Shown piece by piece: positions 1 through 31,806 of a stretch of 31,806 bases of DNA; position 1 is the first letter of the stretch; each line of letters begins with the position of its first letter. A program made the translations under genes and the position numbers. The notes under the pieces are model-generated. The model made no database searches. It worked only from the letters and a program-made list of their open reading frames with translations, and was not told the origin of the DNA. The stretch is taken from positions 1 to 31,806 of the forward strand of contig JAZDLX010000132.1 in assembly GCA_043801585.1 (NCBI GenBank). The letters are read 5' to 3'. This DNA is from a bacterium. Its GTDB lineage: Bacteria > Electryoneota > Electryoneia > Electryoneales > Electryoneaceae.

Positions 1-1
1 G

Positions 2-2221
2 TTGAGCCGTGCAACTTGGGTGGTACCGGAGGACGTTTTCACCAATGACGCCTATTTGCGGGTTGTTTCAACGGTCACCTCGGGACTGGTCCAACAGGAT
101 TCAGCGGTCGCACTGACCATTCGTCCACCGTTGCTGCAGAATCGAAGCTTTGAGGAGTGGGATCAGTTCGGTCAGGTCTCCGGTCCGCCGGATGATTGGG
201 TGACTTCGGGAGCAACGTACGGAACCGCGATCACGGTCCGTGCTGTTCTGACACCCGCGAAAGTGGCCGAAGGGGACATGGCCGCGCAGGTGGACTTGGC
301 TTCAGGAGTGTCAGCCACTCTGTTCCAGGAGATCACGGACATCACCGTTGGCACTCAGTACACCTTTTCGTGCAGGATCTTCGACGATGCAGCGGCGGCG
401 TTGGCTTCGTTAAGATTGACGGCTCTCAACGCGTCAAACACATTGATCACGGCGAACGGTTCCGCCTCAAGCGAGGATCATTCATCTTACGTGGATTACA
501 GCGTAACATTGACTGCGCCCACCGGGACCAAGGCGCTTCAACTGGAGATCCTGCTTGAATCCACTTTGTCCGGCACACTCTATCTGGACGATGTACGGCT
601 GGATGGAGTCGAGCCGGATCCGGTGGTGACCATCCTCGGTCCTCCGCAGGACACCGTGTTCACCTACGATGGCGTCACAAAACTGCCGATTCGCTGGACC
701 TGCGGCGAAACCGCATCGGTCGTCAAGACGGCGGAAGTGGATGTCAGTTACGATAACGGTTCAACGTGGGACAGAATCGTTGACCTCACGGACAGCGACA
801 TCACCTATTTCGCCTGGACTGGCGCTGATACGTTTTCGATTGATACCAGAATTCGAGTTACGGCAACTAACTCATCTGGAGCGCGAAATTCGGATTCCAC
901 GGGAAAATTTGTCATTCGACCGAGTCGACGGCAAGTCATCCTCGCCAGCGGATGGCATCTCTTTTCATTGCCGCTGACACCCGCGGATCCCAGTGTGCAG
1001 GCGGTTCTCGGCGACGATTTGGCCGGTGGGGCGTGGGTCTACGAGTGGAGCGGTGGACAGTACCTTCCGGTGGACACGTTGCAGGCTCTGCACGCCTACT
1101 GGCTGGCTCTGGATCAGGCGGCCACGGTCAATATCCAGGGGGAAGCGGCGACATCAACGATCGAACTGGATCTCGATCCCGGTTGGTTCCTGATGCTGAA
1201 CCCTTATCCGTCCGCTTTGCGGATCGATTCCCTCGCGTTCGTGCGAAACGGTATCGAGAAGATCTTTTCGGAAGCCGTTCTCGAGGGCTGGGTGGCCGGT
1301 CAGTTGTACGGCTTCGATCCACTGGTTGGAAATTATTCGTCATTGGGCACAGGATCGACCCTTCCGACATTTCATGCGTGCTGGTTGGGAACACTCATGG
1401 ATTCGACAGCGCTCAGGATACATCCACCGCATGCAACCAGTGATGGTGGATCAACAGCATCTCTTCTTTCCGAACTCACCGGGGACAGTTCATCGTGGTC
1501 CGCGCCAATCGTACTCAGAACCAACCATGGAATCAGCCGGCTGACAGTCCTGGGTGTATCGTCATCCACGACAGAACGTTTTGATCCATGCTTGGATTTT
1601 CCGGCCCCTCCTCGTGATCCAGACGGATTGTCATCGCGTTTGTTGATCGACGTGGAAGGCGAACCCCCGGCAACGGGCCGCTGGCTGTACAGGGATATTC
1701 GGCCGCAGTTATTGCCAGGATCAGTGCGAAGCTGGCAGTTCACCATACAGCCGGGAGAGGAAGAGCAGATGGATATCGATTTCCGTGAACTTCTTGCGGA
1801 ACTTCCAACGAACATCAAGGCGACGGTCATCCTCAACAGTCAGGAAAATCTGCTCTCTGACATCCCGATTGTTCATTGGAGAATTGGAGAGGATCAACCG
1901 GACATGTCCCTGATGTTGGAATCCATTCCTCCCGAAGTGAAGGCGCCGGAGCTGCCGACCCGCTTCACAATCACCGCCATCTGGCCGAATCCGTTCAACC
2001 GAACGGTGATGGTTGAATTGGCCATGCCCGTTTCAACCACACTCGTTCTTGAGGTTTTCGACGTGCTCGGTCGATTGGTCGAGCGCCGAAACCTGGAGAG
2101 GAGGGATGCGGGGGTTGCGAAGATTTTATGGGAGCCGGATGTTGCTTCCGGGATGTATCTGTTTCGGGTGCGGACAGCAACGGGCGAAACAGCCGTCCGG
2201 CGTGTGGTTCTGCTTCGTTAA
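2..2221 (+). CDS. Large secreted multidomain protein with C-terminal T9SS type A sorting domain (5'-truncated by the window edge)
   Basis: Frame is open from the window edge. C-terminus has IWPNPFN...LEVFDVLGRLV...ASGMYLFRV...RRVVLLR, typical of the Por/T9SS sorting domain. Also a CBM4/9-like jelly roll (LLQNRSFEEW...LYLDDVRL), an Ig-like segment (IRW...VDVSYDNGSTW) and two GW(H/F)LxxxP beta modules. Confidence 0.8.
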   Translation: MSRATWVVPEDVFTNDAYLRVVSTVTSGLVQQDSAVALTIRPPLLQNRSFEEWDQFGQVSGPPDDWVTSGATYGTAITVRAVLTPAKVAEGDMAAQVDLASGVSATLFQEITDITVGTQYTFSCRIFDDAAAALASLRLTALNASNTLITANGSASSEDHSSYVDYSVTLTAPTGTKALQLEILLESTLSGTLYLDDVRLDGVEPDPVVTILGPPQDTVFTYDGVTKLPIRWTCGETASVVKTAEVDVSYDNGSTWDRIVDLTDSDITYFAWTGADTFSIDTRIRVTATNSSGARNSDSTGKFVIRPSRRQVILASGWHLFSLPLTPADPSVQAVLGDDLAGGAWVYEWSGGQYLPVDTLQALHAYWLALDQAATVNIQGEAATSTIELDLDPGWFLMLNPYPSALRIDSLAFVRNGIEKIFSEAVLEGWVAGQLYGFDPLVGNYSSLGTGSTLPTFHACWLGTLMDSTALRIHPPHATSDGGSTASLLSELTGDSSSWSAPIVLRTNHGISRLTVLGVSSSTTERFDPCLDFPAPPRDPDGLSSRLLIDVEGEPPATGRWLYRDIRPQLLPGSVRSWQFTIQPGEEEQMDIDFRELLAELPTNIKATVILNSQENLLSDIPIVHWRIGEDQPDMSLMLESIPPEVKAPELPTRFTITAIWPNPFNRTVMVELAMPVSTTLVLEVFDVLGRLVERRNLERRDAGVAKILWEPDVASGMYLFRVRTATGETAVRRVVLLR

Positions 2222-2234
2222 CTTGGGTGGATAG

Positions 2235-2267
2235 AAAAAGCGCGACTTCCAAGGGAAGCCGCGCTTT
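2235..2267 (-). terminator. Rho-independent terminator between the convergent T9SS-cargo and SLBB genes
   Basis: Minus strand reads AAAGCGCGGCTTCC-CTT-GGAAGTCGCGCTTTTT: GC-rich stem with one G-U pair, followed by a U tract, just after the double TAG stop of the SLBB gene. May also act on the + strand. Confidence 0.75.
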
Positions 2268-2288
2268 GCGATTAGATCCGGATCTCTA

Positions 2289-5123
2289 CTACAACCGTGT
2301 TGCCAAAACAATGATTGTAAGCGCTGCTGAAGCGATTGCCATCGTATCCTTGATGATTCCGGAATAGTCGATGGGCTCTTTACTCTCCACCTTCTTGGGG
2401 ACAACTCTCAGCACACCGCCATCTTCGACCTTCGGGTTATGCAACCAGGCGATCTCAAGGGTGCGCCCGGAAGGTTGTGTGACGTATAATTTATCACCAT
2501 TGCGGGTTTTTCCTCCCGCTTCTCTGAGGTAATCTTTTGCCCGTTTTCCCTCGATGAATTTATAGATACCCGGGTTGATCACCTCTCCGATGACAGTGAC
2601 CGCGTTCGGTCTCTCGGGGATGATAATCAGGTCGTTTGGATGCAGCACGACATCCTCCTGCGTGTTCTTTTTCAGCAGAAGTTCATTGAAATCGAGGAAG
2701 AGACGCTGATTTCCGCGTACGAGTTTGCCGCCAGCCGCGTGCGCTGTCGGACGCAGCCCGCCCGCACGATCGATCAGATCCCTAAGGGTTTCGTTCTCAT
2801 GGTGAAGAGTATAATTCCCGGGGAACATCACTTCGCCACGGATTTCAACGTTTCCCGGCAACTTGTAACCGGGATTTTTCCTGATCCGAACCTGGTCATA
2901 GGGCTGGAGCTGGAATTCGGATGCCGGTGTTTTGTTGCGTGCCAGATCAGAAATGTAGGATTCCGGATTTTCGTCTCCGCTTCTCCAGGTGACCATCGGC
3001 ACGTTGATGATTTGGGCGAGTGTTCCATCGGGCATACCGGTGAGGTCGACCCGGCTGATTTCAGCCTGCAGAACCCAGGCGTCCTCGGTGAATCCCCCGC
3101 CGAGTACAATCAGGTCCGCGAGTGTCATGTTATCGGCAAGTTCATAGTCACCGGGATTCCGAATCGCCCCGGAAAGAGAGACTTCGCGTTTGAACATCTT
3201 CGTTATCGTCTTCTCATAGAGGACGACGATGTCGTTGTCCTGAAGAGTAATATTGCTCCCAGGCTGATGATTCCAGAGGTCGAGAACGCTGAATGTGATC
3301 CTCGTCCGGGTCAATCCATCATCCATCAACCGGAAGATGTCTCCACGATCGAGGAACGTCTGTTCCCATCTCAAACTGTCCTGCAGTCCGGAATGCTCAA
3401 AAATCAGGTCATATACGGTCAAGCTGTCAGGGAGATGATATTCTCCCGGTTCACGTACAAATCCCCGCAGGTTGACTTTCGGCTGAACTTCCCATTCCTG
3501 TCTGCCGAACACATGAAGACTGTCTCGAGGTTCCAATGTGAGATTGTAAATCGGATTTCCAATCAGAGCTTCGCTCAGATCGAGGACAAGCATCATCCGG
3601 GTGAGATCCTTGCGGGTGCGCACCAGGTCCGCTTTGTACGGGTATGCGTCATCCGTCAACCCTTCCGCCGCCTCAACGAGGTCTTTGACGGTCTTGATAT
3701 TGGTTAGCTGGTAGCGGCCGGGATGTGTGATGCCGCCGCCGACGACGTGGACATAATTCATCATTTCATCCGTCAGGCGGAACACGGTCACAAGGTCGCC
3801 ATCCTCAAGCGGTACCTTCTTCTTGCCGTTGAGGACATCCACAAGATTGAAATCCAGGACTTCGCGATCGGGCATGTTCGGCTGACGCTTCTCAATGGGT
3901 ATGATTCGGTCAATTTGCATGCGGAATGGGTAGGCAATGGCATTCACACCACCCGCGATCTCAATAAGATCTTTCAGATTCTCACCGCTCAGGGTTTCGT
4001 AGACAGCGGGCCGTCTGACTTCCCCGAGGATTGCAACGGTGTTTCCACGAGGGGGCACAAAGAGGATGTCTCCGTTTCGCAACCGTTGATCTGTCGTCGG
4101 TCGTCCCCGTGCCAGGTAGTCGTAGAGGTCGACCTTTGCGACAATCTTCCCTTCGCGGATGATCCTCAGCTCGCGCAGGCTGCCGCTCGTTTTCGGGCCT
4201 TTCGATGTGTACATCAGATTGAAAGCCGTGGCGAATCCAGAGAGCGAATAATTTCCCGGTTGCAACGCGTCGCCCATCAGGTAAACCTCGGTGCCTTTGA
4301 CGAAGGCAAGATTGACATCGATGAACGATGTCGGGGGAGATGTTTTCAATCCCGAATACTGACGGGACAGGAACGTGCGTAGCTGTGACCGAAGTCCTTC
4401 CAATGAGGCGCCAGAAGCGAAGAACTGACCAACATTTGGGATATAGATATTACCATTGTTGTCGACGGGCAGTTCATACTGAAATTGCACTTCGCCCCAA
4501 ACATAAAGCCGAATGATGTCTCCGGCGCCGATCACGTAACCGGGATCTGCAGGACCGGTCTTCATTGCGGCAAAATCACCCTTGCCCGCGCGAAAGATGG
4601 AATACCCGAAGTATTGCATCGTCTTAAAACGGCCAAAAGGTATCAGAAGTGGATCATGGACATCGGTCGTATCCCTGATTTCTTTTGGCGCTGCTTTTGT
4701 CTCGAGGGAAGTTTGGGGTTGGAGTGATTGACCGTACTGAACATCCCCGGGCATTGTAATCACTGTTCCCATGGTGTCGAGCATTGTCGGTATTGTAATC
4801 TGCGGCGCCGTGATTCCTGCTCCACCCGCGGACATCTGCTGCTGATAAGCCTTGAGGTACTTCCTGATCTGACTCTCCGGAATACCAAGAGAGCGTGCCC
4901 GATCGATTGCCGCCTCAGGATCGCTCAGGTCGATGCCAAGCGTCTGAAGATCATCGAGAGAGTACCCGGATTCAGAGATCAACGTCTGGATATTCGAGGA
5001 TGGGGAAGCCACGGATTGGGCCGTGGTCTGGGCGTGGCTTGAAAACGCCACAGAGAGCACTAGTAGGCTTGCCAGAGCTACGAATGTCCGCTTCTTGAAC
5101 GTTTGGGTCACACCAACCCCCAC
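2289..5123 (-). CDS. Polysaccharide export protein with Poly_export domain and multiple SLBB repeats (Wza/KpsD-like)
   Basis: Signal peptide (FVALASLLVLSVAFSSHA). Poly_export signature YVIGAGDIIRLYVWG...VDNNGNIYIPNVG. Repeated V.I.GEV..PG.Y and L.DLI..AGG SLBB units. C-terminal hydrophobic helix. Start may be GTG 5123 or 5111. Confidence 0.88.
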   Translation of the reverse strand: MGVGVTQTFKKRTFVALASLLVLSVAFSSHAQTTAQSVASPSSNIQTLISESGYSLDDLQTLGIDLSDPEAAIDRARSLGIPESQIRKYLKAYQQQMSAGGAGITAPQITIPTMLDTMGTVITMPGDVQYGQSLQPQTSLETKAAPKEIRDTTDVHDPLLIPFGRFKTMQYFGYSIFRAGKGDFAAMKTGPADPGYVIGAGDIIRLYVWGEVQFQYELPVDNNGNIYIPNVGQFFASGASLEGLRSQLRTFLSRQYSGLKTSPPTSFIDVNLAFVKGTEVYLMGDALQPGNYSLSGFATAFNLMYTSKGPKTSGSLRELRIIREGKIVAKVDLYDYLARGRPTTDQRLRNGDILFVPPRGNTVAILGEVRRPAVYETLSGENLKDLIEIAGGVNAIAYPFRMQIDRIIPIEKRQPNMPDREVLDFNLVDVLNGKKKVPLEDGDLVTVFRLTDEMMNYVHVVGGGITHPGRYQLTNIKTVKDLVEAAEGLTDDAYPYKADLVRTRKDLTRMMLVLDLSEALIGNPIYNLTLEPRDSLHVFGRQEWEVQPKVNLRGFVREPGEYHLPDSLTVYDLIFEHSGLQDSLRWEQTFLDRGDIFRLMDDGLTRTRITFSVLDLWNHQPGSNITLQDNDIVVLYEKTITKMFKREVSLSGAIRNPGDYELADNMTLADLIVLGGGFTEDAWVLQAEISRVDLTGMPDGTLAQIINVPMVTWRSGDENPESYISDLARNKTPASEFQLQPYDQVRIRKNPGYKLPGNVEIRGEVMFPGNYTLHHENETLRDLIDRAGGLRPTAHAAGGKLVRGNQRLFLDFNELLLKKNTQEDVVLHPNDLIIIPERPNAVTVIGEVINPGIYKFIEGKRAKDYLREAGGKTRNGDKLYVTQPSGRTLEIAWLHNPKVEDGGVLRVVPKKVESKEPIDYSGIIKDTMAIASAALTIIVLATRL

Positions 5124-5340
5124 TTTCTAATCCCTATCCAAACCCATCAGAAGGTTGAATTCTATCGAAATGTCTTCTAAACCATGAAGATGCATAGATA
5201 ATTACTGTTTTCGCAACGAAATGATGTACTCTTTCTCCGCCCGTTGATTTCGGACAAGTACATATCCAACTCCCGGAATTCGTGGTAAGTTCCATTCGTG
5301 GGGGTATATTTCCGCTTCGAAAGAGGACTCAGGAGTTTTA

Positions 5341-6633
5341 ATGAACGCGAATTCGACAGCCACGATGGACCTGCACAATCCGTTCGAAGGACGAACGGCG
5401 ATTCCATTCCAAGCCTTTCGTTTGGCAATCCTTTGGTCAGTCGTTTATGCAGCGAGTATGTTTACCGGAGTATTTCTTGCGCAAATAACTGCGATTCTTG
5501 GATTTATAATTGCTTCAATCGCCTTGGCAAAGGGGTGGTCGGGACGTCCCCTTTTCCATCCCGCGATCTATCCACTGGGTTTCACTATTGTCGTTTTCCT
5601 GTTGTCCGCCATTCTCAATAGTGGGTGGATCGCATCCCTTATGTTCCTGCTGCGGCACTATGGGATTCCCCTGCTTGGATTTCTCGGGGCAGTCCTCCTG
5701 ATGCGGTCCGTGAAAATGCGTGCGAAAGCAACCTCTACGATAGCTATTGCCGGTGCCCTCAGCGGAGTATATGGGATTTTCCAGCATTTTACCGGACTTG
5801 ACCCTCTTTATGGGCAGCATCTCTCTCCACTTTCCATGTACAATCTCCCCACGTTTCTTCCCGTCGGCCTTCTGGATATGGCATTGACCTACGCCGGAGT
5901 CCAACTCTCTGCACTGCTGCTGATCCTGCCGGTGGCCTGGTCGGCACGGGGCAAACGTGCGCGCTGGTTGTGGATCTCTGTTGCCGTGATGTTTCTGTCG
6001 ATCTTTTTCACCTTTCGACGAGGTCCGCTTCTGGTCAGTGCCGGATTGATCGGACTGTTTATGATCACAAGGAATCGAAAGGTTGCGATCAACACGATAA
6101 TTGCCGGGATTGTCCTGGTGGCCGGTGTCTGGTTCGCTTCACCTGCGCTGCGACAGGCTGTGGGAATGCTGGTCGAGATGAAAGGTGTCAGTGCCGGTCA
6201 ACGTGTAATCCTTTGGGATGCAGCGTTCAAAATGGGATCGGACCACCCTGTACTCGGCGTCGGACCCGGGCGCTGGAGGGTTCGCCTGAGTGATTACATC
6301 GAGGACACCACCTCGACTGGGGGGCGGTCCTTCGCCCATGCCCATTCCGACCCGATGCAACTTTTCGCTACGACCGGAGCGGCGGGGGTGATCGCTGTCG
6401 CCTCGTTGCAGGTGATGCTGCTGATTGTCGCATACAGGGATTTCCGCAAACACAGGACGGGTGGATTCGACCGTGATCTGTATCTCGGTGGAATACTCTC
6501 AAACGTGGGGTTTGTCCTGGCATCCTTCGGACAGTGTTACATGATGGATGCGGAGAACATGCTCATCTACGCCGCAGTACTCGCGATGATGCTCGGGGCT
6601 CGTGAAAGGTTGTTGTCAAAGCCCAATGGCTGA
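5341..6633 (+). CDS. O-antigen ligase / Wzy_C family membrane protein
   Basis: Many TM segments, TFRRG motif, QRVILW...HPVLGVGPG, and HAHSDPMQLFATTG (the HAHN-type motif). AGGAG RBS upstream. Confidence 0.85.
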   Translation: MNANSTATMDLHNPFEGRTAIPFQAFRLAILWSVVYAASMFTGVFLAQITAILGFIIASIALAKGWSGRPLFHPAIYPLGFTIVVFLLSAILNSGWIASLMFLLRHYGIPLLGFLGAVLLMRSVKMRAKATSTIAIAGALSGVYGIFQHFTGLDPLYGQHLSPLSMYNLPTFLPVGLLDMALTYAGVQLSALLLILPVAWSARGKRARWLWISVAVMFLSIFFTFRRGPLLVSAGLIGLFMITRNRKVAINTIIAGIVLVAGVWFASPALRQAVGMLVEMKGVSAGQRVILWDAAFKMGSDHPVLGVGPGRWRVRLSDYIEDTTSTGGRSFAHAHSDPMQLFATTGAAGVIAVASLQVMLLIVAYRDFRKHRTGGFDRDLYLGGILSNVGFVLASFGQCYMMDAENMLIYAAVLAMMLGARERLLSKPNG

Positions 6634-6751
6634 ATCGGGTCGGTGAGGCTTCTGTCCCCACGTTCCCGTTTGCACGTTTGCCGGGAAAAGTCCGAATCCC
6701 GATCTATCCCTATATTATAAACTTGAACGTTACAATTGGAAAGGATGTGTG

Positions 6752-9049
6752 ATGGCGCGCTCAACCAACCTTGGTTTTCCTCGCTTCGGTATCAGACGGG
6801 AATGGAAGAAGGCCAGTGAAGGATTCTGGTCCGGCAAACTGGGATCGCGTGAGTTGCACGCAACGGCCGACGAACTGATGCAGCGGCATTGGCAATTGCA
6901 GATTGACGCCGGCATTGACGTTATCCCGGTGGGCGATTTCGCCTGGTATGACCATGTGCTCGACACCATCGCCCTCGTCGGGGCCGTTCCGAAACGCTAT
7001 CGGCACGATTCTTCGTCCATGGTGGATATGGACACCTATTTCGCGATGGCGCGTGGCCGCCAGGATGGCGAGGTGGACGTCACCGCGATGGAAATGACCA
7101 AATGGTTCGACACCAACTACCATTATATCGTCCCCGAATTCGAGAAAGGGATGCAATTTCATCTGGCCAGCGAACGACCTTTTGAAACGATTGAGAAAGC
7201 AAGGAACGCGGGAGTACATGCTCCGCGTCCGGTTCTCGTCGGGCCGGTGTCTTTCCTGCTGCTCGGAAAGGTGACGGAGCAGGGGATTGAAGTCGAGGAT
7301 TTCGTCAAATCCCTTGCCGAGGTATACAGTGAGGTTCTCGGCCGTTTTGCCGACCTGGGAATCGATTGGGTGCAGATGGATGAGCCGGTACTGGCACTCG
7401 ATCTGGACGACAAGGGAAAGGCGATCTTCGAGGCTGTCTTCGCGATCCTGAAGAACCTGGAAAAACGGCCCAAGATTTTGATTAACACTTACTTCGGACC
7501 CATAGAACACAACCTCTCCCTGGCTCTCGGTCTTGGTGAAGGGTTGCATGTCGATCTCGTTCGGGCGCCGGATCAGCTTGAGGCTGTTCTCGATTTGATC
7601 GGCGAGGATCAGGTGCTCTCGGTGGGAGTCGTCGATGGACGAAATGTCTGGCGGACGGATCTCGACAAGGCCCTGGTTCTCGTCCGCAAGGCGGTGGCCG
7701 CGCTTGGTTCGGAAAGGGTTGAGATTTCGCCATCCTGTTCGCTGCTTCACAGCCCGATCGATCTCACCGAAGAGACAAAGCTTGATCCGCGAATCCGCGA
7801 ATGGCTGGCGTTTGGTGTTCAGAAATTGAATGAGATTGTAGCTCTCGCCCACGCCGTGAATGATGGAGAGGAGACGGTCAGCGATTTCTTTGCCTCATCA
7901 CGTGAATCGATCCAGCGAAGGCGCACCAGCCCACTTGTAACCAACGCCGACGTGCAGAAACGGTTGCATTCCATCGGCGAGAAGATGACTCATCGCCAAA
8001 GCCCCTACGAGGTTCGGATTGAGGCCCAGCGCAACAAACTGCATCTTCCCACTTTTCCAACGACGACGATTGGCAGTTTCCCGCAGACCAGGGAAGTGCG
8101 GCAGCTTCGGGCTCGTCTGAAGAAAGGGGAACTCTCCCAGCAGCAATACGAAAAGGAACTCGAGAAGGAAATCCTTGAAACGTTGAAACTGCAGGAAGAT
8201 ATGGACGTGGATGTTCTCGTCCACGGTGAATACGAGCGGAACGACATGGTCGAATATTTCGGTGAGCAGCTCGAAGGCTACGTGTTCACACAGAACGGAT
8301 GGGTTCAGTCCTACGGCAGCCGTGGGGTTAAACCGCCGATCATCTTTGGAGACATTTTCCGTAAAGGGCCGATGACGGTTCGTTGGTCAAAATTTGCGAA
8401 GGAGCACACCAAACGGCCGTTGAAGGGGATGCTGACCGGCCCCGTCACCATGCTGCAATGGTCTTTCGTGCGTGACGATCAGCCCCGCCCTGTCACCTGC
8501 GAGCAGATCGCCCTCGCTATCCGTGACGAGGTCGTCGATCTGGAGAAAGCGGGGATCGACATGATCCAGATCGACGAGCCTGCGATCCGGGAGGGACTTC
8601 CCCTTCGCCGGGTTGAATGGCCCATTTACCTCGATTGGGCGGTACGCTGTTTTCGTCTTACATCCAGCGGTGTCTCCGACGAGACCCAGATCCACACTCA
8701 TATGTGCTACAGCGAATTCAATAACATGATGGATTCGATTGCGGCGATGGATGCGGATGTAATCAGTATCGAGGCGAGTCGTTCGAAGATGGAGCTTCTC
8801 GACAGTTTCGAGGATTTCGTTTACCCCAACGATATCGGTCCCGGTGTCTGGGATATACACAGCCCCAGGGTCCCCTCGAAGGAGGAGATGGTGAACCTGC
8901 TGCGAGTGGCGATGAAACATGTTCCGAGGGAACGTCTCTGGGTCAATCCGGATTGCGGGTTGAAAACACGGCGCTGGGAGGAGACGAAAGCGAGCCTCCA
9001 GAATATGGTCGCTGCCGCGAAGGAGCTTCGCAAAGAGCTCGTGGATTAA
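6752..9049 (+). CDS. metE: Cobalamin-independent methionine synthase
   Basis: LGFPRFG, YDHVLD, EMTKWFDTNYHY, PTTTIGSFPQT, HGEYERNDMVEYF, GWVQSYGSR. Zn ligands intact in HTHMCYSEF and NPDCGLKTR. ATG 6752 follows AAGGA. Confidence 0.98.
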   Translation: MARSTNLGFPRFGIRREWKKASEGFWSGKLGSRELHATADELMQRHWQLQIDAGIDVIPVGDFAWYDHVLDTIALVGAVPKRYRHDSSSMVDMDTYFAMARGRQDGEVDVTAMEMTKWFDTNYHYIVPEFEKGMQFHLASERPFETIEKARNAGVHAPRPVLVGPVSFLLLGKVTEQGIEVEDFVKSLAEVYSEVLGRFADLGIDWVQMDEPVLALDLDDKGKAIFEAVFAILKNLEKRPKILINTYFGPIEHNLSLALGLGEGLHVDLVRAPDQLEAVLDLIGEDQVLSVGVVDGRNVWRTDLDKALVLVRKAVAALGSERVEISPSCSLLHSPIDLTEETKLDPRIREWLAFGVQKLNEIVALAHAVNDGEETVSDFFASSRESIQRRRTSPLVTNADVQKRLHSIGEKMTHRQSPYEVRIEAQRNKLHLPTFPTTTIGSFPQTREVRQLRARLKKGELSQQQYEKELEKEILETLKLQEDMDVDVLVHGEYERNDMVEYFGEQLEGYVFTQNGWVQSYGSRGVKPPIIFGDIFRKGPMTVRWSKFAKEHTKRPLKGMLTGPVTMLQWSFVRDDQPRPVTCEQIALAIRDEVVDLEKAGIDMIQIDEPAIREGLPLRRVEWPIYLDWAVRCFRLTSSGVSDETQIHTHMCYSEFNNMMDSIAAMDADVISIEASRSKMELLDSFEDFVYPNDIGPGVWDIHSPRVPSKEEMVNLLRVAMKHVPRERLWVNPDCGLKTRRWEETKASLQNMVAAAKELRKELVD

Positions 9050-9070
9050 ACCTTCATCGACGGTGCATTT

Positions 9071-9099
9071 CACAGGCTGCGGTACTCCCGCAGCCTGTG
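9071..9099 (+). terminator. Strong hairpin downstream of metE (possible terminator, weak U tract)
   Basis: Perfect 12-bp stem CACAGGCTGCGG / CCGCAGCCTGTG with a TACTC loop. No clear poly-U follows on either strand. Confidence 0.5.
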
Positions 9100-9260
9100 T
9101 GATGATAGGCCGGGAACGGTGTGCTTTCGGGTCGCGGTGGCCCTGGGCGATCCTACTGTGGTGAAGCATCGCTTGTGTACGTTGGGAATGTCCCAAATAC
9201 ACCTTGAGATGCTGAACCCATCTACACCGTGTGAGAGCCGCCTTGCAACATCCACACATC
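9096..9260 (+). ncRNA. Candidate structured RNA (leader of the mobA-like operon or a standalone ncRNA); family unassigned
   Basis: Nested helices: ACGGTGT 9116-22/ACACCGT 9224-30; GGGT 9129-32/ACCC 9216-19; CGCGGTGG 9133-40/CTACTGTG 9153-60 (3 G-U pairs, favouring the + strand); AGCATC 9165-70/GATGCT 9208-13; GTGTA/TACAC; TTGGGA/TCCCAA. Confidence 0.35.
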
Positions 9261-9278
9261 AGAGATAGCTTTTCCGCC

Positions 9279-9881
9279 ATGACGAATGTCACACCCTATC
9301 TGATCGCCGGCGGCTATAGCCGCCGTATGGGCGAGGATAAACGGTGGTTGTCGCTCACGGGTGAGCCGCTGTTGATGCGCTCTTTGCGTTTACTTCGAGA
9401 AACGACCGGAGTCGATGCAACGGTTGTTGCGGACGACTTGGATCACCGTCTCCCGGAAGAAATCCGCGTGATTCACGACGCCTCGCCCGGGAAGGGTCCC
9501 CTCGGCGGAATCGTGGCTGCCCTGGAGGATGCGCAAACGAGATGGATAATGGTATTGAGTGTGGACCTGCCGTTGCTTGCTGAGAAAGATCTGCTCGCTC
9601 TCCTTATGTTGACGGAAGAAGAGAATCTACCGCCGGTGGTCACACTATCGGTGGGAGCAGAGATCGAACCACTCGCCGCGCTGTACGAAGTAGGAAGCAG
9701 GGAGTTCTGGAAAGATCGCCTGCAGCGAAATCTGCTGGCGCTTCACAAGGGCATCCGTGAACTTGGCTGGAAGGCGGTTGAGCCCCCATCTGGAGTCGAT
9801 TCACTGCTCAACGTGAATCATCCTGATGAGTGGCTGAAGGTCACTGGGCTGCGTGGGAGGAGAGATGACGGGCAACGTTGA
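9279..9881 (+). CDS. mobA: Molybdenum cofactor guanylyltransferase (MobA-like, NTP_transf_3)
   Basis: IAGGYSRRMGEDK, GPLGGI, SVDLP, EPLAALY and NVNHPDE motifs of MobA. ATG 9279 chosen because the motif begins 7 codons later. Confidence 0.85.
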   Translation: MTNVTPYLIAGGYSRRMGEDKRWLSLTGEPLLMRSLRLLRETTGVDATVVADDLDHRLPEEIRVIHDASPGKGPLGGIVAALEDAQTRWIMVLSVDLPLLAEKDLLALLMLTEEENLPPVVTLSVGAEIEPLAALYEVGSREFWKDRLQRNLLALHKGIRELGWKAVEPPSGVDSLLNVNHPDEWLKVTGLRGRRDDGQR

Positions 9882-10503
9882 TTTTGGGAAACAACCTGGT
9901 TCGGCAGCGAGCTGGAAACTTCCCCGTGCCTGGCGGGAGGCGGCCGTGTTCGGCGCTCTCTGGGGAGCGGTGGAGGTTACCGTCGGAACGTTTCTGCACG
10001 CGACACGGGTGCCCCTTGCCGGGGTGTTTCTTTCCGCGACGGGCGTTGCATTGCTCATCGCCGGATCGATGATTCTTCCCAGTCGCGGTTTTCCCATCCG
10101 AACGGCGCTCGTTTGTGCGGCGATCCGTGCCCTGTCGCCGCAAGGGCTGATGCCCGGTCCCATGATTGCCATCGTCTGGCAGGGTGTGTTGGTGGCGGTC
10201 CTGTTGGTACTGCTCCGCCATCCGCTCGTTGCGGGGTTGGTCGCCGGTTTTATCGCCACGGTCTCCACTCAGGTCCAGGCGTTTGTCGTCAAACTGATTT
10301 TTTTTGGGGCGGATCTCTGGGAACTCTACACACGGCTGCTTGAACGAGCGGAGCACTTCTTCGGGTTGTCACCCGGTCAGGGGTGGTTGGCGATCGTCAT
10401 TTATCTGTTGATCATCGGTGCTGTGGGGATCGCCGGAGGCTATCTGGGGTGGCGGATCGGCAGCGAAGCGCTGCGTCTGCGCGAGGAGGGCGACCGTGGC
10501 TGA
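9865..10503 (+). CDS. Integral membrane protein, ECF S-component-like
   Basis: About 212 aa with about 6 TM helices. AAVFGALWGAVEVTVGTFLH...P..G N-terminus resembles ECF substrate-binding components. GGGAGG RBS before ATG 9865. Overlaps the mobA stop. Confidence 0.6.
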   Translation: MTGNVDFGKQPGSAASWKLPRAWREAAVFGALWGAVEVTVGTFLHATRVPLAGVFLSATGVALLIAGSMILPSRGFPIRTALVCAAIRALSPQGLMPGPMIAIVWQGVLVAVLLVLLRHPLVAGLVAGFIATVSTQVQAFVVKLIFFGADLWELYTRLLERAEHFFGLSPGQGWLAIVIYLLIIGAVGIAGGYLGWRIGSEALRLREEGDRG

Positions 10504-11554
10504 ACCGAGACGGATGACACGAGTCGCCGCAGCTCTTGCCGCTGGCGCCCTGGTCCTGACTGGACGACCCCAGGCGGTGGTTGCAGGATTCGCCGGTGCG
10601 TTGATCTGGGTTCTCGCTGTGGATCGGACGATTCTGCGTCGCATCGGACGCCCGAAATTTTGGGTCTTCAGCATCTCGATCACACTGCTTGCCGGAATGT
10701 TTCTCGGCGACGACCCTGCACAGTGGATGGGAATTCCGATTTCCCGGGCGGGATTCACCGCTGGTTTGTTGATGAACCTGCGGGCATTCACGTTGATCAC
10801 GGCAGGTGTGCTGCTCGCGAAAGGTGTCTCCCGCGAGGGTTTTCTCGGGGCAACGGGAAGAATGGGAGCCGCTCACCTCGACGCCGCATTCCGTCAGGCG
10901 ATGGGAACCCTCCCGGCTGTTAACAGGGAGTGGCGTGAGACGCTCAAGAAAACGCGCTCACCGATCACGGCTTTGGCGCGTTTGCTGCTCCGCATGGCTG
11001 AAATGGCGGGGGAGGCATCGCTGGGCGAGGCGTTCGCGGTGACGGGTGCACACGGGATGGGTAAAACCGAGTGGCTGAAGGAGCTGGGGGACCGAGCCGA
11101 GAGGATGGGGTGGGTCGTTGGGGGCATCCGGCAGGAGCGGGTTCTTGAGGGGGAAATGGCTGTCGGGTATCGTGTGGTCCGCTGGAAAAATGGAGACGGG
11201 ATTCTCCTCGCAAGAGGAGAGAGTGGCAAAGGATTTCTCTTTGACGAAGCGGCGTTCCTGAAAGCAGCGGAATGGCTGGCTGAGGATTCGCGGACGTGCG
11301 ATATGCTTCTGGTTGATGAATTGGGTTTGCTCGAAGCCCAGGGGCATGGCCACGCACCGGCGTTGGCGGGGGCGCTGGCGGGAAGTAGCCCACCCCTGCT
11401 GGTTGTTTCCATTCGGAAGGATAAACGTACCGAATTAACCGACCGTTTTGCCTTAAGGGATGAACGAATCCTCGATCTGGATTCGGAAAGTCCCGCCAGG
11501 GAAGAATTTCTGAAAAGGATACTGAAGGCTCTCGCAGATCGTAAAAGCCGATAA
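10496..11554 (+). CDS. Membrane protein: truncated EcfT/CbiQ-like N-terminus fused to a THEP1/DUF2478-like P-loop NTPase
   Basis: GTG 10496 with GAGGAGG RBS overlaps the upstream stop. TM region includes GFTAGLLMNLRAF...AMGTLPAVNRE. NTPase has Walker A VTGAHGMGKT, then VGGI..E, and Walker B LLVDELGLLE..G.G. Confidence 0.7.
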   Translation: MAEPRRMTRVAAALAAGALVLTGRPQAVVAGFAGALIWVLAVDRTILRRIGRPKFWVFSISITLLAGMFLGDDPAQWMGIPISRAGFTAGLLMNLRAFTLITAGVLLAKGVSREGFLGATGRMGAAHLDAAFRQAMGTLPAVNREWRETLKKTRSPITALARLLLRMAEMAGEASLGEAFAVTGAHGMGKTEWLKELGDRAERMGWVVGGIRQERVLEGEMAVGYRVVRWKNGDGILLARGESGKGFLFDEAAFLKAAEWLAEDSRTCDMLLVDELGLLEAQGHGHAPALAGALAGSSPPLLVVSIRKDKRTELTDRFALRDERILDLDSESPAREEFLKRILKALADRKSR

Positions 11555-11578
11555 AAAAAAGCCCCGAATGGGGCTTTT
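11553..11578. terminator. Bidirectional rho-independent terminator
   Basis: AAAAAAAAGCCCC-GAAT-GGGGCTTTT between convergent genes, with U tracts on both strands. Confidence 0.85.
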
Positions 11579-11598
11579 CAATATTGTTCCGTACTTCG

Positions 11599-12882
11599 CT
11601 ACAGTTTCCCGACAATGGTGATGTAGATGAATTGCCCCATCTTTTTGTCCGGTTGGCCGATGAAGGAGGCGTACTTTTCGGACGGGAGGAAAACGCTGTA
11701 CCCCACCTGAAATTCAAATCCCCGAGCGAGGACTGCAATAAGGCGGGTGTCGATTTCCTGTGCGACAGGTGAGAAACCGATACCGTCAACAAAGGCGTTT
11801 TCCATGAAGGCGAAATTGTGGCCTGTGAGTTCGATACCGTACCGGCTTCCCGGTTGAAAACTGAATCGGAGGTAGGAATCGATCAGGCCCTGGCGTTCGA
11901 AGAAGCTGGTTTCGTCAACGAAATAATCAATGTACCCTTTGAAGATGTGGCGGGAACCGAAGGGGGAATAGAAGACATGATCCGTGTAGCTGCTGTCATC
12001 TTCATAGAACTTGTTTCCGGAAGTGACGTCGGCTCCTAAACCAAATTTCGGACGAATCTTTGCTGATAAGGAATAGGATAGGTCGACGGACACAAGCCAT
12101 GAGCTCAGATCACGGTCGTTGACAGTGCCGAGCTGATATGCACCGTCGCCCTCAAACGCGAAGCGGTTTGATTTATAGATGCTGGAGACAGCGGCGGTGG
12201 TTATCACGTTATTCTTTTTTATGCCGTTCAACAACCGTTCATCAAGATCGATCATCACCAATGGCTGGATCAGGTCCTTCGCCATGGATCCTGTAAACGC
12301 GGTCAGATGGCGATCGCCCTTGCGAACGGGTGATACCAGGTCATAGAGGGGTAGAGGATCACCCTCGAGAAAACTTCCCTCCGCGATCTTCGAGTAAAAG
12401 ACGTTCCACCATCCTGATTCGGTTTTCAATTCGACAAGGACGCCGTCATAGGCACTCGGTCCATAATTCTGCCAGTCGGATTGACCCATGATACGGTTTC
12501 GGCCATAGGCTGCTTCGAAGCGGCCGAATCGCAGAGACAGGGGAGAACCGAGGGCGTTGTCCAACTTGACATATGCTTCCTGGAAACTGAGTGTCGCTGA
12601 GGAAGCAGTTAGCGAAGGGGTGGTCCCCAGGTATCGCGTTTCCTTGATTTTGAATCGAAGCGTCACATTCCGGGAAGCGACAAAGGTTGCTCCCAAGTGT
12701 GTCCGAAGAGCGCTGAATTCGTTGAAACCGGTATCCGGATTGAAATCTTTGTCTACGATTTCGGAACGGTACCTGGTTTCCGCATCCAGGCTGAACCGTT
12801 TGGTGAGACGCATCTCGGCGGACGCACGGGGCGCTGCCATCAGGGATATCAGCAGCAGAACCGCGAGGTAACGAAATCGCAT
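11599..12882 (-). CDS. Alginate export family (AlgE-like) outer-membrane beta-barrel
   Basis: Signal peptide MRFRYLAVLLLISLMAAPRASA. Motifs TRYRSE, LRTHLG, SFQEAYV, LRFGRFEAAYG..RIMG..DW, YDGV, SPFGSRHIFKGYIDYF and QEID. GGGAGG RBS before ATG 12882. Confidence 0.75.
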   Translation of the reverse strand: MRFRYLAVLLLISLMAAPRASAEMRLTKRFSLDAETRYRSEIVDKDFNPDTGFNEFSALRTHLGATFVASRNVTLRFKIKETRYLGTTPSLTASSATLSFQEAYVKLDNALGSPLSLRFGRFEAAYGRNRIMGQSDWQNYGPSAYDGVLVELKTESGWWNVFYSKIAEGSFLEGDPLPLYDLVSPVRKGDRHLTAFTGSMAKDLIQPLVMIDLDERLLNGIKKNNVITTAAVSSIYKSNRFAFEGDGAYQLGTVNDRDLSSWLVSVDLSYSLSAKIRPKFGLGADVTSGNKFYEDDSSYTDHVFYSPFGSRHIFKGYIDYFVDETSFFERQGLIDSYLRFSFQPGSRYGIELTGHNFAFMENAFVDGIGFSPVAQEIDTRLIAVLARGFEFQVGYSVFLPSEKYASFIGQPDKKMGQFIYITIVGKL

Positions 12883-12981
12883 GCACACCTCCCGTGAAGT
12901 GTCGCGCATTCAGGGACACCGCCTTGACAGGTTACATTGAACCAGACACGTCCGGATACCCCGAAAGCATGAATCCTGATT

Positions 12982-13010
12982 AAAGTAAATCTTTGCTACT
13001 CTTTACGCAA
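12982..13010 (-). promoter_or_regulatory. Putative sigma70 promoter for the beta-barrel gene
   Basis: Minus strand TTGCGT-N17-TACTTT, about 100 nt upstream of the start. Confidence 0.3.
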
Positions 13011-13364
13011 GGTTCTTTGGTTTCAACTTCAAGCTTTCCCGAAATTGTTCCATCATGGCTTCAAAGGGATGCGCTCCCGGAAAACAGGGTATAATTCATT
13101 CTGAAACAATTGTATTATATCATTTACCGTGTGTCCCGGACCGTTTAGCTCGACGATGATAAGATATCAAACTTTCACGGAATGAAGTGACCGAGAGCGA
13201 AAATCGGCTAGTCTGATCGAGACCTGCGTTCCATAATGTGCATCTTTTCGCAATTTTTGTTCGGGGAGCAACCGAGGTCGTGCTGAGGCGATTTGGCGCA
13301 GGTGAAGGCGCATCGTACCTTATCCGTCACAGGATGCAAAGGAAGTACGCAAGGGAGTGTTTCA

Positions 13365-15014
13365 ATGAGAGTTGCTGTCGCTCAGCTGAATCCGACCATC
13401 GGCGACATCGAGGGGAATGTCCAACGAATGAAAGCTGCGCTTGCCCAGGTTCCCGAAGGGGCGGCGGAGTTGGTGATCTTCCCGGAACTGGCTGTCACGG
13501 GATATCCACCCCGTGATCTTCTCACCTTCGGCTGGTTCATCGATCGAGTGGAAACTGCCGTCGAACAGCTTCATGAACTCTCACGCACCCGTTCGGACAC
13601 CGCGCTCCTCTTTGGGACTCCCCTTCGCAATGGAAATCCTCATGGGAAGGGGTTGGCGAACGCGGCGATCCTGCTGAAGAATGGGGAGACTCTGCTGGAG
13701 CAGCACAAACGTCTGCTCCCCACCTACGACGTTTTTGATGAGCAACGCTACTTTGACCGTGGAGACGATGAACACTGGAAGATTGTTGAACTGGCTGGGG
13801 AACGAATCGGAGTGTCCATCTGCGAGGATGCCTGGAACGATGAGACATTTGAGGACCGTGTCATTTACGACCACAACCCCATCGAGTTGCTCGCGAAGCT
13901 GGGCACCAGCCTGATGATCAACATTACGGCCAGTCCTTTCCATATTGGGAAAAACCGTCGGCGCTTCGAACGCTACGCCAATCACGCAAAACGGTGGAAA
14001 TGTCCCTTTATCGTCTGCGCCCAAGTGGGCGCGAACGACGAATTGCTTTTCGACGGGCGCAGCATGCTGATCGATGCCCGGGGGAATCTGGTCGAGATGC
14101 TCGCTCCCTTCGAGGAGGATCTGAGCATCCTCGACACTCTGATGGATGGGAAACCCGATGGATGCCGGGGCATTGGCGAGATGGAAGCCCTGCGGCGTGC
14201 ACTTGTCCTGGGTGTGCGAGATTACGTGCAGAAGACCGGATTTCGCGAAGTCGTCCTGGGGCTCTCCGGTGGGATCGATTCCGCGCTCGTCGCCTGTATC
14301 GCCGCGGAAGCGATCGGACCTGAACATGTCCGTGCGGTGACGATGCCCTCGATGTATTCGAGCGCAGGGTCCGTGGAGGATTCCCTGCGGCTGGCGAATA
14401 ACCTTGGAATCCGCTGCGATACCCTGAAGATTCGTGACCTTTTCGATACCTATATAAAGACTCTCGCGCCGATCTTCGAGGGACGTGAGCCCGATGTTGC
14501 TGAAGAAAATCTCCAGGCTCGCATTCGGGGAACTCTGCTGATGGCTTATTCGAACAAGTTCGGCAGCCTGTTGCTCTCTACCGGAAATAAAAGCGAACTG
14601 GCGATGGGGTACTGCACCCTCTACGGCGATATGGATGGCGGTTTGGCGGTCATCAGCGATTTGACGAAGACACAGGTTTATCAACTTGCCCGCTGGTATA
14701 ACCGAGATGAAGAAATCATTCCCAAGGCAATTCTGACCAAGGCGCCCTCGGCGGAATTGAAACCCGATCAGACGGACCAGGATACTCTGCCACCTTACGA
14801 GAAACTCGACCCAATACTCGTTGCCTATCTTGAAGAGGGGAAGGGCATCGACGATATCGTTGCCGAAGGCAACGACCGTGAAACAGTGGAATGGGTCATC
14901 CGGACTGTGGACCGCAACGAGTATAAACGTTGGCAGGCGGCTCCCGGATTGCGCGTCAGTCCCAAAGCGTTCGGAGCGGGACGCCGGATGCCGATTACGG
15001 CGAAAAAGTACTGA
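13365..15014 (+). CDS. nadE: Glutamine-dependent NAD+ synthetase
   Basis: CN-hydrolase domain with catalytic triad motifs FPEL, KRLLPTYDVFDE and ICEDAW. Synthetase motifs GLSGGIDS, ENLQARIRG, TGNKSE, GYCTLYGD, KAPSAEL and EYKRWQ. AAGGGAG RBS before ATG 13365. Confidence 0.97.
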   Translation: MRVAVAQLNPTIGDIEGNVQRMKAALAQVPEGAAELVIFPELAVTGYPPRDLLTFGWFIDRVETAVEQLHELSRTRSDTALLFGTPLRNGNPHGKGLANAAILLKNGETLLEQHKRLLPTYDVFDEQRYFDRGDDEHWKIVELAGERIGVSICEDAWNDETFEDRVIYDHNPIELLAKLGTSLMINITASPFHIGKNRRRFERYANHAKRWKCPFIVCAQVGANDELLFDGRSMLIDARGNLVEMLAPFEEDLSILDTLMDGKPDGCRGIGEMEALRRALVLGVRDYVQKTGFREVVLGLSGGIDSALVACIAAEAIGPEHVRAVTMPSMYSSAGSVEDSLRLANNLGIRCDTLKIRDLFDTYIKTLAPIFEGREPDVAEENLQARIRGTLLMAYSNKFGSLLLSTGNKSELAMGYCTLYGDMDGGLAVISDLTKTQVYQLARWYNRDEEIIPKAILTKAPSAELKPDQTDQDTLPPYEKLDPILVAYLEEGKGIDDIVAEGNDRETVEWVIRTVDRNEYKRWQAAPGLRVSPKAFGAGRRMPITAKKY

Positions 15015-15089
15015 GGGACGGCATCCGACGGATGGGGAGGAGTCATAAGGGACAGGAGAGTGGTCAGGGTCAGTAGAGTCGTGATGGAC

Positions 15090-15149
15090 TGTAGAGTAAT
15101 GTAGGACTGTCCCAGAGTCTTTTCAGGGACTGTCCCTCGTTACTCTGCA
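15090..15149. repeat. REP/REPIN-like inverted repeat with GGGACWGTCCC-type cores
   Basis: TGTAGAGTAATG (15090-101) pairs with CGTTACTCTGCA (15138-149). They enclose two near-palindromes, AGGACTGTCCC and GGGACTGTCCC. Lies between convergent genes. Confidence 0.5.
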
Positions 15150-15153
15150 CGGG

Positions 15154-16308
15154 TCAGTCAAGCGGACGCTGAGGCTTGGTCGACTTGTCGAGATCGAGAA
15201 TATCGAGGTTCAACGCGTAACTGCGCGGTTCGAGCTGTGTTATAGAAAGCAGGCCCGCCACAAGCTTGTCGATTCGTTCGACGGATTTATGAATCTTTTT
15301 CGTCAGTAATCGAGTCTGTTTCGGGTTCGCATTGTTCAATTCGATAAGATCAGCAGCGATTTTCAACGCCGCGAGAGGCTGCCGGAATTCATGCGCGATC
15401 GTTCCAGCGAGTTGCTGTGCGACTCGAAGCTTCTCGGTGGTACGAAGACGTTCCTCCGCTTCATGAAGCGCGGTTATGTCGATCCCGATTCCCCAACTGC
15501 TCCAACCCTGAACAGGTGAGTAACGGGAGATGTTTGACCAGGAAATCCGTTTCACGGATCCATCCTTGCAGGCTGTCTCCCATTCCCAGTTCCGATAGTC
15601 GCCGACCTTGCCTTGCAACTCCTTTTTCATTTTCTCATGGTAGTCCGAATCGGGGTAGAAGAGATTATCGACCTTCGGATTTCCAATGACCTCCTCCGCG
15701 GTCCATCCGGTGACACGTTCACATTCCTTGTTCCAGGCGCAGATAAGATTGTTGTGGTCGCGTGCGCCGAGCATCACCGGCATTTCCTGAAGAATCGTTT
15801 TCAACCGATCCTCGTTCTTTTGAATTGTACGCTGGGCTTCCTTCAGGGGAGTGATGTCGGAGAGACTGGCGATGGACAATTTTGTTGAAGGAATCACATC
15901 GACGGTCAGATAGATTTCGTGTATTGAACCCTTGGCACTGATCAGTCGGAATTCATAGTGGCGGGGGGCGGATTTTCCGCTGATCCTGCGCTTCTCATGG
16001 TACTCCCGCATGCGTTTGAGGTCATCAGGATCGACAAACCGAGTCCAGGTTACTTTTCCTTCGATCTCTTCCCTTGGCAATCCCACGAGTTGGCAGAAAG
16101 TGTCGTTGGCGAGACGGATGGTTGTGTCTGCTTCGATGATGACAGTTGCAGTGCCTGTGTTCTCGAAAAGAGTTCCATCGTGCGCTTCCACTTCGCCGGT
16201 GTGAGCCTTTTGAAAAGCGAGTTCGCGTTCGAGCTCTTCAATCCGGATGCGAAGTTGTCTGATCTCGTCGGCAGAATCAGGTGGTGACTTTGGCGGATGT
16301 TTCATCAT
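15154..16308 (-). CDS. PAS-PAS-HisKA signalling protein lacking an HATPase domain
   Basis: N-terminal coiled coil, two PAS/PAC domains (LFENTGTA...DIT; ILQEMPV...WNKECERVTGW...DIT) and H-box IAHEFRQPL. Protein ends about 80 aa after the His. Confidence 0.85.
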   Translation of the reverse strand: MMKHPPKSPPDSADEIRQLRIRIEELERELAFQKAHTGEVEAHDGTLFENTGTATVIIEADTTIRLANDTFCQLVGLPREEIEGKVTWTRFVDPDDLKRMREYHEKRRISGKSAPRHYEFRLISAKGSIHEIYLTVDVIPSTKLSIASLSDITPLKEAQRTIQKNEDRLKTILQEMPVMLGARDHNNLICAWNKECERVTGWTAEEVIGNPKVDNLFYPDSDYHEKMKKELQGKVGDYRNWEWETACKDGSVKRISWSNISRYSPVQGWSSWGIGIDITALHEAEERLRTTEKLRVAQQLAGTIAHEFRQPLAALKIAADLIELNNANPKQTRLLTKKIHKSVERIDKLVAGLLSITQLEPRSYALNLDILDLDKSTKPQRPLD

Positions 16309-16491
16309 TGCTTCTCGTAGCTGGGCTATGGACCATCCACAGGCGCGGTAAAGATCTGTCCAAGAACGAAGAAAGAGTGAACTTGATGCTCCATGATGGT
16401 GCTTCTGATGGATCGTACACCCAAGGGAACATAGCACCGATCGAGTGGAAATGGAAGATAGAGTCGCGACGAAAGTGTTCTCGCCGTGGAA

Positions 16492-17355
16492 TCAGATCTC
16501 AACGATTCCTTCAAAAACCCGTGTTGCAGTCCCTTCCAGAATTGCATAGGACCAGTCATGACCGATGGTCACCTTCAGGTCACCACCAGGCATTCGGACG
16601 TTGACTGTCTGTTCCTGTTCGAACTGACCTTCACGGATTCCCGCCGCGACAGCAGCGATCGCTCCGCTCCCGCAGGCGAGTGTCGGACCGCATCCACGTT
16701 CGTAAACCACAAGTGCCAGGGTATCCGGAGATTCCTTGCGGGCGAATCCCACGTTCACACCCTCTGGAAACAGATCACGATGGACCATCAACCGGGAACC
16801 GATGGCATGGACATCGTCCCCCTCCCACATTTCATTGTTGTACATCACGAAATGTGGATTTCCGACGCCAACAGCCGTTCCGGTGACAGGAGTCTCCAGG
16901 CCGGGGACTTCGAAAACTCCGCGGATGACTTCATTCTTCGCAATGATGCGGGCGTCACGGGGTGAGAAGGTTGGGATCGGCATCGAAACCTGGATGCGTT
17001 CATCATCGGCAAATCGAACGCTGATCGGACCGGCGCCGGTCATGATGCCGACCTCGGACATCGATCTCACCGGTTCTCCAATGTCTGCAAGGAACTGAAG
17101 GGTGCATCGCAAACCGTTGCCGCACATTTCCGCGGGAGCCCCGTCCGAATTGAAATAACCCATCGTATAGGGAACCTCGCCGTCGTGCTTGATGACCTGG
17201 ATCAGTCCGTCAGCGCCGATCCCATGAGCACGCCGGCAGAGGTTGGCAATGGTATCCTGGCTTAGTGCATCATGAATCCGGCGATCATCTGCACGGTTGT
17301 CCACCATGATGAAATCGTTTCCGGCACCGTGGTATTTGGCAAAGCTCAGCTTCAT
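16492..17355 (-). CDS. dapF: Diaminopimelate epimerase
   Basis: KYHGAGNDF, GIGADG, FNSDG, EMCGNGLRC, GNPHFV, FPEGVNV and VYERGCGPTLACGSG. Both catalytic Cys present. Confidence 0.97.
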   Translation of the reverse strand: MKLSFAKYHGAGNDFIMVDNRADDRRIHDALSQDTIANLCRRAHGIGADGLIQVIKHDGEVPYTMGYFNSDGAPAEMCGNGLRCTLQFLADIGEPVRSMSEVGIMTGAGPISVRFADDERIQVSMPIPTFSPRDARIIAKNEVIRGVFEVPGLETPVTGTAVGVGNPHFVMYNNEMWEGDDVHAIGSRLMVHRDLFPEGVNVGFARKESPDTLALVVYERGCGPTLACGSGAIAAVAAGIREGQFEQEQTVNVRMPGGDLKVTIGHDWSYAILEGTATRVFEGIVEI

Positions 17356-17416
17356 GGATCTCCCGGTTCGAGGCATTCAACGCAGAATGTAAGGATTGAG
17401 CGCTTACATTCACGTA

Positions 17417-17499
17417 CAGGAAAATGTACTAGGTACTTTATTCCCGCTCAGGATCATTGTACGACCTTGCACGTAAAAAGTACCTGGTACATTTTCCTG
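17417..17499. repeat. 23-bp inverted repeat of internally palindromic units (REPIN/MITE-like)
   Basis: CAGGAAAATGTACTAGGTACTTT (17417-39) and AAAGTACCTGGTACATTTTCCTG (17477-99) are reverse complements with 1 mismatch and a 37-nt spacer. Each arm has a GTAC-N3-GTAC palindrome. Confidence 0.75.
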
Positions 17500-17554
17500 C
17501 TCTCGGGCACTTCGAGAAACCTGTCAGCCACTCCGCTTGAAGGCGAAATCCCAG

Positions 17555-18334
17555 TCAATCGAAGGACATATCGCGGTTCATCCAGCCGCCGGTCACTTCG
17601 AGAACCGCGCCGGTGACGTAGGAGGCTCCGTCCGACAGCAGGTAGAGCATCGCATCGGCGAGATCTTCGTAGCTGCCGTGCACGCCCATCGGGTGAGTGG
17701 CTTTTGCCTTTGTGGATCGGGCTGACGTTCTGTCGAGGCTTTTTTCCGTGATGTTGCCCGGGTTGATCACGTTGGCGGTGATGTTGTGAGGGGCTTCCTC
17801 GAGCGCCAGAGTACGAATCAGGGCGGCGACTCCCGCCTTGGCGGCGAGATGCGGGCCGTTGAGACGCATCGGTACGGTCTGGTGAGCCCCGACCATGCCC
17901 GTGGCGATGATCCTGCCGCCGCCCGCCTCACGCATCGCCGGAACCGCCACCCGGATTACCTCGAAAAGAGTCGTCAGATTGCCGGACAACATCCGTTCGA
18001 ACGAATCACGGGAAAACTCAGCTACCTTCCCCTGTGCATAGGGTCCGGCGAGATGAATGACACCGTAGGGAGTTCCGAGCAGCTCCCGGACATGGTTGAA
18101 CGCCTGTCCGGCTATCCCCGGCTCGGTTAGATCACCGGAAGTGACGGTGACGTTGACCCCCATGCGAGTCAATTCGATGGCGATTTTACGGGCTGCATCA
18201 ACATTTTTCCAGGCGTGCATCCCGAGTTGATACCCCGCTTTTCCAAGGAGGCGGCAGATGCCCGGACCGAGCCCTCCGGATGCTCCGGTGACCCAGAGAG
18301 TCTTGCCTTCGCCGTGATGGTGGCTGTGCGGCAT
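17555..18334 (-). CDS. Short-chain dehydrogenase/reductase (FabG-like) with an atypical active site
   Basis: VTGASGGLG, GDLT, IHLAG, GNL, PHLAAKAG (HxxxK), LALEEAPHNITANVINPG and YVTGAVLEVTGG. Confidence 0.9.
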   Translation of the reverse strand: MPHSHHHGEGKTLWVTGASGGLGPGICRLLGKAGYQLGMHAWKNVDAARKIAIELTRMGVNVTVTSGDLTEPGIAGQAFNHVRELLGTPYGVIHLAGPYAQGKVAEFSRDSFERMLSGNLTTLFEVIRVAVPAMREAGGGRIIATGMVGAHQTVPMRLNGPHLAAKAGVAALIRTLALEEAPHNITANVINPGNITEKSLDRTSARSTKAKATHPMGVHGSYEDLADAMLYLLSDGASYVTGAVLEVTGGWMNRDMSFD

Positions 18335-18400
18335 CTCCGATACCTCGTTTCGTACAGGGGAACGGGACGGTTTTCAATATACATCGGAGGAGGCCCAGCC

Positions 18401-18429
18401 TTGACCATCGCGCTGCTTCAGTGTACCAT
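18401..18429 (+). promoter_or_regulatory. Putative sigma70 promoter of tkt
   Basis: TTGACC-N17-TACCAT, 60 nt upstream of the start codon. Confidence 0.5.
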
Positions 18430-18489
18430 CTCCACAACCGCGGGAAGATGCAGTACCAGGCTTATCAGGCAGTACTATCGGGAGGAACG

Positions 18490-20505
18490 ATGGGCGAAAT
18501 CGCGCAGTGGAACGACACGGACCGTTTAGCCGTCGATACGATCCGGATACTCGCCGCGGAAATCGTGGAGAAGGCAAACAGCGGTCATCCCGGCATGCCG
18601 ATGGGATTTGCCACACCGGCGCATGCACTGTTCAGCCGCTATCTCACGTTCAATCCCGATAACCCCTTCTGGCCGGCGCGAGACCGATTTGTCCTCTCCT
18701 GCGGACACGGCAGTGCGCTCCTCTACAGCCTGCTTCATCTGAGCGGGTATGACCTGCCCATGGAAGAGCTTCAGCAGTTCCGCCAGTGGTCATCGAAGAC
18801 CCCGGGACACCCCGAATTCGGACTCACCGCGGGTGTGGAGACGACCACCGGTCCGCTCGGGCAGGGGATCAGCAATGCCGTTGGCATGGCGATGGCTCAA
18901 CGGTACATCCGCCAGCAACTCGGTGTTGCGGATGGCGGCTTCGATCCACTTGACCATTTCGTCTACGTCTTCGCCTCGGATGGTGACCTTCAGGAGGGAG
19001 TGAGTGGGGAGGCGTCTTCGCTTGCCGGGCGGCAGCGGCTGGGGCGGCTGGTCGTGCTCTACGATGACAACAGGATCAGCATCGACGGGAGCACGGACCT
19101 TGCGTGGAGCGAGGACGTTGAAGTTCGCTACACCGCCTATGGCTGGCATGTGGATCGGGCGGACGGCACTGACGGCGAGGCCATTCTCGCGGCCATCGAA
19201 CGGGCTCGCGACGTTATCGACCGTCCGAGCCTGATCCGTGTCAGCACCACCATCGGTTTCGGCGCACCGCACAAGCAGGGGACGGCGGGTGTGCACGGAT
19301 CCCCCCTCGGTGCGGAGGAGCTTGCCGCAACGAAGGCCGCATTGGGGTGGAATCACGAGCCGTTCTTCATCCCTCAGGAGGTGTACTCCTGCTATTCCGA
19401 AGCAGCGGACAGAGGGCGCGCGGCACACGAAACCTGGCTGCAACAGCTCGACAAATGGCTGAGCAAGGACAGCGGCCGTGCAGATCTCTGGGATCAACTC
19501 GTCCACGGCCATCTTCCCAAGGATGTCTTCGACTCGCTTCCGGCGTGGTGGGGGGGAGAAAAAATCTCAACCCGCAAGGCAGCGGGCGCGGTGTTGAACG
19601 CCATCGCGGCGAAGACAAGGATGTTCGTCGGTGGCAACGCCGACCTCGCCGGGTCCACCTCGATGACGGTCAAGGATGGAGGCAGCTTCCTTCCGGAAAC
19701 GCCGGGCGGACGGAATTTCCATTTTGGCATCCGCGAACACGCCATGGGTGCGGTTTCGAACGGCATGGCGCTGTACGCCGGCCTCCGACCGTATACAGGA
19801 ACTTTCTTCACCTTCAGCGACTACATGCGTCCCTCGATCCGACTCGCTGCGATCATGGGCATTCCCGTGACCTTTGTCTTCAGCCATGACAGCATCGGTG
19901 TGGGGGAGGACGGCCCGACACATCAACCGGTGGAGCAACTCGCCGCCCTGCGTGCGATGCCGGGACTGGTCGTGCTTCGCCCGGGCGATGGAACGGAAAC
20001 CGTCGAAGCGTTTCGGAATGCGCTGCAGCGGTCGGATGGGCCGACGCTGATCCTGACGACACGCCAGAACCTGCCTGTCATCGATCGTGAACGGTACGCC
20101 GGAGCCGAAGGTTTGCATAAGGGGGGATACGTCCTCGCGGACTGCGAAGGCATCCCGGAGGTCATCCTGATCGGCACCGGCAGTGAGTTGCAGCATGCTC
20201 TCGGCGCTTACGAAAAATTGTCGGCAGAGGGAAAGAAAGTCCGTGTGGTCAGCCTGCCGAGCTGGGAGCTGTTTCTCGCTCAAAAGGCATCCTACCGCGA
20301 TGAGGTGCTTCCCCCGTCCGTCACGGCACGGGTGAGCGTCGAAGCCGGAGTCCGGTTCGGGTGGGAACGGTTCATCGGTTCACGTGGCATCGCCGTCGGC
20401 ATCGACCGTTACGGCGCTTCTGCTCCGGGTGAAGTGTTGATGGAAAAACTCGGATTCACCGTGGAGAACGTGGTTGCAACTGCGCGCAAGGCAATGGCGG
20501 GGTAA
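18490..20505 (+). CDS. tkt: Transketolase
   Basis: NSGHPG, DRFVLSCGH, TPGHPE, TTGPLGQG, ThDP motif SDGDLQEG...YDDN, FGIREHAM and HDSIGVGEDGPTHQPVE. GGAGG RBS before ATG 18490. Confidence 0.98.
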   Translation: MGEIAQWNDTDRLAVDTIRILAAEIVEKANSGHPGMPMGFATPAHALFSRYLTFNPDNPFWPARDRFVLSCGHGSALLYSLLHLSGYDLPMEELQQFRQWSSKTPGHPEFGLTAGVETTTGPLGQGISNAVGMAMAQRYIRQQLGVADGGFDPLDHFVYVFASDGDLQEGVSGEASSLAGRQRLGRLVVLYDDNRISIDGSTDLAWSEDVEVRYTAYGWHVDRADGTDGEAILAAIERARDVIDRPSLIRVSTTIGFGAPHKQGTAGVHGSPLGAEELAATKAALGWNHEPFFIPQEVYSCYSEAADRGRAAHETWLQQLDKWLSKDSGRADLWDQLVHGHLPKDVFDSLPAWWGGEKISTRKAAGAVLNAIAAKTRMFVGGNADLAGSTSMTVKDGGSFLPETPGGRNFHFGIREHAMGAVSNGMALYAGLRPYTGTFFTFSDYMRPSIRLAAIMGIPVTFVFSHDSIGVGEDGPTHQPVEQLAALRAMPGLVVLRPGDGTETVEAFRNALQRSDGPTLILTTRQNLPVIDRERYAGAEGLHKGGYVLADCEGIPEVILIGTGSELQHALGAYEKLSAEGKKVRVVSLPSWELFLAQKASYRDEVLPPSVTARVSVEAGVRFGWERFIGSRGIAVGIDRYGASAPGEVLMEKLGFTVENVVATARKAMAG

Positions 20506-20566
20506 CCATAACACTTGAAGATCGGATAGGTGAGGAGATTCACCGATCACCATTTTATAAAGACTA

Positions 20567-21928
20567 TCACAGCTCCCAGCGGAGCAGGTTCCCCCGTTTA
20601 AGATGCTTCCCGTCCACGACCACTTGAGCGGTGGTGAAGGGATCCTCGCTCTCGACGAAAACGTCAGCCGCATGGGAACCGAACTTCCGCCAGCGTTCGA
20701 TTTCCCGCTCCGCAGCCTGCTTCGCCATTGCATCGGCTTCACGCAGTGATCCACCGCTGGCCGTAGCCCGTGATCGTTCCTCCGCTTTCAGCGCGGCCGG
20801 AATGGCGCGCTGGGCATCCCTGCTGTTGCCGTGAATCCAAACGGAAAGATCGAAGCTCTCTTTCAGATGGCTATTTGGCAGATAGGAGCCTTCGACAACG
20901 ATCACGCTTCCCGCTCGCGAACGGCAGGGCTGAAGCGTGCCCTTTCCGTGACCACGGGTGATCTCCCAGGAACTGTCTATTTTTCCGGTATGACGGGCTG
21001 CGAGAATCTCATCGTTCAACATGGACCAGTTAAAGGACTCCTCGATCCATTTCACGGCGGACCGGGATGTAACCGGTTGCCTGTGCCTTGCCAGGTTCAG
21101 ATGAGTAACCGGCACATTTCTGTCGGTGAACGCTGTCAGCAGCCGGCCGGCAAGCTCACGGGTCAGCGCGGGGTGAGGGGCGGACAGCGAGAGGACGAGT
21201 GGGCGATCGAGAGGGCGCAGTTCCGTGACGTGTCCTGCGATCCGTTCAGCGAGTTCACGGAGAGGGTTGAGCAAATCGAGCAGGTGGCGGAAATCCTCGA
21301 CCCATGTCGCCGTGTCCATCAATTCTTCTCGGCTGCCGTATCCGTAGAGTGCTCCGATGGCGGGCAAGTTGTTCGCCTTGGCAGCTTCGACATCGTATCC
21401 ACGATCACCGATCACCACCGCCGGACCGCCGAGGTCGCTCACAACCTCAGCAATCAGCGTTGCCTTGGTTGCTCCGGGCGCATCCCCGACGCAACTCATT
21501 CGGTCGAAGAAACGGTCCAGGTTCTGCGTTTCCATCACGGCATGCAGGTAGGGCGTGTGGCAATTCGAGACGACCGCTATTTTGTATCCGCGCCGTTTCA
21601 GTTCACGCAACGTGGACGGAACGCCGGGGAAGGTGATCCGGTGTTTCTTCATGTAGCTGGTTTCACCGTGCAGAATCTCGCTGCGAAAACGGTCGAGGTG
21701 TTCCCGGTCCTCGGGCCTCAGCAAGGTGCTGTAAAAATCGTCGGAGGGAGCTCCGATGCCGGAGGTTAGCTGTTTGTCGGTGTATTCGGGCGCACTCTTT
21801 CCAAGGGATTTGTGAAAGCGTTTCAGGCCGCCGCGCAGAGCGGCGACCGCCGTTTCGCCACTGGCGATCAACGTGCCGTCCATGTCGAAGATCAGCGTGC
21901 GTGTACCGAGGATGTCTGGATGAATCAT
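20567..21928 (-). CDS. HAD-superfamily phosphatase fused to a degenerate uridine-kinase-like P-loop domain
   Basis: HAD motifs IFDMDGTL, VSN, K and IGDRGYD...YGYG. C-terminal half follows the uridine-kinase layout (PLVLSL..., VIVVEGSYL, FDLSVWI, AQVVVD) but has no GxxxxGKT. Confidence 0.8.
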   Translation of the reverse strand: MIHPDILGTRTLIFDMDGTLIASGETAVAALRGGLKRFHKSLGKSAPEYTDKQLTSGIGAPSDDFYSTLLRPEDREHLDRFRSEILHGETSYMKKHRITFPGVPSTLRELKRRGYKIAVVSNCHTPYLHAVMETQNLDRFFDRMSCVGDAPGATKATLIAEVVSDLGGPAVVIGDRGYDVEAAKANNLPAIGALYGYGSREELMDTATWVEDFRHLLDLLNPLRELAERIAGHVTELRPLDRPLVLSLSAPHPALTRELAGRLLTAFTDRNVPVTHLNLARHRQPVTSRSAVKWIEESFNWSMLNDEILAARHTGKIDSSWEITRGHGKGTLQPCRSRAGSVIVVEGSYLPNSHLKESFDLSVWIHGNSRDAQRAIPAALKAEERSRATASGGSLREADAMAKQAAEREIERWRKFGSHAADVFVESEDPFTTAQVVVDGKHLKRGNLLRWEL

Positions 21929-23400
21929 GCGCCGAAGGTAGGGTACTGCTGATTGCGGGTCAACCAGAGTCGGCGCAGCGCCCCCACGAGGTAAAGGCTG
22001 CCTGTGCCGATCACGATGGCGTCGCGCTGTGAAGCCTCAGCGAGCGCCAGGTCGAACGCCTGCGGCAACGGAGCCGAACGCGTATCCCACCCCCTGTTTT
22101 TCAGGAGACCGGCCAATTCACCGGATGTCATCGCGCGGGGTGTGTCGGCGGCTGTGGCGATGGTCAACGCGGGTTTCTCATCCAGCGCATTGAGGAAGCC
22201 GTTCACGTCCTTGTCCCGGTTGACTCCCAGCAGGAGAACGCGCGGTCGATCCGGCCAAACGTCGTCGAGCAGTCTTTTCAGAGCGGACGCACCCAGGGGG
22301 GAATGGGCGCCATCGATCATCACCAATGGATTGCGTTGAAGAATTTCGGCACGTCCCGGCCAGGACGTCTTCAACAATCCCTTGCGGATGGCTTCGGGTG
22401 GAATCAGAAATTCGCCATCGACGTGCAATCTGTCCGCTGCCGCGACGGCCAACCCCACATTCTCCGCCATGTGAGCTCCGAGCAGGGGGGTCTCGAGTTC
22501 ACGGTGATCGCGCGCCGGCGTTTTCAAATGGAACCGCGTGGAACGGTCCGAAACCTCTACGGCGTCGAGTTGAATTTCATATCCGATGCGCCATAGTTCG
22601 CTGTCGATGAAAGTCGCCCGCTCTTCGATCATACTCAGCGCTGCGGGCGACTGAGGGCCGATCACTCCGGGAACTCCCGGCTTGAGAATGTGCGCTTTGT
22701 CCCAGGCGATTTTTTCGATGGTGTCGCCGAGAACCTTTGTGTGGTCGAGCCCGACGCGGGTGATTGCGGAGAGTGCGGGCTCCAGGACATTCGTTGCGTC
22801 CAGCCTGCCTCCCATGCCGACTTCGACAACTGCCACGTCCACATCCATGTCACGGAAAGCGAGAAACGCCAGCGCGGTGATCAACTCAAACACCGTGCGG
22901 TAGGATTCCTGATAGTTTTCCGCTTCCATGGCGGGTTTCAACAGGGAATGGTAAAGCCTGGCAAATTCCTCGCGGGAAAGATCCTGGCCGTCGATTCGGA
23001 TCCGTTCACGAACCTCGACGAGGTGCGGAGAAACCGTTGCACCCGTTCGATAACCCGCCTGATGAAGGATCGCTTCCAGGCTCGCGGCGAACGACCCCTT
23101 GCCGCGTGTGCCGGTGACATGAATTGCCGGACATGACCGGTGGGGATCTCCGAGACGTTCCAGGAACGAACGGTAGACCTGCAGGTCACGATCGACCGTG
23201 TTGAAGACATCCGGAGCGAGCGCTTCCGTGTCAAGCCTGCCGTAAAGATGTTCCAGAGCCATCCGGTACTGATCATGCTGCGCGACACCGGCATCAAACC
23301 GGCTCACATCGAATCGGACGGGTTTCGTGGGAGGGGTGTTTGGAGCAGGTAGCGAAACGGCCCCATCCGGAGATGCGTTTGCGTCAGGAGACCAGGTCAT
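21925..23400 (-). CDS. folC: Folylpolyglutamate synthase / dihydrofolate synthase
   Basis: IHVTGTRGKGS, SPHL...ERI, FELITA, VEVGMGGRLDATNV, GLDH, WPGR, IDGAH and GSLYLVG. Confidence 0.96.
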   Translation of the reverse strand: MTWSPDANASPDGAVSLPAPNTPPTKPVRFDVSRFDAGVAQHDQYRMALEHLYGRLDTEALAPDVFNTVDRDLQVYRSFLERLGDPHRSCPAIHVTGTRGKGSFAASLEAILHQAGYRTGATVSPHLVEVRERIRIDGQDLSREEFARLYHSLLKPAMEAENYQESYRTVFELITALAFLAFRDMDVDVAVVEVGMGGRLDATNVLEPALSAITRVGLDHTKVLGDTIEKIAWDKAHILKPGVPGVIGPQSPAALSMIEERATFIDSELWRIGYEIQLDAVEVSDRSTRFHLKTPARDHRELETPLLGAHMAENVGLAVAAADRLHVDGEFLIPPEAIRKGLLKTSWPGRAEILQRNPLVMIDGAHSPLGASALKRLLDDVWPDRPRVLLLGVNRDKDVNGFLNALDEKPALTIATAADTPRAMTSGELAGLLKNRGWDTRSAPLPQAFDLALAEASQRDAIVIGTGSLYLVGALRRLWLTRNQQYPTFGA

Positions 23401-23418
23401 CGATTCATCTCGCGTGGA

Positions 23419-24069
23419 TCACGTCTCCAGGCTCATCATCTTGGCGATGCGCTTGCTGTTGAATTCAGGACTCATACGCATCGTCAGCAGGTACGAGGTT
23501 TTGATCCCTTCCGGTGGTTCCGATGGACGGTTTTCTTCGAGAACTGCAAAAATCGGGGTATCATTCAACTTTGGCAGCTTCTCCATGACCGTCTGCATCT
23601 CGGGTGTGTTAAGAAGAGCCTGGACTCCCGCGTAGTAATCGTCGTAGACCACCATGGCGACATTCTTAACATTTGCATCGTTCAACGTGTGGAGCAGGCT
23701 TTTGACAAAATCCTGAGGTTCGTTGCAGAGAACGACATGGGGAAATCCCATGCGTTGAACGTATCCGCCGAGAGTTTTCGCACGGAAATGCGTGGGAGCG
23801 TACACGACAAAGACGGCGTTTTTAGTCTCCGGCTGCTTCTTCTCCTCGGCATCCAGCTCTTTCTCCCGTCTGCGAATCCGAGCTTTCAGGTCAGAGAGCC
23901 CACTACTGGAGGCGGGGGCGCGTCCAGATACATCGACATCGTTGCTCGACATCGCGGCTGCTGCAGCACCGGATTCACCGGCGCCCATCGATTCCGCAAC
24001 TCGTTTCAGAACTTCGGGGTCAATTTTCTTTCGAAGTTCATCGAGCTCTTTTTTCTTTTGCTCATCCAT
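23419..24069 (-). CDS. Hypothetical protein: charged/low-complexity N-terminus plus possible degenerate receiver-like domain
   Basis: GGAG RBS and tight operon spacing. C-terminal ~130 aa alternate beta/alpha like CheY folds but lack the acidic pocket and the KP motif. Confidence 0.6.
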   Translation of the reverse strand: MDEQKKKELDELRKKIDPEVLKRVAESMGAGESGAAAAAMSSNDVDVSGRAPASSSGLSDLKARIRRREKELDAEEKKQPETKNAVFVVYAPTHFRAKTLGGYVQRMGFPHVVLCNEPQDFVKSLLHTLNDANVKNVAMVVYDDYYAGVQALLNTPEMQTVMEKLPKLNDTPIFAVLEENRPSEPPEGIKTSYLLTMRMSPEFNSKRIAKMMSLET

Positions 24070-24090
24070 TACTCCAGCCTCGCTGTTTCA

Positions 24091-25203
24091 TCACGAGTAG
24101 GCTGACTCATCGAGGACCGGACTAACGATATAGATCATCGGTTCGTTGGACAGATCGACAATCTGATCGTTATCAACCTTTAATCCTCGCGAGTCCGAGA
24201 GAAGCTGGATCACCGGCCTTACTGGATAGTTCTTGTTCGTCCGGATCACCTTTGCGATCGCCCCGTTGTTCAACTTGACCAGGCTGTCAACGGGGAAGAT
24301 GCTGATGACATCGATCAACGCTTTGATCATGCGAGCGGAAAAATCGACGTTGCGGCGCTCGATGATCGCCTGCATCGCTTTGTACGCGATGAAGTTGTCG
24401 CGGTAATGGCGAATATGAGTCAGTGCGATAAAACTGTCTGCCAATCCAAGCACCTGTGCGTATTCGTGGATGTCGTTGGTGCCTATCCCCTGCGGATACC
24501 CTTTGCCGTTCCAGCGTTCGTGTTCCTGATGAATGACATCCGGGAGGAACGGGAACATGTCCACGACCGCCTGGAGAATTTCGTATCCGAACTCCGGGTG
24601 GTTCCGAATCAGCTCCTGCTCGGATGGTGTAAGGTCCCCGCGTTTCGTGAGCACGGATTCCGGAACGCGCACCATCCCCACTTCGTGGACCATGCTGCAC
24701 AGGCCTACTTCGATCGCTTGTTGCCTTGAGTACTTTAGACCGTAAGCGATCTTGATCGCGACAATCGCCACGTTTACGCTGTGCTGGGCCATCGAGGTGA
24801 TTGTTTTGCGCGCCGAAAGAGCCTGCATGAAGAGTTGATCACTCCCGGAGAGCGCCTCGGCGAACAACTCCACATGGTGAAGAATGTCATCGAGAGTGAA
24901 CGGTTTGTTCTGCCCCGTCAAATCGAGGAAGGAGTCAACAGCGTCGATCGTCGAATGATAAAGAGACTTTCCCTGAGCTGCAGACTGAACAGGCACGGCA
25001 GGCACTTCTGCTACCGCTTCTTCGGTATCCGCTCGCTGTCCGTTGTTGCCTTGGCGGGGAGGGATGGAGAAACCCGAGGAGCGCGTTGAAGGAAATTCGA
25101 GTTCCTTCTCGTCTCCCTGGGCGCCGTCCCGGCGACTCTCCGACCCCTGTCCGGGGCGGCGGATATCATTCACAGAACGCAGGACATCCCGCATTCTTAC
25201 CAT
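24091..25203 (-). CDS. HD-GYP domain protein with non-canonical motifs
   Basis: HSVNVA, HEVG (instead of HDxG), HPEFG, QEHERWNGKGYP, LADSFIAL..RHYR, and a C-terminal FPVDSLVKLNNG...RP extension. Confidence 0.88.
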   Translation of the reverse strand: MVRMRDVLRSVNDIRRPGQGSESRRDGAQGDEKELEFPSTRSSGFSIPPRQGNNGQRADTEEAVAEVPAVPVQSAAQGKSLYHSTIDAVDSFLDLTGQNKPFTLDDILHHVELFAEALSGSDQLFMQALSARKTITSMAQHSVNVAIVAIKIAYGLKYSRQQAIEVGLCSMVHEVGMVRVPESVLTKRGDLTPSEQELIRNHPEFGYEILQAVVDMFPFLPDVIHQEHERWNGKGYPQGIGTNDIHEYAQVLGLADSFIALTHIRHYRDNFIAYKAMQAIIERRNVDFSARMIKALIDVISIFPVDSLVKLNNGAIAKVIRTNKNYPVRPVIQLLSDSRGLKVDNDQIVDLSNEPMIYIVSPVLDESAYS

Positions 25204-26015
25204 TCGTACTTCCCTCCGGCAGTCTCGCTGTCCACGATGGAACGAACGACCTCGGGGCCGATCGTCTCAAGGCGATTTCCGGCGCCGATAGCCATCGCGA
25301 GATCGCACAGGTTATTGATCTTGCGGGGAGTTCCACCCGAATAGGAGAATATATCAGCAATCGCCTCCTTGGTGAAAACTTCTTTCAGATTTCCCGCGAG
25401 CGCAAGTCGGTACTCGATATACTTCACCGTTTCTTCAAAGTCCAGCGGAACGAGGTGATATTTTACAGCGATCCGTTGCATCAGTTGAGGTAATTTCCGT
25501 GTTTTTTCGCGAAGTTCCGGCTGGCCGGAAAAAACAAGAGTCAGCATGAACCGGTCGTTCAACTGGAAATTCAGCAGCAACCGCAGTTCTTCAAAGGTCG
25601 CCGGGTCGTCGATCACCTGCGCTTCATCGACCATCAGCACGGTGTGTTTTCCAGCACTGACGTTGTCGTACAGGTGTTGATTGACTTTCTGCAGAAGCTC
25701 ATTTTTTCTCTCGGGGATCTCGTCCGAACCGAGTTGAAAAAGAACTTCACGCAGCAGCTCCTCGGCGGTCCAGCGTGGATTCGTCAGCAGCACCACGGGG
25801 AACAGGTGGGGGTCAATCTCGTTGATCACCGTACGGATCAGCATTGTTTTTCCGCACCCGTATTCGCCGGTCAGCAACGCTGCTCCTTTCGCCTCGTTGA
25901 TCGCGTAGAGGATCCGCATCAGCGCTTCGCGGTGCTGGTTCGACTGGAAAAAGAACCTGGGATCGGGGGTATTTTCGAACGGTTTTTCCTTCAGCTCCCA
26001 GTACTTGGTATACAC
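25197..26015 (-). CDS. ExeA/MshM-like AAA ATPase, standalone ATPase domain
   Basis: MYTKYWELKEKPF..TPDPRFFF.S..H.EAL, Walker A GEYGCGKT, Walker B VDEAQ, ELRLL.N, GQPEL, QRI, YI.YRL and SGGTPRKINNLCD. Confidence 0.9.
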   Translation of the reverse strand: MYTKYWELKEKPFENTPDPRFFFQSNQHREALMRILYAINEAKGAALLTGEYGCGKTMLIRTVINEIDPHLFPVVLLTNPRWTAEELLREVLFQLGSDEIPERKNELLQKVNQHLYDNVSAGKHTVLMVDEAQVIDDPATFEELRLLLNFQLNDRFMLTLVFSGQPELREKTRKLPQLMQRIAVKYHLVPLDFEETVKYIEYRLALAGNLKEVFTKEAIADIFSYSGGTPRKINNLCDLAMAIGAGNRLETIGPEVVRSIVDSETAGGKYEW

Positions 26016-26109
26016 TAATCATCTCCCCCGCGCATCCACGCAGTCCTGCCTGTTATCCAGTGCCCGCGAATCACCTGTTGTTACAGAATGGTCAAGAAAA
26101 GATCAACCA

Positions 26110-26138
26110 ATAATAAGGCGGTGCATTAGATACTGCAA
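26110..26138 (-). promoter_or_regulatory. Putative sigma70 promoter of the ExeA-like to HAD operon
   Basis: Minus strand TTGCAG-N17-TATTAT, with an AT-rich upstream (UP-like) tract. Confidence 0.45.
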
Positions 26139-26286
26139 GCCATTGGTGAATGATTTTTCTTGTTTTTAGTAAATTTTACTGTTTTTAAATTGATATTCCA
26201 AGATACCTTATACACGAAGATACAGGAAGTTCTCAGTCTCCGGGGGAAGCGGCTTGGAAAGGGATAGTCCGGGTCGAAAATGCTGG

Positions 26287-26315
26287 TTGAGCACCCTCTC
26301 ATTGACAGTTATCTT
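26287..26315 (+). promoter_or_regulatory. Putative sigma70 promoter of recO
   Basis: TTGAGC-N17-TATCTT, about 60 nt upstream of GTG 26377. Confidence 0.3.
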
Positions 26316-26376
26316 AATTTGCTAAAGGCGTCTGGCCTGGAAAGACGGGAGCGGATCGGTGTAAACCTGGTGAACC

Positions 26377-27147
26377 GTGGCAACCCTTGTAAAAAGTGAA
26401 GCATTGATTCTCAGGAGGTTCCGGCACGGCGACACCAGTCTTGTGCTGCACGCGTTCACACGGTCAGCGGGTCGGGTGCCGTTTATTGCAAAAGGGGCTC
26501 GCGCTGGTGGACGCAAACCCCCGGTGCCCCTGGTGCCTGCTGTCCTTCTGGAATTGATCTGGAAGCCTTCGACCCGCTCAGAGCTGCAACTGCTGCGGGA
26601 ATGGTCGCTGTTGGACGGGTTTGGAAGGATCCACAGCGATTTCGAAAAACTCGCCTGGACACAGGCGGGGCTTGAAATCCTGGGCCGAACGTTGACAGGC
26701 GAACAGCCGCACGAGGAGTTGTTCGATAACACCCTGGAGTATATCCGGACAATTGTAAACGCCGCTGGACGATACGAAACGCTGCTGCAACGCCTGCGAC
26801 TGCTGGTCCTTCGGGAATTGGGATATGAACTGGACCTGACCGTTCCCGAAGGAGGGGCGGGAGTGGGGCGGTTTGTCCCCGGGCGCGGGTGTTGGGCTCC
26901 GGAATCCGGAGACGGCGCAGAGTTGCCCGTTCATCTCGGAAGTTGGAAACTGCTGGCGGCGCTGGCGATCAGCCCCTGGGATCAGGTTAACCGGGTTCGG
27001 CCTGGACGTGAGGCCGCGCAGGAGATTGAAAAAATTCTCGATGCAGCATATCGTCACGCTTTCGATCGATGGGCGCCACTTGAAAGCCTGAAGTTGCTCG
27101 CACCGATAGAGAAGTCGGAAAGGCTGGATGGGGAGGAGGGGAAGTGA
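26377..27147 (+). CDS. recO: DNA repair protein RecO
   Basis: N-terminal OB fold SEALILRRFRHGDTSLVLHAFTRSAGRVPFIAKGAR, then PHEELF...LRLLVLRELGY. Confidence 0.9.
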   Translation: MATLVKSEALILRRFRHGDTSLVLHAFTRSAGRVPFIAKGARAGGRKPPVPLVPAVLLELIWKPSTRSELQLLREWSLLDGFGRIHSDFEKLAWTQAGLEILGRTLTGEQPHEELFDNTLEYIRTIVNAAGRYETLLQRLRLLVLRELGYELDLTVPEGGAGVGRFVPGRGCWAPESGDGAELPVHLGSWKLLAALAISPWDQVNRVRPGREAAQEIEKILDAAYRHAFDRWAPLESLKLLAPIEKSERLDGEEGK

Positions 27148-29828
27148 TGAACCTGAGTTCCCGATGTCGTAAGGGAGTACGAAACAATACAATGCGTGAG
27201 GCGCGGGCCGGCAATCGTATCATGCACCCGTTCCTGTGGTTGTCTATCCTCGCAGTTCTGGCACCCCTGAACCTCTCCGCCAGCCAGACGGGCAAAATTG
27301 CGGGTGTGGTCACCGACGAACAGGGCAACCCGCTCCCTGGTGCGAACATTGTCGTCGAAGGGTCGAACCTTGGAGCGGCGACCGATCTCGACGGCCGTTA
27401 CTACATCCTCGCGTTGCAACCCGGCCGCCGGACACTCATATTCAGCGCTCTCGGGTACGCCAACCTGCGCATGGAGGATGTTCCGGTGATTTCGGGGCAG
27501 ACGACCATGCTCGATGCGCGCCTTCGAGAGGAAGCCCTGCAACTCGAGGAAGTGACGGTCATTTTCCAGAAACCGCCCGTGGAACTGAACGAGACGAGCC
27601 AGAGGATCAGCGTCGAGGGGGACATTGCCCGTCAAATGCCGATTCGCCAGGCGGATGAGATGGTGAATTTCCAGGCGGGCGCAGCCACGGACGCCTCCGG
27701 GCAGCTTCACATCCGCGGCGGGCGCAGCGGCGAGGTCGGTTTCTTCATCGACGGAATGCGCGTTGAGGATCCCCTCTATGGCGAGCAACAGCAGCAGGTG
27801 GGCAGGGAGGCACTGCAGGAGATGCAACTCCTGTCCGGCACCTTCAGCGCCGAGTACGGCGAAGCGATGAGCGGCATTGTCAACCTGATCACGCGTGAGG
27901 GAGGCGATCACTACCGCTGGAGCATGGAGTATGAGTCGCCGATGGTCAACTCGAGTCCATACCGCGAGAAGGATTGGGCACGGTCCGGAAGCGATGCCGT
28001 ACGTGATACAATCACCGATGTATCCCTTTACGAGCCTACCTCGATTAACGACACGCAAAACCTTTTGATCCCCGTGCCCGGACGTCTCAGCGCGACCCTC
28101 TCCGGTCCCATTCCGCTACTCGTACACGGTCACTTTTTCATCAACGGAGTCCACGAAGCGGAGGACAGTTACCTGCCCTTCGGCGACAGGATGACCCGCA
28201 ATACGTCGGGTAAGTTGACCTGGGAACCTCCAGTCGGAAAACTGGCGTTGAGTTTTGGATTTCGGGAGGCGAACTACCAGAACTACAGTCACGCATGGAA
28301 ATATGTGCCGGACCATTACCATCGCCATTTTGAAAACTCGGCGCGGTGGTCGTTGAACTGGACGCATCAGCTCAACAACTCGCTATTCTACGAAGTCACC
28401 GGCGGCTATTTCTGGCGCAGGCATGACGTCAAGATTTTCGAGGAATGGTCGGATTACGTCAGCCACGGTTACCAACCTCAGGATTTCACGTTTGCCAGCT
28501 ACTTCTATGGCGACAGCGACTGGTCGAATACGTGGCGCGAGGGACGCACGATCACATCCACCGCCTCTTCCAAGCTGACCTGGCAGATGAATCCGGTTCA
28601 CCAGTGGCGTGGGGGAGCTGAAGTCAAAGAGCAGAACATTCAACTCGACGAAATCCGCCAACTCACATTCAGCGCCTCGGGCAAACCGCGCGGACTCCGT
28701 GACACGTACACCCAGAAACCGCTCGAAACGGCGATGTTCCTTCAGGACAAGATCGAACTGGACTACCTGATCGTCAATGCTGGTCTGCGTTGGGATTATG
28801 TCGATCCCCGAGCGAAGGGATGGTCGGACCCGGAAAATCCCACGATCCAACTCGAGACCGTGAAGCCGTCCTCCCAGGTAAGTCCGCGCATCGGCCTCGC
28901 ACATCCGATCAGTGACAGGCTGACGCTGTACTTCTCCTACGGCCACTTCTTCCAGTTTCCGGACTATGTCAGCCTGTTCCTCAACAGCGCCGATTTGAAT
29001 CCCGATACCCTGGCGAACCGGACGTTCGACGCGGTCGGCAACCCGGGAATCAGACCGCAGAAAACAGTCGCCTACGAGGTTGGGCTCAAGGGAATCATGA
29101 CCGACATCTGGGGATTCACCGCGACAGCGTTTTACAAGGACATCACTGACCTCGTCGGCACTCGCCAGGTTCGTTACGGGAGCGCCTACAACTATGCCGC
29201 ATTCGTAAACATTGATTACGCCAGCGTGATTGGATTCGAGGTTGGATTGACCCGTTCATTGGCGGATCACTGGAGTCTTCAGGCGAACTACACCTACAGC
29301 GTCGCCAAGGGTAACAGCTCGGAACCGACTTCCGGCTACTGGGACGCCTACGAAGGGATTCCCACCGCCCGCCAGGAATATTACATGGACTTCGACCGCC
29401 GCCATGTGGCGAATGCGATGATCACATGGCAATCGGGGTGGCAGAACTATCCACGCCTGTCGGGAACTTCCCTGCTCCGGGGAGCGAGCGCCGGACTGAT
29501 TGTCAGCGCATCATCCGGTTTGCCCTACACTCCCTATACGGGAGCCGGCGAACAGCTTGCTCAACGGAACAGTGAACGCATGCCGGCAATCCTGACCGTC
29601 AATCTGCGAGCCGCAAAACTGCTGTTGGACGCACCGGTCAAGGTGTCGCTCTTCGCCAACATTGACAATCTCTTTGACCGCATCAATCCGTTCTATGTGG
29701 ACAGCCGCACTGGAGAGCCGTGGGAGACCACGCTGGTTGGGAACGAGATCCTCTATGACCAGATGCATGACCCTTCCAGGGTGGATCGTCCCCGTACGGT
29801 ACGTGTCGGTTTGACCATCGAGCGTTGA
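27147..29828 (+). CDS. TonB-dependent receptor with N-terminal carboxypeptidase-regulatory-like domain
   Basis: Signal peptide, GKIAGVVTDEQGNPLPGANIVV, plug LHIRGGRSGEV.F.IDG...GTFSAEYG.AMSGIVN, and barrel motifs FLQDKIE, GLRWDY, SPRIG, YFSYGHF.Q, GNP...P.KT..YE and FYKDI. Start uncertain (27144, 27147, 27192 or 27222). Confidence 0.92.
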   Translation: MNLSSRCRKGVRNNTMREARAGNRIMHPFLWLSILAVLAPLNLSASQTGKIAGVVTDEQGNPLPGANIVVEGSNLGAATDLDGRYYILALQPGRRTLIFSALGYANLRMEDVPVISGQTTMLDARLREEALQLEEVTVIFQKPPVELNETSQRISVEGDIARQMPIRQADEMVNFQAGAATDASGQLHIRGGRSGEVGFFIDGMRVEDPLYGEQQQQVGREALQEMQLLSGTFSAEYGEAMSGIVNLITREGGDHYRWSMEYESPMVNSSPYREKDWARSGSDAVRDTITDVSLYEPTSINDTQNLLIPVPGRLSATLSGPIPLLVHGHFFINGVHEAEDSYLPFGDRMTRNTSGKLTWEPPVGKLALSFGFREANYQNYSHAWKYVPDHYHRHFENSARWSLNWTHQLNNSLFYEVTGGYFWRRHDVKIFEEWSDYVSHGYQPQDFTFASYFYGDSDWSNTWREGRTITSTASSKLTWQMNPVHQWRGGAEVKEQNIQLDEIRQLTFSASGKPRGLRDTYTQKPLETAMFLQDKIELDYLIVNAGLRWDYVDPRAKGWSDPENPTIQLETVKPSSQVSPRIGLAHPISDRLTLYFSYGHFFQFPDYVSLFLNSADLNPDTLANRTFDAVGNPGIRPQKTVAYEVGLKGIMTDIWGFTATAFYKDITDLVGTRQVRYGSAYNYAAFVNIDYASVIGFEVGLTRSLADHWSLQANYTYSVAKGNSSEPTSGYWDAYEGIPTARQEYYMDFDRRHVANAMITWQSGWQNYPRLSGTSLLRGASAGLIVSASSGLPYTPYTGAGEQLAQRNSERMPAILTVNLRAAKLLLDAPVKVSLFANIDNLFDRINPFYVDSRTGEPWETTLVGNEILYDQMHDPSRVDRPRTVRVGLTIER

Positions 29829-29890
29829 CAGCCACTTCCGGGAGGTTTTCGTGAGAGAATCCCGGGGGGGATCACCGAAGGGGAGATGAC

Positions 29891-31806
29891 GTGAACGGAA
29901 GAGGATCGTTCAAGAGACGTATCGTAGTTGTGCTTGCTGCCATCCTGGTCTTTCTTTCAACGCGGGTGGGAGCTGCTGAGAATCCGCTGAAACCTGGTAA
30001 TCACGTGATCAAGGCGGAAAAACTTTTCGACCGCTCGGTTGCTTCGGTGAACGACCGGGGAGTGGGATTGCTCGACAAAGGGCAGCTCGCCAATCTGATT
30101 TCGAATTTTGGAATCCTTTCGGATTTTCATTTCGGCACTCCTGCGCTCCATTGGCCGCGCAACGGCACGGAGGTTCAGCACTACGGCTTCGGAGTCTCGG
30201 TGCTGATGATCGTCGACGGTGACGTTCTCTCCTCTATTTACGACCCATCTTCAGCGTCGACCGATTTCAGCTGGGAGGCTGCGGACGGTTCTCTCGGCCT
30301 CTATTTCAACGATGTGCGCGACGAGGAAAACACCGCCGCCGATGAGATCACTCCACTGCTTGCCAGTTCCGACAGGCCGAGCACCTGGCCGACCGTGGGT
30401 GGAGTTCCGACATGGCCGGGACCGTTCCGTGCCAGTCTGACCGACCCGACCCAGCAGGTGCCCGGCGAGTTTGCCAGCGACCGGGATATCTACTCGGTAA
30501 TCACCGACAAGCTCGGAAAGCACATCCGAGTTGAACAGATCGGATATTCCTACGGCCGCCCCTATGCGGAGGATTTCCTCTTTATGCGATTTCGCGTGCA
30601 CAACGACGGAACCAGTAACTATTCCGACGTGTACGCGGGTTTCCAAGCGGACCTCAAACCCGATTTCTTCGCGGACGACAGGATCGGTACCTGGACCATC
30701 GAGCCCTACGACGCCGGAAAGTCGTCGTTTTTCTTCAAACAGGATCTCAATGGAATTGCCCAGCGGGACGATTCCAGCCATTTCGATGAGAACTGGGTGG
30801 GGCCTGTCGGCTGGATTGGCATTGGACTTGTGGACAGTCCGGATGGGGCGGGGGTAACCTCTTTCCATTATTATCACGATGACAACAGCCCGGTCAATGA
30901 CGCTCAGATCGCCGCATTGATGACGAACGATCGCACTGGAGTGGAGCATCCGGAATGGTATTTCCACGGAGCGGATGATTCTTTCGCGGATATCTCGCTT
31001 CAATCCGAGGTGGACGTGGATGCTCTGCCGGGAACCGAAGTCACCTTTACCATCGCTACCGGTCCTTTTGATCTCGCAGCGGGCGACAGTACGGAGTTCT
31101 CAATCGTACTCGCAATCGGAGCGGACTCGACGGATCTCGCCGATAACGTGGCGACCGCTTACCAGATGGCAAAAACGAGCTCCTACCAGGGCAGCGGTCC
31201 GCCCGCGACTCCCATGCTTCATGCTATGGCTGGCGACGGGTACGTACAGCTCACCTGGGATGACGCCGCCGAACGCAGCAGCGATGCAATCACCGGACTG
31301 CAGGACTTCGAAGGCTACCGCTTGTATAAAAGCACGGACCAGGGAGTGACCTGGGGAGAGGCCGTGACCAACTGGTTCGGCACCCCGGTGGGATTCGATC
31401 CTCTTTTCCAGTGCGACCTTGTGGACAGTATTACCGGACTCGATCCGGCTTATGGACCCGATTTCCCCGCTGCGCACGTCTGGCTCGGCGACGACACCGG
31501 GCTACGACACTCCTACATCGACAGGGATGTGACCAACGGCCTCGAGGTATGGTACACGGTCACCTCCTACGACAAGGGAACGTTCGATCCTGACGATCCA
31601 CTCTCCGCCGAACCGAGCTATGAATCTTCTCTCGGACAATCGTCAGCGGACCGGAACACCGTCGCAGTCGTTCCGGGAACTCGTGCAGCGGACATCCAGC
31701 AGGGAGTCGTCGGGACCATTTCCGAGATTCACGGGCTCGTCGCGGACGGGACGATGAACCTGCAAGTGGTTGACCCCTCGCTGCTGACGGGGCACGACTA
31801 CCAGCT
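29891..31806 (+). CDS. Large secreted protein associated with the TonB receptor, containing an FN3-like domain (3'-truncated, absent from the ORF track)
   Basis: My translation from GTG 29891 (GGGGAG RBS) is open to the window end (>630 codons): MNGRGSFKRRIVVVLAAILVFLSTRVGA-AEN..., HWPRNG, ASSDRPSTWP...WPG, SDRDIY, GYSYGRPYAEDFLF, GPFDLAAGDS, PPATP.L.A.AGDGYVQLTWD...DFEGYRLYKS, DTGLRHSYID..V.NG...WYTVTSYD. Confidence 0.88.
   Translation, partial: MNGRGSFKRRIVVVLAAILVFLSTRVGAAENPLKPGNHVIKAEKLFDRSVASVNDRGVGLLDKGQLANLISNFGILSDFHFGTPALHWPRNGTEVQHYGFGVSVLMIVDGDVLSSIYDPSSASTDFSWEAADGSLGLYFNDVRDEENTAADEITPLLASSDRPSTWPTVGGVPTWPGPFRASLTDPTQQVPGEFASDRDIYSVITDKLGKHIRVEQIGYSYGRPYAEDFLFMRFRVHNDGTSNYSDVYAGFQADLKPDFFADDRIGTWTIEPYDAGKSSFFFKQDLNGIAQRDDSSHFDENWVGPVGWIGIGLVDSPDGAGVTSFHYYHDDNSPVNDAQIAALMTNDRTGVEHPEWYFHGADDSFADISLQSEVDVDALPGTEVTFTIATGPFDLAAGDSTEFSIVLAIGADSTDLADNVATAYQMAKTSSYQGSGPPATPMLHAMAGDGYVQLTWDDAAERSSDAITGLQDFEGYRLYKSTDQGVTWGEAVTNWFGTPVGFDPLFQCDLVDSITGLDPAYGPDFPAAHVWLGDDTGLRHSYIDRDVTNGLEVWYTVTSYDKGTFDPDDPLSAEPSYESSLGQSSADRNTVAVVPGTRAADIQQGVVGTISEIHGLVADGTMNLQVVDPSLLTGHDYQ

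Follow-up and report, generated by a model that had tools for sequence, protein, structure and literature searches.

The window analysed here is a stretch of 31,806 nucleotides, in which positions 9279–11554 hold a module of three overlapping ORFs followed by a single terminator. The features of the module and its downstream neighbour are as follows.

9279..9881, + strand: gene 1, mobA (200 aa), nucleotidyltransferase of the MobA family, molybdenum cofactor (Moco) guanylyltransferase type (PF12804, E 1.5e-25)
9865..10503, + strand: gene 2 (212 aa), membrane protein with a predicted S-component fold, predicted substrate-binding subunit, ATG at 9865
10496..11029, + strand: gene 3, residues 1–178, predicted EcfT-like scaffold domain (membrane helices, two coupling-type helices)
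11030..11554, + strand: gene 3, residues about 180–352, predicted THEP1-type P-loop NTPase domain (PF03266, 56.6 bits)
11557..11578, + strand: intrinsic terminator with a 9-bp stem, flanked by A and T runs
11599..12909, − strand: outer-membrane barrel of the Alginate_exp family (PF13372, E 2.3e-17)

Genes 1 and 2 overlap by 17 nt and genes 2 and 3 by 8 nt. GGAGGAG closely precedes the start of gene 2, and GAGGAGGG lies upstream of gene 3, which starts with GTG at 10496 (alternative ATG at 10514) and ends at 11554. A previous sequence-only reading of this DNA had described three overlapping, probably translationally coupled genes closed by one terminator, with which the coordinates and the 9-bp stem agree, and an operon structure is supported. 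In the window, mobA appears to be translationally coupled to the other two genes. As A and T runs are found on both sides of the terminator, it can be shared by the convergent porin gene. Inspection by eye of the 230-bp stretch upstream of mobA revealed no obvious repeat.

The top five NCBIfam matches to the gene 1 protein are all MobA models, and it scores 74.9 bits against the MobA equivalog TIGR02665, under the cut-off of 151.85. In relatives, the closest mobA homologues (42–46% identity) have moaC and moeA as neighbours on their contigs, lying between the two genes or next to them (G049, G046, G038, G003 and G033), and P0002, the gene 1 protein, falls into a group with those mobA genes of relatives that are part of moaC-mobA-moeA clusters. 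These neighbourhoods support orthology of gene 1 to the mobA genes of Moco operons. In another genus, mobA is found downstream of the T-NTPase gene in a different gene order (L186). That mobA is an invariable neighbour of the module was rejected, as blastp found a MobA-like ORF at only one of the first 74 loci (L025), with linkage later seen also in G007. A relative in the same genus has the module with no adjacent mobA, and no match to gene 1 was found there at E ≤ 1e-8. Among six module carriers, the four with MobA encode a full-length PF00384 enzyme, and the two without it gave only partial matches.

No family in Pfam or NCBIfam was returned for gene 2. When the PDB was queried with a sequence profile of the fused form of the module, the matches were confined to P-loop proteins for the NTPase part and the S and T parts drew none, so fold searches were needed. 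Structures were modelled for gene 2 and the T-like domain of gene 3 as two separate domains. The gene 2 model (pLDDT 91.6) had 5edl as its best Foldseek match (E 3.8e-3), and VIA aligned it with 5edl_A at Z 13.8 (rmsd 3.4, 165 aligned), with ECF S-components filling 10 of the top 11 rows. Both searches support an ECF S-component fold for gene 2, the shape that had been proposed for it. Predicted helix 1 includes the motif A27xxxA31xxxA35, with A27 present in 25, A31 in 26 and A35 in 24 of 27 homologues. According to the accessible part of PMC11109136, an AxxxA or small-xxx-small motif in helix 1 of S-components serves docking to EcfT and is absent from the S-component folds that are used by receptors.

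For the model of residues 1–178 of gene 3 (pLDDT 89.8), all of the top 10 Foldseek matches were EcfT/CbiQ chains. VIA aligned 176 of the 178 residues with 5d3m_D (Z 8.7) and 171 of 178 with 5x41_Q (Z 8.5), and the next row reached Z 6.4 over 60 residues only. Comparison of this half with 20 canonical EcfT sequences using hhalign gave a probability of 93.5% (E 2.3e-7). The match of gene 3 to Pfam CbiQ (PF02361) is 15.2–15.5 bits, below the gathering cut-off of 25. When 92 family members were scanned against Pfam, 11 matched CbiQ at E ≤ 0.1 (best 8.7e-8) and 88 matched NTPase_1. G90 and R96 of gene 3 are invariant (92/92). The two Arg-Gly motifs that are invariant or nearly so in the 20 canonical EcfT (R191-G192 and R231-G232) are not both present in gene 3. 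Its T-like part aligns with EcfT as far as the second Arg-Gly position, where the RG itself is missing, as is the last TM helix of EcfT. At the first motif position the family has R in 51/92 and K in 14/92 members, with no G following in the window protein. Foldseek, VIA and hhalign agree in supporting an EcfT-like fold for the N-terminal half of gene 3, as previously suggested. The suggestion that this part is truncated stands with respect to the second Arg-Gly and the last TM helix; that it ends before the coupling helices does not, as the alignment extends to the second motif position.

The PF03266 (NTPase_1) score of gene 3 exceeds the cut-off of 23.9 bits. DUF2478 was matched at 28 bits, NCBIfam PRK13695 at 52.3 bits, under its equivalog cut-off of 156, and the Pfam scan of gene 3 included no ABC_tran match. 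The closest solved sequence relatives are THEP1 (1ye8; E 2.3e-13 with the family profile) and a human NTPase (2i3b), and the Walker A GxxGxGKT and Walker B DE are invariant in an alignment of five sequences. These matches support the earlier assignment of the C-terminal domain as a non-ABC P-loop NTPase of the THEP1/DUF2478 type, with NTPase activity predicted. THEP1 is described as having ATPase and GTPase activity in the accessible part of PMC1079890. The window domain resembles THEP1/NTPCR proteins (Aquifex aq_1292, 1ye8; human, 2i3b) in being a P-loop domain that spans ~170 residues and has both Walker motifs (A and B). It differs in being fused to a membrane scaffold, whereas the characterised members are soluble. 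Genes for related NTPases were also found downstream of ABC importers that are complete with an ATPase of their own (Peripla_BP_2-FecCD-ABC_tran) and alongside full EcfAA'+S+CbiQ clusters (L013 and L034). Thus, the NTPase need not be a motor.

Canonical ECF transporters consist of an S-component, a T-component and two ABC ATPases. The module most resembles the group I systems, which have a dedicated module (e.g. YkoE-type, CbiMNQO), sharing with them a predicted S-component fold with an AxxxA-type motif in helix 1, a scaffold that is like EcfT/CbiQ and has membrane helices plus a pair of coupling-type helices, and adjacent, mutually dedicated genes. Indeed, distant homologues of the S protein are still found in complete EcfAA'+S+CbiQ clusters (L013, L034 and L151–L153). 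However, no ABC_tran was found in the window operon, so that EcfA and EcfA', the two ABC ATPases of a canonical system, are not encoded at the locus, and the same was true of the flanking ORFs at the 16 T-like loci scanned (L001, L002, L003, L005, L007, L011, L012, L113, L115, L146–L150, L155 and L156), in line with the earlier claim that EcfA partners are lacking. The T part also differs from EcfT in the loss of the second Arg-Gly motif and last TM helix, in a first motif position that is only partly basic across the module family, and in the THEP1-type NTPase fused at the position of the second motif, the parts often forming one polypeptide.

In relatives the parts are arranged as S + T-NTPase, S-T-NTPase or S-T with a separate NTPase. 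S and T-NTPase form a single protein of 550–586 aa at L002–L012, and fusions make up most of the best 150 representatives, with 902 representative clusters matching at E ≤ 1e-3. Family names in the records go no further than 'NTPase' or 'hypothetical'. Prediction of a complex between the S protein and the T-like domain, a check proposed in the sequence-only reading, gave a score of 0.52 against 0.00 for the best control, weakly supporting an interaction, with at least 89% contact agreement between runs and partner pLDDT of at least 73. Of 157 solved complexes, 116 passed the mark applied to such scores, as did 2 of 215 mismatched pairs, but at 0.60 or under it was passed by only 18 of the solved complexes and by both of these mismatched pairs. 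As solved ECF complexes exist, the pass may reflect likeness.

The genome that includes the window is a MAG, 92% complete, in which no match to MoaC, Mob_synth_C (MoaA), MoaE or MoeA_N was found and the sole MoCF_biosynth match is CinA. It encodes three xanthine-dehydrogenase-family enzymes (MoCoBD_1), a bis-MGD-type Psr-like enzyme with molybdopterin, Fe4S4 and dinucleotide-binding domains, XdhC, YqeC and a MocA-like protein (from a second NTP_transf_3 gene). Elsewhere, XdhC adjoins the module at L113 and L148 and lies about 1.8 kb downstream at L146.

The distribution of the module was surveyed in 79 genomes of the same phylum, using MoaC, MoeA_N and MoCoBD_1 as markers, and in 151 genomes of a Bacteroidota order, using MoaC and MoCoBD_1. 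All surveyed genomes are MAGs, and related genomes are not independent samples. In the own phylum, the S+T module was found in 10/21 genomes that have MoCoBD_1 without MoaC and MoeA_N (any module part in 19/21; six with the NTPase part only and two, G035 and G036, with no part), in 1/13 of those with none of the three markers (any part 1/13) and in 1/45 of those with MoaC or MoeA_N (any part 5/45). Because the genes for MoaC and MoeA often adjoin in relatives, their absences are not independent where assembly gaps are concerned. In the Bacteroidota order, module matches were found in 9/9 genomes with MoCoBD_1 and no MoaC, 24/41 with both, 8/31 with MoaC only and 7/70 with neither. The module tracks xanthine-dehydrogenase-family enzymes in two phyla. 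That every module carrier is a Moco auxotroph was rejected, as MoaC is present in 30 of the 40 locus genomes searched, including all nine Bacteroidota genomes with the triple fusion (G081–G089), and in 32 of the 48 module carriers of the Bacteroidota sample.

The reading that we favour, with somewhat better than even confidence, is that MobA, the S protein and T-NTPase form an ECF-derived importer that is free of ABC ATPases, with ready-made Moco (Mo-molybdopterin) as the predicted cargo. That a bacterial Moco uptake system has arisen in which both ABC ATPases of an ECF transporter are replaced by one scaffold-fused THEP1-type NTPase is put forward more tentatively, as a proposition not quite reaching even odds. 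The folds are predicted, and from them and the gene context we infer both transport and its substrate. Molybdopterin handed to MobA was among the cargo candidates of the sequence-only reading, and the neighbourhoods and the presence and absence patterns in two phyla point the same way.

In the proposed mechanism, Moco would be captured by the S protein on the outer side of the membrane, and the S protein would topple onto the T-like scaffold in the manner of other S-components. The NTPase would occupy the second Arg-Gly position of EcfT, whose signature Arg motifs belong to the ECF motor module, and would either drive the cycle by binding and hydrolysing NTP or take the labile cofactor and hand it on. 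MobA could then form the guanine dinucleotide cofactor for the Psr-like enzyme, and the MocA-like, YqeC and XdhC proteins, encoded elsewhere, may serve the xanthine-dehydrogenase-family enzymes.

Moco is labile, and every cell is assumed to synthesise its own. The accessible parts of two reports describe Caenorhabditis elegans obtaining ready-made Moco from its diet (PMC7849362, PMC9793310), which resembles the predicted activity in that the finished cofactor is taken from outside, but there the recipient is an animal, and those parts identify no transporter. In the literature searched, with subscription journals outside its coverage, papers on Moco uptake concerned only nematodes, and neither a bacterial Moco importer nor an S/T-NTPase system was described.

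The same ECF-derived importer could have a different cargo, such as molybdate or tungstate, a pterin precursor, a corrinoid or another vitamin, with the molybdenum-related neighbours reflecting loose co-regulation. The neighbours of the Bacteroidota fusions are varied (HAD hydrolase, GH3, unknown proteins), distant S homologues are located after nadC at L152 and L153, and many carriers retain MoaC. However, no MoaA, MoaC, MoaE or MoeA was found in the genome of the window, and a cell without them could not turn molybdate or metal-free precursors into Moco; the coupling of mobA here, its linkage in another genus and the association with xanthine-dehydrogenase-family enzymes in two phyla also argue against another substrate, making this fairly improbable. 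A corrinoid, the other cargo suggested by the sequence-only reading, gained no support: metE adjoins the module in the window, but L001, from the same genus, is the only relative that shares this neighbour, no cobalamin or Moco riboswitch or any other Rfam family was found above threshold in the window, and none of its ORFs is a B12 gene.

Less likely still, the S-fold and T-like parts may not transport anything, serving instead to tether or control a cytoplasmic NTPase of the THEP1 type that works in molybdoenzyme maturation; alternatively, the S-fold may be a sensor. S-component folds do serve receptors (PMC11109136, accessible part), and NTPase_1 genes are found standing alone in purine clusters of the ygeW/ygeX/ygeY type that have no transporter (L170 and L171), as well as behind the ATPase-equipped importers described above. 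MobB, a P-loop adaptor of the Moco guanylyltransferase MobA, offers a parallel, as gene 1 is MobA-type and the NTPase domain gives weak MobB matches in 43/92 family members, with MobB structures at E 0.7–2; however, the window NTPase is of the THEP1 type and membrane-tethered. Against a non-transport role, the conserved helix-1 motif is of the kind tied to EcfT docking, S homologues are part of complete ECF clusters, and genomes that have Moco enzymes without Moco synthesis need an uptake route and carry the module. A third alternative, considered very unlikely, is that the S protein works as an ordinary S-component powered by the canonical ECF module of its genome, which has one canonical EcfT (92 bits, beside truA) and a double-ABC frame of 537 aa that could act with it, leaving T-NTPase as an accessory or competitor. 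Against this, the S and T-NTPase genes overlap here and form a single polypeptide in most relatives, and the complex prediction leans weakly towards pairing of S with the T-like domain.

If it is correct, the ECF-derived Moco importer would account for genomes that have molybdoenzymes and finishing enzymes yet no moa/moe pathway, and a widespread class of bacteria could run molybdoenzymes without synthesising the cofactor. Moco would then be a resource shared by a community, like B12, the ECF transport principle could work without ABC ATPases, and a function, the first cellular role, would be suggested for the THEP1/NTPCR family.

At L001, the locus of the same-genus relative, the module likewise has an Alginate_exp-family gene beside it, and at L186, in another genus, such a gene follows mobA in the same direction. 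The Alginate_exp barrel is tentatively considered a candidate outer-membrane entry route.

The three overlapping genes are closed by one terminator, as the sequence-only reading had proposed.

6749–9049, metE, upstream of gene 1
9279–9881, + strand, gene 1, MobA-like
9865–10503, + strand, gene 2, 17-nt overlap with gene 1, GGAGGAG before the ATG
10496–11554, + strand, gene 3, GTG start, 8-nt overlap with gene 2, GAGGAGGG 5' of the GTG
11557–11578, terminator, hairpin with a 9-bp stem and T run, closing the three-gene unit
11599–12909, Alginate_exp-family outer-membrane barrel, downstream of and convergent to the three-gene unit

An ATG at 10514 is an alternative start for gene 3, and nadE is the next ORF after the barrel gene. 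The 230 bp metE-mobA spacer (9050–9278) opens with a GC-rich hairpin at approximately 9073–9103 that lacks a T run, and no sigma-70-like promoter was found on its + strand. No Rfam family reached threshold anywhere in the window.

Gene 2 matched no family in Pfam or NCBIfam. In the ESM Atlas it lies near clusters in which 23–33% of members contain Trep_Strep (PF09605), which we take to be an ECF S-component family. When a model built from 27 homologues (pLDDT 91.6) was compared with the PDB using Foldseek, the sole notable match was the ECF S-component 5edl (E 3.8e-3). A structure comparison independent of Foldseek also found it (5edl_A, Z 13.8, rmsd 3.4, 165 aligned), and S-components (FolT, RibU, BioY, PanT, NikM and others) made up 10 of its 11 top rows. 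As modelled, gene 2 is an S-component fold (S), the shape originally read from the sequence. Helix 1 contains A27xxxA31xxxA35, conserved in 24–26 of the 27 homologues; according to one report (PMC11109136), the AxxxA motif is the EcfT contact of S-components and is missing from receptor-type S folds.

From residue ~180 to its end, gene 3 is a THEP1-type NTPase (PF03266, 56.6 bits; DUF2478; 1ye8; 2i3b) with intact Walker A and Walker B, and this half has no ABC signature; the NTPase type and the lack of the signature are as previously described. Residues 1–178 gave a sub-threshold Pfam match to CbiQ (15.2 bits). Their model (92 homologues, pLDDT 89.8) returned EcfT/CbiQ chains in all of the top 10 Foldseek matches (TMq 0.48–0.60), and in the independent comparison the only near-full-length matches were EcfT and CbiQ (5d3m_D, Z 8.7, 176 aligned; 5x41_Q, Z 8.5, 171 aligned), the row after these dropping to Z 6.4 across 60 residues. 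When the profile of this half was set against that of 20 canonical EcfT drawn from relatives' genomes, the probability was 93.5% (E 2.3e-7) and residues 19–176 aligned with EcfT residues 40–231. From the fold matches and this alignment, we infer that two coupling-type helices are retained in the T-like part (T) along with the membrane helices. Thus, the EcfT-like fold claimed for this half stands, but not its break-off before the coupling motifs: its end coincides exactly with the second of the invariant Arg-Gly motifs in EcfT, and the final TM helix is missing. Of the 92 family members, 51 have R and 14 have K at the first Arg-Gly position.

Genes 2 and 3 are a single 550–586 aa protein at 11 loci of other lineages. 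When one S-T-NTPase fusion was used as the query in an exhaustive homologue search, 902 representative clusters were returned at E ≤ 1e-3 and 398 at 1e-10; among the best 150 representatives such fusions are the majority, accompanied by approximately 20 T-NTPase proteins (340–376 aa) and a few S-T proteins (411–433 aa). The third layout, found in a Bacteroidota order, is an S-T fusion whose NTPase is encoded by a gene of its own, either next to the fusion or at another place in the genome. The expected interface between S and the T-like domain was predicted at 0.52 against 0.00 for the best control, which lends weak support to the pairing and, as solved ECF complexes exist, may reflect likeness to them. 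Contact agreement between runs was at least 89% and partner pLDDT at least 73. Of 157 solved complexes, 116 reach the same score mark, as do 2 of 215 mismatched pairs, but those that reach it with a score of 0.60 or under are only 18 of the 157 and both mismatches.

As anticipated for ecfA, a scan of flanking ORFs at 16 loci carrying the T-like part turned up no ABC ATPase. Remoter S homologues lie within ECF clusters of the ordinary kind, in which a double-ABC protein is accompanied by a short CbiQ (loci L013, L034 and L151–L153). The L151 short CbiQ (210 aa) bridges the canonical and T-like forms, since it matches the T-like domain of the window as well as CbiQ in Pfam. At L153:6796–8901, a TonB-dependent receptor follows the S-like ECF cluster; one predicted protein (P0039, 1222 aa) joins an S-T-NTPase fusion to such a receptor and may be a gene-call artefact. 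A conserved Pfam-less protein of 171–180 aa is divergent from the Bacteroidota triple-fusion gene in four loci (L005:4611–5153, L007:4578–5093, L011:4650–5165 and L012:4132–4653). Elsewhere in the window's own genome (G000), a canonical EcfT (271 aa) adjoins truA with no ABC ATPase alongside (G000:C184; L076:4310–5901), and the best EcfA-like match, under the equivalog cut-off, is a 537 aa double-ABC frame (G000:C67:14534–15997).

The MobA-family identity of gene 1 was upheld (PF12804, E 1.5e-25), its top NCBIfam matches being MobA equivalog models, all under their cut-offs. By sequence, it looks like the phylum's ordinary mobA. No match to MoaC, the MoaA C-terminal domain, MoaE or MoeA_N was found in the own genome, which is 92% complete, and its single MoCF_biosynth match is CinA. 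As the best homologues of gene 1 in relatives sit between moaC and moeA, mobA appears to have been retained while the synthesis genes were not found, and now overlaps transporter genes. The genome encodes three xanthine-dehydrogenase-family enzymes, a Psr-like enzyme with molybdopterin, Fe4S4 and dinucleotide-binding domains, and a molybdenum cofactor (Moco)-finishing set of YqeC, a second NTP_transf_3 gene and XdhC. A xanthine-dehydrogenase-type operon (G000:C16; L189:849–7569) contains YqeC, a MocA-like NTP_transf_3 gene, an unassigned 272 aa protein and XdhC.

The proposed mobA linkage recurs in another genus, where T-NTPase precedes mobA, an order unlike that of the window, and the same porin family follows mobA. 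XdhC directly adjoins the module in two genomes and lies ~1.8 kb downstream in a third. In six module carriers checked, a full-length PF00384 enzyme was present in 4/4 with MobA and partial matches only in 2/2 without, which can explain a same-genus relative that has the module without mobA.

Module matches by genome class in 79 own-phylum genomes and an evenly drawn sample of 151 from the Bacteroidota order (MoCoBD_1, xanthine-dehydrogenase-family marker; genomes are MAGs, related genomes are non-independent samples, and MoaC and MoeA are often neighbours)
Own phylum, MoaC and MoeA_N absent, MoCoBD_1 present: S+T 10/21; any module part 19/21
Own phylum, MoaC, MoeA_N and MoCoBD_1 absent: S+T 1/13; any part 1/13
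Own phylum, MoaC or MoeA_N present: S+T 1/45; any part 5/45
Bacteroidota order, MoaC absent, MoCoBD_1 present: 9/9 (S/T parts in 7)
Bacteroidota order, both present: 24/41
Bacteroidota order, MoaC present, MoCoBD_1 absent: 8/31
Bacteroidota order, both absent: 7/70

These counts indicate that the module tracks molybdoenzymes. It was always present in the Bacteroidota sample where synthesis is missing but enzymes are present, while 2 of the 21 equivalent own-phylum genomes have no module part. Own-phylum carriers span three families and at least eight genera. Of the 48 carriers in the Bacteroidota sample, 32 retain MoaC, as do 30 of the 40 locus genomes, among them all nine with Bacteroidota triple fusions (G081–G089); this is compatible with salvage beside synthesis but does not support salvage. 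Salvage alongside synthesis is common for B12.

The best explanation, with slightly better than even confidence, is in our view an importer for Moco salvage that derives from ECF transporters, has no ABC ATPases and is coupled to MobA. Its working mode would be that of group I ECF transporters, but it departs from them in two defining features, the Arg-Gly motifs and the ABC ATPases, making this an ECF variant, not a member. The sequence-only observation of an ABC-less ECF-like unit is thereby confirmed and its interpretation supported, the end point of the EcfT-like part being corrected. Neither an EcfT-THEP1 fusion nor a bacterial Moco importer was described in the non-subscription literature searched.

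Related THEP1-type genes come after complete Peripla_BP_2-FecCD-ABC importers (Peripla_BP_2 neighbours in 36 loci, FecCD in 35), are fused to an ABC ATPase in L025 (451 aa) and L045 (754 aa), lie within full ECF clusters (L013, L034), or stand alone in purine clusters of the ygeW/ygeX/ygeY type that contain no transporter. This range of settings suggests that the NTPase may handle cargo, instead of or besides driving transport. A motor role is plausible, at just under even confidence; a receiving or hand-off role is a more tentative proposal, and other roles account for the rest.

At L018:2526–6516 and ~35 other loci (L014–L074), from Anaerolineae and others, the order is PadR, Peripla_BP_2, FecCD, ABC_tran and a stand-alone NTPase. 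A MobA-like gene lies two genes upstream of the L025 fusion, and FmdE and DUF364/DUF4213 genes are near the L038 NTPase. The L013:184–8145 and L034:2063–11626 clusters include a radical SAM protein (441 aa), the NTPase, double-ABC EcfAA', an S homologue, an Oxidored_molyb-like protein (145 aa), CbiQ (by Pfam in L034 only), Fur and a P-type ATPase; L034 adds a TorD-type chaperone and a ferredoxin. In one own-phylum family (L170:7291–13996 and L171), the NTPase is beside a carbamoyltransferase, an M20 peptidase, two PALP enzymes and an amidohydrolase, a set resembling the ygeW-ygeX-ygeY purine cluster tied to selenium-dependent molybdenum hydroxylases.
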